A DNA stretch of 64,000 nt from an uncultured Methylomirabilota bacterium (GTDB lineage Bacteria > Methylomirabilota > Methylomirabilia > Methylomirabilales > 2-02-FULL-66-22), in contig CAWJSJ010000002.1 in the NCBI GenBank assembly GCA_963845565.1, positions 576,001 through 640,000 on the forward strand, read 5' to 3'. The position numbers and the translations under genes are program-made. Shown here piece by piece: positions 1 to 64,000 of this stretch. A model generated the notes under the pieces. That model saw only the letters and a list, made by a program, of their open reading frames with translations, had not been told where the DNA came from and ran no database searches. The first letter of the stretch is position 1, and every line of letters begins with the position of its first letter.

Positions 1-1348
1 TGACGCCTCCCTCGTCCATCGCATAGATCAGCGGCGTCAGATTGGATTCCACCAGGGCGCGTCCGCCCCCCAGGGGCCGGACTCGCATCGCTTCCTGGAT
101 CGCGACCTTGGACAGGTCCAGGTAGCGCATGGCGGGATGGGTGCGGTCCCAGTCCACGATCGGGGGGTCCTGGACCTTTCCCTGCACCTCCAGCGGCACG
201 CCCTCCGGCACGGTGTTCACGAACAGATAGCGTCCAGGGGGAAGGCGCTTGACCTGGACCCCATCGATGATCGCCACGTCGAACGGGGGCTTCTTCTCCA
301 GGAGCTCCGGCCCCCCGGTCTCCACCTTCAACTGCGAGTCCGCGGCCAGGGCCTTTTCCAGGAACGCGTTTCCCCCGCTGATGAGCAGGACGCTGAGCGG
401 GCGCGGCGCGGGCAGAATGGCCTGGGCCTGGTTGTCCACCGCGAGATCGTCGTCCACGGCGATCGCCGCCTTGAGGATACCGCCCTCGGGGTCCACGAAG
501 GGGAAGACGAGGGAGCGCTTGAGTTCCGGCGTGAGCGTGACCCGCTCGGTTTTGATCGGCCGGCCGGCCAGCGTGAGCGTGAGGTCGAACGACACGGTCT
601 CGGTGCTGAAGTTCGCCACCGAGAGGAACGCCTGGTAGTCGAACGCCCCGAAGAAGGTCTTGCGCGCCTCGAAGGCCGTGATGGCGATGTTCCTGCCGCG
701 GGTACCGAAGCGGTGCCAGTGGACCGCCGCGCCGCCCATGTCGGGCACGCTGGGCGGCTCGAACGCCCCGTCGGTGAACACCTCGACGGCGGCGGTGCCG
801 CTGCGCACCTGCAGGTTCGCCTGGGCGAGGCGGAGCGCGTCTGGGAGCCGCCCGGGGACATCGAGCGCGGCGAGGCCGGCGAGGCCGCGCCGGAGCGTCT
901 CACGATCGTCCGTGAACGGAACCACCACCTGGGCGTCCTGCGCGGAGGCGACGAGCATGGCCTGCTGGCCCGCCCCCAACGTGGCGATGGCGGCCGCGGC
1001 GGCGGCCTTGGCCGCCGCCAAGCGCGACCCGGCGACGTCGGTCGCCTGCATGCTGGCCGACACGTCGAGGATGAGGACGGTGCGCTCGTAGCCGGGGACC
1101 AAGACGGTGCGGACGGGCCGGGCGAGCGCCAGCGCCAAGAGCAGGATGGCCAGGATTTGCAGGAGCAAGAGCCAGGTCGGCTTCAGCCGACGGAAAGGGG
1201 CGCTGGCCTGCTGGTCTCGCAGGCTATCCGTCCACAGGAGGGTGCTGCTCACGAGCGCCTGGCGACGACGGATCTTGAGCAGATGCAGGAGGATGACGGC
1301 CGGAACGCCCAGCAGGAAGAAGAACGCCGCCGGATTGAGAAAGCTCAT
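1..1348 (-). CDS. BatA/vWA domain protein (3' end runs off the left edge of the window)
   Basis: Minus-strand ATG at 1348 reads MSFLNPAAFFFLLGVPAVILLHLLKIRRRQALVSSTLLW (BatA N-terminus), later a DVSASM MIDAS-like motif. Overlaps the DUF58 stop codon. Confidence 0.85.
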   Translation of the reverse strand, partial: MSFLNPAAFFFLLGVPAVILLHLLKIRRRQALVSSTLLWTDSLRDQQASAPFRRLKPTWLLLLQILAILLLALALARPVRTVLVPGYERTVLILDVSASMQATDVAGSRLAAAKAAAAAAIATLGAGQQAMLVASAQDAQVVVPFTDDRETLRRGLAGLAALDVPGRLPDALRLAQANLQVRSGTAAVEVFTDGAFEPPSVPDMGGAAVHWHRFGTRGRNIAITAFEARKTFFGAFDYQAFLSVANFSTETVSFDLTLTLAGRPIKTERVTLTPELKRSLVFPFVDPEGGILKAAIAVDDDLAVDNQAQAILPAPRPLSVLLISGGNAFLEKALAADSQLKVETGGPELLEKKPPFDVAIIDGVQVKRLPPGRYLFVNTVPEGVPLEVQGKVQDPPIVDWDRTHPAMRYLDLSKVAIQEAMRVRPLGGGRALVESNLTPLIYAMDEGGV

Positions 1349-2235
1349 CGCAGAAAACCGCCGCGCCGCAGGTGGCGCAGAATCAGGTCTTGAAAGGGCA
1401 CCGTGGTGGCGGTGCGTAGGTAGTCGATCCCATGCCGGGCGCAGAAGCGTTCGGCCTCGTCGAAGTGCGCCTGCAGCCGCTCGCGATATCGGTCCAGGGC
1501 CCAGCGGTCCACGCTGACCTCGCGCGCGCTCCCCCCTTCGGCATCCACCAGCGTGAGGTCCCCGCCCAGGGACGGGTTCAGCTCTTCCTCACTCACCACG
1601 TGAAGCACGAAGACCTCCAAGCGGCGCTGCAAGAGCGCCTTGAGGCCGTCGGCATAGCCGCCCGGATCCAGGAGATCCGTCAACACGACGGCAACGCCGG
1701 GCACGCGGCTCTTCAAGGCATACCGGGCGAGGCACGGAGTCAAGGCGGTGGCCCCGCCGGCCTCGACGCCGGAGAGGAAATCGAGAATCGGCAGGATCTG
1801 GCCGCGGCCGCGCATGGGGCGGAGCACGCGTGTGGCGTCCTGGGAGAAGACGCCGAGCGCCACGCGCTCGAGATTCGCGAGGCTGATGTATCCCAGGGCC
1901 GCAGCCACCTGCAGCGCGTAGTCCAGCTTCGACGGCGCGCCGAACCCCATCGAGGCGCTCCCGTCCAGCAGAAGGTGGAGGCACATGTCCTCCTCCTCCA
2001 CGTACAGCTTGAGGAGCAGCTTGTCCAGGCGGCTGTAGATGTTCCAGTCCACGTAGCGCAGGTCGTCGCCCACCGCGTAGGGGCGATAGTCCATGAACTC
2101 GACCCCGGAGCCCTTCCGCAGTGTGCGCCGCTCGCCCTTGGCCTGGCCGGTCCCGACCCGGCGGGACACGATGGAGAGCGCGTCGAGTCGCTTTAAAAAA
2201 TCCTGGTCGAAGAGGCGTCGGGTCACGTGGGCCAT
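1345..2235 (-). CDS. DUF58 domain protein (MoxR/vWA-associated)
   Basis: GSGVEFMDYRPYAVGDDLRYVDWN motif and LLLDGSASM. Confidence 0.92.
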   Translation of the reverse strand: MAHVTRRLFDQDFLKRLDALSIVSRRVGTGQAKGERRTLRKGSGVEFMDYRPYAVGDDLRYVDWNIYSRLDKLLLKLYVEEEDMCLHLLLDGSASMGFGAPSKLDYALQVAAALGYISLANLERVALGVFSQDATRVLRPMRGRGQILPILDFLSGVEAGGATALTPCLARYALKSRVPGVAVVLTDLLDPGGYADGLKALLQRRLEVFVLHVVSEEELNPSLGGDLTLVDAEGGSAREVSVDRWALDRYRERLQAHFDEAERFCARHGIDYLRTATTVPFQDLILRHLRRGGFLR

Positions 2236-2260
2236 GCGTCACCGTCCGGCCGTGGCGGCC

Positions 2261-3703
2261 TCAGCGGGGCTCCAGGGCCTTGAAATACTCCTTGACCTGC
2301 TCCCGATAGCTGAACGGGATCGGCTCCTTGGTCAGGGCTTCTTCCATCAGCTTCTTGTACTGCGAGAAGACATCCAGATACGGGAGGCGGGAGGGGACCT
2401 GGGCGCCCAACCCGGAGAGGTTGGTGTCGTAGGCCTCGGTCTGGCCTTCGCGAGGATCGCCGTCCAGCGTGGAGTCCTGCTTCTCGCCCCCGATCCGCTG
2501 GGTGGCGTCCCCGCGCGTCTGGAGGGATTTCTCCGTGCCGGGCGCGGATCCGCCAGCGCCGTCCTCGTTCCGGCCGCCCTCGCCGTCACCCTTGGCGTCG
2601 CCGGCTCCTGCTTGGCGGGACGGAGCGTCCCGCAGTCCCTTGCCCTTGCCGCGGGAAGCCTCGTCGCGGTCTCGCAGGCGATTGAGCGCCCGGGAAAGCG
2701 CGGACATCGTCTTGTCCGTCGAGCGCCCGCCCTGGCCCTCCAGCTCCCGCATGAGCTCGTCCGCGATCTCGCCGCCGCCCCCCATCCGCTGCTCGGCCTG
2801 GCCGAGCTCCGACATCAACCGCTCGATCTGCTCCCAGCTCAGGCCCTGCAGGCTGCCGGCCTTGACCTGCTCTTGCATCCGGCGGATCATGACCTGGTAG
2901 GGACTCTGCGTGACGTCGCGCCGAAGATCCGGAATTGCCTCTGGCCGTCCCAGGAGCTTCAGGCGGTCGTCGCCTTGCTTGACGAAGCTCCCGAAATCTG
3001 GTCGCTGCTGACTCATCTTGGTGTCCCGGAAGACCGCCGCCTGATCCCCGGCCTGGGAGTGGCCCGCCAATGGGCCGCGGGTGGCGTCCTGCTCCTCCGT
3101 CCTGGGCAGCACCTCTTTGGGCAGCGCCGGGGTGGCGAGCTTTGGCTCGAGTGGCCGCTCTTTGGGCTCCTCCGCGACGTCGGCCGCGGGGGGGCCGGCC
3201 GCATCGTCGGCGCCCGGACGGTGCAGGGGTATCGGCGGGAGCAACGCCAAGGCGAGGACCAGCGCTGCCAGCGGCCCGGCGAGGCGGGCCTCGGGTCCTA
3301 GGCCGAGCGGGAAGGCGTCTTTCGGCCGGAGGCCCCGGACGCGGGCCGCGGTCTCGGCGAGTTGCGCCTGGGCCATCTCCGGCGCGTCTGGTATCGCCAG
3401 ATGCTCCACCGCGGAGGTCATCCGCTCCTTGAGTCCGAGGTGGTGGTCCACCAGGCGAGCGGCGTGGCCTGGCCGCACCCGCAGCAATCCGCCGTACAGC
3501 ACGCCGAGAATCGTGAGGCCCGTCACCAATCCAACGACGGCCCACGGCGTGGCGACCGGGAGGACGCCTTTCAGGAGGAGCGGCGGCACCGCAAGGACGA
3601 GGCCGGCGACCAAGAAGCGGCTTCCGGCCGTCACGGCTCGGACAAGCCGGAGCCGCCTGGAGAGCTGTCCCAGGGCAGCCTGGATCACGTCACGGTCGTT
3701 CAT
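2261..3703 (-). CDS. membrane-anchored hypothetical protein of the vWA/DUF58 cluster
   Basis: N-terminal TM segments, ERMTSAVE motif, Gly-rich linker and C-terminal IPFSYREQVKEYFKAL, as seen in DUF4175-like cluster members. Confidence 0.65.
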   Translation of the reverse strand: MNDRDVIQAALGQLSRRLRLVRAVTAGSRFLVAGLVLAVPPLLLKGVLPVATPWAVVGLVTGLTILGVLYGGLLRVRPGHAARLVDHHLGLKERMTSAVEHLAIPDAPEMAQAQLAETAARVRGLRPKDAFPLGLGPEARLAGPLAALVLALALLPPIPLHRPGADDAAGPPAADVAEEPKERPLEPKLATPALPKEVLPRTEEQDATRGPLAGHSQAGDQAAVFRDTKMSQQRPDFGSFVKQGDDRLKLLGRPEAIPDLRRDVTQSPYQVMIRRMQEQVKAGSLQGLSWEQIERLMSELGQAEQRMGGGGEIADELMRELEGQGGRSTDKTMSALSRALNRLRDRDEASRGKGKGLRDAPSRQAGAGDAKGDGEGGRNEDGAGGSAPGTEKSLQTRGDATQRIGGEKQDSTLDGDPREGQTEAYDTNLSGLGAQVPSRLPYLDVFSQYKKLMEEALTKEPIPFSYREQVKEYFKALEPR

Positions 3704-3973
3704 GGCAACTCCCCGGTCACACCGTGCCCCAATGATGCGCGAATCGGAAAGGTACCCGGGGTCCGGCGGCGTCCGATTCAAGGTGTAGGCCGACCGTTTT
3801 GCTCCTGATTCAACCCAGTGAAACCCGCCGGCAACTCACACAACGGGCAGAGTACGATCGTTGGCTCGGGGAGGACCGAAAGGCAAACCCGGCAGACCGA
3901 GGGCTAAGACGTGACGAGCCAGATAACCGGGCACGACGGAACGCCCGGACATACAAGACCGAAGCGGCTGGGA

Positions 3974-4396
3974 CTAGGCCCCGTCCGCCGCCTGCAGGTC
4001 CTCCTTCTTTGCCGCAGGTTGCCCCCCGGGTGCGTCGTCGGGTCCCGACATCTCGCAGTTCCCGTTGAAGAGGGCGCCTTCGGCCACCACCAAGCAGGGG
4101 GTCCGGATGGTCCCGCTCACGCGACTGGGCCGGAGGAGCTCGACCCGCTCGCGCGCGGTGATGCTTCCCTGCACCCGGCCACTCACGACGAGCGTCCCGA
4201 CTTCGATCTCGGCGTTCACTTGACCGGGTTCGCCGATGATCAGCAATTCGTCGCCAATCACCTCGCCCTCCACCTGGCCGTCAATGCGGACGGCGCCGGC
4301 GAAGCTCAGGACCCCCTTAAACTGCGTTCCCTCTCCGAGGAAGGCGCGAATCTCGCCGAAGTCGGCCCCGACTCGCTCCTTGTCGCGCTTCAGCAC
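3974..4396 (-). CDS. bactofilin (polymer-forming cytoskeletal protein)
   Basis: FLGEGTQFKGVLSFAGAVRIDGQVEG...VSGRVQGSITA...GALFNGNCEM beta-helix repeats. Confidence 0.9.
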   Translation of the reverse strand: MLKRDKERVGADFGEIRAFLGEGTQFKGVLSFAGAVRIDGQVEGEVIGDELLIIGEPGQVNAEIEVGTLVVSGRVQGSITARERVELLRPSRVSGTIRTPCLVVAEGALFNGNCEMSGPDDAPGGQPAAKKEDLQAADGA

Positions 4397-4495
4397 CAGG
4401 CCCTCCGAGGGATGAAGACGGGGTTTCGCCAGCCTTGACGCCGGCATTCGGAATGAATAGGGCGACGGTAACAGAGCAATTCCGGGCTGTCAATT

Positions 4496-5824
4496 TCAAA
4501 CTGGCCGGTTCGGAGAGGATCCGCCCCCCTGGCGCCAGCCGCACCAGCGCAGTGCGGCCACGACCAGCACTCGGCATGCGGCCACGACCTCCTCAACCGG
4601 CACGTACTCGTTCGACCCGTGCGCGACGGTGCAGTTCCCCGGCCCGAAGACGAGGCTGGGGATGCCCGCATGCCGCCGCAGATACGGGAGATCGCACCCG
4701 GCCGGGAAACCGGCCAGCACCGGCGGGCGCCCCTCGGTGGAACCGAACGCGCCCTGGAGAGTTGCGACGAAAGGGTCCGCCAGCGGCGTCTCGGCCCCCT
4801 CTTTATTCAGGCCAAGCCATTCCACGGCTGGGGGGTGCGCGCGGAGCCAGGGATCGTTCGCGGCGGCCCGCGCGACGCAGCCCTCCAGGTCCGCGCGCGC
4901 CTGCTGGTAGGTCTCGGCCGGGGCGTAGCCCATCAGCCCCTCGAAGACACACGTCTCGGGAACCTTCGAGGGAATGCGGTCGGCCGCGATCTTGCCGATG
5001 ACGATCGGGGCGAAGATGGGATACCGTGCGAAGAGCGGCGTCCGGAGGCGCGCCTGCCGATCCGCCTCGAGCTGCCTGAGCGCGGCCAGAATCGGAACGG
5101 CCTTCTCCAGCGCGCTCACCCCGTCGTAGGAGTGGATCGGGTGCGCCCCCTTGCCGCGAACGGTGACGCGAAATGCCTGGCCCCCGCGGGACGCCGGGCA
5201 CAGGTCCAGGTCCGACGGCTCAAAGACGACCGCCGCATCCGCGCGGTAGCCGCGATGCAGCGTGGCCAGCGTTCCACCCCCGCCCCACTCCTCGTCCACC
5301 ACGCTCTCCAGGATGAGGTCGCCGCCGAGCGATACCCCCAGCTCGCGCACGCACCGGGCCACCAAGAGCATCACGGCCAGGCCCGCCTTGTCGTCCACCG
5401 CGCCCCGCCCGTAGAGCTTCCCGTCCACCAGCGCGCCGGACCACGGACCGTGCGTCCAGGCCTCGGGCGGGCCGGGGTCCACGACGTCCACGTGCGCATT
5501 GAGGATGAGCGATCGGCCGCCGCCATGCCCCCGCAGCGTGCCGACCACGTTGGGACGGTCCGCGAACGCTGTGCCGGCATGGAAATAGGCCGGGTGGCGA
5601 TCCAGCCAGGCCTGATCGGGCTCCCAGACGTCCACCGCGTCGCAACAGCCGCCCATGAGCTGCGCCACCAGGGCCTGGCACGCGCCCTCCGCGCCGACGA
5701 TGCTCGGGATGGCGACCAGCCTCTGGAGCAAGGCCACGACGTCGTCCTGATGGTGCGCGACCCACGCCAACGCGCGTTGTTCGATCGCAATCATCGGCGC
5801 CTCCGGTCGGGGTGCGTCAGGCAT
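4496..5824 (-). CDS. M20 family ArgE/DapE-like deacylase (YodQ/YlmB-like)
   Basis: RSLILNAHVDVV, GRGAVDDKAG, VDEE and AHGSNEYV metal-binding motifs. Confidence 0.88.
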   Translation of the reverse strand: MPDAPRPEAPMIAIEQRALAWVAHHQDDVVALLQRLVAIPSIVGAEGACQALVAQLMGGCCDAVDVWEPDQAWLDRHPAYFHAGTAFADRPNVVGTLRGHGGGRSLILNAHVDVVDPGPPEAWTHGPWSGALVDGKLYGRGAVDDKAGLAVMLLVARCVRELGVSLGGDLILESVVDEEWGGGGTLATLHRGYRADAAVVFEPSDLDLCPASRGGQAFRVTVRGKGAHPIHSYDGVSALEKAVPILAALRQLEADRQARLRTPLFARYPIFAPIVIGKIAADRIPSKVPETCVFEGLMGYAPAETYQQARADLEGCVARAAANDPWLRAHPPAVEWLGLNKEGAETPLADPFVATLQGAFGSTEGRPPVLAGFPAGCDLPYLRRHAGIPSLVFGPGNCTVAHGSNEYVPVEEVVAACRVLVVAALRWCGWRQGGGSSPNRPV

Positions 5825-7199
5825 CCCCGCGCTCCGCCACGGCCTCCGCGATCGCCTCACTGAGCGCCGCCAGGCCGTCCAGAACGGCATCTTCCGTGAT
5901 CGTGAGCGGCGGGCAGATCTTCACCGTCGCGGCCCCCAGGCCGACCGGCGCGAACATGAGCAGCCCCTTGCCCAGGGCCTTCTCCACGACGGCGAATGCC
6001 AGCTCCCCGTCCGGTTCCACGCCGCCCCGCCGGATCATGTGGAGGCCGGCCACCAACCCGCGGCCCATGACCGCACCGATGACGTCCCGGTGCGTGGCCG
6101 CGATGCGCCCCAGACCCTCGTGAAGGACGCCCCCAGCAACCTGCGCGTTGGCGACCAGCCCTTCGGCCAGAATCTTTTTCAGGCTTGCCAGGGCCGCGGC
6201 GGCACAGACCGGATTGCCCCCGTGCGTGTTGGTGAGATCCGCGGGCCCGTACTGGTCCAGAATTTCTGGCCGCCCAAGGACGGCGGAGAGGGGCAAGGAG
6301 CTCGAGATTCCCTTTCCGCAACAGATCAGATCGGGCACCACCCCGTAGTGTTCGAAGGCAAAGAATTTCCCGGAGCGCCCGAAACCCGCCTGCACCTCGT
6401 CAAACGTGACCAGGATGTCGTGCGCCCGACACCAGGCAACCATCGCCTGGATGTACGGCGCCGGCGCGAAGCCCGCGCTGCCCCCCTGGAAGGTTTCCAT
6501 GACGATCCCGGCCACGCGGTCCGGCCCGACCCCTTTTGCCTGCAGCCCCCGCAGGAACCCCTCGAAGGTTGTGTCCCGGCAGCGGAAGCCGTCCGGGAAC
6601 GGCACCTGGTGCATGTCGGGATCCAGATTGACGATCCACTCCTTGAGGGCCGGGATGCCCCCCACCATCTGGGCGCCCAGCGTGCGCCCGTGAAAATCCC
6701 CCTCGAAGCTGACGATGCCGATTTTCCGCCTCCCGCCGACACGCTGTCCGTGGGTGCGCATGAGCTTGACGGCGCATTCGATTGTCTCGGAACCCGTGGT
6801 GAGCAAGAACGCCTTGCTGAGGCCCTCGGGCGCCGCGGCACCGAGGGCGCGCGCCAACTCGATGCGCTCGGCGTTTGGAAAGCAAAACGTGTGCAGGAGC
6901 CCGCGCTCGACAGTCCTCAGAATGGCGTCCCGGATCTCCTTGGCCCCGTGGCCGGCGTTTGCCACCAGCACTCCGGAGCTCCAGTCGAGCCACATGTTGC
7001 CGAACCGGTCGTACACCTGGACCCCGTCCGCGCGATCCCACAGGATGGGCGGCTGGCCCAGCATGCTTGTTGGCTCGTGCCGGCGCATGGTCTCGAGAAG
7101 CTCCAGGGAGTCCGGGGCGGGTATCGGGGTCACGATCCGCCGAAAGCGCGTCCGCACGGCGGGCACCGCTTTCGGGGTGAAGTCAAAGGCCTTGCTCAT
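5817..7199 (-). CDS. class III PLP aminotransferase
   Basis: FHGRT, FDEVQAGFGRSG, CGKGISS (PLP lysine) and THGGNP motifs. Confidence 0.92.
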   Translation of the reverse strand: MSKAFDFTPKAVPAVRTRFRRIVTPIPAPDSLELLETMRRHEPTSMLGQPPILWDRADGVQVYDRFGNMWLDWSSGVLVANAGHGAKEIRDAILRTVERGLLHTFCFPNAERIELARALGAAAPEGLSKAFLLTTGSETIECAVKLMRTHGQRVGGRRKIGIVSFEGDFHGRTLGAQMVGGIPALKEWIVNLDPDMHQVPFPDGFRCRDTTFEGFLRGLQAKGVGPDRVAGIVMETFQGGSAGFAPAPYIQAMVAWCRAHDILVTFDEVQAGFGRSGKFFAFEHYGVVPDLICCGKGISSSLPLSAVLGRPEILDQYGPADLTNTHGGNPVCAAAALASLKKILAEGLVANAQVAGGVLHEGLGRIAATHRDVIGAVMGRGLVAGLHMIRRGGVEPDGELAFAVVEKALGKGLLMFAPVGLGAATVKICPPLTITEDAVLDGLAALSEAIAEAVAERGDA

Positions 7200-7250
7200 G
7201 AGCGGACACCTCCGGGGTGGGGCGAGCCGAAAGGATCGGCCGCGATCGAC

Positions 7251-8093
7251 TTACACGCCGGTCACGGCTCCCGTCACCAGGCCGCTGACCAGATGGCGAC
7301 GGAAACAATAGTAGAAGATCACTGGGGGGATGGAATAGAGGACGGCCACCGTCATCAAGATATTCCACGGCGCGTCATCCGTCGCGAGGAAATTCCCCAT
7401 CGCCACGGGAATGGTGATGTGCGTCTCGCCCGAGAGGAACAGGACCGCGTAGAGATATTCGTTCCAGGAGAGCAGGAACGCGTACGTGGCGATGGCCACC
7501 ATGGGGGGCAGGATGAGGGGAAGGTAGATCCGAAAAAAAATGGCGAGCGGACCGGCTCCGTCGATCATGGCCGCCTCGTCGATGTCGGGGGGGATGGTCT
7601 TGCCGTAATCCCACAGGATCCAGACTGCGTAGGGGGACGCGAAGGTGATCATGACCAGGATGACCGAAAGCTTGCTGCCGATCAGGTCGTAGTCGGCCAT
7701 CAGCTTGAAGAACGGGATCGAGAGGAAGGACGACGGAATGATATACGTGAAGAGCGTGAGGGCCTGTATCGTCCGGCTGCCGCGGAACGTGATGCGCGCC
7801 AGTGCGTAGCTGCCGAGCGTGCCGATGACCAAGACGGCCGCCGTGGTGACCAGGGCGATGCTGACACTGTTGTACATCTGCGCCCAAAACTGACTGACGA
7901 AGTAGTTGCCCTGGGTGAGGGTCTGGTAATAGTTCTCGAACGTCGGGCTGGCCACGTACAAACGGGGCTTGAACAGATCCTCCCAGGTCACGAGGGAAAG
8001 CATGATCATGTAATAGACGGGGAAGACTGTCCAGACGAGCAGGACCACGCACGCCCCGTAAAATCCGATCTTTCGCCAGCCGCGGAGCCGCAT
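7251..8093 (-). CDS. carbohydrate-family ABC transporter permease (MalG-like)
   Basis: EAA loop IDEAAMIDGA; multiple TM helices. Confidence 0.9.
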   Translation of the reverse strand: MRLRGWRKIGFYGACVVLLVWTVFPVYYMIMLSLVTWEDLFKPRLYVASPTFENYYQTLTQGNYFVSQFWAQMYNSVSIALVTTAAVLVIGTLGSYALARITFRGSRTIQALTLFTYIIPSSFLSIPFFKLMADYDLIGSKLSVILVMITFASPYAVWILWDYGKTIPPDIDEAAMIDGAGPLAIFFRIYLPLILPPMVAIATYAFLLSWNEYLYAVLFLSGETHITIPVAMGNFLATDDAPWNILMTVAVLYSIPPVIFYYCFRRHLVSGLVTGAVTGV

Positions 8094-8104
8094 GCGCCGC
8101 CCTC

Positions 8105-8974
8105 CTACTTGACCCACCGGATCAAGATGAAGATGAAAAGGAGTGTGACCGGGAGGGCGGTGACGAACGTCCCCACGCCCCAGTCGATCTTCCCCATCAG
8201 GAAGGTGTACCGGTAGGCCAGGGTCGACAGCACGTGAGTCGAGTCGCCGGGCGCACCGCCCGTCATGATCTTGATGATGACGAAGTCGCCCAGGGTGAAG
8301 ACCATGGAAAGCAAGCTGCAGATCATGAAGAGGTTGCGCAACATGGGGACGGTGATGTATCGGAACCGTTGCAGCGGGGTCGTTCCGTCGATCTCGCCGG
8401 CCTCGTACATCTCTCTTGGGATGCTCCGCCGGCCGGCCACGAAGATCAGGGTCCAGAACGGGAGGTACTTCCAGATGTGATAGACCACGGCGGCGGCAAT
8501 CGCCGTGGGACGGCGGACCAGCCAGGGATAGCCGGCAAACCCCAGGTCGTTCAGGATCTTGTTCACGATTCCCCACTGACCGTTGAGCATCCAGCGGAAG
8601 GCCAGGATTCCCGGGAGCGACGGGATGGCCCAGGGCAGCAGGAACAGGCCGCTCAGGATCCGGGCGAATCGGTTCTCGGTGTTAAAGAGCGCGGAGAGAA
8701 TCAGGGCCAGCGCCATCTTCACATTAACGGCAGCCCCGACGAAGATCACCGTGTTCCAGAGCGTCTGAATGAAGATCGGGTCCGAGAAGATGTCCTCGTA
8801 GATATCCCAATCCAACCCCATGTAGATCATGTACAGGATCGGGTACAGGACCAAGCCGAGGAACAACAGGAGGAGCGGACTGCAGAACGCCAGACCCAGT
8901 GCGGTCTTTCCCAGCCAGCGCTCGCCCCGGATGGGCTGCGGCTGGTCGGCGGGCGCAACGGCGGTGTGGCTCAT
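8105..8974 (-). CDS. carbohydrate-family ABC transporter permease (MalF-like)
   Basis: IPREMYEAGEIDG loop; TM helices. Confidence 0.9.
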   Translation of the reverse strand: MSHTAVAPADQPQPIRGERWLGKTALGLAFCSPLLLLFLGLVLYPILYMIYMGLDWDIYEDIFSDPIFIQTLWNTVIFVGAAVNVKMALALILSALFNTENRFARILSGLFLLPWAIPSLPGILAFRWMLNGQWGIVNKILNDLGFAGYPWLVRRPTAIAAAVVYHIWKYLPFWTLIFVAGRRSIPREMYEAGEIDGTTPLQRFRYITVPMLRNLFMICSLLSMVFTLGDFVIIKIMTGGAPGDSTHVLSTLAYRYTFLMGKIDWGVGTFVTALPVTLLFIFILIRWVK

Positions 8975-8990
8975 ACGTTGGGGCGCCCCG

Positions 8991-9019
8991 CGGGCGGGAG
9001 GCGCAACGCCTCCCGCCCG
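8991..9019. repeat. perfect 13-bp-stem hairpin between the substrate-binding and permease genes (mRNA stabiliser or attenuator)
   Basis: CGGGCGGGAGGCG-CAA-CGCCTCCCGCCCG. Confidence 0.6.
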
Positions 9020-9051
9020 AATCAAGGGTTCACGGTTCGAAAATCGGGTGG

Positions 9052-10446
9052 CTATTTCCAGCTCTTGAAGATCTGTTCGATCCGCCGCACCGCCTCGTCC
9101 ACCGCTTGCTCATTGCTCCACTTCTCGGTCACCACGCGGGAGATGGCCTTGCCCCAGACGTTCTCGGTGTACACCTGGACATACGCCGGGTGGTAGCTGA
9201 AGTAGAAGGGGCGCGTCTCGTTCTTCATGAACTGGTCCGTGACCACGGGGATGTGCGGATCCTTCGGGTCGCTGAAGAACGGATCCGCGGCCACGTCCTT
9301 GAACGAGGGGAACCAGCGGCCGTTGGAGGCCTTCACGTACTCGGTAAACCGCTTGGCGTCAAGGACGTACTTGACGAACTTCTTGCCGAGCTCCTGCTGC
9401 TTGGAATCTTTGGGGATGATGATCTGCTTGACCGCCACAAGGTACGGGTACCCCTTCCCGTCGACCGGTGAGGCCGGCTGAAGGATCGTGCCGATTTTAT
9501 TGTAGTAGGCGTCCTTGTTGGTGAAGAACAGCGCCCCCGGAATAGAGATGGAGGGGTTGGGCGTCATCACGGTCGTCTTGTTGTGGAAGTTGGCGTTGTT
9601 GTCGCCGTCCGTCCACGTGAGCGCGTCGGTTGGGACGTAGCCCTCTTTGTAGAGGTTCGTGAAGAAGGTGAGGACCTTGGTGATCGCCTCGCGGTTCTTG
9701 GCCTCGCCGGCGATGACCTTCCCGTCGGGTGTGATCACTTCGCCGCGGTGCGCCAAGAGGTACTGCTCGAAGTTGTAGATGGTGTCCGTGGAGCGACTGG
9801 ACGAGGTCATCCCGATTCCGTAGATCTTGCCGTACTTCGCCGGATCCTTCTTGCGGAGCGCGGCCTGGACCTTCTTCCAGAAATCCCAGTGCTCTTTCCA
9901 GGTCATCGGAATCTTCTTGGGATCGGGATCGAACCCGGCCTCCTTCACGAGATCCTTCCAGTAGTGCGTCCCGAGCGCCTGGGCCTCGATGGGGATCGCG
10001 TAGTAGCTCCACTTGTTCTCGGCCTTGTTGAAGAGCCGGCCGGTGGTCATGTGCGACTCGATGTAGCGGGGCTTCAAGTCGTTGATAAGATCCGAGACGT
10101 CAGCCAGCCTGCCGTCCCAGGCGAAACGCGGCGAGATGTGGAAGTCGTTGAAGAAGCAGAAGGCGACGTCCGGGACTCGGCGGGCGAGCAGGGCGCTCGT
10201 GACCTTCGGTCCCAAGTCGTCCTGGATGGTGAAGGTGATCTCGACCTCGACGTTGTTCTCGCGGGCGAAATCGGCCGCGACCTTTTGCATCCCCTCGTCT
10301 TCTTCCTTGTAATAGCCCTTATTCCACCAGACGACCAGCTTCTCGCCAGCGCCGGCCACTCCGGCCAATCCCGGACCGATCAGGGCCACTGCCAGACAGA
10401 CCGCAACGATCCAAGGGCCGCGCCACAACAGACCTCGGGTGCCCAT
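9052..10446 (-). CDS. ABC transporter extracellular solute-binding protein (family 1)
   Basis: Signal peptide, VWWNKGYYKEED N-terminus, first gene of the ABC operon. Confidence 0.88.
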   Translation of the reverse strand: MGTRGLLWRGPWIVAVCLAVALIGPGLAGVAGAGEKLVVWWNKGYYKEEDEGMQKVAADFARENNVEVEITFTIQDDLGPKVTSALLARRVPDVAFCFFNDFHISPRFAWDGRLADVSDLINDLKPRYIESHMTTGRLFNKAENKWSYYAIPIEAQALGTHYWKDLVKEAGFDPDPKKIPMTWKEHWDFWKKVQAALRKKDPAKYGKIYGIGMTSSSRSTDTIYNFEQYLLAHRGEVITPDGKVIAGEAKNREAITKVLTFFTNLYKEGYVPTDALTWTDGDNNANFHNKTTVMTPNPSISIPGALFFTNKDAYYNKIGTILQPASPVDGKGYPYLVAVKQIIIPKDSKQQELGKKFVKYVLDAKRFTEYVKASNGRWFPSFKDVAADPFFSDPKDPHIPVVTDQFMKNETRPFYFSYHPAYVQVYTENVWGKAISRVVTEKWSNEQAVDEAVRRIEQIFKSWK

Positions 10447-10750
10447 TGTCCCTCCTCCTCTCGCCATAGGGGCCAACCGTGCGGCGGGCAGGATGCCCGC
10501 GCGCCGTTCACGACGAAGAGTACGGATGAGGCGGCGTCTTCACGAAGACGTCGATGCGTCCGATTCGCAGCGCGTCCAGCTAATACCAAAGCGAATTTGG
10601 TTGTCAAGAGAAAAGTCCCGCGCCGCCGGTCGTCTTGCGAACGCGCACGTGGGCTCTTGATTTCCGATGACTAGGCTGGTACCTTCCGCGGACGGCGGAT
10701 GGTGGTCGAAAGGCGTTTCGTGAGAGCCCTGGCGGCGGTCGGAGGTCGGG

Positions 10751-12346
10751 ATGCAAGCGCGCGGTGTCAACCCAAGCCGGTACGGTCTCGAGCACCACGG
10801 GATTCAGAACGTCAACCAGGTCTACTGGAACCTGGGCACGGCGGCGCTCGTCGAGAACGCCATTCGTCGGCGTGAGGGGTTGCTGGCGGCCGGTGGTGCG
10901 TTCACCGTGCGGACCGGGCAATACACCGGGCGATCCCCCGACGACAAGTTCGTGGTGCAAGAGCCCTCCACACAGGATCGGGTGTGGTGGGGACCGGTCA
11001 ACCGTCCGTTCGAGCCTGCTCGGTTCGATGCCTTGTATGGTCGTCTGCTGGCATACCTGCAGGGAAGCGACCTGTACGTCCAGGATTGCTTCGCCGGCGC
11101 GGATCCCGACCATCGTATTCCCATCCGGATCGTCACGGAATATGCCTGGCACAACCTGTTCGCCAGGCAGTTATTCGTCCGACCGGACTGGACCCAGACA
11201 CACGACCACATTCCTCGGTTCACGATCATCGACATCCCAAAGTTCCACGCCTACCCCGACCTGGACGGAACGCGCTCGGAAGCCTTCGTGATCGTGCATT
11301 TCGAAAAAGGGCTTGTGATTATTGGCGGTACAAGCTATGCGGGGGAAATGAAGAAGTCCGTCTTTACGATCCTGAACTTCCTCTTGCCACTCCGGCGGGT
11401 ATTGTCCATGCACTGCTCGGCAAACCAGGGGCGCAAGGGAGACGTGGCACTCTTCTTCGGCCTCTCCGGCACCGGAAAGACAACCCTCTCGGCGGACCCG
11501 GAGCGGCGACTGATCGGCGACGACGAGCATGGCTGGAGCGACAGCGGCGTTTTCAATTTCGAGGGGGGCTGTTACGCGAAATGCATCAGCCTGTCGCGCG
11601 AGGACGAGCCGCAAATCTGGGGCGCGATTCGTTTCGGGTCCGTCCTTGAGAACGTCACGCTCGACCCCGAGACCAGACTTCTCAACTTTCAAGACGGCTC
11701 CCTGACCGAGAACACGCGGGCGGCATTTCCGGCCAGCTTCATCCCGGACGCGGTCGTCCCGGGTGTGGGCGGACACCCGCAGCACATTTTTTTTCTTGCC
11801 TGCGATGCTTTTGGGGTCCTCCCGCCGATCGCACATCTGTCGCCGGAGCAGGCCATGTATCACTTCCTCTCCGGGTACACCGCCAAGCTAGCCGGAACAG
11901 AACGGGGCCTCGGCTCACAGCCGCAAGCGACCTTCAGTGCGTGCTTCGGCGCGCCGTTTCTGGCGCTCCATCCCACCGTGTACGCGGAGATGCTCCGCGA
12001 ACGAATCGAAAAGCATCGGGCACATTGCTGGCTGGTGAACACGGGGTGGACCGGGGGCCCAGTCGGGATGGGCCATCGTTTTCGGCTGCCGCACACCCGC
12101 GCGCTTCTGCGCGCGGCCCTGGGCGGAAAGCTTGATGGTGTCCCCACCCGAACGGACCCGGTCTTCGGCCTGCAGGTTCCGACCGCCTGTCCGGATGTGC
12201 CGGTGGCGATTCTCGACCCACGAGGGACATGGCCGAAGCCTGAGTCGTATGACGCGCAGGCTCAGCAGTTGGGGTCTCTGTTCCGGAAGAATTTCGAGAA
12301 ATTCGGGGACACCCCGGCGGCCATTCGCGAGGCAGGACCGAGATAG
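10751..12346 (+). CDS. pckA: phosphoenolpyruvate carboxykinase (ATP)
   Basis: [36 protein letters not shown] and NFEGGCYAK motifs. Confidence 0.97.
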
Positions 12347-12388
12347 GCATCGTGCCCATGGCGCAAGGCGGCTGGCCCCCGGTCGAAC

Positions 12389-14023
12389 CTACGCCTTTCC
12401 CCTGAGGACCTCCAGCATCCGGCGGTAACCGTGCGGGTTGATCCGCGCGGCGATGATCGCCGGCCTCGGGGCTTCCAGGGCATCCGAAAGTGCTGCCCGC
12501 AGACCCTCTTCGTCCTCCACTGCCGTTCCCAGTGCACCAAGACCTTCGACGATTTTCGGGATGTCCAACTGTGGGAGCGAGACACCCACCGGCGCGTACC
12601 GCTTTTGCTCTTGGACAACACGCACAAGGCTCTGCGACTCGTCCACAAAGACGACCACAACGATCTTGAGTCCCAGACCGCTGGCGGTGGCGACCTCCGA
12701 AAGGCTGAGAAGGAGGCCGCTCTCTCCCGTGAAGGCCAGCACTGGGCGTTCCGGAGCGTTCAGCTTTGCGGCGATGGCCGCCGGTATGGCGTAGCCGGTC
12801 CCTGCCAGCCCCCCGGAGCACAGATACGTCTTCGGCTCGTAGGTCTCCCAGAAAGCGGGGACCGCCAGCGCGTGGGCCCCGGTGTCGACCGTCGCGACGG
12901 TCGGGCGCGGGAAGACCTCTCTGGCGATTTCCACCACACGATGCGGCGCCAAGCCATGCTGGCCTCGCGGCGAGATCGCCTCGACCAGGAGCGTGCGGGT
13001 GCGGGTGCGGAACGCTTCTCCGCGTCTTGCCCAATTGGCGAGGCCCCATTCCCCGGTCGGGGGTAAGCCCTGTCGCAGCAACACCAGGCCCGTGGAGAGG
13101 CACCCGGTGGCCTCGGCCGTCGCCACAAAGGGGCACGGGGTCATCGCGTAATCCGCCATGGAGAGCACTGGCCGGCCGGCCTTCCAGGGGCGCGGCAGGA
13201 TTTCCGCCGGATCCACTCCCACTGCGAGAACACAATCGGCTCGTCCGAGGAGTTCTTCTTCCAGCGGCCCGCCAGAAAAAACACCCGCTGCTAACGGATG
13301 ATCCTCTGGAATGACTCCCTTTGCGCGTGCCGTGGTCAGCGTCGGCGCCCCGAGATGCTCAACCAGCTCCCGAAGCGGACGGGCGACCGCGGCCTCACGG
13401 CAACCAGACCCTGCCACAATGACGGCTCGCCCGCTGCGGTTCAGCAACCCTGCAAGGTGGCGTATGGCACTCGGAGATGGATCCACTCGCTTGGCGTTCT
13501 TGGCAGGAATGGCGCGCCGTCTCGCCGGGCTGACCGACTCGTCGGCCGGCAAGTCCAGGTGGACCGGGCCGGCTGGACTGGTCGTGGCTTCTTCCCATGC
13601 CCAGGCAATGAGTCGCGCCGCCCGGCTCCGTGTTACGGTGGCGCCGTCCTTCGTAACAGCTTGAAAAATAAGTCTTTGGTCGATACTCTGTCGCAGTCCG
13701 ACCCGCAGGCTGTTGCGGGTTGCCCTGCCCGCCAGGACGATGAGCGGTAACCGATCAAGATAGGCGTGAGCCACCCCAGCAATGACACTCGTCGCCCCGG
13801 AACCGAGCGCGGTGACGCAGACGCCGGGTTTCCCCCTCAGGTCTCCCTCCGTTGCAGCCATAATGGCCGCAGCTCCCCCATTCTGCGTGGCCAGGAACTC
13901 GACGCCTCGTCCGCGAGCGGCTTCGATCAGATCCAGACAGCTGCCCTCGCCGGGCACCCCGTAGATCCGCCCGATTCCCGCTCTCGCCAAATAATCCGCC
14001 ACGACGTCGGCCGTGGTCGCCAT
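12389..14023 (-). CDS. ThDP-dependent enzyme homolog (acetolactate synthase-like) with degenerate catalytic motifs
   Basis: IYGVPG, GPVHLDLPAD and GYAIPAAIAAKL motifs present; GES replaces GDG. Confidence 0.8.
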   Translation of the reverse strand: MATTADVVADYLARAGIGRIYGVPGEGSCLDLIEAARGRGVEFLATQNGGAAAIMAATEGDLRGKPGVCVTALGSGATSVIAGVAHAYLDRLPLIVLAGRATRNSLRVGLRQSIDQRLIFQAVTKDGATVTRSRAARLIAWAWEEATTSPAGPVHLDLPADESVSPARRRAIPAKNAKRVDPSPSAIRHLAGLLNRSGRAVIVAGSGCREAAVARPLRELVEHLGAPTLTTARAKGVIPEDHPLAAGVFSGGPLEEELLGRADCVLAVGVDPAEILPRPWKAGRPVLSMADYAMTPCPFVATAEATGCLSTGLVLLRQGLPPTGEWGLANWARRGEAFRTRTRTLLVEAISPRGQHGLAPHRVVEIAREVFPRPTVATVDTGAHALAVPAFWETYEPKTYLCSGGLAGTGYAIPAAIAAKLNAPERPVLAFTGESGLLLSLSEVATASGLGLKIVVVVFVDESQSLVRVVQEQKRYAPVGVSLPQLDIPKIVEGLGALGTAVEDEEGLRAALSDALEAPRPAIIAARINPHGYRRMLEVLRGKA

Positions 14024-14104
14024 CGGCACTCCTCAGGGGTTGGGGGCCCCGTAGCCACGCACGCCAGACGCGCCCGAGACGTCTTTGGCGGTTCGCCGGA
14101 AAGG

Positions 14105-14800
14105 TCAGACTGCCTTTGCGCAGATTCCCCCAAAGAGGCGGACTTGCACCAGCATCAGGTAGAACCACGCAAACGGCCAAGCAAGCGCGCCGAGATACGG
14201 AATCGCGGCGAGCGTTCCGCCGGCGATACTTAACCCAACGCAAAGCACATATGTCGCCACGTACTCCGCCAAAATGCTGTTGATTCCGTCCCACAGCGTT
14301 CCGGGATGGAAGGCCGCCTCTAGCCGTCGGTGCGCCAAATACCTGGCCAGGGCCATCGGTAGAAAAAAGAGCGTGAACAGCCCTGCCAACACCCCGAGGA
14401 CCATCAGTACCATTCCCAAGAAGAGAATGATACCACCCTTGACCAACAGGCCCAGGCCGAACAGAACGAGCACGAGCGGAGCCAGTCCGTACGCCAAGGC
14501 AATACCGAAGCCCACGAATCCCCCAAAGAAGAGTCGCGGCCAATCGTCCCATTCCGGAAGCGAGGCTGCCTCCCCGCGAAGAGTGCCCTCGTACACAGCA
14601 AGCAGGTACCCGACGGCCGGAAGATTCACCATCACGGCCAGGGGAGCGATACCGAACGCCGCCTCTTCAGAAAGCAGGTAGGCAAGACCCACGAACACCA
14701 ACTCAAGGAGGAGGCCCGTGGCGCCTCCGATCAGCAGCTTACGAGGCCAGTCCGGCCCCTCCATGGGAAAACGGGCTGATGCTCGGATATTTAGCCGCAT
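14105..14800 (-). CDS. DUF4013-like membrane protein
   Basis: FP...W..KLLIGG, GY and LPEWDDW motifs; multiple TM helices. Confidence 0.75.
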   Translation of the reverse strand: MRLNIRASARFPMEGPDWPRKLLIGGATGLLLELVFVGLAYLLSEEAAFGIAPLAVMVNLPAVGYLLAVYEGTLRGEAASLPEWDDWPRLFFGGFVGFGIALAYGLAPLVLVLFGLGLLVKGGIILFLGMVLMVLGVLAGLFTLFFLPMALARYLAHRRLEAAFHPGTLWDGINSILAEYVATYVLCVGLSIAGGTLAAIPYLGALAWPFAWFYLMLVQVRLFGGICAKAV

Positions 14801-14802
14801 GC

Positions 14803-15657
14803 TCAGCGCGCCCCAAGAATGACGTCTGCGAGTCGTGTCAGGTCGTCGCTGGAGTAGAAACTGATCTCCACGGTGCCCCCCGCCCCGTTTCGCTGGATGC
14901 GTACCTTGGTTCCGAGGACCATCCGGAGCTGGTCTTCCATTGCGCCGAGATTCGGGTCCTGATTTGACCCTCGCTCCCTTTTCGGCGGCTCCCCCGCGCG
15001 AAGCCTGCGGACCAAGGCCTCCGTGGCGCGCACGGTCAACCCGCGCTTCACCACAAGGTTGCGGCCCTTAATCTGGTCCGCCGGTCCCTCGAGTCCGAGC
15101 AGGGCCCGCGCATGCCCCTCGGAGAGCGTTCCGGCGGCAACGTCTTCTTGGATGCGTTTCGGAAGCCGGAGAAGCCGCAGGGAGTTGGTGACCGACGACC
15201 GATTCCGCCCAAGCCGTCCCGCGACTTCTTCCTGTGTGAGACCAAACTCGTCAACGAGGCGCTGGTAGGCCTCAGCGGCTTCGAGCGGATTCAGGTCCTC
15301 TCGCTGGAGGTTCTCCACCAGGGCCATTTGCAGGGCCTGGGAATCGGTTGCGTCCTTGATGATCGTCGGGATGTGGGTGAGACCGGCGAGCCTGGCTGCC
15401 CGGATGCGTCGCTCTCCCGCGATGATTTGGAAACCGCCAGGAACACGCCGAACCACCACCGGCGTCAAAACCCCGTGTTCCCGGATCGTGGCCGCAAGCT
15501 CCTCGAGCGCTTCCGTATCGAAATGTTTCCGGGGCTGGAACGGGTTGATCTCCAGGTCGACCAGGGGCAATTCTTGAACGGTCGTACTTGGCTGTGCTGG
15601 CTCCGCGCCAGGGATCAGCGCTCCAAGTCCCCTACCCAGCCCGCGTTTTTGCACCAT
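14803..15657 (-). CDS. parB: chromosome partitioning protein ParB/Spo0J
   Basis: GLGRGLGALI, NPFQPR, IAGERRIRA, ENLQREDLNPLE and an HTH. Confidence 0.97.
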   Translation of the reverse strand: MVQKRGLGRGLGALIPGAEPAQPSTTVQELPLVDLEINPFQPRKHFDTEALEELAATIREHGVLTPVVVRRVPGGFQIIAGERRIRAARLAGLTHIPTIIKDATDSQALQMALVENLQREDLNPLEAAEAYQRLVDEFGLTQEEVAGRLGRNRSSVTNSLRLLRLPKRIQEDVAAGTLSEGHARALLGLEGPADQIKGRNLVVKRGLTVRATEALVRRLRAGEPPKRERGSNQDPNLGAMEDQLRMVLGTKVRIQRNGAGGTVEISFYSSDDLTRLADVILGAR

Positions 15658-16408
15658 CGATCACCTCTCGGGCGAGTTGCAGATAACCCTCGGCTCCCGC
15701 GCATCGGATGTCGTACAAGATGATGGGCTTTCCGTGGCTGGGCGCCTCGCTCAATCGCACATTACGGGGAATCACGGTGCGGAAGACCCGTTCTCGGAAG
15801 TGCTGACGGACCTCAGCTGCCACCTGCCCAGCCAGATTCACACGTCCGTCAAACATCGTGAGCAGAATCCCCTCAACTGCCAGATGTTGATTCAGCGTCC
15901 GTTGACACAACCGGACGGTCTCCATGATCTGCCCCAAACCCTCCAGCGCGTAATATTCGCATTGTAGTGGGATCAGGACGGCGTCCGCTGCCACCAAGGC
16001 GTTCAGCGTCAGAAACCCAAGAGACGGGGGGCAATCGATCAGGATGTAACGATATTGATCCTCGAGGGGCTGCAGCGCCTTTCGCAAGCGGTGTTCCCGG
16101 TCCGGGAGCTCCACCAACTCAACCTCGGCCCCCACCAACTCCCTGCGAGACGGAATAACCTGGAGGGCTGGAATCGCCGTGGGAAGCACGACGTCGCGCC
16201 CGCTCGCATCTCCAAGCAGAAGGTGGTACATGTGGCGCGTGACCGTGCGCGGGTCCACGCCCACACCGGTGGTGGCGTTCGCCTGGGGATCGACATCCAC
16301 CAATAACGTCGGCTGCTCAGCGGCAGCGAGACATGCGGCGAGGTTGATGGCCGTCGTGGTCTTTCCCACACCGCCCTTTTGGTTGGCCACCGCGATGATT
16401 CTCGCCAC
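15632..16408 (-). CDS. parA: chromosome partitioning ATPase ParA/Soj
   Basis: NQKGGVGKTTT, DPQANAT, IDCPPSLG and PRNVRLSEAPSHG motifs. Confidence 0.97.
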   Translation of the reverse strand: MARIIAVANQKGGVGKTTTAINLAACLAAAEQPTLLVDVDPQANATTGVGVDPRTVTRHMYHLLLGDASGRDVVLPTAIPALQVIPSRRELVGAEVELVELPDREHRLRKALQPLEDQYRYILIDCPPSLGFLTLNALVAADAVLIPLQCEYYALEGLGQIMETVRLCQRTLNQHLAVEGILLTMFDGRVNLAGQVAAEVRQHFRERVFRTVIPRNVRLSEAPSHGKPIILYDIRCAGAEGYLQLAREVIDGAKTRAG

Positions 16409-16467
16409 GTCGATCCTCCGCTGTTCGGTGGACCATAGCACATTTCTGGTGGCCCAGCCAAGGGCGA

Positions 16468-16483
16468 TGTTTCACGTGAAACA
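16468..16483. promoter_or_regulatory. parS centromere site
   Basis: TGTTTCACGTGAAACA is an exact match to the consensus parS, within a 20-bp palindrome (16466-16485) just upstream of parA. Confidence 0.95.
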
Positions 16484-16492
16484 TCCCGCCGG

Positions 16493-17194
16493 TTATCCGC
16501 CCAACCCTTTTCGGAGCGTGAGGATTTCATGGGAGGGTGCCCCAATCCAGGCCGGGACTGCGATTTCTCCGACCAGTTCGAAGCCCATACCAATCAGGTC
16601 TGCCAGCGCCGCATCGGTTTCCCGACCGGATCCAACCTGCGCGAGGAATACTCCGCCGGGTCGCAGGAATGGAAAAACGACGCCTCCGATTTTCGCTAGG
16701 GGCGCCACCGCCCTTGCCGAAGCGAAATCGAACGAGGCGGCCATTTCCGGATCGTGCTCAACGATCTTCTCCGCCCGCCCAAGCACCGGGCGGACGCGGG
16801 ACAGCGCCAGCAGGCGCACGACGTGACGAAGAAACGAAATCTTCTTCCGCGAGACCTCTATCAATGTGAAATCGAGGCTTGATCGTATGATGGCGATTGG
16901 GATGGCGGGAAAACCGGCCCCAGATCCGATGTCCAGGGCACGCCTCGCACCTAACGGAATCAGGGGAAGACAGGCAAGTGCGTCGAGAAAGCCGTGCCGT
17001 ACGATCTCCTCGGGCCGTGTCAGCGCGGTGAGACTCATATGTCCGGCCCACCGGAGAATCTCCTCCCGATAGGCGCGAAACGCGAGAACCTGCTCCGGCC
17101 CTAAGGGAACCCCAAGCTTATCGGCTCCTGCCGAAAGGAGCTCGTCGGGGTCCGGGCGGGCGAGGAGCTCACCGCGTTTTTGTCTGGAGGGCAA
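16493..17194 (-). CDS. rsmG: 16S rRNA m7G527 methyltransferase
   Basis: LDIGSGAGFP, KKISFL and ARAVA motifs; typical position before parA. Confidence 0.92.
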   Translation of the reverse strand: MPSRQKRGELLARPDPDELLSAGADKLGVPLGPEQVLAFRAYREEILRWAGHMSLTALTRPEEIVRHGFLDALACLPLIPLGARRALDIGSGAGFPAIPIAIIRSSLDFTLIEVSRKKISFLRHVVRLLALSRVRPVLGRAEKIVEHDPEMAASFDFASARAVAPLAKIGGVVFPFLRPGGVFLAQVGSGRETDAALADLIGMGFELVGEIAVPAWIGAPSHEILTLRKGLGG

Positions 17195-17201
17195 GTTTCG
17201 A

Positions 17202-18881
17202 CTAGGCCGGCTGCCCCTCTGCTGGCGACGGGCGCGCCGCCCCCCGGTTGATCAGCCACTGCTGGCCGATCTGAAGGACATTATTGACCAGCCAGTACAG
17301 AACCAAACCCGACGGAAAGCTCCAGAACATGAAGGTGAATATGATCGGCATCATCCAGAGCATCATCTGGGCTTGTCGCGGATCGCCGGTGGTCGGTGAC
17401 ATCTTTTGTTGAAACCACATGCTGACGCCCATCAAGAGGGCGAGTACGTTGGCCGAGAGGACGTATCCTCCCCAGACCTCCGCACGGAAAAGCGAGTCGG
17501 GCTGGGTCAAGTCGCTGATCCAGAGAAAGCGGGCTTGCCACATTTCCACGGAGCTAGACAGTGCGTTGTACAACGCAATGAAAATAGGTATTTGCGCAAG
17601 CATTGGGAGGCACCCGCCCATCGGGTTGACCCCGTGCTTTCGATACAGGGCCATGGTCTCTTCTTGTTTCTTCTGGGGGTTGTTCTTGTACCGCTCTTGC
17701 AGCGCTTGGACTTTGGGCTGGATGGCCTGCATCGCCTGCATGGATTTCATGCTCTTGTGGGTGAGCGGATGGAAGGCGATCTTTTGTAGGATCGTGATCA
17801 AGATGATTGCGACACCGTAGTTCCCGGTGTAATGATAAAGAAACTTGAGCAGCCAGAGCGCCGGGCGGGCCAAGAAATCAAACCAGCCAAGGTCGATGAG
17901 TTGGTCGAGGTCGTGTCCGACACCGCGCAGCAGGTCGAGATCGCGTGGCCCGGCGAAAACCAGAACCCCTGCCGACGCCTCGCCGGATGACTGTAGTGTT
18001 TGTTTCTGCCAGATCAGACCGACGATCGGCTGATCATCCGAGGCTTTTGACACGAAGGCGTTGAAGTCCTTGTCCATTGGGAGGAGCGCCGCCGTAAAAT
18101 AGGTGTCTTGCAGTGCCGCCCACGACACCTTCCCCTCCACCACGCGTTCCCCGCTTACCTTGGCGAGATCCTCTTGCGCGCGCTTGCCATCCACCCAGAG
18201 GGTTGGGGGTTGAATGGTGCTTGCGTTTTTGTCGGTGCTGTTGCGTAAGCCCGGCCCCCACGCGAGCCTGGTTTGGGCGACGGCGTTGTCCCCAGAAAGG
18301 TTCCGAACCACGAGGCCGATCTCAACATCATACCGGTCCGCGTGGAATGACAACCGTTTCTCGAGTTGGATGCCGTTGGCGCTTACATGTTTGAATGTCA
18401 GCGTCCCGGTCGTCCCCGCCTGCGTGAGGTCGAGGCGGTCTTTGTCCACCTCAAACACCCCCGCGATTTGCTCCGGGTCTGCCCACGCAGCGAGAGGTCC
18501 GGGGGTTGCCCGGATATCCGAGTTGGCCACCAGGTCCACAGGGGCGCCGCTGGCGATCTTGAAGGCTTTGAGTTGCCATGCCGTCGCCCGGGCGCCCATG
18601 GTGGACATTACCACCCGCACGAGGGGGGTCTCGATGGTGACGTTCTTTGGGGATAAACCGCGCTGCGCGGTTGGGGTGTAGCCCTTCGGGAGCGTCGGGA
18701 CTTTTGCTGTGATGGCGGCGGGCGGTGCCGCGGCCGGCGCGGCCATTTTCTGGTTGTCGGTCTGGGTGGCCGGCGGTCGAGGCGGCTCTTGAACCGGAAC
18801 CTCTACCCGCGACAAATACCATTGGTATCCCAAAAGAATGCCGATCACTAGAACCGTCGCTATGATTGCGTTCCGCTCCAT
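17202..18881 (-). CDS. yidC: membrane protein insertase YidC
   Basis: GNYGVAIILIT, GVNPMGGCLP, QIPIFIALY and PSGLVLYW motifs. Confidence 0.96.
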   Translation of the reverse strand: MERNAIIATVLVIGILLGYQWYLSRVEVPVQEPPRPPATQTDNQKMAAPAAAPPAAITAKVPTLPKGYTPTAQRGLSPKNVTIETPLVRVVMSTMGARATAWQLKAFKIASGAPVDLVANSDIRATPGPLAAWADPEQIAGVFEVDKDRLDLTQAGTTGTLTFKHVSANGIQLEKRLSFHADRYDVEIGLVVRNLSGDNAVAQTRLAWGPGLRNSTDKNASTIQPPTLWVDGKRAQEDLAKVSGERVVEGKVSWAALQDTYFTAALLPMDKDFNAFVSKASDDQPIVGLIWQKQTLQSSGEASAGVLVFAGPRDLDLLRGVGHDLDQLIDLGWFDFLARPALWLLKFLYHYTGNYGVAIILITILQKIAFHPLTHKSMKSMQAMQAIQPKVQALQERYKNNPQKKQEETMALYRKHGVNPMGGCLPMLAQIPIFIALYNALSSSVEMWQARFLWISDLTQPDSLFRAEVWGGYVLSANVLALLMGVSMWFQQKMSPTTGDPRQAQMMLWMMPIIFTFMFWSFPSGLVLYWLVNNVLQIGQQWLINRGAARPSPAEGQPA

Positions 18882-18920
18882 GCTCACTCCAGACCGCTAA
18901 CCATTAAAAAGAGTGTCGAA

Positions 18921-19148
18921 CTACGGAACCGGGTCAAATCCACCTGGGTGATATGGGTGGCACCGCACCAGTCGTTGAGCCGCCAACCAAAACCCGCGGA
19001 TAATTCCGTGTTTTTCTATGGATTCAAGAGCGTACTGGGAACAGCTTGGGCTGAAGCGGCACGCGGCGGGAAACGCCGGACCAATCCACCGCTGATAGAG
19101 CCGAATGGGCGCCATGACGGCAAGCCGGGGTCTGCTCACCAGTCTCAA
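18921..19148 (-). CDS. yidD: membrane protein insertion efficiency factor YidD
   Basis: CRFSPSCSQY and RCHPYHPGGFDPVP motifs. Confidence 0.93.
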   Translation of the reverse strand: MRLVSRPRLAVMAPIRLYQRWIGPAFPAACRFSPSCSQYALESIEKHGIIRGFWLAAQRLVRCHPYHPGGFDPVP

Positions 19149-19489
19149 TTCGTACCCGTCACCGCGCGCCCCAACATCTCATTCCCGCGCGCGAAAAGCA
19201 GTTCCAGTGTCGATCGGACCCGCTTTCTGGGTTCGCACCCGACGTCACCCCTCGCCAAAAGGAGACAGCCCGCCGTCTTGACACGTTCCGGCGTCGAGCC
19301 GAACACGTCACGCGCGATCCTTCGTACCCTGCTCCGGGTGACGGCGCCCCCTGCTGTGCGGCCCAGGGCGACGATGAGTCGTCCTTTGTTTTCGGGGCTG
19401 GGTAACAGAAAGAGCGTCAGGGAGCCTCGAGACACCCTCATACCAGACCGGCGAATCTGCGCACTCGGCGAGTTTTCGTTCCTTCTCAA
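19145..19489 (-). CDS. rnpA: ribonuclease P protein component (divergent)
   Basis: Lies between rpmH and yidD; GGAVTRSRVRRIARDVF resembles the RNR motif. Confidence 0.7.
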   Translation of the reverse strand: MRRNENSPSAQIRRSGMRVSRGSLTLFLLPSPENKGRLIVALGRTAGGAVTRSRVRRIARDVFGSTPERVKTAGCLLLARGDVGCEPRKRVRSTLELLFARGNEMLGRAVTGTN

Positions 19490-19501
19490 GTTGAGATCCG
19501 A

Positions 19502-19636
19502 TCAGACCGTGAGGCGATGGCGACCCTTCGCCCGGCGCCTCTTGATCACCTTCTGGCCGTCTGCCGTGCTCATGCGCTTCAGGAACCCGTGGCAGGTTTT
19601 TCGCTTGCTCTTGTTTGGTTGGTATGTTCGCTTCAT
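19502..19636 (-). CDS. rpmH: 50S ribosomal protein L34
   Basis: Hand translation gives [44 protein letters not shown] (44 aa, too short for the ORF track). Confidence 0.97.
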
Positions 19637-19799
19637 GGTGCTCGCTCCTTGTGGTTTGGCGAAGCGGGCATTCTATGTCTCATGCGACTCATTGTCAAGT
19701 ACCTGATTGCTCTTCATGTCTTTTGTTTGGCAGGGGTTCTGAGTTGGGGCCTCACTGGTGTTTTTCTTGGGTTGTGATGAAGATTTGGCGCGGTGTTCC

Positions 19800-20350
19800 A
19801 TCGTTTTTTCTGTGGTTAATCGCCATTTATATTAAATAAACTCCTTTATTTTTATATGTTTATGAGGTTATCCACAGGTGTGGAAAATCCTGTGTGTAAC
19901 CTTAACCTCCAGAAAAAGGTTGGTTGTGTTATCTCTCTGAGTTTCCTGGTCCTGCTGGCCACTATCCCGGCGCTTGTTTGTTCCATTCCGGCCGCGCTTC
20001 CAGGCGCACACACGATCCCCGGCGTCGTTACCGAATGAGACCAGTGCCATGTTGTTTGGGGTCGTTCCCCCGTCTTTCCTCCCCGGGAAAAACGCACATC
20101 ACCACTGTTCACCCATCCTAAAAGCTGTTGTTGACATATTCACTTCGGATTTGGTAAAATTTGTTAGTAAAGCGTGGAATTCTTTTGGCGTTTCCACATT
20201 CTGTTGTTAATTGTGCTTTTCCGTTCGTTCTGCGTTGGCAATTAACAAACCGCCCACATAACGATGTGGGCATCTTATGTTGAAGAAGCGCGGGATTGCC
20301 ACACTTGTCAACACCCGCGGTTACCTAATACTCCTACTCCTATTTTTCTC
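19800..20350. other. chromosomal replication origin oriC (candidate)
   Basis: Perfect DnaA box TTATCCACA at 19868-19876 and variants TGTGGTTAA (19811), TGTGGAAAA (19879) and TGTGTGTAA (19891). AT-rich tract ~19825-19865. TTGTCAACA at 20305 followed by a GC spacer and DnaA-trio-like repeats. Gene orientation switches here. Confidence 0.85.
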
Positions 20351-20444
20351 TTGTTCCTAGAATCGGTTTAAGAGAGTCGGTTGGAATTCTTTCACCCAAT
20401 CTTTCTTGCTGCTACCCGCAATACACAATGGGAGTGTGAGTCTC

Positions 20445-21548
20445 ATGCATATCCGGGTTGAGCGAGATGCTTTCGTCGAAGCCCTCGGGCCCGTACAAAG
20501 TGTCGTTGAGGTCAAAAAAGCCCTCCCGATTCTCTCCCATGTGTTACTCCACTCGGAAGCTGACCACCTGTCTTTATTTGGAACAGATCTGGATGTCGGC
20601 CTTCGGCGGCAAATCAAAGCGGAGGTTATCAAACCGGGAGCCGTGACACTTTCCGCGAAAAAACTGTACGAGGTCGTCAAGGAACTTCCATCAACCACCA
20701 TAGAATTACATGCGGATCCAGACCTTCAAGTCGCCATCTCGTGCCAGCGGTCTAGTTTTCGGATGAAGGGGTTGACGCGTGAGGAGTTTCCCTCTCCTCC
20801 CGACCTGCGCGAGGGTGACGAGTTACTCCTCTCTGCAAAATTGTTCCGTGATTTGCTTCGGAAGACGCTCTTTGCAGTTTCGTCAGACCAAACACGCTAT
20901 GCCCTGACGGGAGTCCTTCTTCAGGCTCAATCCAGCGCGCTGAATATGGTAGCCACCGACGGGCACCGGCTCGCATTGGTGCGCATGATTCGTCCTGAGA
21001 CCTCCGGTACCGCCGTTATTGATGCACTGATCCCCAAAAAAGCAATGGTTGAAGCGGCAAAGATCGCGCGCGAAGAATTGGGTGATGTGAGGATCCGCCT
21101 CTCCGACAATCAAATCATCTTACAACAAGATACCACCACCCTGGTCGCGCGCTTGATCGATGGACAATTCCCAAACTACGACCAGGTTGTTCCATCAACG
21201 ACCCCGAGTGAGATCAACATCGCGAAAGACGTTCTGCATGGAGCGCTCCGCCGGACGTCAGCGATCATGGGAGAAAGGACAACACCAACCGAGTTTGATT
21301 TTCAAAAAGGGCGGCTTCTGGTGAGTTGTGTGAATATGGACTTGGGCGAGGCCCATGAAGAGGTCGAGGTCGCGTACGCCGGCGAAGGAGTCAAAATCGG
21401 TTTTAACGCACGCTATATCATGGACTTCTTATCGGCGGTGGATTCGGAACAAATCACCATACACCTTACCGACCCGTTAAGCCCGGCTATTTTTAGAGCC
21501 GCGGGGGATGACCGGTATAGTTGCGTTATTATGCCGATGCGGATTTGA
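20445..21548 (+). CDS. dnaN: DNA polymerase III beta sliding clamp
   Basis: LPILSHVLL, ATDGHRLA, RLIDGQFPNY, GFNARY and IMPMRI motifs. Confidence 0.97.
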   Translation: MHIRVERDAFVEALGPVQSVVEVKKALPILSHVLLHSEADHLSLFGTDLDVGLRRQIKAEVIKPGAVTLSAKKLYEVVKELPSTTIELHADPDLQVAISCQRSSFRMKGLTREEFPSPPDLREGDELLLSAKLFRDLLRKTLFAVSSDQTRYALTGVLLQAQSSALNMVATDGHRLALVRMIRPETSGTAVIDALIPKKAMVEAAKIAREELGDVRIRLSDNQIILQQDTTTLVARLIDGQFPNYDQVVPSTTPSEINIAKDVLHGALRRTSAIMGERTTPTEFDFQKGRLLVSCVNMDLGEAHEEVEVAYAGEGVKIGFNARYIMDFLSAVDSEQITIHLTDPLSPAIFRAAGDDRYSCVIMPMRI

Positions 21549-21870
21549 TCCTGAATACGATCGCACCCCTGTTCGGAAGACAGTCGACGGATTCGTGTTT
21601 GTTTCATCCAATAAATCACAGCGCTCAAACAACACGGGGCTGCCGGGTTTTAACGCAACAACTCAAACTCAACACGCCCTTCGGTCTATACAGACACCGA
21701 AAGACCTCTCCGCTTCCGGCGGCGCGCTCTCGGTTTGATTGGATGGTCCCGCCGACCACCCCGGACCATTACACGGTCGGAACGCAAACCGTCTTGGAAA
21801 TGACCGAAACCCGCCCCGCCGGAGCCAGAACGGGCCGGTTTGCACCGGGCGGTCTTTGGTTGCCTTGTGA

Positions 21871-24324
<2,454 letters not shown>

Positions 24325-24388
24325 CGATCCCGGTGCCCGCGCGGACCGGTCCCGTTCCGGCGCCCCGCACCCAGAGAGAGGGCTTCCC

Positions 24389-26887
24389 GTGCCCGAAGAG
24401 AACGACAGCATAGCCCAGCAACGCGTTGGCGAGGTGCACCCCACCGACATCCATGAGGAGATGCGGCGGTCGTACCTCGACTACGCCATGAGCGTCATCA
24501 TCGGCCGCGCCCTGCCCGACGTCCGGGACGGCTTGAAACCGGTCCACCGGCGGGTTCTCCACGCCATGGATGAGATGGGGTTGGCTCACAACCGGCCACA
24601 CCGCAAGGCGGCGCGCGTGGTGGGCGATGTTTTGGGGAAATATCATCCACACGGCGACACGGCCGTCTATGACACCATCGTCCGACTGGTGCAGGACTTT
24701 TCCATGCGGTATCCCCTCATCGACGGGCAAGGGAATTTCGGATCGGTGGATGGGGATGCGCCGGCAGCCATGCGATACACGGAAGTGCGGCTGGCGCGGC
24801 TGGCGCACGAGATTCTGCGCGACATCGACAAGGAGACGGTGGACTTCGTCCCGAATTACGACGAATCCACGGTGGAGCCGGTCGTCCTCCCCACCGTCGT
24901 CCCCAATCTGTTGGTGAACGGCTCCTCTGGAATCGCGGTCGGCATGGCCACCAACATCCCGCCCCACAACCTGGGCGAGGTGGTGGACGCCGTCATCGCC
25001 CACCTCGAGAACACCAACATTACCATCGATGCCTTGATGCAGTTCTTGCCCGGACCCGATTTTCCCACGGCGGCGTATATCCACGGGCGGCAAGGGATAC
25101 TGGACGCCTACCGCACCGGCCGGGGCCTGATCCAGGTCCGAGCCAAAGCCTTTGTCGAGAAGGCGCGAGCGGGCCGCGAGAACATCATCGTCACCGAACT
25201 CCCCTACCAGGTCAACAAGGCCAAGCTGGTGGAGCGCATCGCCGAATTGGTCCGCGAGAAGAAAATCGAAGGGGTCTCGGACCTGCGAGACGAATCGGAC
25301 CGGGAAGGGATGCGGATCGTGCTGGAGCTGAAAAAAGACGAGCCCGCGGTGCCCGTTCTAAATTCGCTCTACAAGCACACGGCGATGCAGTCCACCTTCG
25401 GGGTGATCATGCTGGCGCTGGTGGACAACCAGCCCCGGGTCCTCGACCTGAAGCAGGTCATCGGTTATTTCATCGACCACCGCAAGGTGGTGGTCGTCCG
25501 CCGGACGCGATACGAGCTGCGCCAAGCAGAGGCGCGTGCACACATCCTGGAGGGGTATCGTATCGCCCTGGACCACCTGGACGCCGTCATTCAACTCATC
25601 CGGCGCTCCCGCTCCGTCGACGAGGCGCGCAGCGGCCTGGTGAGCGAGTTCGGCATGAGCGAGATCCAGGCGCAGGCCGTCCTGGATCTGCGGCTGCAGC
25701 GGCTGACCCAGCTGGAGCGGCAGAAGATCCAGGACGAGTACGAAGAAACCATCCGACTCATCGCACGGCTCCAGGCGATTCTCGGGAACGAGGCGCTGGT
25801 GCGGGAGATCATCAAGGAAGAGCTGACCGCGCTCAAGGCGCAGTACGGAGACGCGCGACGGACCCAGATCATGGACGAGACGGCGGATATCTCTTACGAA
25901 GATACGCTGGCCGACGAGGAGATGGTGGTCACCATCAGCCACGGCGGCTATATCAAGCGGAGCCCGCTGGCGATCTACCGCTCGCAGCGACGCGGCGGCA
26001 AGGGCATGACGGGCATGGCGACCAAGGAAGAGGACTACGTGGAGTACCTCTTCGTGGCCACCACGCACAGCCACATCCTCCTGTTCACCAACCTTGGGCG
26101 TGTCCACTGGCTCAAGGTCCACGAGACACCACAGCTCGGCCGGGCGGCCAAGGGAAAGGCCCTGGTCAACTTCCTCCAGGTCCAGCCGGGCGAGATCGTC
26201 ACCGCCATGATCCCCATCCGGCAGTTCGAGATCGGTCGCCACCTGGTCATGGCAACGCGCCGCGGCGTGGTCAAGAAGACGGAGCTTCAGGCCTACTCCA
26301 ACCCGCGCGCCGGCGGCATCATCGCAATCACCCTGGACGAGGGGGACGAGCTGATCGCCGTGCGCCTCACGGGGGGGCAGGACGAGATCTTCCTCGCCAC
26401 CAAGCTGGGCATGGCGATCCGGTTTGGCGAGGAAGAGGTCCGCGCCATCGGGCGGTCCGGCCGGGGCGTGATCGGCATCGCCCTGGAGGCGGGAGACGAG
26501 GTCGTGGCGGCCGAAGTGGTCCGGCCGGGCACCGCGATCCTCACCGTGAACGAGCACGGGTACGGCAAGCGCACCGCGCTCGAAGAATACCGCCTGCAGG
26601 GGCGCGGGGGGAAGGGAATCATCAACGTGCGGGTTGCCGAGAAGAACGGCCCGGTGGTGGGCGCCCTCCAGGTCCAGGAGCAAGATCAGGTCATGATGAT
26701 CTCTCAGGAGGGCAAGGTGAACCGCGTCAACGTCCGGGAGATCAACGTCATCGGTCGGGCCACCCAGGGCGTGCGACTCCAGGGACTCCAGGCCAGCGAT
26801 CGCGTGGCCGCCGTCACCAGCCTGGTGGCGGACGAAACCGACGGCGAGCCGACCGGCACCGACGCAGAACCGGCAGGCGACGCCTAG
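24389..26887 (+). CDS. gyrA: DNA gyrase subunit A
   Basis: DGLKPVHRR, YHPHGD, AAMRYTE and the GyrA-box QRRGGKG. Confidence 0.98.
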   Translation: MPEENDSIAQQRVGEVHPTDIHEEMRRSYLDYAMSVIIGRALPDVRDGLKPVHRRVLHAMDEMGLAHNRPHRKAARVVGDVLGKYHPHGDTAVYDTIVRLVQDFSMRYPLIDGQGNFGSVDGDAPAAMRYTEVRLARLAHEILRDIDKETVDFVPNYDESTVEPVVLPTVVPNLLVNGSSGIAVGMATNIPPHNLGEVVDAVIAHLENTNITIDALMQFLPGPDFPTAAYIHGRQGILDAYRTGRGLIQVRAKAFVEKARAGRENIIVTELPYQVNKAKLVERIAELVREKKIEGVSDLRDESDREGMRIVLELKKDEPAVPVLNSLYKHTAMQSTFGVIMLALVDNQPRVLDLKQVIGYFIDHRKVVVVRRTRYELRQAEARAHILEGYRIALDHLDAVIQLIRRSRSVDEARSGLVSEFGMSEIQAQAVLDLRLQRLTQLERQKIQDEYEETIRLIARLQAILGNEALVREIIKEELTALKAQYGDARRTQIMDETADISYEDTLADEEMVVTISHGGYIKRSPLAIYRSQRRGGKGMTGMATKEEDYVEYLFVATTHSHILLFTNLGRVHWLKVHETPQLGRAAKGKALVNFLQVQPGEIVTAMIPIRQFEIGRHLVMATRRGVVKKTELQAYSNPRAGGIIAITLDEGDELIAVRLTGGQDEIFLATKLGMAIRFGEEEVRAIGRSGRGVIGIALEAGDEVVAAEVVRPGTAILTVNEHGYGKRTALEEYRLQGRGGKGIINVRVAEKNGPVVGALQVQEQDQVMMISQEGKVNRVNVREINVIGRATQGVRLQGLQASDRVAAVTSLVADETDGEPTGTDAEPAGDA

Positions 26888-26905
26888 GGAAAGGACGCGG
26901 GACGA

Positions 26906-28192
26906 ATGCTGGACGCCAAGCTCGTGCGGGAGAACCTAGGGGCCGTGCAGGCCCGGCTGCGAGACCGGGGCCTGGCGCAGGACTTCGGCGAGTTCCTGGC
27001 GGCGGACGAGGGCCGCCGGCGCGTGCTGACGGAGGTGGAACAGCTCAAACATCGCCGGAACACCGTCTCCGAAGAGGTGGGGCGACGGAAGAAGGCGGGC
27101 GAGGATGCAAGCCCGCTGATCGCGGAGATGCGAGTGGCGGGCGACCGGATCAGGGCGCTCGACGACGAGGTGCGGAGACACGAGGAGCGAATCCAGCAGT
27201 GCCTCCTGACGGTCCCGAATCTCCCGCACGCGTCGGTTCCCGTCGGGGCCGACAGCGGCGGGAACGCCGAGGTGCGGCGCTGGGGCCAACCGCGGCAGTT
27301 CGAATTCCCGCCCAAGCCCCACTGGGAGATCGGCGAGGCGCTGGGGATCCTGGATTTCGAGCGAGCCAGCCGGATGGCGCAGGCGCGCTTCACCGTGCTC
27401 CGAGGGCTCGGCGCACGCCTCGAGCGGGCCCTGATCAACTTCATGCTGGACCTGCACACCAAAGAGCACGGCTACACCGAGATTTTTCCGCCGCTCCTGG
27501 TGAACGCCGCCGCCATGACCGGCACCGGCCAACTTCCCAAGTTCGCCGAGGACCTGTTCAAGACGCAAGACGAGTCGCTGTACCTCATCCCGACGGCCGA
27601 GGTCCCGGTCACCAACCTGCACCGGGAAGAGATTCTGCCTCCCGGGACGCTGCCGCTCTCCTACGTCGCCTTCACGCCGTGCTTCCGACGCGAGGCCGGG
27701 TCGTACGGGAAAGACACCCGGGGCCTAATCCGTCAGCACCAGTTCAACAAGGTGGAGCTGGTGAAGTTTGTGGAGCCGGCCCGGTCGTACGAGGCACTGG
27801 AGCAGATGACTCGCGATGCAGAAACGGTCCTGCAGCGCCTGGGGCTACCCTATCGGGTGGTGGCGCTGTGTACCGGCGACATGGGGTTTTCCGCCGCCAA
27901 GACGTATGACTTGGAGGTGTGGCTCCCGAGCCAGACGGGTGGGGGTGGCTATCGGGAAATTTCGTCCATCAGCAACTGCGAGGCGTTTCAGGCTCGCCGG
28001 GCGAGCATCCGTTACCGCCCCGCCCCGAAGGCCCCGGCGGAGTACGCACACACCCTGAACGGATCGGGGGTCGCGGTCGGACGCGCGTTCCTCGCCATCC
28101 TGGAGAACTACCAGGACCCCGACGGCAGCGTGCGAATCCCGGAGGCCCTGCGGCCGTATCTGGACGGGCTTGAGCGCATCGGGAAATCGTAG
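26906..28192 (+). CDS. serS: seryl-tRNA synthetase
   Basis: [26 protein letters not shown] and HTLNGSG motifs. Confidence 0.98.
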
Positions 28193-28246
28193 CCCACATT
28201 TCTGCTTCCCTTTCTGGGCCGGGTTCTCTATCATCAGGCCCGCCAA

Positions 28247-28332
28247 GGAGGGGTGGCCGAGTGGTCGAAGGCGTCCCGCTTGAAACGGGATGACCGAAAG
28301 GTCCGTGGGTTCGAATCCTACCCCCTCCGCCA
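28247..28332 (+). tRNA. tRNA-Ser(TGA)
   Basis: GGAGGGG acceptor stem; anticodon arm TCCCG-CT-TGA-AA-CGGGA; long variable arm; GTTCGAATCC; GCCA end. Confidence 0.95.
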
Positions 28333-28425
28333 CACGCGCAGGGAGCGGACGACCACACGGCGGCAAGCGGGTTGATCCAGCTTTGCCGCTCACCAAAAAG
28401 CAGTTGACGGGGTGGCCTGTAAAAC

Positions 28426-28517
28426 GGAGAGGTGGCCGAGCGGCCGAAGGCAACCGCCTGCTAAGCGGTTGGCTGGGTAAAACTGGCCCCCGGGTTCGAA
28501 TCCCGGCCTCTCCGCCA
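28426..28517 (+). tRNA. tRNA-Ser(GCT)
   Basis: Anticodon arm ACCGC-CT-GCT-AA-GCGGT; long variable arm; CCA end. Confidence 0.95.
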
Positions 28518-28630
28518 TCCGCCGGGGCGTTTCCCGGCAGATCAGGCCGAGCAGCAAGCTCTGTTGCGGAGGCGCGACCGCCTCGAGGGCGCGGGTTGCG
28601 CCTTCGATCGCTTTTTGGGCGAGGGGTGCG

Positions 28631-29248
28631 GTGGGTAATTCTGCAGGCGGACCCGTCACGCGACGACTGATCCTACTGGGCGTGGCAGTGGCGATCCCAC
28701 TGGCAGCCGTGGCGCTGTACTTCGCGGTTCTGGTACCGCCCGGTCCGGTCGCCGGGCCGGGCGCGCCGCCGCCGCCGGGGCGGGCCGGCGCCGCCGCCAA
28801 AGGCCTTCCGGCGGACCACCCGCCGATTGGGGGAGCCGGCACGGGCCCCGCGGCCGATCGCACGCATCCGCAAGTGGGCGGCACGGGTCGCGCGGTGCGG
28901 GTGCCGGACGCGATCCGGGGGAAGTGGCAAGCGGTCAGGCTGCAGATCGAGATCAAGGGCGCCGGCCGCGCGGCGCAGCCGTTGGTCGCGAACCTCGGGA
29001 ACGAGGTTGCGGTGCCCGGAAGTGACCTCACGCTCCGCGCCGACGAGTTTCTGCCGGCGCTGCAGGTGAAGGACAACGAAATCACCTCCTTGTCGAACGA
29101 GCCCAGCAACCCCGCGGCGCTGGTGACGATCACGGAGAAGGGGAAGCAGGTCTTCCACGGCTGGCTCTTCAGCAAGTTTCCGGAGATGCAGCCGTTCGAC
29201 CATCCGACGTATAGAATCACGCTGATTGACGGGGTGCCGAAGCGCTAG
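28631..29248 (+). CDS. DUF2155-like membrane-anchored protein (start uncertain)
   Basis: N-terminal TM, LPADHPPI and C-terminal FHGWLFSKFPEMQPFDHPTYRITL. Confidence 0.7.
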   Translation: MGNSAGGPVTRRLILLGVAVAIPLAAVALYFAVLVPPGPVAGPGAPPPPGRAGAAAKGLPADHPPIGGAGTGPAADRTHPQVGGTGRAVRVPDAIRGKWQAVRLQIEIKGAGRAAQPLVANLGNEVAVPGSDLTLRADEFLPALQVKDNEITSLSNEPSNPAALVTITEKGKQVFHGWLFSKFPEMQPFDHPTYRITLIDGVPKR

Positions 29249-29269
29249 GCGCCCCACGTCGGCGGAGAC

Positions 29270-29360
29270 GGAGAGGTACCGAAGTGGTCGTAACGGGCCC
29301 GCCTCGAAAGCGGGTTGGGGGGCAACTCCCACGTGGGTTCGAATCCCACCCTCTCCGCCA
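29270..29360 (+). tRNA. tRNA-Ser(CGA)
   Basis: Anticodon arm CCCGC-CT-CGA-AA-GCGGG; long variable arm; CCA end. Confidence 0.95.
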
Positions 29361-29438
29361 CGAACGCGAGCACGCCCAAAGGGGCGCGGCGGGTCCGCCC
29401 GAGGGTATCGTTCCGCGATGACGCTCCGGCTGGAATGC

Positions 29439-29528
29439 GGAGAGGTGTCCGAGTGGTTGAAGGAGCACGCCTGGAGAGCGTGTGTGGGGGTAACTCCACC
29501 CCGGGTTCGAATCCCGGCCTCTCCGCCA
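29439..29528 (+). tRNA. tRNA-Ser(GGA)
   Basis: Anticodon arm CACGC-CT-GGA-GA-GCGTG; long variable arm; CCA end. Confidence 0.95.
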
Positions 29529-29651
29529 CCTTGCCGGCCCGAGTCGGCGGGGACGGGCAGCCAGGAGAGACGTCGCGACAGCAAGGCGCAGGATAGGGGT
29601 CGGCGAGGGCCACCGCACGGGTGGGCGCCGGACGGTTCGTGTGGCGTTGAT

Positions 29652-29748
29652 GATCGGGTCTCGCGCATGGTAGCCCTGTGAACCCCGCCAGGTCCGGAAG
29701 GAAGCAACGGTAAACAGCGAGCGGCCGGTGCCGCGAGTCCACCCGATC
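29652..29748 (+). ncRNA. ffs: signal recognition particle RNA (core; the transcript may extend 29599-29788)
   Basis: Helix-8 signature GTGAACCCCGCCAGGTCCGGAAGGAAGCAACGGTAAACAG, directly upstream of dnaX. Confidence 0.92.
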
Positions 29749-29810
29749 GGAGTTGCATGGGCCGTCCGGCGCTCGCACTTTCGGCGACGGCGGACGATGT
29801 CAGGAGCACG

Positions 29811-31520
29811 ATGCCCTACGAGGTGATTGCACGGCGGTGGCGGCCGAAGGCCTTCGAGACGATCGTCGGCCAGCGCCATGTCACCGAGACCCTGAAGAAC
29901 GCCATCGCGGCCGACCGCATGGCCCACGCCCTCTTATTCGCGGGGCCGAGGGGGGTGGGCAAGACCACCACGGCGCGGATCGTGGCCAAGGCCCTGAATT
30001 GCGCGTCGGGACCCACGGCGACGCCCTGCGGCACCTGCCCGCCCTGCCAAGAGATCGCGACCGGCCGGTCCATGGACTGCATCGAGGTGGACGCGGCCTC
30101 CAACACCCAGGTCGAGAAGACGCGCGAGCTCCTGGAAACCGTGCAGTATGCCCCTGCGCGCGGCCACCACAAGATCTACATCATCGACGAAGCCCACATG
30201 CTGTCCACCAGCTCCTTCAACGCGCTCTTGAAGACGCTGGAGGAGCCGCCGCCCCGGGTTATCTTCATTCTCGCCACGACGGAACCGCACCGCATCCCGG
30301 CGACCATCCACTCGCGCTGCCAGCGGCACGATTTCCGACTGCTGGGTATCGCGGAGATCGGCGGCCGCCTTCGCGAGATTGTGGAGGCCGAGGGAATCGC
30401 GGCCGATGAAGGCGCCCTGACGGTTCTGTCCCAGGCAGCCGCGGGAAGCCTGCGCGACGCCCAGAGCCTGCTCGACCAGGCGATCGCGTGCTTGGGAAAT
30501 CGTCTGGAAGCCGCCGCGGTCGCCGAACTCCTCGGTCTGGTGCGGTCCGAGGTGCTGGCCGAGGCGGCCGAGGCGATCCTGGGTCGAGAGGCGGGTAAAG
30601 CGCTCCGTCTGGTGGACGAGCTGGCCCGCCACGGCCAGGACCTGCGCCAGTTCGCGGTGGAGCTCGGTTCTCACCTCAGGGATCTGGCCATCCTCAAGGT
30701 CTGCAGCGAGCCGGGAACGCTGCTGGAGGGGGCCCGGGTGGATCCGGCGACCAGCCGACGCCAAGCCGGCGTGGCCAGCCTTTCGGAGCTGGAGGCCATG
30801 CTGCGCGCGCTCCAACAGGCCGAGGCGGAGATGCGGCGGTCGACGCAGCCGCGACTCGTTCTGGAGATGGCGGTCATCCGCCTGACGGAAATCCGGGGCG
30901 TGCGTAGCGTGCAGGGAATCCTGGATCAGTTGGCCACACTGGAGACCAGGCTCGCCGGCCCCCAGGGAGGGGCATCGCGGCCGCCCGTGTTGCCCTTATT
31001 CGACCGGCCAACCGCGAGTCCCGCGGACCCGGCGCCGACCGCGCCAAGCGCCGCGGTGCCGCGTCCCACGCCACAGGCCGTGGAGCCGAATCCGCCCCGC
31101 CAGCGGGTTGAAACGCCGCAACACGACGCGGCCGCTCCGCCCGCCGATATCGCCTCCGGGTGGGACGCCACGGTGGCTCGCCTGAAAGGGCGGAAGCGGC
31201 TCGCCTCGGTCCTGGCGGAGGTTCGCCCCGCCCGCCTGGAGGCGGACCGGCTGGTGCTCAGGGTCCCCAACGGGAACGCCTTCGTGCGCGACACGCTGGA
31301 GGAACACGAAGCGCGGAAGATGCTCGGAGAGACCGCATCGGCGGCCTTTGGCGCGCGGCTCCGCGTGGAATACGAGTTCGCCCCCGCGGAGCCGGCATCG
31401 TCCACGGCGCCCACAAGCGTGGCGGCCGGGGCCGCCGAGACCAGACCACAGGACCACCCCTTGATCCAGGAGGCCCTGAGTCTGTTTGGTGGAACCATCG
31501 TCCGGAACGGGGCGAGCTAG
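29811..31520 (+). CDS. dnaX: DNA polymerase III subunit gamma/tau
   Basis: ARRWRP, GPRGVGKTT, zinc-binding cysteines, IIDEAHML, SRCQ and GSLRDA motifs. Confidence 0.97.
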   Translation: MPYEVIARRWRPKAFETIVGQRHVTETLKNAIAADRMAHALLFAGPRGVGKTTTARIVAKALNCASGPTATPCGTCPPCQEIATGRSMDCIEVDAASNTQVEKTRELLETVQYAPARGHHKIYIIDEAHMLSTSSFNALLKTLEEPPPRVIFILATTEPHRIPATIHSRCQRHDFRLLGIAEIGGRLREIVEAEGIAADEGALTVLSQAAAGSLRDAQSLLDQAIACLGNRLEAAAVAELLGLVRSEVLAEAAEAILGREAGKALRLVDELARHGQDLRQFAVELGSHLRDLAILKVCSEPGTLLEGARVDPATSRRQAGVASLSELEAMLRALQQAEAEMRRSTQPRLVLEMAVIRLTEIRGVRSVQGILDQLATLETRLAGPQGGASRPPVLPLFDRPTASPADPAPTAPSAAVPRPTPQAVEPNPPRQRVETPQHDAAAPPADIASGWDATVARLKGRKRLASVLAEVRPARLEADRLVLRVPNGNAFVRDTLEEHEARKMLGETASAAFGARLRVEYEFAPAEPASSTAPTSVAAGAAETRPQDHPLIQEALSLFGGTIVRNGAS

Positions 31521-31560
31521 CCCGCATTAATCGCGAACGACCCTCGCGAATAATGCGGGC
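31520..31560. repeat. miniature inverted repeat 1 in the dnaX-ybaB spacer
   Basis: GCCCGCATTAATCGCGA...TCGCGAATAATGCGGGC. Confidence 0.65.
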
Positions 31561-31710
31561 TGACTAAGAACCTCGAGGATCGGCGGCCCGGGGCGGATCG
31601 GTCGTCGCCGGTGCACGGTGACGCCGCACCCATCCTGGCGGATGGGTACCCGGTCCGCCCGCCGCCACGTATCCTCCTGCCGTAGGCGGGCGTGGCTGCT
31701 CGTCAGGTAA

Positions 31711-31750
31711 GCCCGGATTATTCTACGAAGGATTCGTGAAAAATCCGGGC
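31711..31750. repeat. miniature inverted repeat 2 in the dnaX-ybaB spacer (related to repeat 1)
   Basis: GCCCGGATTATTC...GAAAAATCCGGGC. Confidence 0.6.
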
Positions 31751-31763
31751 GAGGGAGGTGACG

Positions 31764-32075
31764 GTGGTCGATCTCGGCGATCTGATGAAGCAAGCCCAAC
31801 GCCTCAAGGCGGAGATGGACCGCATCCAGGCCGAGGCGGCAACCAAAACCGTGGAGGGAAGCGCGGGCGGCGGGATGGTGACCGCCGTGGCCAACGGGAA
31901 GGGCGAGCTGCTCTCGATAAAGATTGATGCGGAGGCGGCGCGCGGAGACGATGTGGAGATGCTTCAGGACCTCATCACCGCTGCCGTGAACGATGCCCTG
32001 CGCAAGGCGCGCGAACTCCTGGCTCAGGATGTATCACGGCTCACCGGCGGCCTCAGCCTGCCGGGGCTGCTCTAG
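31764..32075 (+). CDS. ybaB: YbaB/EbfC nucleoid-associated protein
   Basis: LMKQAQRL, GSAGGGMV and EMLQDLITAAVNDA; sits between dnaX and recR. Confidence 0.95.
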   Translation: MVDLGDLMKQAQRLKAEMDRIQAEAATKTVEGSAGGGMVTAVANGKGELLSIKIDAEAARGDDVEMLQDLITAAVNDALRKARELLAQDVSRLTGGLSLPGLL

Positions 32076-32090
32076 CGAAACGGGGATTCC

Positions 32091-32693
32091 ATGTCGGCGA
32101 TGCCGGCCGCGCTGGCGGCCCTGATCGAACACCTAGTCCGACTGCCCGGCGTCGGGCCCAAGACCGCACAGCGCCTCGCCTTTCACATCCTCAAGGCGCC
32201 GCGGGAGGACGCGGCTGCCCTGGCGGAGGCCCTGGTGGGGCTCAAAGACCGGACGCGCCTGTGCCAGTGCTGCTTCAACCTGTGCGAGGCGGACCTGTGC
32301 GGCGTCTGCCTGGACGCGCGGCGCGACGGCAGCCTGCTGTGCGTGGTGGAAGAGATCAACGACCTCATGGCGATCGAGAAGACCCGGGAGTTTCGGGGGC
32401 GGTACCACGTGCTGGGCGGCTCGCTGTCTCCTCTGGACGGCCGCGGGCCGGAGCAGATCCGGGTCAAGGAGCTGCAGGCGCGGCTGGAGTCGAACGAGGT
32501 GCGCGAGGTCATCCTGGCGACCAACCCCAACGTGGAAGGCGAAGCCACCGCCCTGTATCTCCTGCGGGTCCTCAAGCCGTTCGCGGTGAGAGTGACGCGC
32601 ATCGCGCGGGGCCTGCCCATGGGGGGGGATCTGGAGTATGCGGACGAGGCCACCTTGGCCCGCGCCCTGGAAGGCCGCCGGGAAATCGGATAG
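32091..32693 (+). CDS. recR: recombination mediator RecR
   Basis: LPGVGPKTAQRLA, C4 zinc finger, ATNPNVEGEATA and ARGLPMGGDLEYAD. Confidence 0.97.
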   Translation: MSAMPAALAALIEHLVRLPGVGPKTAQRLAFHILKAPREDAAALAEALVGLKDRTRLCQCCFNLCEADLCGVCLDARRDGSLLCVVEEINDLMAIEKTREFRGRYHVLGGSLSPLDGRGPEQIRVKELQARLESNEVREVILATNPNVEGEATALYLLRVLKPFAVRVTRIARGLPMGGDLEYADEATLARALEGRREIG

Positions 32694-32705
32694 GGGGTCG
32701 GCGCC

Positions 32706-33212
32706 GTGGAGACACCCGCAGGGGACCTGATCCTGTTCGCAGAGGAAGAGCAGCGCCTGGCGGCCTCGCTCGATCGGCTCTGCCAAGAGGCCAAGGCGCG
32801 CGCCGCGTTCCTCATCGACCGGAACGGCCGGCTGATTGCCGCATCGGGCCGGGCGGCCGATCTCGACACCACGTCACTCGCCTCGCTGGCGGCCGGAGGC
32901 ATGGCCGCCACGGGAGGCATCGCGCAACTCGTCGGGGAGCGCGGATTCAGCGGGCTGGTCCTCGAGGGCGAACGCTCGCATCTGTATATCGCCATCGTGA
33001 GGGACGACCTCATCCTGGTCGTGCACTTCGACCGGACCTCCTCCGTCGGGCTGGTGCGTTTCCGGGTGAAGTGGGCGAGCGACGAGATCGGCCGAGCGTT
33101 TGCGGCCATGGCCGAACAGTCTCCCACGCGCGCCGACCCAGGCCCAACGGACCTGCAGGCCCAGCTGGCGCAGATTACCGACGAGGACATCGAGAACCTG
33201 CTCTCGATCTGA
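32706..33212 (+). CDS. mglB: roadblock/LC7 protein MglB (GTPase-activating protein)
   Basis: LIDRNGRLIA, TSLASLAAG, TSSVGLVR and the C-terminal ITDEDIENLL helix. Confidence 0.9.
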   Translation: METPAGDLILFAEEEQRLAASLDRLCQEAKARAAFLIDRNGRLIAASGRAADLDTTSLASLAAGGMAATGGIAQLVGERGFSGLVLEGERSHLYIAIVRDDLILVVHFDRTSSVGLVRFRVKWASDEIGRAFAAMAEQSPTRADPGPTDLQAQLAQITDEDIENLLSI

Positions 33213-33220
33213 GGCGACCC

Positions 33221-33814
33221 GTGTCCTTCATCAATTACGCGGCTCGGGAGATCAACTGCAAGCTGGTGTACTACGGACCCGGCCTGTGTGGGAAGACCAC
33301 CAATCTCCAGCAGATCTACGCCCGCATCGAGCCCACCGCCAAGGGAAAGCTGATTTCCCTGTCCACCGAGACGGAGCGGACACTCTTCTTCGACTTCCTG
33401 CCCTTGGATCTCGGAAACATCCGGGGGTTCAAGACGCGCTTTCATCTGTACACCGTGCCGGGGCAGGTGTTCTACGATGCCAGCCGCAAGCTCATCCTCA
33501 AGGGGGCCGACGGCGTGGTGTTCGTGGCAGACTCCCAGATCGAGCGGATGGAATCCAACCTCGAGAGCTGGGAGAATCTGGAAGGGAATCTGAGCGAACA
33601 GGGCCAGACGCTGAGAACCGTGCCCCATGTCATCCAGTACAACAAGCGCGACCTGCCCAACGTCGTCCCGCTGGACGAAATGCAAGCCGCGCTCAACGAA
33701 CACAACGCCCCCTGGCTCGAGGCCTGCGCGGTCAAGGGGGTCGGCGTGTTCGAAACGCTGAAGGCCTCTGCCAAGCTGGTCCTGACCGACCTCAAAAAGA
33801 AGATGGGGGGCTGA
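33221..33814 (+). CDS. mglA: small Ras-like GTPase MglA
   Basis: GTG start; SFINYAAREINCKLVYYGPGLCGKTTNL, TETERTLFFDFLP, TVPGQV and NKRD. Confidence 0.96.
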   Translation: MSFINYAAREINCKLVYYGPGLCGKTTNLQQIYARIEPTAKGKLISLSTETERTLFFDFLPLDLGNIRGFKTRFHLYTVPGQVFYDASRKLILKGADGVVFVADSQIERMESNLESWENLEGNLSEQGQTLRTVPHVIQYNKRDLPNVVPLDEMQAALNEHNAPWLEACAVKGVGVFETLKASAKLVLTDLKKKMGG

Positions 33815-33846
33815 TTCGGCCGGGGGACCCGGCCCGCGTATCCGAC

Positions 33847-33875
33847 TTGCAGGAGCGGCCGCCTGTTGTTATAAT
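33847..33875 (+). promoter_or_regulatory. sigma70-type promoter of the tRNA-Asn locus
   Basis: TTGCAG-N17-TATAAT followed by the GC-rich discriminator GCGCCGCC. Confidence 0.8.
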
Positions 33876-33894
33876 GCGCCGCCTCAGGGAGTAT

Positions 33895-33961
33895 TCCCCG
33901 GTAGCTCAATGGTGCCCACCCACCCGAACAGCCCCGGCGGGTCGGGCGGGGAGCGAGCGGC
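33895..33961 (+). pseudogene. 5' half-copy of tRNA-Asn (first 31 nt) with a 36-nt hairpin insertion at 33915-33950
   Basis: TCCCCGGTAGCTCAATGGTG + insert + GAGCGAGCGGC is identical to 34210-34240 once the insert is removed. Confidence 0.9.
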
Positions 33962-33968
33962 CGAAGAG

Positions 33969-34253
33969 ATGGGGCGGACCGTATACATTCTCGAGAATCT
34001 GAATGGCTCGCACTACATCGGGATGTCAGAAAACGTCCCGCGGCGCCTGAGGGAACACAAAGCGGGGCAAGTGAAATCCACCAAATCCGGACGTCCGTGG
34101 GTCATTCTTCTTGAGGAGCGGATTGGAGGCCGGAAAGAAGCGCGGGTTCGCGAGCGCTACTGGAAATCCGGCGCAGGGAGGAGAATCCTAGCAAAGATCC
34201 ATTCGAGTTTCCCCGGTAGCTCAATGGTGGAGCGAGCGGCTGTTAACCGCTAG
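33969..34253 (+). CDS. small GIY-YIG nuclease (94 aa)
   Basis: TVYIL...HYIGMSENVPRRLREH...STK...PW...EARVRERYWKSGAGR. The TAG stop lies inside tRNA-Asn. Confidence 0.9.
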   Translation: MGRTVYILENLNGSHYIGMSENVPRRLREHKAGQVKSTKSGRPWVILLEERIGGRKEARVRERYWKSGAGRRILAKIHSSFPGSSMVERAAVNR

Positions 34254-34284
34254 GTTGTAGGTTCGAGTCCTACCCGGGGAGCCA
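34210..34284 (+). tRNA. tRNA-Asn(GTT)
   Basis: Anticodon arm AGCGG-CT-GTT-AA-CCGCT; GTTCGAGTCC; acceptor TCCCCGG/CCGGGGA; GCCA end. Confidence 0.96.
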
Positions 34285-34371
34285 TTGATAGACGCGGCTG
34301 CGGCCCACGTGACAACAAGTTGCGTGGGCCGTGGTATTTGGGGGCCGATACGGTCGCGCGTTTGCAACGTG

Positions 34372-34878
34372 TCACGCCGGCGTCCGGCCCTGCGCCGCGT
34401 TCGCCTTCGCCCGGTGGACCTTGCTGCGGGCCGTGCCCGACTGGAAACAGGGCTGGCAATACTCTCGCTTGCGCTCCCGCCAGAACCACGCCCCGCAGTG
34501 CCGACAGCGGCGCAGGCGGTCGCCTCGGGCTTCCAAGAGCTGCAGCAGGCCCTGATCCTGCGCCCTCGCGTCTCGGAACCGTTCGACCGTCAGCCCTCCT
34601 GCCGCGGGCGACACCCTCGCCACCACCGGACAGCGAATCGCGAGGCCCTTGTGGAAGAGCCGCAGCACCCGCCGGTGAAAGGCCTGCGTCTCCCGCTCCC
34701 GGTCCACGGTTGGCAGGGCGGCCCATTCGGTCCCGCTCAGGGGCCGACTGAAGGCCAGCGTTCGCGTGAGCCCCGCCAGGATCTCCCCGCCTGCCCCGAC
34801 TGGCTGTTGCAGCAGCCAGCACACCGCTAGCGCTTGCCCCTTGTGGATCGCCAACTGCTGCCTCGCCCTGGTCTGCAT
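34372..34878 (-). CDS. hypothetical protein with a C-terminal CGNR-like zinc finger
   Basis: RLRRCRHCGAWF...REYCQPC followed by a basic tail. Confidence 0.55.
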   Translation of the reverse strand: MQTRARQQLAIHKGQALAVCWLLQQPVGAGGEILAGLTRTLAFSRPLSGTEWAALPTVDRERETQAFHRRVLRLFHKGLAIRCPVVARVSPAAGGLTVERFRDARAQDQGLLQLLEARGDRLRRCRHCGAWFWRERKREYCQPCFQSGTARSKVHRAKANAAQGRTPA

Positions 34879-35725
34879 CACGATAGGATAGCATTGATCG
34901 TTGTATCGTCGCAAGGGGCGATGCGAAGAGGCGAGGCAACTGTAGAGAAACAGGCTGACTGCAGGTGGTCCTCGAATCTTCCGGTGTGGTCATCCGATGA
35001 ACGAACGCACGGACGGCAGATGGAAATACGGACGGTGCGTTGCGGGCAGTCGCCGGGAGCGCCGGTTCCCGAAGGCCAACCTTGAACGCAAGCAGGTACG
35101 GGGCGGTCGACAAAACCGCCTCTGCGTTTCTCCGTTTCACGAGACGGGTAGCGACCAGAGCGATCACCGAGGTAGATTCAAGACCTCAGAGTTCGTCTCC
35201 GCCGTGAATTGATGCATTGTGGATGGACTGAGGGTGAACAGGGGTGGTCACGATAGATGTGAAGACATGATTATATCGTCACCGCAACGACGCGACAACC
35301 CCTCGTCACTATTGGCCGAACGGAAAGTACCGGACACCTCTTGATGCGTAAGTCGTGGATTTCCTTGTAGCGACAATCAGACTCTTCTCGCGCGAAGCCA
35401 GGAGAATGATCCGGCCCATCGTAACCGAAGGATGGCTGATCAGTGTCGGCGCGTCCGCAGGGACTCCGAGCGTGCTGTCCAAAGAAGTCCGACTGGGGCG
35501 CCGTAATGGAGTGTTGCCTTCGTGAACGTATCTGATACCTCTCTGTGGACGCGTTGGGCCTCCAGATTCGCCGGACGCTACTGGACTCGCCGGGAAACGA
35601 CGGACGGCGCCCCGGGGACCGGCGCGGTTCGGGGCCAACGCGGGCTGAGTGTAAGTGAAGGAGCGCAGCACCGTAAGCCGTTGTCAAAGAATGGCTTGAC
35701 CGGAGAAATTCCGGAAACGGCATAA

Positions 35726-35774
35726 GGAGCCGTAACGAAATCAAAAAATGGCCAAGTTATTTCGTAACGGCTCC
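35726..35774. mobile_element. 49-bp mini-MITE with 16-bp terminal inverted repeats and TAA target-site duplication
   Basis: TAA|GGAGCCGTAACGAAAT...ATTTCGTAACGGCTCC|TAA. Confidence 0.7.
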
Positions 35775-35947
35775 TAACAGTCCCGCAACACGGGGGGGAC
35801 CAGCGACGATATGTGCGGCGCACCGGGCACCGGAGTCCCGGTGGTCTCGCGGACGCTGAAGTCTGCTCCTTGCATGATTGGCCGTCCGCACTGGGCGACC
35901 GCAGGGGAGGCGCCAGCCTTGCCCAATGGTTGGCAGTTTCTCCGCGC

Positions 35948-37231
35948 TCACTTCGCCGGAAGGAGAAGATTGGGCAGCCACATTGCCAGAGACGGAATAT
36001 AGGTAACCAGGAGGAGCGCAATCGTCAGGGCGATCAGGAACGGCCACACTTCCCGCGAGAACTCGCCGATGCTCACCTTTCCGAGGCCACACACAACGTA
36101 CATGATCATCCCGACGGGGGGCGTGATCGTCCCGATCATGCTGTTGACCGTGAACACCACCCCGAAGTGCACCGGATCAATCCCCGCCTGCTGGATGATG
36201 GGCATGATGACCGGGATGGTCATGACCAGGACGGCGATCCCCTCCATGAAGCAGCCGACGATTAGGAAGAGAAGGTTGAGGATGAGATACAGTTGCCACT
36301 GGCTCAGGCTGATGCTCTGGAACAGGGCGAAGAGCGCCTGGGGAGCCTGTTCGAGGGTGAGCACCCACCCGAAGGGCTGTGCGGCGGAGATGATGATTGC
36401 CACGGCGGCGGTGCTGAGCGCCGAGTCAACAACGACCTTTCCGAGGTCCCTCAGGGCGAGCTCGTGGTAGACGAAGTACCCCAGGATGAAGGCGTAGGCC
36501 GCGCCGGCCGCCGCGGCCTCGGTAGGCGTCATGACGCCGCCGATGATCCCGCCGAGAATGATCGCGGGCATGCCCAGGGGCGGAAGGGCCCGCACGGTCG
36601 CGCGCCCGAGCTCTGCGCGGGTCGCGCGGGGCTCACTCGGATAGTGCCGCCGCCTGGCAATGAAATAGACGAAGATCATGAGCATGAGCCCCATCAGCAC
36701 CCCGGGAATGGCCCCCGCCAGGAGCAGCCGGCCGATGGAGGCGTTGGCGATCGAGCCGTAGATAACGAAGGGGATACTCGGGGGAATGATCGGGCCGATG
36801 GTGGACGCCGCGCCTACGATGGCCGCGCCGAACCCCTTGCCGTAACGGGCCTTCTCCATGGCTGGCAGCAGCACGCTCCCGGTGCCGGCGGCGTCCGCCA
36901 CCCCGGAGCCGGACATGCCCGCCATGATCATGTTGGCGACGACGGAGACGTGCGCGAGGCCGCCCGTGATATGGCCGACGAGGGTCCGGGCGAAGGAAAC
37001 CAACCGGTCCGTGATGCCGCCGGTGTTCATCAGGTTGCCCGCCAGAATGAAGAACGGGATCGCCAGCAGGGGAAAGGTATCGATCCCCCCGATCATCCGC
37101 TGGACCATTCCGTGCAAGGGCACGTGGGCGCCGAAGACCATGTACACGGCAGCGGCAGCGGCCATGGACCACGCGATGGGCGTGCCGAGCGCGAAAAGCA
37201 CGAGCATGATGACGAAAAGCCAGGCCATCAT
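35948..37231 (-). CDS. dctM: TRAP transporter large permease
   Basis: FPLLAIPFFILAGNLMN, GPIIPPSIP, TPTEAAA and ITPPVG motifs. Confidence 0.93.
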   Translation of the reverse strand: MMAWLFVIMLVLFALGTPIAWSMAAAAAVYMVFGAHVPLHGMVQRMIGGIDTFPLLAIPFFILAGNLMNTGGITDRLVSFARTLVGHITGGLAHVSVVANMIMAGMSGSGVADAAGTGSVLLPAMEKARYGKGFGAAIVGAASTIGPIIPPSIPFVIYGSIANASIGRLLLAGAIPGVLMGLMLMIFVYFIARRRHYPSEPRATRAELGRATVRALPPLGMPAIILGGIIGGVMTPTEAAAAGAAYAFILGYFVYHELALRDLGKVVVDSALSTAAVAIIISAAQPFGWVLTLEQAPQALFALFQSISLSQWQLYLILNLLFLIVGCFMEGIAVLVMTIPVIMPIIQQAGIDPVHFGVVFTVNSMIGTITPPVGMIMYVVCGLGKVSIGEFSREVWPFLIALTIALLLVTYIPSLAMWLPNLLLPAK

Positions 37232-37710
37232 GCGCGGCCCTCCCTCGCGATGAGGCCGCGGAGGTTGCCCCAGAACCCCCCGAGGGCGTGGAGGAACATC
37301 AGCGCGGCAGAGAAGGGCACCACGGCGTACACGACGTATTGCGGGATCTTGAGGGTCGAAGTGGCCTGGGTGGCCATGGTGCACAGGGCGTAGCCGTGAT
37401 AGGCGATGGCCCCCATCAGGACCAGGACCACCGTTTCCACCACCACGGCGCAGAACGCTCGCGCCCGCGGAGGCAGCAGCGCGGTGATCGCGTCGATGAC
37501 GATGTGCGTCTTGCGCTTGCTGCAGGCGGCGGCGCCCAGGAACACCACCCAGATGAAGGCGTAGCGGGAGAACTCTTCCGCCCACTGGATCGGGCTGTTG
37601 AAGACGTACCGCAGCACGACATTCCCGAAGGTCGCCAGGGACATCAGGACCAGGAAGGTGCCGGCAGCGACCTCCTCGAAGTTCTTGCAGACGAACCGCA
37701 GTGCACCCAT
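37228..37710 (-). CDS. dctQ: TRAP transporter small permease
   Basis: VVLRYVFNSPIQWAEEFSRYAFIWVVFLGA. Confidence 0.92.
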   Translation of the reverse strand: MGALRFVCKNFEEVAAGTFLVLMSLATFGNVVLRYVFNSPIQWAEEFSRYAFIWVVFLGAAACSKRKTHIVIDAITALLPPRARAFCAVVVETVVLVLMGAIAYHGYALCTMATQATSTLKIPQYVVYAVVPFSAALMFLHALGGFWGNLRGLIAREGRA

Positions 37711-37731
37711 GGAGTCAACCCCTCCAAACAT

Positions 37732-37769
37732 TCACGGGGTGGCACGAGCATGCTCGTGCCACCCCGTGA
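37732..37769. repeat. perfect 38-bp palindrome (REP-like)
   Basis: TCACGGGGTGGCACGAGCA|TGCTCGTGCCACCCCGTGA. Confidence 0.85.
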
Positions 37770-37782
37770 CGCAGGTTGCGGA

Positions 37783-38817
37783 CTAGTACTTGGCGGCGTC
37801 CTGGACGATCCTTTCGTACATTCCCTTCCCGAAGCTGGGTTCGAACTCCTTCCAGGCATCTTTGGTCGCTCGGGCGAAATCGGCTCGGTTGACTTCCGCG
37901 ATGACCATGCCCTTGTCTTTCAGGTCCTGAAGGTTCTTCGTATTGACCTTGATCGTGAGTTCGCTCTGAAAGTCGCCGGCCTCCATGGCGGCCTTGGTCA
38001 GGAGCTGCTGCAGCTCGGGGGACAGCTTCTGGTAGAACGTCTCGTTGATGATGATCACCAGGTTCATGGCCATGTGGCCGGTGAGCGTCAGGTACTTCTG
38101 CACCTCGAAGAACTTCCGGTTGTAGATGATGTTGAACGGGTTCTCCTGCCCGTCCACGACGCCCATCTGCAACGCGGTATACAGTTCCGCGACGGCCATG
38201 GGGACGGTGGACGCCCCGAGGGCCGCCATGGCCGACTTGGCGACGGGCGTGTCCATGGTGCGGACCTTCAGATTCTTGACGTCCTCCGGCTTGGCGATCG
38301 CCTTCTTGCTGGTCGTCAGGTGGCGCTCGCCAAACCACCAGCCCATGTCGAGGCAGCGGATGCTGCTCGTCTTGGCCGCCTTCTCCCCGATCTCCGTCAC
38401 GAAGAGCGGGCTGCGCGTCAACTTGACGAGCTTGCGGGCCAACTCCCCCTCGGACTTCCCTTGGAGGATGTACGGCATGGCCAGGACGCCCGCCGGGCCC
38501 CATCCGTCGTAGACGGCGATGTTCATCGGGCCGGTGAGGGCCATCTCGATCACGCCCGTCTTCACCTGCTCGACGAAGTCCTTCTCACTTCCGAGCTGGC
38601 TGGCCGGGAAGATCTGCACGGTCACGGCGCCGCCGGTTCGCTCTTTCACCAACTGGGCAAACCGCTCCACCCCTTCATGGAAGGGGATGCCCGCCACGCC
38701 CGTGTGGGCGAACCGGATGTTCGTCTTGGGGAAGGTTGCGGCAGCGGCATGCCCGACCAGGAGCCCGACCGCCGCGACAAGGGTAAGGACCGCGAGACCG
38801 ACCGATCGCGTGCGCAT
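37783..38817 (-). CDS. dctP: TRAP transporter substrate-binding protein
   Basis: Signal peptide; FPASQLGSE, LKVR and ELYTALQMGVVDGQENP motifs. Confidence 0.93.
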   Translation of the reverse strand: MRTRSVGLAVLTLVAAVGLLVGHAAAATFPKTNIRFAHTGVAGIPFHEGVERFAQLVKERTGGAVTVQIFPASQLGSEKDFVEQVKTGVIEMALTGPMNIAVYDGWGPAGVLAMPYILQGKSEGELARKLVKLTRSPLFVTEIGEKAAKTSSIRCLDMGWWFGERHLTTSKKAIAKPEDVKNLKVRTMDTPVAKSAMAALGASTVPMAVAELYTALQMGVVDGQENPFNIIYNRKFFEVQKYLTLTGHMAMNLVIIINETFYQKLSPELQQLLTKAAMEAGDFQSELTIKVNTKNLQDLKDKGMVIAEVNRADFARATKDAWKEFEPSFGKGMYERIVQDAAKY

Positions 38818-39294
38818 GGGAAACCTCCTCCTTCGCTATGGGTGGATTCCGTTGCTTCAGCGTCCCGGTACCCGTCGACGCCACTCTCGCCGATTGCCGG
38901 GCGCTGCGTCAAGAGCCATCTTGCGTCGTGACGGGATTCCGCAGCCCCGTCGCGGGTCGGTGGGTGAGGGCGGGGCTAGCCCGCCGGTGGCGGCGTGAGG
39001 CCGACATACTCCCCGGCCCGGACCACGCCCACCGCCACTAGCCCCCGGTCGGTCGTGCGGGTCCGGCCATCCGCATCGCTCAAGCGGAACGTGCCGCGCT
39101 TGATCCGCAGGAGGGTCGCAACCCCAACGCCGCCCAACGCGAGGGTCCCGAGCCCGGGATGCCGGAGGACCCTCGATTGTTTTCGGTGAATTCGCCTGGG
39201 ACGGAGATGTGCGCTCCCCAGCGGAATCTCCTGATCAGCCCCCGCCGGGCAATACTCTCCGGGGCTCTACGCCGCGAGCGCGCCAGCGTTTTTC

Positions 39295-40125
39295 CTACCC
39301 CTTCACCGCACCGGCGGTGATGCCTTGGACGAGGTAGCGCTCCAGAAAGCCGTAGAGGATGAGGACCGGGAGCGTGGCCAGCACGGCGGCGGCCATCATC
39401 TCGTTCCAGACCACCTGGTACTCCCCCATCATGTTGGCGATCCCCACCGAGAGCGGGAACATCTTGGGGTCGGTGGTGAGCACCAAGGCGAACACGTAGG
39501 CGTTCCAGGCCAGGAGGAAGGTGAAGATGGCCACGGCCACGAGACCCGGGAGGCACAGGGGCAGGATCACGCGCCAGAAGGCCTTGATCCGGCCGCAGCC
39601 GTCCACCATGGCGGCCTCGTCCAGTTCCAGTGGGATGGAGCGGAAGAAGCCGATCAGCATCCAGGTCGAGAACGGCAGCGCGAAGGAGGCGTAGGCCAGG
39701 ATCAGCGCCAGGTAGGTGTTGATCAGCCCGAGATTTGCCATCAGTTGGAAGTAGGGGATGATGAGGAGCGTTCCGGGCAGCATCTGGGTGAAGAGCAGCA
39801 GCAGGACGAGCGGCCGTTCCCAGCGCATGCGGAAGCGGGAGAAGCCGTACGCCGCCAGCGCCGAGAGCAGCATGGCCAGCAGTGTGGAGCCGACCGAGAC
39901 CACGGCGCTGTTCCAGAAGAAGCGGCCCACAGCGCGGGTCGCCAGCACCCGTGCGTATCCCGCCAGGGTCCAGCTCGAGGAGACGAATGTCGGCGGCGAC
40001 AGGAAGACCTCGCTCTGCGGCTTCAGCGAGGTGTTGAGCATCCAGTAGAACGGGAAGACCGTCACCAGGAGGAGGAGCAGCATCCCCGTCCAGGTGGCCG
40101 CCGTGGCCAGGTCGTGTCGCTTCAT
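39295..40125 (-). CDS. carbohydrate ABC transporter permease
   Basis: IPLELDEAAMVDG EAA loop; C-terminal GITAGAVKG. Confidence 0.9.
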   Translation of the reverse strand: MKRHDLATAATWTGMLLLLLVTVFPFYWMLNTSLKPQSEVFLSPPTFVSSSWTLAGYARVLATRAVGRFFWNSAVVSVGSTLLAMLLSALAAYGFSRFRMRWERPLVLLLLFTQMLPGTLLIIPYFQLMANLGLINTYLALILAYASFALPFSTWMLIGFFRSIPLELDEAAMVDGCGRIKAFWRVILPLCLPGLVAVAIFTFLLAWNAYVFALVLTTDPKMFPLSVGIANMMGEYQVVWNEMMAAAVLATLPVLILYGFLERYLVQGITAGAVKG

Positions 40126-41030
40126 GGCGCCGTCGCTCCGCTCCGCTCCGACTGCAATACCAGGATGTAGAGGCTGGAGAAAACCAGCAGCAGGGCCAGC
40201 AGGATCACGCCGATGGCCGCCGCGGGCCCGAACCGGTTCGCCTGGAACGCCGTGTTGAAGATGAGCACGGGGAGCACCTCGGTGGCGTTGATGGGGCCGC
40301 CCCGCGTCATGACCGCCACGATGTCGAAGGTGCGGATGGTGTTGATCACGTCCAGCGTCGTGGCCACCACGAGCAGGTAACGGAGGTGCGGAAGCGTTAC
40401 GAAGAGGAACCGTTGCAGGGCTCCCGCCCCGTCGATGGAGGCCGCCTCGTACTCCTCCTTGGGCACGGTCTGGAGGCCAGCCAGCAGGATCAGCATGACG
40501 AAGGGAAAGCCTCGCCACACGTCCACGGCGATGACGGACCACAGCGCCAGCGCCGGCTCTCCCAGCCAGACCTGGTTGGCCGCGATCAGCCCGACTGATC
40601 GCAGCAGGTGGTTCACCACGCCGAAGTGCGGATCCAGCAGCCACACCCAGGCGATGGCCCCGATCACCGGCGTCACCATCCAGGGGGTGAGGAACGCCAG
40701 GCGGATGGTGGTCCGCCCGCGGCGCAGAGTGTTGAGGAACAGCGCCACCGGCATGCCGATGGCGAGGTGCAGCCCCACGCAGGCGGCGGTGAAGACGACC
40801 GACACGCGGAGCGAGTTCCAGAAGGCGGTGTCGTCCAGAAGGCGCGTGTAGTTCTGAAGGCCCACGAAGCGGACGTTCACCCCGGCTTCGCGGTAGAGGC
40901 TGGTGACGAAGGCGTGGGCCAGCGGGAGAATGATGATGCCAAGGAGGAACAGCAGCATGGGGGCGACGAAGAGATACCCCAGCCACCGCTCCCGCCGCAG
41001 CCCTCGTCCCAGCCACCCGGCCTGGGGCAC
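40122..41030 (-). CDS. carbohydrate ABC transporter permease
   Basis: EEYEAASIDGA loop; FVGLQNY. Confidence 0.9.
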   Translation of the reverse strand: MPQAGWLGRGLRRERWLGYLFVAPMLLFLLGIIILPLAHAFVTSLYREAGVNVRFVGLQNYTRLLDDTAFWNSLRVSVVFTAACVGLHLAIGMPVALFLNTLRRGRTTIRLAFLTPWMVTPVIGAIAWVWLLDPHFGVVNHLLRSVGLIAANQVWLGEPALALWSVIAVDVWRGFPFVMLILLAGLQTVPKEEYEAASIDGAGALQRFLFVTLPHLRYLLVVATTLDVINTIRTFDIVAVMTRGGPINATEVLPVLIFNTAFQANRFGPAAAIGVILLALLLVFSSLYILVLQSERSGATAP

Positions 41031-41031
41031 C

Positions 41032-42369
41032 CTACATCTCCTTGAACTTCTTGTTCAGGTCGGCATCCAGCTTGGTGAAGGCGTCCTTGACGGACATCCG
41101 CCTCAGCAGGGCTGATTGCGTGGCCGCCACGATGTCGTTGGCCGCGATGTCCGCCCAGAGCGGGTGCGGCAGGGGGTAGGCCCGCGCCACCGTCCCGTAC
41201 TCCAGGAACTGCACCAGCGTCGGGTCCTTCTTGACCTCGGGGTCGGTGGCCAGATCGGTGCGCATGGGCATCCAGTTGGAGACCAGCGCCCGCCTGATCC
41301 CCCACTCCCGGTCATTGACGAACTTGACGAACTTCCAGGCTGCCTCCACGTGCTTGCAGTCCTTGGAGATGCTGTCCGCAGCCATGGTGGCCATCGTCAC
41401 CTTCTTGTCCGCGTTCATCGGCGGGAAGGCCACGGCGATCTTGTCCTTGATGGCCGGGTTGTCCCCCACCACCTTGGCCACGCCCCAGTAGGCGTTCCGC
41501 ATGCTGGCGATCTTCTGCTGCGCGAAGAGGTTGGTCTGCTCCAGGTAGTTGATGCTGGCCGCACCCGGCGCGACGACCTTGTGGACCAGGTCCAGGTTCA
41601 GGTAGAACTCCAGCGCCTCCAGCGACTTCGGGTTGCCGGCGAAGGTGGCCTGGGTCATGTCCGCATTGAACGCCTCGCCGCCGTTCGACCAGATCCACAT
41701 GAGGAGCATCCGGGTGGTGGAGTCGGTCTTGCCCGCCAGGATGGCCAGCGCCCATTGCTGCCCTTCCCTGGTCAGCCTCTTCGACCAGTCCAGGTACTCG
41801 TTCCAGGTGGCGGGGGGCTTGGACAGGTCCAGGCCCGCCTGCTTCACCATCTCCTTGTTGTAGATCTCGCCGTAGATTCCGCCCCAGCTCGGCAGACCAT
41901 AGAACTTGCCCTGCCAGCTCGCCGTCTTGATGGCGTCGGCTGTCCAGGCTTGACGGTAGGATGCCGGCTCGGCTTGCCACAGGTCGTCCAGCGGCCGCAG
42001 GTATCCGTTGTAGGCCGCCGTCGCGATGTCCACGGAGACCACGTCCGGCGCCTGGTTCGCCTTGGACGCGGTCACGAACTTCGTCCAGTGGTCCTTCCGC
42101 GCCACCAGGATCGGTTCGACCTTGATATTGGGGTTCTGCGCCTCGAACTTGGCGATGATCGCCTTCCAGACTGGCTCGTACTGTGCCTCCGTCAGGTTCG
42201 CCGTCTGGTACTGAAGGACGATGCTGCCGCTCCGTGCGGCGGGCGCCGCCCCAGAGACCACACGACTACCGGCCACCGCCGTGGTGGCGGCCGCGGCCGC
42301 CAGCCCCTGCAGCACCTGCCGGCGCGACACGCCCCACTTGGCCCATCCATCGGATTTTCGATTCGTCAT
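41032..42369 (-). CDS. carbohydrate ABC substrate-binding protein with a Tat signal
   Basis: SRRQVL twin-arginine motif; FEAQNPNIKV, YNKEM and PATWNE. Confidence 0.88.
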   Translation of the reverse strand: MTNRKSDGWAKWGVSRRQVLQGLAAAAATTAVAGSRVVSGAAPAARSGSIVLQYQTANLTEAQYEPVWKAIIAKFEAQNPNIKVEPILVARKDHWTKFVTASKANQAPDVVSVDIATAAYNGYLRPLDDLWQAEPASYRQAWTADAIKTASWQGKFYGLPSWGGIYGEIYNKEMVKQAGLDLSKPPATWNEYLDWSKRLTREGQQWALAILAGKTDSTTRMLLMWIWSNGGEAFNADMTQATFAGNPKSLEALEFYLNLDLVHKVVAPGAASINYLEQTNLFAQQKIASMRNAYWGVAKVVGDNPAIKDKIAVAFPPMNADKKVTMATMAADSISKDCKHVEAAWKFVKFVNDREWGIRRALVSNWMPMRTDLATDPEVKKDPTLVQFLEYGTVARAYPLPHPLWADIAANDIVAATQSALLRRMSVKDAFTKLDADLNKKFKEM

Positions 42370-42413
42370 CGTCTCGCCTCCTTCTCTCCGCCTGCGATAC
42401 CGGACACTCTCGC

Positions 42414-43547
42414 CTATCGCCACAGGGACTCGGTCGTGCCGGAAACGGGCTGGGGGCGGAAGGCCCGCTCCTTGATCACCTCCAGCTTGAGATCGGTCCC
42501 GAGACCCGGCCCCGTCGGCAGCTCGAAGAACCCGTCCCGGTACTGGACGGGCGTCGTGCAGAGCGCATCCCGGATCGGCCGCTCCGCCTCCATCTGCTCC
42601 AGGATGTAGAAGTTCGGGATAGCGGCGGCGAGGTGCATGGCGGCCAGCATGCAGATCGGACCGCCGGGATTGTGCGGGGCCACGGGGATGTAGTAGGTGT
42701 CGGCCAGGCTGCATATCTTCCGCACCTCGGTGATGCCCGCCGCATGCATCACGTCCGGCTGGACGATCTTGCAGCCGCCCCCCTCCAGGAGTTCCCGGTA
42801 CTCCCAGCGCGACAGCAGCCGTTCCCCCGTGGCGATCGGCACCGGCATCTCCTGTTGCAGGCGGATCATGGCCTTGGCGTTCTCGAAGGGGATCGGCTCC
42901 TCGAACCACCCCGGTCGGTAGGGGGCAAAGGCCCTCGCGGCGGCCACCGCGGTGCGCGGGGAGAGCTTCTCCCCGCACTCGACGAAGATCTCCACCTCGG
43001 GCCCCACCGCCTCCCGCGCGGCGGCCATCAGTTCCGCGGCGCGGGCGATGGCCCCCGCCTCGTTCTGGCGCAGCCTCTCCCCGTTGAAGGCCCCCCACTT
43101 GAAACCGCTGAAGCCGCGTCGGACCGCCTCCCGCGCGGCGGCCTGCACCTTCTCCGGCGTGTCCGCCCCCACCAGCCAGTGGCTGGCATAGCCCCGCAGC
43201 CGCTCGCGGAATGGCCCGCCCAGCAGCCGGTAGACCGGCACCCCGAGCCGCTTCCCCTCCAGGTCCCAGAGGGCGATGTCGATGGCTCCCATGGCCGTGA
43301 AGAGCGTGGGGCCACCCCGCCAGCGCCAGGCGTGATACATCGCCTGCCAGTGCCGCTCCGGACCCGACGGGTCCTTGCCGACCAACAGGGGCGTCAGTTC
43401 GCGGATGGCCGTCTCCACCGACTCGATCGCTCCGTGGAGCGAGCCCTCACCCCAGCCGTGGAGCCCCTCGTCGGTGGACACTTTGACGAACAACCAGTTG
43501 CACCACTCGATCCAACACTTGAAGGTCTCGATCTTCGTGATCTTCAC
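42414..43547 (-). CDS. mandelate racemase/enolase-superfamily acid-sugar dehydratase (DgoD-like)
   Basis: DEGLHGWGE, DIALWDL, WFEEP, IATGER, APHNP and PGLG motifs. Confidence 0.88.
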   Translation of the reverse strand: MKITKIETFKCWIEWCNWLFVKVSTDEGLHGWGEGSLHGAIESVETAIRELTPLLVGKDPSGPERHWQAMYHAWRWRGGPTLFTAMGAIDIALWDLEGKRLGVPVYRLLGGPFRERLRGYASHWLVGADTPEKVQAAAREAVRRGFSGFKWGAFNGERLRQNEAGAIARAAELMAAAREAVGPEVEIFVECGEKLSPRTAVAAARAFAPYRPGWFEEPIPFENAKAMIRLQQEMPVPIATGERLLSRWEYRELLEGGGCKIVQPDVMHAAGITEVRKICSLADTYYIPVAPHNPGGPICMLAAMHLAAAIPNFYILEQMEAERPIRDALCTTPVQYRDGFFELPTGPGLGTDLKLEVIKERAFRPQPVSGTTESLWR

Positions 43548-43950
43548 CGTCCGTCCTCCATCGCGGTCCTCGCCGGCGGGCCTTCGGTCTTGACCTCTCG
43601 GATATGGCTGTACGCCGTGGCAGAGGGTAGCGCAAACCGTGCGTGCATGCAACGCGGCGAATCGCGCTATCTGTAACTGGATCGCCCGCCTGGACGCGGG
43701 CCACTGCCCAGCGTCGTTCTTCCTCGGGATGCCGTCCCATGGGAGCCTCCTTTTGCGAGGCTCCATAATGGCAGGCTACACACAGGAGGTGCGGAACACC
43801 CGAGATCGCGAAGCACGGTTGTCATGAATCTCGTGGTATTTGAGGGCCGGCGGTTCCCGACAATTCGCAAACGTCGTTCGGTGCCAGTGCCAACGCACGC
43901 GCACACTGGGCGATGGCACCTCGCACCTCCCGCCGAGAGCGTCTCGCCGC

Positions 43951-45180
43951 TCACCCGACCTCGACCGGTTCATCAGGGGCGGACGACTTGGACCGGGTCG
44001 CAGCCCCCACCGGCCCCGGTGCTGGTGTCCGCCCCGGCATCAGGTGGCGTGGCAGAAACGCCGCGTTGGCGATCAGCGTGGGCACTACGGCGCTGGCGAT
44101 GACCGCCGCCACCAGGTAGGTATACTGCTCCGAGGATACGATCCCATGAGTCAGACCGAAGAGGGCCGAGATGGTGCCGAACGTAAGCCCGGTGGACATC
44201 AGCAGGGTGTAGTACCAGCGCTCCGCGCGCTCCGCCCGGAACCGCCCGACGACCGGGTGCAGGCCGAAGATCTTGGTGGCGACCTTCCCGGCAAACAGGG
44301 CGAGAAACGCGACTGGAGCGGCCAGCAGGGCCGGGAGGGAGACGAAGGAGCCGGCACGCAGGAAATAGATGGGGGTCAGGAAGCCGATCGTCAGCGTCCG
44401 CAACCGCCGGATGAACGCGTGGTCGCTCCCCAGGGCAGTGGCGAGCACCATCCCGGCGACATAGGCGGGCAGCACCGCCTCGCTCCCCGCCCAGAGGGCC
44501 AGCGAGCCCAGCCCGAAAAGAACGAACAGCACCCACTTCGTGCGGAACGCCGCGGTGCGGTTTGCGTAATGGTTCATGAGGTGAGGCGTGACCACGGGCA
44601 AGAGGGTGAAGGCCAGAAGACAGACCGCCGCGAACACCAGGGTCCGCCAGGTAAAGGGTGCGAACATGGCCCCCAAGGCCAGGACCGTCCCCAGGTCGGT
44701 GATGAAGCAGGCCCCCAGGATCCCCTTGCCGAAATCCGTGCGGTTGAGCCCCGTCTCCAGCATCACCGCGTACACGACGGCCATGGAGGTGGTCGACATG
44801 GCAATCCCGGCCAGCCAACTCGCCCCGGATGACCAGCCCAGCGCGTATCGCGCGATGGCGGCGCACCCCAGGAACGGCGCGAGGAAGCTGACGATCCCCA
44901 CGACGGTGACCTCGCGCCATTTCCGCCGCATGACCGCCGGCTCCAGTTCGGCCCCGGCCAGGAACGTGAGGACCACGGCCCCGGTCGCGGCCAGGAATTT
45001 CAACCAGGGTTGGTTGGACCCCATGGCCTCCGCGCCGGCAAGGGGCCCGATGATCGCTGCCGCGGCGACCCCGACCAGGATCTCCGTCAGCGCCCCCGAC
45101 ACCTTCAGGCGTGAGGCCAAGAAAGTGGCAACGAGGGCGAGTCCGAACCACAGGGTCGCGATGCCGAATGCCTGCTCCAT
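43951..45180 (-). CDS. cation:proton antiporter (CPA/Na_H_Exchanger family)
   Basis: About 12 TM helices; FLAGAEL, STTSMAVV and MSTGLTFG; lies downstream of a fluoride riboswitch. Confidence 0.85.
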   Translation of the reverse strand: MEQAFGIATLWFGLALVATFLASRLKVSGALTEILVGVAAAAIIGPLAGAEAMGSNQPWLKFLAATGAVVLTFLAGAELEPAVMRRKWREVTVVGIVSFLAPFLGCAAIARYALGWSSGASWLAGIAMSTTSMAVVYAVMLETGLNRTDFGKGILGACFITDLGTVLALGAMFAPFTWRTLVFAAVCLLAFTLLPVVTPHLMNHYANRTAAFRTKWVLFVLFGLGSLALWAGSEAVLPAYVAGMVLATALGSDHAFIRRLRTLTIGFLTPIYFLRAGSFVSLPALLAAPVAFLALFAGKVATKIFGLHPVVGRFRAERAERWYYTLLMSTGLTFGTISALFGLTHGIVSSEQYTYLVAAVIASAVVPTLIANAAFLPRHLMPGRTPAPGPVGAATRSKSSAPDEPVEVG

Positions 45181-45243
45181 ACCCAACCTCTCCTGCAGGG
45201 GCGCCCCCCGCCTGGTACGATCGGGGGCCGTCACGAGGACAAC

Positions 45244-45274
45244 AAAAAACTCCCACCGGCGCTGCCAGTAGGAG
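45244..45274 (-). terminator. intrinsic terminator forming the riboswitch expression platform
   Basis: Minus strand CTCCTACTGGC-AGC-GCCGGTGGGAG-TTTTTT; the 5' arm overlaps the 3' end of the aptamer. Confidence 0.8.
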
Positions 45275-45317
45275 TCATCACCCCGCTCGGGGCGGGGACA
45301 CGCGAACTCCATCGCGA
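45267..45317 (-). ncRNA. fluoride (crcB) riboswitch
   Basis: Minus strand CGCGATGGAGTTCGCG...TGATGACTCCTAC fits the crcB consensus, with a GGAGT/ACTCC pseudoknot. Promoter TTGACG-N17-GATACT at 45359-45331. Confidence 0.9.
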
Positions 45318-45558
45318 TTCGACTGGAAGAAGTATCGTCCGCGGACGCCGCGTCGTCAAGCCGATTTCCTGTTCTCTGCCCATTGCCACACGAGGCCCAC
45401 GTTTCTCGTGTGCCCCTGGAAGAGCCGGCCCCCCGGAGGAAATCGGCTGTTGACGAGTCGGCGTCAAATAATATATTAGAGACATATTGGTGGTGCATTG
45501 GCCGCCTTCAGGGACTGGGAGGAGTTCATCGCGGACGCCGGGTCATCAGGGGGTGCGC

Positions 45559-45830
45559 ATGGCGGCCGAATCGTTGGCCGATCACGTTTCCGAGACCATC
45601 GGAAACGTGATCATCGCCTGTGCGCTCCGGCCCGGCCGGCAGATCGCGCAACCGCAACAAACACCTCTACCGATCCATCGCCGTCACGACGGGAAGCCAA
45701 GCGCTCGTCGAGGCGCTCTCGGGCAGATGGTGCGCCTGGGGCCGTCTTGACGCGCACGCGCAGTCAACGACAACCGCATTGCTGAATGTCTACCGAAAGG
45801 AGGTCGCGGATCCGGACGTCCACAACCATC
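45559..45830 (+). pseudogene. degraded GntR/FadR-type regulator remnant
   Basis: MAAESLADHVSETIGNVIIACALRPGRQI resembles a GntR N-terminus. LYRSIAVTTGSQALVEAL in another frame resembles an FCD domain. The HTH is missing. Confidence 0.5.
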
Positions 45831-45881
45831 GCCCTGCGTTCCTGCTGGCACCATTCACACCCGTACGGAAGGAGGATTCCA

Positions 45882-47042
45882 GTGAAGGTCAATACCAGAG
45901 TCGGCCTGTCGTGCCTCGCCGTAGTGCTGGGCGTTGCATTTCTGGGCGCACCGGCGTCCGCGCAAACGATCAAGATCGGCCATCAGGTCGCCTTGACGGG
46001 CCCCAACGCCACCTGGGGCCAGTCGGAGGCCAACGCTGTGAAAATGGCCGTGGACAAAGTCAACGCGCAGGGCGGCGTGCTGGGGCGGAAGCTCGAGATC
46101 GTCGCCTATGACAACCGGGCGGACCGCCTGGAAGCCGTCAATGTCGCCAAGCGGCTGGTGGAACAGGACAAGGTCGTTGCCATCATCGGTCCGGCGCAGA
46201 GCGGCGTGACCAACGCCATTCGCGAAGTGAACAACTCTGCCAAGGTGCCCGTGATCGCCACCACGGCCACCAATCCCAAGGTCACCGTGAACGACAACGG
46301 TTCGGTGGTCCCCTACACCTTCCGTGTGTGTTTCATCGACCCCTTCCAGGGCACGGTCGCCGCGCAATTCGCGTTCAAGGATTTGAAGGCCAAGACGGCT
46401 GCCGTCCTGTACGACGTGGGCGACGAGTATTCCCAGTTCCTGGCCAAGTACTTCGTGGAGGCTTTCGAGAAGGCCGGCGGAAAGATCACGACGAACGAGG
46501 CGTTCCGGTCCGGCGAACTCGACTTCCGCGCCCAACTCGGCAAGATCAAGTACGGCAACCCGGACGTGCTGTTCGTTCCCACCATGCAAAAGGAGGCCGC
46601 GCTGGTGGCCAAGCAGGCCCGAGACCTGGGGATCAAGGCAAAGCTCCTGGGGGGCGACGGCTGGGGCAGCCCCGACCTCTTTGACCTGGCCGGGCCGGCG
46701 ATCGACGGGTCGTATTTCGTCAATATCGCGGCCCTGGAAGATCCGGCGATTCAGGAGTTCATCAAGGACTATCGCGCCAAGTACAAAGAGGACCCGGTGT
46801 TGCCGAACCCCGTGCTGGCCTATGACGCCGTGCTGTGGCTGGTCGATGCCATCAAACGCGCCGGCACGACCGACGGCGAGAAGCTGAAGGCGGCGATGGA
46901 GCAGACCAAGAACCTGCAGGTCCTCACAGGCAAGTTGACCGTCGATCCCAAGACGCACAATCCCCTGAACAAGCCCGCCGTGATTCAGGAAACCAAGGGC
47001 GGGAAGTTCGTCTACGTCAAGACGTTTGTAACAACCGACTGA
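45882..47042 (+). CDS. branched-chain amino acid-type ABC substrate-binding protein (LivK/LivJ family)
   Basis: Signal peptide; IKIG, LTGPNATWG, FRVCFIDPFQG and LLGGDGW. Confidence 0.92.
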   Translation: MKVNTRVGLSCLAVVLGVAFLGAPASAQTIKIGHQVALTGPNATWGQSEANAVKMAVDKVNAQGGVLGRKLEIVAYDNRADRLEAVNVAKRLVEQDKVVAIIGPAQSGVTNAIREVNNSAKVPVIATTATNPKVTVNDNGSVVPYTFRVCFIDPFQGTVAAQFAFKDLKAKTAAVLYDVGDEYSQFLAKYFVEAFEKAGGKITTNEAFRSGELDFRAQLGKIKYGNPDVLFVPTMQKEAALVAKQARDLGIKAKLLGGDGWGSPDLFDLAGPAIDGSYFVNIAALEDPAIQEFIKDYRAKYKEDPVLPNPVLAYDAVLWLVDAIKRAGTTDGEKLKAAMEQTKNLQVLTGKLTVDPKTHNPLNKPAVIQETKGGKFVYVKTFVTTD

Positions 47043-47053
47043 GCTGATTTCCG

Positions 47054-47099
47054 CGCGATGGCGGGGCGGCCCGACCTCTCGGACCGCTCCGCCATCGCG
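47054..47099. repeat. long hairpin after the substrate-binding gene
   Basis: CGCGATGGCGGGGCGG...CCGCTCCGCCATCGCG. Confidence 0.6.
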
Positions 47100-47119
47100 T
47101 CGGTGCGGTGAGGTGTCCG

Positions 47120-48010
47120 GTGGTCCTGCAAACGATCATCACCGGCCTGTCGATCGGCAGCATCTACGCGCTGATGGCCGTGGGCTATTCGCTGGTCTTC
47201 TCGGTGCTGAATTTCTCCAATTTTGCCCACGGCGCCATCATCACCCTGGGCGCATACATCGCGTGGGCTATCATGGTCCACTTCTTCAGGCTGCCGTTCC
47301 TGCCCGCCCTGCTGCTGTCGATCGTGGGGGCGGGCATCCTGGCCTTCCTGAACGAGCGCATCGCCTACCGGACGCTCCGCCGCCGCCGCGCGCCCTCGCT
47401 CTATCTCATGATCAGCGCCATGGGCATGGCCATCGCCCTGCAGAACCTCTTGTACGCCACCGTCGGCGCCAAGCTCTACGCCCTCCCGCCGGTGTTCACG
47501 CAGGATTCGTTCGAAGTGGGCGGCGCGACGATCAGTCGCATGGATCTCTTTGCCTTTGTCTTTTCCGTCGTGGCGATCGGCTTGCTGCACTTCCTCCTCA
47601 TGCATACCAAGGTCGGCACGGCGATCCGCGCCGCGTCCCACGACATGGAAATGGTCGCGGTCCTGGGGGTGAACCTCGACGTGCTGGTGGCGGTGCTGTT
47701 CCTCATCGCCGGCGGCCTCGGCGGCATGGCGGGGGTCTTCATGGGCGTCAAGTACATGGTGTATCCGAGCATGGGCTGGATCACCAACAAGGCGTACATC
47801 GGCGCGGTCATCGGCGGACTGGGAAGCCTGCCCGGCGCGATCGTCGGGGGCATCCTGCTGGGCCTCCTCGAGGCGCTGGTGTCGGTGACCACCATCGGCT
47901 CGGTGCAGTTGTCCACCTATCGGGATGTGTTCAGCTTCGGCATCTTGGCCATCCTCCTCATCGTGCGCCCGACGGGCCTGTTCGGCCGGTTCGTCGAGGA
48001 GAAGCTCTAG
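47120..48010 (+). CDS. livH: Liv-type ABC permease
   Basis: GSIYALMAVGYSLV, NFAHG, IGGLGSLPGA and RPTGLFG motifs. Confidence 0.88.
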   Translation: MVLQTIITGLSIGSIYALMAVGYSLVFSVLNFSNFAHGAIITLGAYIAWAIMVHFFRLPFLPALLLSIVGAGILAFLNERIAYRTLRRRRAPSLYLMISAMGMAIALQNLLYATVGAKLYALPPVFTQDSFEVGGATISRMDLFAFVFSVVAIGLLHFLLMHTKVGTAIRAASHDMEMVAVLGVNLDVLVAVLFLIAGGLGGMAGVFMGVKYMVYPSMGWITNKAYIGAVIGGLGSLPGAIVGGILLGLLEALVSVTTIGSVQLSTYRDVFSFGILAILLIVRPTGLFGRFVEEKL

Positions 48011-48019
48011 GAGGCAGGC

Positions 48020-49942
48020 ATGGCATACGCGCAAGCGATCTTCACCAATTCGGCGATCTATATCATCGCGGCGATGGGCCTGGCCATCTTCACCGGCTAC
48101 ACGGGCCTGTTCAGCCTCGGCCATGCGGCGTTCATGGCCGTGGGCGCCTACACGGCGGCGATCCTCACCTATTTCTACCACTGGCCGTTGTTGCCCGCCT
48201 TGCTGGTCGGCATGATCGTGTCCGTGCTGGTCAGTGTGGTGGTCGGCTACCCCACCTTGCGCGCCAAGCTGCGCTCGGATTATTTCGCCATCGCGACGCT
48301 CGGATTCGGCGAGGCGCTGAAAGTCGTCCTCGAGAACCTGGACCTCACGCAGGGCGCGCGCGGGCTGCCCGGCATCCAAAAGCTGGCGGACCCGGTCAAC
48401 ACGGCGGTCTGGATGGTGCTGACGATCTGGCTGTGCCGAAACTTCCTGCGCAGCACCTACGGTCGCAAGATCATCGCCATCGGCCAGGACCCCGTCGCCG
48501 CCGAGATGATCGGGATTCGACTCTTGCCGAACCAGATGCTCTCCTTGGCGATCAGCGCCGCCTGTGCCGGCCTGTCGGGCGGATTGCTCGCCCACTACAT
48601 CACCTTCATCCAGCCGGCCATCTTCAGCATGGACTTGTCCAGCCTGTTAACGGCCGGCGTGGTGTGCGGCGGCATGGGCAGCCTGACGGGCCCCTTCGTG
48701 GCCACGGCCCTGTTCGTCGTCGTGCCGGAACTGTTCCGCGGCTTGGCCCTGTGGCGCCTGGTGCTCTACGGCGTGCTCCTCGTGGTCATCATGAACTTGC
48801 GCCCCAAGGGCCTCTTCGGCCACGAAGAGTTGAGCCTGAGCAATTTGCCCAAGCTCTTCATGATGGTTGGCCTTACCGCGGGTCTGACCATAGGCGCCGG
48901 CTTCTACAAAGACTACGTGCAAGAATGGGGAGAGATCCCGGCGTGGCTGTTGGCGGCCGCGGTCACCCTGGGTGCGACCCTGGCAATCAGCTACCTGGGT
49001 CATGGCCTGGCCTGGCTCCTGCGACCGGCCCTGCCGCGCCTCGGGGCGGTCTGGAATCGCCACGTCACCGGTTTCGTGCGGGTTCTCGGCGGACGGAAGA
49101 CCCAGACCGCCCCCGTGATCGCCCCCCCCTCGCCGGACCCGCCCGTGCCCCTTGACCAACCGCTCTTGCGCATTCGCGGCTTGAGTAAGCGGTTCGGCGG
49201 CGTGATCGCTGTCGACGACGTGGACCTCGAGGTGTGGCCCGGCCAGGTCGTGGGTCTCATCGGCCCGAACGGGTCCGGCAAGACCACGCTGTTCAACCTG
49301 ATGAGCGGCGTCTACCCGGTCGACTCCGGATCCGTGCTTTTCGGTGGCCGCGAACTGGCGGGGCAGCCGCCGACCAGCATCGTGCTCGGAGGCATCTCGC
49401 GGACGTTTCAAAACATCCGGCTTTTTCCCAGCATGACCGTCCTGGAAAACGTGCAGACGGCACTCCACCGGGCCGGCGACTACGGCCTGCTCGCCGCCCT
49501 GGTGCAGTGGCCGTGGACGGTCTGGGCCACGGAAGAAAGATTGCGGAACGGCGCGTTGGAGCTACTCGATCTGCTGGAGTTACGAGCGCATGCCGATCGC
49601 GTCGCCGGGACACTGCCCTATGGGTTGCAGCGCAAGCTCGAGATCGCCCGCGCCCTCGCCCTGCAGCCGACGCTCCTCTTGCTTGACGAGCCGGCCGCTG
49701 GGATGAACCCCCGCGAATCGCTCGAACTGGTCGCGCTGCTCAGGCGCGTCCACCAGCGACGGCACCTGACGATCATCTTGATCGAACACCACATGGACGT
49801 CGTCATGAACCTGTGCGAGCGCATCACCGTGCTCAATTTCGGCAAGAAGATCGCAGAGGGAACGCCCGGCGAGATCCAAGCCAACCCCCTCGTGCTGGAA
49901 GCCTATCTGGGAGACACGGTGGAGCATGTTGCTATCCGTTGA
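48020..49942 (+). CDS. fused Liv-type permease and ATP-binding protein (LivM-LivG)
   Basis: N-terminal half: GYTGLFSLGHAAF, YFAIATLGFGE. C-terminal half: GPNGSGKTT, RTFQNIRLF, LPYG, LDEPAAG. Confidence 0.88.
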   Translation: MAYAQAIFTNSAIYIIAAMGLAIFTGYTGLFSLGHAAFMAVGAYTAAILTYFYHWPLLPALLVGMIVSVLVSVVVGYPTLRAKLRSDYFAIATLGFGEALKVVLENLDLTQGARGLPGIQKLADPVNTAVWMVLTIWLCRNFLRSTYGRKIIAIGQDPVAAEMIGIRLLPNQMLSLAISAACAGLSGGLLAHYITFIQPAIFSMDLSSLLTAGVVCGGMGSLTGPFVATALFVVVPELFRGLALWRLVLYGVLLVVIMNLRPKGLFGHEELSLSNLPKLFMMVGLTAGLTIGAGFYKDYVQEWGEIPAWLLAAAVTLGATLAISYLGHGLAWLLRPALPRLGAVWNRHVTGFVRVLGGRKTQTAPVIAPPSPDPPVPLDQPLLRIRGLSKRFGGVIAVDDVDLEVWPGQVVGLIGPNGSGKTTLFNLMSGVYPVDSGSVLFGGRELAGQPPTSIVLGGISRTFQNIRLFPSMTVLENVQTALHRAGDYGLLAALVQWPWTVWATEERLRNGALELLDLLELRAHADRVAGTLPYGLQRKLEIARALALQPTLLLLDEPAAGMNPRESLELVALLRRVHQRRHLTIILIEHHMDVVMNLCERITVLNFGKKIAEGTPGEIQANPLVLEAYLGDTVEHVAIR

Positions 49943-50678
49943 GCGACTGAACTGTTTTTACGGCGAAGCGATCCACGCCCTGCGCGACGTGAGCTTTGGG
50001 GTCGAGGAGGGGACCATCGCTGCGATCATCGGGGCGAATGGCGCAGGGAAGTCCACCCTGATGTGGACGCTGGTCGGCCTGCTCCGGCCTGCCTCCGGGA
50101 CCATCACGTTCAATGGCCAACCAGTCAGGCCGGTTCCGCACCAGGCGGTGGCCTCGGGGATCGCGCTCGTCCCGGAGCGGCGACGCCTCTTTCCCAACCT
50201 CAGCGTGCGCGAGAACCTGACGCTGGGCGGTTACCGGCGCAGCGACCGGGCCGGAATCGCCAAGGACGAGGAGTACGTGTTTTCGCTCTTTCCCGTCTTG
50301 AAGGAGCGGCTGGCCCAGTATGCCGGAACACTCTCCGGAGGGCAGCAGCAGATGCTCGCGATCGCCCGGGCGCTGATGTCCCGCCCCAAGCTCTTGCTGC
50401 TCGACGAGCCGTCGCTCGGCCTGGCGCCGGTCCTGGTGCGTCAGGTGTTCGACACGATCCAGGAAATCTCGCGCCAGGGCATGACGATCTTGCTGGTCGA
50501 GCAGAACGCCCTCAAGGCCCTGGAGGTCTCGACCTGCGCGTATGTACTAGAGGTTGGGCGGATCGTCCTCCAGGGCTTGGGGCGAGATCTGCTACGGAAC
50601 CCGGCGGTCCAGGCGGCGTATCTCGGCGTCCGTCAGCAGACGGAGGTCATCTTGGAGGAGGAGTCCCGTGCTCACTGA
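49926..50678 (+). CDS. livF: Liv-type ABC ATP-binding protein
   Basis: GANGAGKST, LSGGQQQML, LDEPSLGLAP and VEQNA motifs. Confidence 0.92.
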   Translation: MLLSVERLNCFYGEAIHALRDVSFGVEEGTIAAIIGANGAGKSTLMWTLVGLLRPASGTITFNGQPVRPVPHQAVASGIALVPERRRLFPNLSVRENLTLGGYRRSDRAGIAKDEEYVFSLFPVLKERLAQYAGTLSGGQQQMLAIARALMSRPKLLLLDEPSLGLAPVLVRQVFDTIQEISRQGMTILLVEQNALKALEVSTCAYVLEVGRIVLQGLGRDLLRNPAVQAAYLGVRQQTEVILEEESRAH

Positions 50679-51645
50679 TCACTTGCCGCGCATTCCGCTT
50701 GGGTGTCTCCCCACCCCGCTGGAGGAGTTGCCGCGCCTGACCCGTGCGCTGGGAGGCCCCCGCCTTTTCATCAAGCGCGACGACCAGACCGGTCTCGCCA
50801 CCGGCGGCAACAAGACCCGCAAGCTCGAATTCGCGGTGGCGGACGCGCTGGATCAGGGCGCGGACACGCTGATCACGATGGGCGGGGTGCAATCCAATCA
50901 CACCCGCCAAACCGCCGCGGCCGCCGCGCGCTGTGGTCTGCGGTGCGTGGTGGTCCTGCGCGGCCACGCGCCGGCGGTCTGGAACGGGAACTTGCTGCTG
51001 GATCACCTGCTCGGCGCGCAGGTGGTGTTCTCGGGCGACCGCACGCGGGAAGCCGTGGCGGACGAGGTCGCGGCGCAGGCGCGCGCCGCCGGGAACCATC
51101 CGTACCTCATCCCGGTGGGCGCATCGAACGCGGTCGGCGCGGTGGGATTCGTGGCGGCGCTGGAGGAATTGGACGCCCAGGCGAAAGCACGCGCGCTCCG
51201 CGTGGACCGGGTGGTGTTCGCCAGCAGCTCCTTCGGGACGCAGGCCGGTCTGTGCGTCGGCGCCAAGGCGGTCGGGTTTCGCGGGCAACTGGCGGCCATC
51301 GCGATCGACAGCCGCCGGGACGAGCTGCAGGCCGGGGTGGCGGCCATCGCCACGGCCACCATCCGCCGATTAGGGTGGGAGATGGCCGTCGCGCCCGGTG
51401 AGGTGGTGGCGTACGACGACTACCTCGGGGCCGGATACGCCGTCATGGGCGAGCCGGAGCGGGAAGCCATTTCTCTGGTGGCGCGCTGCGAAGGGATCCT
51501 GCTGGACCCCGTGTACACGGGACGCGCCATGGCGGGACTGATCGACCTGATCCGGACCGGCGCGTTCGGCAAGGACGAGACGATCGTCTTCTGGCACACG
51601 GGCGGCGCGGCGGCGCTGTTCGCGTACGCCGAGGAATTGCGGTAG
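50668..51645 (+). CDS. D-cysteine desulfhydrase / ACC deaminase family PLP enzyme
   Basis: PTPL, IKRDD, GGNKTRKLE, QSNH, LDPVYTG and FWHTGG motifs. Confidence 0.92.
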   Translation: MLTDHLPRIPLGCLPTPLEELPRLTRALGGPRLFIKRDDQTGLATGGNKTRKLEFAVADALDQGADTLITMGGVQSNHTRQTAAAAARCGLRCVVVLRGHAPAVWNGNLLLDHLLGAQVVFSGDRTREAVADEVAAQARAAGNHPYLIPVGASNAVGAVGFVAALEELDAQAKARALRVDRVVFASSSFGTQAGLCVGAKAVGFRGQLAAIAIDSRRDELQAGVAAIATATIRRLGWEMAVAPGEVVAYDDYLGAGYAVMGEPEREAISLVARCEGILLDPVYTGRAMAGLIDLIRTGAFGKDETIVFWHTGGAAALFAYAEELR

Positions 51646-51669
51646 CGAGCCCGCGTGAGGAGCCTGGTC

Positions 51670-52536
51670 ATGCCACCCGTCCCCTTCACCAAGATGTCCG
51701 GCGTGGGCAACGACTTCATCATCGTGGACAACCGCGCGGGGATCCTGAATACGATTGGCGTGCACCTGTTCGCCCGCCGGGTCTGCACGCGACGGATGTC
51801 CCTGGGCGCAGATCAACTGATGGTCATCGAGCCGCCGACGGCGGGCGGCGATTTCTCCATGCGCACCATCAACCCCGACGGCACCGAAGTCAAGATGTGC
51901 GGCAACGCGTCGCGCTGCGTGGCCCGCTATGCCCATGCGCGCGGCCTCGCCGGGACCAGGATGACCATCGACACGCCGGGCGGGCCGGTGTACGCCTGGG
52001 TGGCGGGTGATGAGGTCCGCGTCCAGCTCCAGCTGACCTCCCGGATCGAACGGGATCGCGCCCTGGTGGCGGACGGGGACCGGCACGTTGCCCACACCGT
52101 GGACGTCTCGGGCGCGCCGCATGCGGTGGTGTACCTGCCCGACGCGTCCACCGCATCGCGGGACGCCATCCATCGTTTGGGGGCGGCCATCCGCCACCAC
52201 GCCGATTTCCCGCAGGGCATCAACGTCAATTTTGTCCAACCGCTGGACCGGCACACGCTCTGGCAGCGGACGTTCGAGCGGGGCGTGGAGGGCGAAACGC
52301 TGGCCTGCGGCACCGGGGCGGTGGCTTCGAGCGTCATCAGCGCGCTGCACGGCCAGGTGGACTCCCCCGTCCGGGTACGCGTGCTGGGCGGCGACCTCCG
52401 CGTCTCCTTCGAGCGGCAGGGCGACGGGTTTGACGCCCTGTTCCTCGGCGGCGGCGCGCGGTTCGTGGTGGAGGGGGTGGTGCACCCCGAGGCGTGGGAA
52501 TGGGGCGAAACCGAGGCCGCGCCGGCGCATGCCTAG
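51670..52536 (+). CDS. diaminopimelate epimerase-family protein (DapF-like)
   Basis: FTKMSGVGNDF, MCGNASRC, PHAV and ERGVEGETLACGTG (two catalytic cysteines). Confidence 0.88.
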   Translation: MPPVPFTKMSGVGNDFIIVDNRAGILNTIGVHLFARRVCTRRMSLGADQLMVIEPPTAGGDFSMRTINPDGTEVKMCGNASRCVARYAHARGLAGTRMTIDTPGGPVYAWVAGDEVRVQLQLTSRIERDRALVADGDRHVAHTVDVSGAPHAVVYLPDASTASRDAIHRLGAAIRHHADFPQGINVNFVQPLDRHTLWQRTFERGVEGETLACGTGAVASSVISALHGQVDSPVRVRVLGGDLRVSFERQGDGFDALFLGGGARFVVEGVVHPEAWEWGETEAAPAHA

Positions 52537-52604
52537 CGGCACCACCCTGATGCGCGCTGCCGAATCCGCGGGCGCGCCGCCCCGAGGGGATAGCCGTGTC
52601 GAAA

Positions 52605-52645
52605 CCTGAGAGCCCGCCGGGCACACGGCCCGACGGGCTCTCAGG
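52605..52645. terminator. long hairpin between convergent genes
   Basis: CCTGAGAGCCCG...CGGGCTCTCAGG. Confidence 0.6.
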
Positions 52646-52672
52646 GTATCGGTGTCGCGAACGTGTTCCCGC

Positions 52673-53791
52673 CTACTCCCCTGCGCCCTCCGCCGCCAGG
52701 ACCACCCGGTTGCCCCCCTGCTGCTTGCCGCGGTAGAGCGCCCGGTCGGCGGCGTCCACCACCTCGAGCCCGCTGGCGGCATCCCCGGGGTAGGCGGCCA
52801 CCCCGCCGGTGATCGTCAGGCGGCCGCCGGGCTGCGCCTCGCGGCCCGGGAGGGGGTGCGCGGCCACCGCGGCGCGGATCTTCTCCGCCACCACGGCCCC
52901 GGCGGCCTTGAGGGTCTCGGGGAGGAGGACCACGAACTCCTCGCCGCCGAAGCGGGCCACCACGTCGGCCCGGCGGGTGCTGCCGAGCAGGAGGCGCCCC
53001 ACCGCCCGGAGCGCCTGGTCCCCGCCGAGGTGCCCCTGGGTGTCGTTGTAGTGCTTGAAGGCGTCCAGATCCAGCATCAGGATGGTGAAGCCCCGCCGGT
53101 ACCGGCGGGCGCGCTGGTCCTCGGCCTCCAGGGCCTCGAAGAAGGCGCGGCGGTTGGCGAGGCCGGTGAGCTCGTCCTTGGCGCTGAGCTCCTTGGTCCG
53201 CTGGTAGCGCTGGGCGTTCTCCAGGGCCACGGCCACCTGGGTGGCCACGGCTTGCCCCTGGGCCAGGTCCCGGGGGGTGAAGGGTGGGGGGGTGGCCCGG
53301 TGCGCCTGGAGGACCCCCAGGACCCGGCCGCCGGTGACCTTGAGGGGGACGTACAGGCCGGCCCCCGGCGTGGGGTCGTCGGCGGCGGTCAGCTGGGCCT
53401 CGCCGGTGGCGGCGACCACCCCGGCGATCCCCTCCCCCAGCCCGCAGGTGCGGTCCTGGAGGCGGGCGGCCCCCAGGCCGGCGGTCCCCTTGACGGTGAG
53501 CTGGCGGCTCACCTCGTCCAGGAGGAAGAGGGCGTAGGCGTCGGCGGGCAGGGCCCGGCCGAGCCAGTGGAGGGCGAGGGGGAGCAGCTCCTCCGGGTTC
53601 AGCGTGGCGGCCAGCGTCCGGCCGAGGGCCCAGACCGTGCGCAGCTCGGCGAGCTGGGTCTGCAGGGCCCGGTTGGCCGCCTCCAGGGCATGGCGCCGCT
53701 CGAGCAGCGTCTCGATCTTCTCCAGGGCGCGGATCTCCCGCGCCTGCTGGGTGCAGCGGGTGGCCAGGGTCTCGGGGTCCATGGGTGGCAT
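52673..53791 (-). CDS. GAF-GGDEF diguanylate cyclase
   Basis: DELTGLANRR, DLDAFKHYND, RxxD I-site (RRAD), RFGGEEF and ADRALY; upstream GAF domain (GEGIAG). Confidence 0.92.
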   Translation of the reverse strand: MPPMDPETLATRCTQQAREIRALEKIETLLERRHALEAANRALQTQLAELRTVWALGRTLAATLNPEELLPLALHWLGRALPADAYALFLLDEVSRQLTVKGTAGLGAARLQDRTCGLGEGIAGVVAATGEAQLTAADDPTPGAGLYVPLKVTGGRVLGVLQAHRATPPPFTPRDLAQGQAVATQVAVALENAQRYQRTKELSAKDELTGLANRRAFFEALEAEDQRARRYRRGFTILMLDLDAFKHYNDTQGHLGGDQALRAVGRLLLGSTRRADVVARFGGEEFVVLLPETLKAAGAVVAEKIRAAVAAHPLPGREAQPGGRLTITGGVAAYPGDAASGLEVVDAADRALYRGKQQGGNRVVLAAEGAGE

Positions 53792-54049
53792 CCCATCCTC
53801 GCTGGGGGGCCCGGCCCCCCTCCCCAGGGGGCCCCCGGTGGATGCATGCATTTGCCGTTCCCGTCCCGGGGCCCGGGGCGGGACCGGGTCCCTCCGGTTT
53901 GGACCCGCGCGCGCCCTTCCACGGGGTTACGGCGGTCCCGGCCCGCGGCGCCGGGGTCCGGGGTGCGGCCGCCGGGGCCAGGAGTGTAAAGGGGGCCGAC
54001 AGGGGGCAGTCTGCACGCAGGCCTCAAAGTCCCGTCGGCCGCCCCCCCG

Positions 54050-54631
54050 TCACCGCTTGAGGAGATCCATCACGCCTCGCCGAATCAGGCTGACGCCGAA
54101 TGCCGCCAGCAACAAGTTGGCGACCTTGGCGATCACCTCCGACCCGGCCGCGCCGAATACCCGGCCCACCTTGTCCGCATGAGACAGGACACCAAACGCC
54201 AGCGCCATGTTTGCGCCCAGGGCGGCGAGGGTGACCGGATAGCCGTAGCTCTGCACCAATAGCGCCAGCGTGGCCAGCGCCGCCGGCCCGACGACGAGCG
54301 GGGTCCCGATCGGGACCGCCCCGATCGTCGGGATGCCCCCAGGGTTGCTCCTCCCCGATGACAAGAGGTCGTGGATGGAGAGCACCAAGAGAAGGATACC
54401 GCCGGCTGTCTGGAAATCCGCGGCACTGATCCCCAATACACGGAACACCGCATTTCCGATCAAGAGGAACCCCAAGCCGACGGCGGTGGCCGTGATCGCA
54501 GACTGTCGCGGCAGACGCCCTCGCTCCTCGGCAGAGAGACCGGCGGTCAGGCTGAGATAGAGCGGAATGACGCCCAGGACGTCCACCGCGACAAAGAGGG
54601 CCACGAAGGCCAGCGTGAAATCCCACATCAT
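54050..54631 (-). CDS. marC: MarC family membrane protein
   Basis: LFVAVDVLGVIP, FQTAGGILL and VPIGTPLVVGPA. Confidence 0.88.
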   Translation of the reverse strand: MMWDFTLAFVALFVAVDVLGVIPLYLSLTAGLSAEERGRLPRQSAITATAVGLGFLLIGNAVFRVLGISAADFQTAGGILLLVLSIHDLLSSGRSNPGGIPTIGAVPIGTPLVVGPAALATLALLVQSYGYPVTLAALGANMALAFGVLSHADKVGRVFGAAGSEVIAKVANLLLAAFGVSLIRRGVMDLLKR

Positions 54632-54700
54632 CGTCCGACACCCCGCTAAACCAACCCCCCGCCTCCGGATGGATTCCCGGCGCGCAGGTCGCGCCGCGCC

Positions 54701-55027
54701 CTACTGCATGGGGGAATATGCCGTCGGCCGGAGGATCTGCGCCGTCAGCCGTCGCACCAGCGGCCCATTCTTTTCCGTCTCCGCGAACTTCGCCAGCCGC
54801 TCCTGGTCCGCCAGGAAGGCGCCCCACTTCTTCTCGCGGTCGGCGAGGCTCTCGTACGCCAGGACATAGATGAGCTGGTCTGATGCCCCACCCAGTTCGT
54901 TCGTCCAGAAGCCGACCACCTGGATGCTGTGTTTCTTGAAATAACCCAGCGTGATCTCGGCGAAGCGGCGATTGAGATCGGGAAGCCGGCCCGGCATGGC
55001 CGAGTACGTACGGAGTTCGTAGAGCAT
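54701..55027 (-). CDS. NIPSNAP family protein
   Basis: MLYELRTY...ILRPTAYSP. Confidence 0.9.
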   Translation of the reverse strand: MLYELRTYSAMPGRLPDLNRRFAEITLGYFKKHSIQVVGFWTNELGGASDQLIYVLAYESLADREKKWGAFLADQERLAKFAETEKNGPLVRRLTAQILRPTAYSPMQ

Positions 55028-55169
55028 CGCGGAACCTCCTCTTGGTGATCTTCGAGTGGCGGAGACAACAGGGCGCGCCGCAGCCCGCCCTGGCGCGCAC
55101 CCCATATGCTATCACACGTTGCCGCCCATGGCGCGACCCAGCCTCGCGCACACAATCGGGATTCGAAAT

Positions 55170-56258
55170 TCAGGCCGACGCCGCGTGGTACTCGGCCAAG
55201 AGGGTGCGGACCAGCTCCGGGACCGACACGATCTCCGTCGCCCGATGGGCGTTGTCGCCGGCGAAGGCGAAGCCGTGGGCCATCTTGCCGCGCTGGGCAT
55301 TGATGAGGGCGAGTGCGATGCAGTAGGGGCTGTTGGTGTAATCGCACGTGATGATGCAGTGGTAGGGACAGGTGAAGGGCATCTTCTTCCCGGCGCGCAC
55401 GTCGTCGAGGAACTGGTTCCGGATGGCGCGGCCGGGCATGCCCACCGGGCTGGCGATGATCACGAGGTCCTCCGGCGTCGCGCGGAGGTAGGCCTCCTTG
55501 AAGCCGGGCGAGGCATCGCACTCGTGGGTTGTCACGAACCGCGTGGCCATCTGGACGCCGGCGGCGCCGAGCTGCAAGATCTTATAGATGTCCGCCCCGG
55601 TGTAGATCCCGCCACCGGCGATCACCGGGATCGGACGCCGCGCCTTGGCCTCGAAGGGCCGGATCTCCGCCAGGACATCCGCCAGGAGCAGTTCCAGCGC
55701 GTAGGCCGGATCGTCGATCTGCTCCGCCTTGAACCCCAGATGCCCGCCTGCCCGCGGCCCCTCGACGACGATGGCGTCCGGGGGATGGGCGTACCGGTCG
55801 GTCCACCGCCTGGCGATGATCCGGGCCGCCCGGCCGGAGGAGACGATCGGGACCAGCTTCGTCCGCCCGCCGCCCGGCAGATACTGGGGGAGATCCAAAG
55901 GCAGTCCGGCGCCCGAGAAGATGACATCGATCCCCTCGGCAATCGCCGTGGTCACGAGCTCCCCGAAGTTCGAGAGGGCCACCATGATATTGACCCCCAG
56001 GATGCCCTGAGGGCTCAGGGCCTTCGCCCGCCGGATCTCCTTGCGGAGCGCCCGGAGGTTGGCGGCCTCAAAATGCTGGAACAGGTCCGGCTCGATCATC
56101 CCGATCCCGGCCGTGGCGATGACCCCGATCCCGCCCGCGTTGGCCACCGCCGCGGCCAGCCCGGCCAAGGACACGCCGACCCCCATGCCGCCCTGGATGA
56201 TGGGCAGCGACGCGGTCAGGTCCCCGATGCACAGCGCCTGCGGGCGACGCTCGGTCAT
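55170..56258 (-). CDS. nitronate monooxygenase / FabK-like FMN oxidoreductase
   Basis: PIIQGGMGVG, EGPRAGGH, IAGGGI and GVQMATRF; C-terminal cysteine cluster. Confidence 0.88.
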   Translation of the reverse strand: MTERRPQALCIGDLTASLPIIQGGMGVGVSLAGLAAAVANAGGIGVIATAGIGMIEPDLFQHFEAANLRALRKEIRRAKALSPQGILGVNIMVALSNFGELVTTAIAEGIDVIFSGAGLPLDLPQYLPGGGRTKLVPIVSSGRAARIIARRWTDRYAHPPDAIVVEGPRAGGHLGFKAEQIDDPAYALELLLADVLAEIRPFEAKARRPIPVIAGGGIYTGADIYKILQLGAAGVQMATRFVTTHECDASPGFKEAYLRATPEDLVIIASPVGMPGRAIRNQFLDDVRAGKKMPFTCPYHCIITCDYTNSPYCIALALINAQRGKMAHGFAFAGDNAHRATEIVSVPELVRTLLAEYHAASA

Positions 56259-56310
56259 GCGTGGCGTCCTTTCTCGGTTGGGGCGGGCCGGGGTGTCTGA
56301 TCTCGGCACG

Positions 56311-56685
56311 CTACTCGTCGGCCCTGTCGGTCGGACCCGTGGCGGCGGCGCCACGTTTGTCGGCGCGCCGCGGTATCCTCGTGCGGGATGATCGGCCGCG
56401 AGACGACGAGGGGGCATCCGCTGCCGCGCCGCGCGCTCGCGCCAGCGTCTGCGCATGCCGTCGCGTGAAGGTCTCGATCGGCTCCGCGAACGGGAGGTCC
56501 ATCTGCTTTCCCCGGAACAGTCGACGCCACAGGAGGCGGCACGCCGCCTGATCCCGAGCCGTGAGCCGCGCCTGCCGCGCCAGAACCGCCTCCAGATACG
56601 AGGGGGCAACGCGCAGGTACGAGGCGAGTCGCGGCAGGCTGAATCCGGTCTTGGCCAGGAACTCGGTCAGATCGAAGCGCGGCAC
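56311..56685 (-). CDS. hypothetical HTH-like protein with a QMDLPF motif
   Basis: FLAKTGFSLPRLASYLRVAPSYLEAVL resembles an XRE HTH; start codon estimated. Confidence 0.45.
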   Translation of the reverse strand: MPRFDLTEFLAKTGFSLPRLASYLRVAPSYLEAVLARQARLTARDQAACRLLWRRLFRGKQMDLPFAEPIETFTRRHAQTLARARGAAADAPSSSRGRSSRTRIPRRADKRGAAATGPTDRADE

Positions 56686-56812
56686 GCGCCACTCCCGCGA
56701 GACCTCTTCCGCTGCCGATGCGGCGCTGGCGCCCATGGCCGCAGGGGAACCGTAAACACCAACCCCCGGCGTTGCGCCGGGGGCGATCATCACCGACCTC
56801 GCGCGAGCCACA

Positions 56813-57010
56813 TCATGCCCGCTCGGTCGACTCCCCCTTCTTGGACAGGACCAGCACGGTCCGTTCCGGTTCCCGCGGGCTCCGCCGTTCCGTGACCTCG
56901 TACCCGTCCTCGCAACGCGGGCACCAGATCTCGACGACACCGGGCCGCAAGACGATGATTTCCCCACACGCGGGGCACCCGACCTCGGCCGTTTCCCACG
57001 GGCACTCCAT
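56813..57010 (-). CDS. small zinc-ribbon protein
   Basis: 65 aa with CPAC and CPRC pairs; GGAGGG ribosome-binding site upstream. Confidence 0.6.
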   Translation of the reverse strand: MECPWETAEVGCPACGEIIVLRPGVVEIWCPRCEDGYEVTERRSPREPERTVLVLSKKGESTERA

Positions 57011-57306
57011 CCGCGCCCTCCAGGCCGGTGCCTGACGTTCCGGCTGGACTCTAGTGTACCATGGTGTCCGGCAGCGTCGAGCGCTTTCTTTTCTTTGCGC
57101 CCCCGACGGGACATTGCGCCCGGACGCGCCCGCTCCCGCGCGCCGGAAGAGGCCTCGGGTCTTTCACCTTGACTTTGCCTTCCGAGCCGGGGTAGCGTCC
57201 CGGTCGGCCGCGCCATCCTCCGGCGACGCAACCGGAGGGCGAAGTGTGCCCTTCGTCAGGCGGAACGTGTCCGCCCCGAACGTCGTTTTCCCCTGGTGAC
57301 GAACCC

Positions 57307-57984
57307 ATGTGGACGAGCTACCTCTATTCGCTCATCGTCGCGGACGTGACGGATGGCTGTTACCGGACCGTCCTCGACTATGTCCGGCCAGGAAGTCGTG
57401 TGCTGGATGTGGGCATCGGCAATGGGGCGATGATCAAGCGCTATCACCAGGCGATCGCCGACCAACAGCTCCGCATCGTCGGCCTCGACATCAACCCTCG
57501 TTACCTCGCGCATTGCGACCAGCTCGTGGGCGCGTACGGACTGCGGGACCGCATTCAACTGCACGAGTTGCCGGTGGAGGACTACGCGCCGCCCACGCCG
57601 CCCCACTTTGACTACATCCTGTTCAGCATGAGCTTCATGCTGATGGGCGATCAGCCATCGGTGCTGGCGCGGGTCCTGCCCTGGCTGAACCCCCGCGGGG
57701 AGATCCTCTTCGTCCAGACGATGTTTCGGGAGCGGTCCCGCTGGTTGGAATTCGTCAAGCCGCGGCTGAAATACTTCACGACGATCGACTTCGGGCAGGT
57801 GACCTACGAAGAGCACTTCTTTTCCCTCCTCGACAAGATGGGGCTGGTCGTGACGGAGGATCGGGTCATCAAGAAGGAGTGTTTTCGGGGCGAGTACCGC
57901 ATGGTCGCTGCGCGAGCGGACAACGCGCCCGGGAGGTGCGAGCGGCAATGCCAGGGCGCGGCCCGACTTGACCCCTCCTCTTGA
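57307..57984 (+). CDS. class I SAM-dependent methyltransferase
   Basis: VLDVGIGNG, GLDIN and FDYILF motifs. Confidence 0.85.
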   Translation: MWTSYLYSLIVADVTDGCYRTVLDYVRPGSRVLDVGIGNGAMIKRYHQAIADQQLRIVGLDINPRYLAHCDQLVGAYGLRDRIQLHELPVEDYAPPTPPHFDYILFSMSFMLMGDQPSVLARVLPWLNPRGEILFVQTMFRERSRWLEFVKPRLKYFTTIDFGQVTYEEHFFSLLDKMGLVVTEDRVIKKECFRGEYRMVAARADNAPGRCERQCQGAARLDPSS

Positions 57985-58028
57985 GTGCGGTACATTTTGC
58001 GGCATCGCTCGATCACCAGGAGTGACGC

Positions 58029-58409
58029 ATGACCACGGAACGCACGATTCGCATCACGGCGGGGAAGGTCGAGGCCACGGCGGTCCTGAACGACTCGCCG
58101 ACTGCCACGAAGATCTGGGAGGCCTTGCCCATCGAGGCTCGCGGCAACACCTGGGGAGACGAAATCTACTTCTCGATCCCGGTGGAGGCCCCCCAGGAGA
58201 AAAACGCCCGCGACCTGGTCGCCGTGGGCGAGTTGGGCTACTGGCCGCCGGGTACGGCCTTCTGCATCTTCTTCGGCCGCACGCCGGCCAGCACCGATGA
58301 CCGGCCCCGCGCCGCCAGTCCGGTGAACATCATCGGCACGGTGTCCGGGGACGCGACGGCCTTTCGGGCGGTCTCCTCTGGGGCGCGGGTGAGGCTGGAG
58401 CGGGCGTGA
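58029..58409 (+). CDS. cyclophilin-like fold protein (DUF369)
   Basis: WGDEIYFSIP, GYWPPGTAFCIFFG and ASPVN motifs. Confidence 0.88.
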   Translation: MTTERTIRITAGKVEATAVLNDSPTATKIWEALPIEARGNTWGDEIYFSIPVEAPQEKNARDLVAVGELGYWPPGTAFCIFFGRTPASTDDRPRAASPVNIIGTVSGDATAFRAVSSGARVRLERA

Positions 58410-61384
58410 GCCGCCCGCCCGCCCGGGTTGCTCCCGCCGCCGGCGCGACCACGGCCCTGGAAGGTTTCCTCCAGGGGCTGGCACGCCGCGGCCAGACCCG
58501 CGGCCACCTCGTCCACATCCAGGAGATCCCCGCCCGGACGGCGCGTTTTGCCGACCTGGCGCCCCCGCTCCCCGAGCCACTGCGGCAGGCTCTGCAGCAA
58601 GTCGGCATCGAACGGCTCTACACCCACCAGGTCGACGCCGTGTCTCTCGCCCGCGCCGGCCGGGACGTCCTGGTCGTCACCGGGACGGCATCCGGGAAGA
58701 GTCTGGCGTATCAGCTTCCCGTCCTGGAGCACCTGCTCTGCCACCCCGAGGCCCGCGCCCTCTTCTTGTTTCCCACCAAGGCGCTCGAGCAGGACCAGCT
58801 CAAGTCCCTCCGGCAGCTCCTCCCGCGCGGGTCCGGCATCCGGGCCGAGATCCTGGACGGAGACACACCGGCCAACCGCCGGGCGCAACTCAAGGCCGAT
58901 CCGCCCCAGATTCTCATCAGCAACCCCGATCTCCTGCACCTGTCGCTTCTCCCGCACCACGGAGCCTGGAAACCGTTCTGGGAGCAACTGCGGTTCGTCG
59001 TCCTGGATGAGTTGCATACCTATAAAGGGATCTTCGGCTCGCACATTGCCCACGTCCTGCGGCGACTGCACCGCGTGGCAGCCTTCTATGGAAGCCGCCC
59101 GAGCTTCGTGGCCTCCTCCGCGACGATCAGCAATCCGGCCGATTTCGCCCGCGGGCTTGTCGGCCGAGAATTCACGCTGGTGGACACGGATGGCTCCCCC
59201 GCCCGGGGGAAGCGATTCGTCTTCGTGAACCCGACCGGCAGCCCGTACGGAGAGGCCACGGACCTCCTCCTGGCCTGCATCCAGGCCGGCTACAAGACCA
59301 TCGCCTTCGCCAAGGCGCGGAAGATCGCCGAACTGATCACGATGTGGGTGCACCAGGCGGCGCCGCAGGTCGCCTCCTCGGTGCGGGCGTATCGGGCGGG
59401 TTACCGCCCCGAGGAGCGACGCGCGATCGAGCAGGGCCTCGTCCAGGAACGTCTCCTGGGAGTGGTCTCCACTTCGGCGCTGGAGCTGGGCATCGACATC
59501 GGCGGCCTGGACGCGTGCCTCCTGGTGGGGTATCCGGGCAGCATCGCCAGCACCTGGCAACGCGGCGGCCGGGTGGGGCGGGCGGGCCAAGAGGCGCTGA
59601 TCATCCTCATCGCGCTCCCCGACGCGCTGGACCAGTATTTCATGCGCCACCCCGAGGACTTCTTCGTCCGGCGACCCGAGGCGGCGGTCATCGATCCCGG
59701 CAATCGCCGGATCCTGCGGGACCACCTGGTGGCCGCCGCCGCCGAGCTGCCATTGCGGCCGGCCGATGCGGCCATCTACGGGGAGGAGCTGGCCCACCGG
59801 ATTCGCGAATTAGCCGCCGACCATCGGCTGGTCCAGAGCGCCGACGGGACCGAGTGGTACGCGCGCCGGCGCAACCCGGCGCGGGAGATCAGCATCCGCT
59901 CGGTGGGAGAGTCGTTCGCCATCCTGAACCCGGCGGGAAAGACCATCGGCAGCGTGGACGGCTTTCGGGCCATCCACGAATGTCATCCCGGCGCCGTGTA
60001 CCTGCACCAGGGCCAGCAGTTCGAGGTGACGGGCCTCGACCTGGCCCAGCGGAAGGTGCAGGCGCGGCCCGTGGAAGTGGACTACTACACCCAGACCTCC
60101 GGCGAGAAAGAGACCGAGATCCTGCAGTGTCAGGAGGTACGAGAGGTCAAGCGGACCGTGGCGCGACTCGGGCGCCTGAAGGTGACCGAGCGGATCACCG
60201 GGTACGAGAAGCGCCGGATCTTCGGTCAGGACCGGATCGGGAGCTACCCGCTGGACCTGCCGCCGCACACTTTCGAGACCCAGGGGCTGTGGTTCGAGGT
60301 GCCCGAGGCGATCCGGGATTACGTGAAGCAGGCGCCGCCCGGCGGGCTTCATTTCATGGGAGGCATCCACGCCATCGAGCATGCTGCGATTAGCCTATTC
60401 CCGCTCTTCGCCCTGTGCGACCGCGGTGACGTGGGCGGCATCTCGCACACCTTTCATCCGCAGGTCGGGCGGCCGGCCATCTTCATCTACGACGGCTATC
60501 CGGAGGGGATCGGCCTGGCGGAGCGGTGCTACCGCGTCCTGGAGGATCTGTTGGCCGACACGCTCGCGCTCCTCCGGGACTGCCCGTGCGAAACGGGGTG
60601 CCCCTCGTGCGTCCACTCGCCCAAGTGCGGATCGGGAAACAAGCCCCTGGACAAGGCCGCGGCGATCCTCACCCTGGAAGGGCTGCTTGGGCTGATCGAG
60701 GTCCCGGCGGCGATCCAAACGGTCTCCGTCGGGATGCTCCCCGCCGCGACCGCCTCGGCGCGGCCGACAGGGCCGCCGGCACGGACCTCGCTCCCCGCGG
60801 CGCCCCGCGCCCTGGTGCTGGACGTCGAAACGCAGCGGAGCGCCGACGAGGTCGGCGGCTGGGACCACGCCGATCGGATGGGGTTGGCGGTGGCCGTGAC
60901 CCAGGACCTTGCCACCGGCGAGGTGCGGGTCTATCCCGAGAACCGGGTCGAGGAGCTCCTGGATGATCTCGCCGCCGCGGCGCTCATCATCGGCTTCAAC
61001 ATACGCCGATTCGACTACTCCGTCCTGCGCGGCTACCGCGCACTGGACTACGCGGCGCTGCCCACGTTGGACTTGCTGGAAGAGATCCACGCCACCCTCG
61101 GCTTTCGTCTGAGCCTGAACCATCTGGCCCAGGAGACGCTGGGGGCGCCGAAATCGGCCGACGGCCTGCAGAGCCTGGCGTGGTGGAAAGCGGGGGAGCG
61201 GGACAAGGTCATCGAGTACTGCAAGGCCGATGTGGACCTGACTCGTCGGCTTTTCGAGTTCGGCCGAGACCGCGGCTATCTCTTGTACCGGGACTACCAG
61301 GGGCGTCCGGCGAGGCTCCCGGTGCGGTTCGGGGAAAAAAACCTGTTGCGCGCGGGCGTATTTGGATATAATCCCCCGGCGTGA
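58406..61384 (+). CDS. DEAD/DEAH helicase with DUF1998 (MrfA/Hrq1-like) fused to a C-terminal RNase_H_2/DEDD exonuclease
   Basis: LYTHQ, TASGKS, DELH, SAT, ELGIDIG, QRGGRVGR, CPCETGCPSC...C, then LDVET, GFNIRRFD and YCKAD. Confidence 0.9.
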   Translation: MSRPPARVAPAAGATTALEGFLQGLARRGQTRGHLVHIQEIPARTARFADLAPPLPEPLRQALQQVGIERLYTHQVDAVSLARAGRDVLVVTGTASGKSLAYQLPVLEHLLCHPEARALFLFPTKALEQDQLKSLRQLLPRGSGIRAEILDGDTPANRRAQLKADPPQILISNPDLLHLSLLPHHGAWKPFWEQLRFVVLDELHTYKGIFGSHIAHVLRRLHRVAAFYGSRPSFVASSATISNPADFARGLVGREFTLVDTDGSPARGKRFVFVNPTGSPYGEATDLLLACIQAGYKTIAFAKARKIAELITMWVHQAAPQVASSVRAYRAGYRPEERRAIEQGLVQERLLGVVSTSALELGIDIGGLDACLLVGYPGSIASTWQRGGRVGRAGQEALIILIALPDALDQYFMRHPEDFFVRRPEAAVIDPGNRRILRDHLVAAAAELPLRPADAAIYGEELAHRIRELAADHRLVQSADGTEWYARRRNPAREISIRSVGESFAILNPAGKTIGSVDGFRAIHECHPGAVYLHQGQQFEVTGLDLAQRKVQARPVEVDYYTQTSGEKETEILQCQEVREVKRTVARLGRLKVTERITGYEKRRIFGQDRIGSYPLDLPPHTFETQGLWFEVPEAIRDYVKQAPPGGLHFMGGIHAIEHAAISLFPLFALCDRGDVGGISHTFHPQVGRPAIFIYDGYPEGIGLAERCYRVLEDLLADTLALLRDCPCETGCPSCVHSPKCGSGNKPLDKAAAILTLEGLLGLIEVPAAIQTVSVGMLPAATASARPTGPPARTSLPAAPRALVLDVETQRSADEVGGWDHADRMGLAVAVTQDLATGEVRVYPENRVEELLDDLAAAALIIGFNIRRFDYSVLRGYRALDYAALPTLDLLEEIHATLGFRLSLNHLAQETLGAPKSADGLQSLAWWKAGERDKVIEYCKADVDLTRRLFEFGRDRGYLLYRDYQGRPARLPVRFGEKNLLRAGVFGYNPPA

Positions 61385-61452
61385 CTATCTAGGCCTCCGG
61401 AAACCTCCGGGGGAATGACTTCACCGCGTAACAAGGAGACAGGTAACGCAGA

Positions 61453-62073
61453 ATGATGGACTACAAGACGATAGAACGGGCCTACGCCATCCTGTCGCCG
61501 GTTTACGATTTCCTCTTCGATAAGGTTTTTTATCCGGGACGGGTGGCCGCCATCAAGATCTTGGAGGCCAAGCCGGGCGATCGCATTCTGGAGGTCGGTG
61601 TCGGAACCGGGCTCAACCTTCCGCTGTATCCTCGGGATTGCGATGTGACGGGGGTGGATATCTCGGAAGGGATGCTCCGGAAGGCCGAGGAGCGGGTCCG
61701 GACCCTCGGGATGCATCACGCCAAGCTGATGGTGATGGATGGCTCCCGGCTGGAATTTCCGGATAACAGCTTCGATCGGGTCATCGCCACCTATGTCATC
61801 AGCGCCGTGCCGGACCCGGTCAAGACGCTCCTGGAGATGCGGCGGGTCTGCAAGCCGAGCGGCCACCTGGTGATCCTCAACCACTTCAAGAGCGAGAACC
61901 CGATCATCGGGATGTTCGAGAAGATCCTGGCGCCGGTCTGCACCAAGATCGGCTTCGACACCGAGTTGAAGTTGATGCCGCTGCTGGAACGCGTGGCCCT
62001 GGCACCGGAGCAAATGCACCGGGTCAATCTGATGAATGGGTGGCGGCTGGTCCGCTGCATCAATCCCCAGTAG
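61453..62073 (+). CDS. phospholipid N-methyltransferase PmtA-like
   Basis: YDFLF, ILEVGVGTGLNL, ISAVPDP and ILNHF motifs. Confidence 0.75.
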   Translation: MMDYKTIERAYAILSPVYDFLFDKVFYPGRVAAIKILEAKPGDRILEVGVGTGLNLPLYPRDCDVTGVDISEGMLRKAEERVRTLGMHHAKLMVMDGSRLEFPDNSFDRVIATYVISAVPDPVKTLLEMRRVCKPSGHLVILNHFKSENPIIGMFEKILAPVCTKIGFDTELKLMPLLERVALAPEQMHRVNLMNGWRLVRCINPQ

Positions 62074-62185
62074 CCGCCGCGGATTCGCCAGACCCCGGAC
62101 GTCCTGAGGGCGAGCGGGGTCTGGCGCCGACCGATTCCGCCCCAGGCGTCACCGCCCGGGGCATTTCTGTCTGTGGAGTCCCGAC

Positions 62186-63403
62186 ATGGCCATGAAACCC
62201 ATGAAGGCGCTGATCTCCCTCGAGGAGGGAATGCGGATCCTGATGGAGAACGTCCAGCCGATCGCCCGGACCGAGCGGGTCGGGCTGCTGGAGGCGTCCG
62301 GTCGCGTCCTGGCGGAACGGGTCGTGGCAACCGCCGACGTCCCGCCTTTTGCACGGGCCGCCATGGACGGCTACGCCGTGATCGCCCAGGACACGTTCGG
62401 AGCCGGCAATTTCAATCCCGCCCAGCTGCGCCTGCTGGAGGTCGTGCACGCGGCCGACATCGCCGCCAGCACGGTCGAGCCGGGGGCATGCATCCAGGTG
62501 GCCACGGGCGCACCCGTTCCGGCCGGCGCCGATGCCGTCGTGCAGGTCGAGGATACCGAACTCACGGGAGACGTGGGTCTGGTGAAGATCTATCAGCCGG
62601 TCTATCCGCGTCAGAACATCTCGCCCCAGGGGAGGGACATCCGGGCCGGCCACGAGGTCCTGGCCGCCGGGACGCGGCTGGACCCGAGCAAGATCGGCGT
62701 CTTGGCCGCCCTGGGACTCATCCAGGTCGCGGTGGTGGCGAAGCCGACCGTCGCGGTCGTCCCCTCGGGAAACGAAATCGTCGCGCCGGGAGAGCCGCTC
62801 GTCCCCGGCAAGATCTACGACATCAACTCCTACACCCTGGCATCCCTGATCCAGGCCGTGGGCGGCCTTCCCCGGCTGTTCCCGATCATGCGGGACACGC
62901 TGGAGGACGTACGCCGGACCCTGCGGGAGGCGCTGGCATGTGACCTGGTGGTCCTGTCGGGGGGAAGCTCGGTCGGCGAGCGGGACGTGATGGTGGAGGC
63001 GGTGGAATCGCTGGGGGAGGTGAAGTTCCACGGCATCGCAGTGAAACCGGGGAAGCCGACGCTGTGCGGCGTCATCGAGGGAACGCTCGTTCTGGGGATG
63101 CCGGGCTACCCGACCTCGTGTCTCACCAACGGGTACGGTCTGCTGGCGCCGGCGCTTCGCAGGCTGGCGCATCTTCCGGAACCGAGGACCGGGGGCATCG
63201 AGCTCCCCATGGCGAGACGCTACACCTCGACGACCGGCCGCCATCAGTACCTTCCGGTCCGCATCGAGGGTGGCGAGGTGGCGCCCGCCTTCAAAGAATC
63301 GGGGTCGATCACGTCCATGGCCGATGCCGAGGGGTATATCGAGATTCCGGCCAACGTCGATCTGGTGGAAAAGGGGGAGCGGGTCCTGGTCAAGTTCTTT
63401 TGA
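62186..63403 (+). CDS. moeA: molybdopterin molybdotransferase
   Basis: PPFARAAMDGYA, TGAPVPAGADAV, SGGSSVG, KPGKP and MPGYP motifs. Confidence 0.93.
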   Translation: MAMKPMKALISLEEGMRILMENVQPIARTERVGLLEASGRVLAERVVATADVPPFARAAMDGYAVIAQDTFGAGNFNPAQLRLLEVVHAADIAASTVEPGACIQVATGAPVPAGADAVVQVEDTELTGDVGLVKIYQPVYPRQNISPQGRDIRAGHEVLAAGTRLDPSKIGVLAALGLIQVAVVAKPTVAVVPSGNEIVAPGEPLVPGKIYDINSYTLASLIQAVGGLPRLFPIMRDTLEDVRRTLREALACDLVVLSGGSSVGERDVMVEAVESLGEVKFHGIAVKPGKPTLCGVIEGTLVLGMPGYPTSCLTNGYGLLAPALRRLAHLPEPRTGGIELPMARRYTSTTGRHQYLPVRIEGGEVAPAFKESGSITSMADAEGYIEIPANVDLVEKGERVLVKFF

Positions 63404-63425
63404 GCGGACCCGAAGGGGAAGATCC

Positions 63426-63953
63426 ATGCGATGCGGACAGGCGATGCGGGCGGTTCTCGCCACGGTGACGGTGATGATGGCCGCCTCCATGGCGCCGGCA
63501 GCGGAGCGGCCGCCGTCGGAAAACGCGACCTACGAGATGGAGGTCATGGGCGTCCAGGCGGACCCGCAGTCCGGCGCCCCCATGGTGTTCCTGCGGGGCA
63601 AACAGGACAAGCGGGAGCTCGCCATGTTCATCGGCCCGTTCGAGGCCCAGGCGATCGCCCTCCCCCTGCAAGGGGTGCGACCGCCCCGACCGTACACCCA
63701 CGACCTGATGCTGGAGGCGCTGCACCGCCTCAAGGCCAAGGTGAAACGCGTCGCGATCACGGGCATCCGCGAGAACACGTACTTCGCGAGCCTGGTCCTG
63801 GACGTCCAGGGGCAAGAACTGGTCCTGGATGCCCGCCCCAGCGACGCCATCGCCCTCGCGCTCCGCGAGGACGCGCCCATCCTGGCGGCAGAGGCGGCCT
63901 TCGCCCGGTCGCCCCGGCCCGCCCAGGGGGCGGGGGAGCGAGGGACGCCATGA
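63426..63953 (+). CDS. bifunctional nuclease family protein (DUF151)
   Basis: IGPFEAQAI, PRPYTHDL and DARPSDAIALALR motifs. Confidence 0.9.
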   Translation: MRCGQAMRAVLATVTVMMAASMAPAAERPPSENATYEMEVMGVQADPQSGAPMVFLRGKQDKRELAMFIGPFEAQAIALPLQGVRPPRPYTHDLMLEALHRLKAKVKRVAITGIRENTYFASLVLDVQGQELVLDARPSDAIALALREDAPILAAEAAFARSPRPAQGAGERGTP

Positions 63954-64000
63954 GGCATTGGGTGCTGCCGCTGGTGCTCGGCCTGGCCCTGGCAGCCGCC
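63950..64000 (+). CDS. start of a secreted protein (truncated by the window edge)
   Basis: ATGA overlap with the DUF151 stop; MRHWVLPLVLGLALAA is signal-peptide-like. Confidence 0.5.
   Translation, partial: MRHWVLPLVLGLALAAA

Follow-up and report, generated by a model that had tools for sequence, protein, structure and literature searches.

In this study, we have shown that a 64,000-nt stretch of the genome of an uncultured Methylomirabilota bacterium (here, the window) carries, directly ahead of its tRNA-Asn gene, a 315-bp unit (33895-34209) composed of a broken copy of the 5' end of that tRNA, a 36-nt hairpin lodged in the copy, and a small GIY-YIG nuclease gene. The cassette is real, and its anatomy as given in a preliminary description was partly wrong. 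It is probably selfish. The reading that we favor, with somewhat better than even confidence, is that of a tRNA-lodged selfish cassette consisting of the nuclease, its cognate hairpin, and a tRNA 5' arm, which would act on folded single-stranded DNA and move by means of host recombination; we infer both this activity and this mobility from comparisons among related loci.

The genes at the locus follow the order recR, mglB-like gene, mglA-like gene, promoter, tRNA copy, nuclease, and tRNA-Asn (Table 1). The mglA-like gene, called mglA in the preliminary description, sits after an mglB-like Roadblock gene, and its translation is conserved among relatives. The exact copy of the first 31 nt of the tRNA described previously matches over 20 nt, after which come the 36-nt hairpin and then nt 21-31, the hairpin having been spliced out of that account; the insertion was placed at the anticodon loop, and the conserved feature, the hairpin at the 3' edge of the D-loop, was missed. 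The leader repeat noted at the same time is probably due to chance, since most homologs differ at the downstream GAGTT, which codes for nuclease residues 79-80. Other elements of the preliminary description are confirmed: the open reading frame encodes 94 aa followed by TAG; codons 81-94 and the stop lie within a complete tRNA-Asn gene; the tRNA starts are 315 bp apart, as estimated; and the use of the host promoter and the regeneration of an intact tRNA both follow from the anatomy. A 7-nt spacer (CGAAGAG) separates the tRNA copy from the nuclease ATG. The tRNA-Asn gene is the sole one called by ARAGORN in the 6 contigs of the host genome (G000). Neither terminal inverted repeats nor a target-site duplication was found around the unit, which is bounded by direct repeats of tRNA sequence.

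Table 1. Features of the tRNA-Asn locus, in window positions
Feature	Position	Strand	Basis or remark
mglA-like small GTPase gene	33221..33814	+	NCBIfam small_GTP domain, E 5.5e-5, below cut-off; host flank and marker
Host tRNA-Asn promoter	33847..33875	+	Weak -35, 17-nt spacer, extended -10 (TG-N-TATAAT); read from sequence
Exact copy of tRNA-Asn nt 1-20 (left direct repeat)	33895..33914	+	Sequence comparison
36-nt GC-rich hairpin at 3' edge of D-loop	33915..33950	+	Directly 5' of GAGC D-stem strand; without target duplication
Copy of tRNA-Asn nt 21-31	33951..33961	+	Extends to nt 33 in L031, L048, and L051
94-aa single-domain GIY-YIG nuclease gene, Slx1/UPF0213 type	33969..34253	+	Pfam, invariant residues, predicted fold, sequence neighbors
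Intact tRNA-Asn(GTT), CCA encoded	34210..34284	+	nt 1-20 form the right direct repeat
19-bp inverted repeat 3' of tRNA, terminator-like, host side	34299..34341	+	Similar stem behind the tRNA in empty L004

The promoter proposed at first (TTGCAG-17-TATAAT) stands with respect to its -10 element, a perfect TATAAT at 33870-33875 that is extended by TG at 33867-68; its -35 element (33847-52) matches at only 3 of 6 positions, and a consensus scan reported no promoters at the locus. Empty relatives show the identical promoter layout ahead of the tRNA; therefore, the promoter is assigned to the host.

The duplication is not an artefact of assembly, as contigs from independent runs span the locus. When the contigs of four sequencing runs (X1, X5, X9, and X15) were compared with it, X5 yielded a single 620-nt contig across 33638-34257 with 1 difference, and X9 yielded two contigs (33633-34060 and 34071-34257) that cover nearly the whole unit. 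Run X1 gave no contig cover over the nuclease gene; two X1 joints that skip the cassette were set aside, their sides being 20-24 nt long and probably from other organisms. The RNA run X15 contains a 299-nt contig (33914-34212) whose end lies 3 nt inside the tRNA, a point beyond which the DNA contigs continue; it was rejected as a sign of transcription or processing because it comes from one study, as contigs only, in which DNA may be present. A protein identical to the window nuclease occurs in 3 metagenome loci within the best 80 of 257 matches, any of which could be the window's own source.

Ten close homologs share one design: tRNA nt 1-20, the 36-nt hairpin (10/10), nt 21-31 or 33, a short purine-rich spacer, the gene, and a tRNA start, with the ATG 7-20 nt 3' of the tRNA copy. 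These homologs group as a single nuclease clade (support, 100/98, from 9 tree rows), always with tRNA-Asn and this hairpin. Inside that clade lies a Brocadiaceae contig (L032) from a second phylum, Planctomycetota, which carries the same cassette at 65-68% identity; the tRNA start was matched in 9 of 16 genomes of its order, and the 8 others show a single plain tRNA copy, two of which share the first 45 nt of the window tRNA. In L032, L047, and L050, the hairpin loop itself encloses a second palindrome, and L031, L049, L050, and L051 contain further dead tRNA copies. Another nuclease clade (support, 100/99; identity, 31-40%) holds the same tRNA-Asn site, and there the dead copy bears a different, short palindrome within its anticodon arm. 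This clade was found in five genomes (L124, L130, L134, L146, and L151), four of them in the tree; the L151 gene appears to be frameshifted.

Several other arrangements were observed at tRNA-Asn. Small GIY-YIG genes of other clades lie approximately 70-290 nt behind it in L125, L140, L142, L143, L147, L042, and L045. An inverted copy of the last 15-16 nt of the tRNA, including the complement of CCA, ends 14-15 nt before the intact gene in 6 of the 15 loci tested (L009, L124, L014, L006, L049, and L050), is partial (12 nt) in L146 and L030, and is absent in the window; it resembles a primer-binding site. L006 and L009/L031 also have a long imperfect inverted repeat of short tandem units between the promoter and the first tRNA copy.

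The hairpin is probably the cis partner of the nuclease. The window copy has drifted from the consensus at 2 positions and folds no better than shuffles of an equally GC-rich string (z -0.8). It occurs once in G000, and a dispersed hairpin repeat in the host was therefore dismissed. A strict hairpin pattern matched 4 of the 66 genomes of the order, in 3 of them at the tRNA-Asn site; a loose pattern was uninformative, since the control matched at a comparable level. The hairpin termini were also found in 20 of 401 genomes of Patescibacteria, the phylum of G252/L033 (control, 0), most of these hairpins being 35-36 nt long. Inspection of these 20 loci, one per genome and with the junctions read by eye, revealed a tRNA within 400 nt in 13, a GIY-YIG gene within 160 nt in 4, and no nuclease match nearby in 16. 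In 7 of the 20, a partial tRNA copy holds the hairpin immediately 5' of its GAGC D-stem strand, just as in the window. The whole design is repeated at tRNA-Ile and tRNA-Asp in L269 and L276, and in L061 and L064 the hairpin sits in the T-loop of a 3' tRNA-Arg copy, behind a related nuclease. No target duplication was seen around the hairpin in the window or at the Patescibacteria loci. With regard to a viral vehicle, 8 viral matches to the hairpin were obtained, and none of the 8 had a tRNA or a nuclease. Separately, members of the hairpin family overlap long open frames (343-657 aa) with no nearby tRNA in L266, L270, and L277, which suggests in-frame insertion in genes.

The association with tRNAs extends beyond tRNA-Asn. 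We gathered 90 nuclease loci, the metagenome part being the best 80 of 257 matches (79 distinct); 89 of the 90 had a usable match, 65 were distinct at 90% identity, and 42 of these had 300 nt on both sides. Because the genome set and the metagenome set overlap, their counts are not additive. Within this sample, with its metagenome part limited to those best 80 matches, a same-strand tRNA lies within 300 nt in 38 of the 42 distinct homologs and an opposite-strand tRNA in 2, compared to a background of 8 tRNAs in 84,559 nt lying more than 1 kb away; when six close homologs are left out, 32 of 36 still adjoin a same-strand tRNA. The expectation that homologs adjoin tRNAs is thereby borne out. Among the 32 distant tRNA-adjacent homologs (metagenome part again from the best 80 of 257), 14 repeat 18 nt or more of the tRNA across the gene, as the 5' part upstream in 6 and as the 3' part downstream in 8; in the other 18, the exact tRNA copy across the gene is shorter than 18 nt. 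The chain test that detected these copies was run without a dedicated null; for shuffled tRNAs, scores in local alignments did not exceed 30. From 16 loci, 19 inserts were chosen, and 16 of them, read by eye and not independent of one another, map within the D, anticodon, or T loop or to its edge. At one locus (L064:1600-3000), a unit of tRNA-Arg, nuclease, and 3' tRNA copy occurs twice in tandem, with hairpins stacked and nested in the T-loop.

Occupation of the site varies among relatives. The tRNA was matched 51 times in the order; 47 matches were examined, and the 46 with upstream DNA were counted, leaving out two unpublished genomes, which no claim uses, one match without upstream DNA, and the second G012 copy. 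Empty alleles with the promoter directly before the tRNA, which the preliminary description had proposed to look for, account for 34 of the 46 loci; 7 have the nuclease with a 5' copy, and 5 have the copy alone, so that all 7 nucleases upstream of tRNA-Asn come with the copy. By host family, the 5' copy was present in 8 of 15 loci in f1, 3 of 12 in f4, and 1 of 1 in f2 and in none of 18 in f3, f5, and f7 together. In the empty alleles, the leader passes straight into tRNA nt 1, and close pairs exist: occupied L048 and empty L005 have an mglA dS of 0.10 and share 140 of 150 upstream nt, and occupied L047 and empty L029 share 100 of 104. The arrangement is therefore not fixed. On a 20-row mglA tree, the six carriers need 6 state changes, and their placement in one clade was rejected (AU p 2e-93); these changes indicate turnover, in which gain and loss look alike. 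At L046, the end of recR lies directly ahead of the tRNA promoter; hence, mglB and mglA are missing from this place.

Such turnover is also what would be seen if the insertion were old, inherited vertically, and often lost, the nuclease being kept for a host role in repair or defense under the strong tRNA promoter while the copy and the hairpin persist as scars. Recombination between the 20-nt repeats would yield exact empty alleles in this case too, and the purifying selection on the nuclease (median dN/dS, 0.17; range, 0.07-0.52; 36 of 45 pairs of close homologs with estimable dS) would fit a host role as well; the L045 gene has an in-frame stop. The dS values of nuclease and mglA agree in L043 (0.21 and 0.33), L045 (0.71 and 0.81), and L048 (0.59 and 0.77), which fits inheritance with loss, and the nuclease DNA tree is too poorly resolved (support, 32/57) to reject vertical descent within the host family. 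We nevertheless regard vertical descent as unlikely. The same cassette is present in Planctomycetota, one site is held by two unrelated nuclease clades, homologs are found at tRNAs of 12 amino acids (metagenome part, the best 80 of 257 matches), and the hairpin is better preserved than would be expected of a scar. In addition, the L047 nuclease differs from three f1-type loci by a dS of 0.37-0.43, versus an mglA dS of 0.86-1.33 when L029 serves as the proxy host, and the L047 promoter matches family f4; L050 was left out of the mglA comparison. A formal proof of transfer for L047 was precluded by the resolution of the nuclease tree.

By its sequence, the nuclease belongs to the GIY-YIG superfamily: PF01541 matches with 45.4 bits (cut-off, 22.6; E 1e-11), and Y6, Y16, G18, R26, H30, and E62 are shared by all 15 aligned sequences, the Arg and the His being catalytic residues. 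Its minimal domain is closest to the stand-alone Slx1-like/UPF0213 type. Among proteins of solved structure, UPF0213 members and Slx1 come nearest (BH0048 and EF2693, with E 7e-8 and 1e-7), and the nearest atlas clusters are unnamed GIY-YIG families. The predicted model (pLDDT 83.7) is confident through residue 80 and falls below 50 at residues 84-94, such that the tRNA-coded tail appears disordered; since the predicted folded core comprises residues 1-80, a message cut at the tRNA start would still encode the whole domain. A longer, 114-aa form from the ATG at 33909 is in frame in just 6 of 10 close homologs, and the start was therefore taken as 33969. The protein family comprises 3,106 representatives at E up to 1e-10.

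Membership in this superfamily is compatible with a classical free-standing homing endonuclease such as SegB of phage T4, which would cut the duplex of an empty tRNA allele and have the cassette copied in by gene conversion. SegB, which spreads its own gene, recognizes a motif in the tRNA T-arm (PMC2330249), phage segB genes show enrichment close to tRNAs (PMC13096335), and empty alleles do exist here. However, the homing interpretation raised in the preliminary description fits poorly and seems to us improbable. With a full tRNA gene retained in the occupied allele, any target within the tRNA would survive the insertion, and since the leaders differ among hosts, a target at the junction would not be common to them. 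Two traits of the lineage of I-TevI and SegB, a separate DNA-binding region and a C-terminal Asn, are also lacking: no DNA-binding domain was found in the 94-aa protein, and no conserved Asn follows E62 among the 15 aligned sequences, a residue proposed to be specific to the UvrC/homing lineage (PMC1564403). Among fold neighbors, UPF0213 and Slx1 hold ranks 1-13 and I-TevI appears at rank 19, and TIGR01453 reaches 21.8 bits against a cut-off of 56.

Genomic islands that integrate at tRNA genes leave a direct repeat of a tRNA end and restore the tRNA. The unit could be the remnant of such an island, with the repeats as attL and attR and the nuclease as leftover cargo; direct repeats of a tRNA end flank it in the same way, and its structure equals the product of a single crossover within tRNA nt 1-20. 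This origin is very improbable in our judgment. As noted previously, the unit holds no integrase, no transposase, and no intron core, its 315 bp containing the nuclease reading frame only, and the 5' end is the one duplicated, in a repeat broken by a hairpin. Moreover, ten homologs repeat the same compact unit with the ATG close behind the tRNA copy, the promoter-to-tRNA sequences examined are too short for an integrase, and a mirror arrangement, in which a 3' copy follows the gene, is present at 8 loci (metagenome part, the best 80 of 257 matches). Least credible of all is an RNA-level device, either a D-loop intron or a tRNA-attacking toxin with a tRNA-mimicking message: the first copy (nt 1-20) and the second (nt 21-75) would together form a tRNA with a 315-nt D-loop insert, and one RNA run (X15) has a cassette contig, but the complete tRNA needs no splicing, Rfam (E up to 1) finds no group I or II intron family and shows the tRNA plus one weak match far under its gathering score, and SsnA is without action on RNA in the cited part of PMC11893778.

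We thus return to the tRNA-lodged selfish cassette. In its favor are the patchy occupation of the site, the recurrence of the cassette with its hairpin in a second phylum, the purifying selection on the nuclease, the adjacency of homologs to tRNAs, the hairpin termini in Patescibacteria, and the precedent of SsnA. Counting against it are the single hairpin copy of G000, the drift and ordinary fold of that copy, the 16 Patescibacteria loci without a nuclease nearby, the 18 distant homologs with short tRNA copies, the L045 stop, the dS agreement at three loci, and the viral matches that had neither tRNA nor nuclease. The following course can be envisioned. The nuclease would nick single-stranded, hairpin-folded DNA, either its own hairpin or the tRNA cloverleaf, in the manner of Ssn and Slx1 and not as a duplex cutter; if it cuts only folded single strands, the intact tRNA gene behind it would be tolerated. 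The cut end and the tRNA 5' arm would then allow host recombination to join the cassette to a recipient tRNA gene without an integrase, giving rise to promoter, dead copy, nuclease, and intact tRNA. The hairpin may also have moved alone, as a non-autonomous element, killing the spare tRNA copy and leaving no more than 20 nt of perfect repeat. An exact empty allele would be restored when the two repeats recombine.

Expression may be limited by the same architecture. RNase P cleaves tRNA transcripts, and tmRNA tags the products of non-stop messages; the host genome encodes a tmRNA. The tRNA promoter would drive the gene, and an RNase P cut at 34210 would leave a non-stop message, with tmRNA tagging for degradation and a low dose of nuclease. 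Truncation of the nuclease message by RNase P is a reasonable inference for the window; it is not general, because in 4 of the 10 close homologs (L031, L049, L050, and L051) the gene ends 5' of the intact tRNA, in or near a second dead copy. More tentatively, and with clearly less confidence than for the window itself, we postulate a separate class of transposase-free mobile elements, in which Slx1-type nucleases of approximately 80 residues would cut folded tRNA genes and mobilize 300-bp cassettes and 20- to 36-nt hairpins across phyla, each clade having its own hairpin and tRNA site and its dose being capped by tRNA maturation and tmRNA.

By analogy, the cassette, which is of the Slx1/UPF0213 type, may work like Ssn and not like a classical homing endonuclease. 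SsnA is a 94-aa GIY-YIG protein that binds a hairpin in single-stranded DNA and cuts beside it, and its authors likened the Ssn layout, with its NTS/SRM hairpins, to an insertion sequence (PMC11893778; Chenal et al. 2025). Here, too, a single-domain GIY-YIG protein of 94 aa, within the size of Ssn (cd10448; approximately 90-100 aa, the likeness being drawn from the description of that family), is encoded beside a short hairpin, and the catalytic positions Y6, Y17, and E64 of SsnA correspond to Y6, Y16, and E62. The two systems differ in that Ssn has hundreds of hairpins, whereas the window has one, inside a tRNA copy; the degenerate SRM motif, as given in PMC11893778, had no match on either strand within 500 nt, and the word "tRNA" does not occur in the main text of that paper.

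SegB, like the window nuclease, is a GIY-YIG protein in a tRNA setting: it has been linked to tRNA gene amplification in phage T6, with its gene among tRNA genes (PMC2330249, PMC13096335, and PMC2988022). Unlike SegB, which cuts duplex phage DNA, the window nuclease is an Slx1-type single domain on a cellular chromosome, accompanied by a partial tRNA duplication and a hairpin, and a PHROGs search returned no family for it. The stand-alone Slx1-like/UPF0213 proteins BH0048 and EF2693 have the same minimal domain and are its best matches in sequence and fold; the cited passages of PMC1564403 mention neither a location at tRNA genes nor a hairpin or a duplication in their case. REP and RPE palindromes with their REP-associated transposases are likewise short palindromes, inserted with no coding gene of their own and paired with a small nuclease (PMC3733652). 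Their partners, however, are tyrosine transposases, "GIY-YIG" does not occur in PMC3733652, and the hairpin described here favors tRNA loops.

A literature search that covered few subscription journals, and no supplements, found no description of such a nuclease-hairpin-tRNA cassette. What is new is a variant that joins the known nuclease-hairpin and nuclease-at-tRNA systems. If the proposed reading is correct, the cassette would be among the smallest autonomous mobile units in bacteria, would provide a function for part of a very large unexplained protein family, and would explain the broken tRNA copies and short palindromes of uncultured lineages. It also makes the movement of 20- to 40-nt palindromes without a transposase testable, and this locus suits such a test because it offers the nuclease, the hairpin, the target, close empty alleles, and hairpin-only alleles together. 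The Ssn set of tools for single-stranded DNA could, in addition, be widened by a new nuclease-hairpin pair.

Two further features of the window were recorded. On the minus strand, a 180-aa open reading frame at 34372-34914 has no Pfam match, and its DNA is also present in L002. At 28247-29528, all four tRNA-Ser genes of the window lie in two pairs directly behind a gene that is presumably serS.
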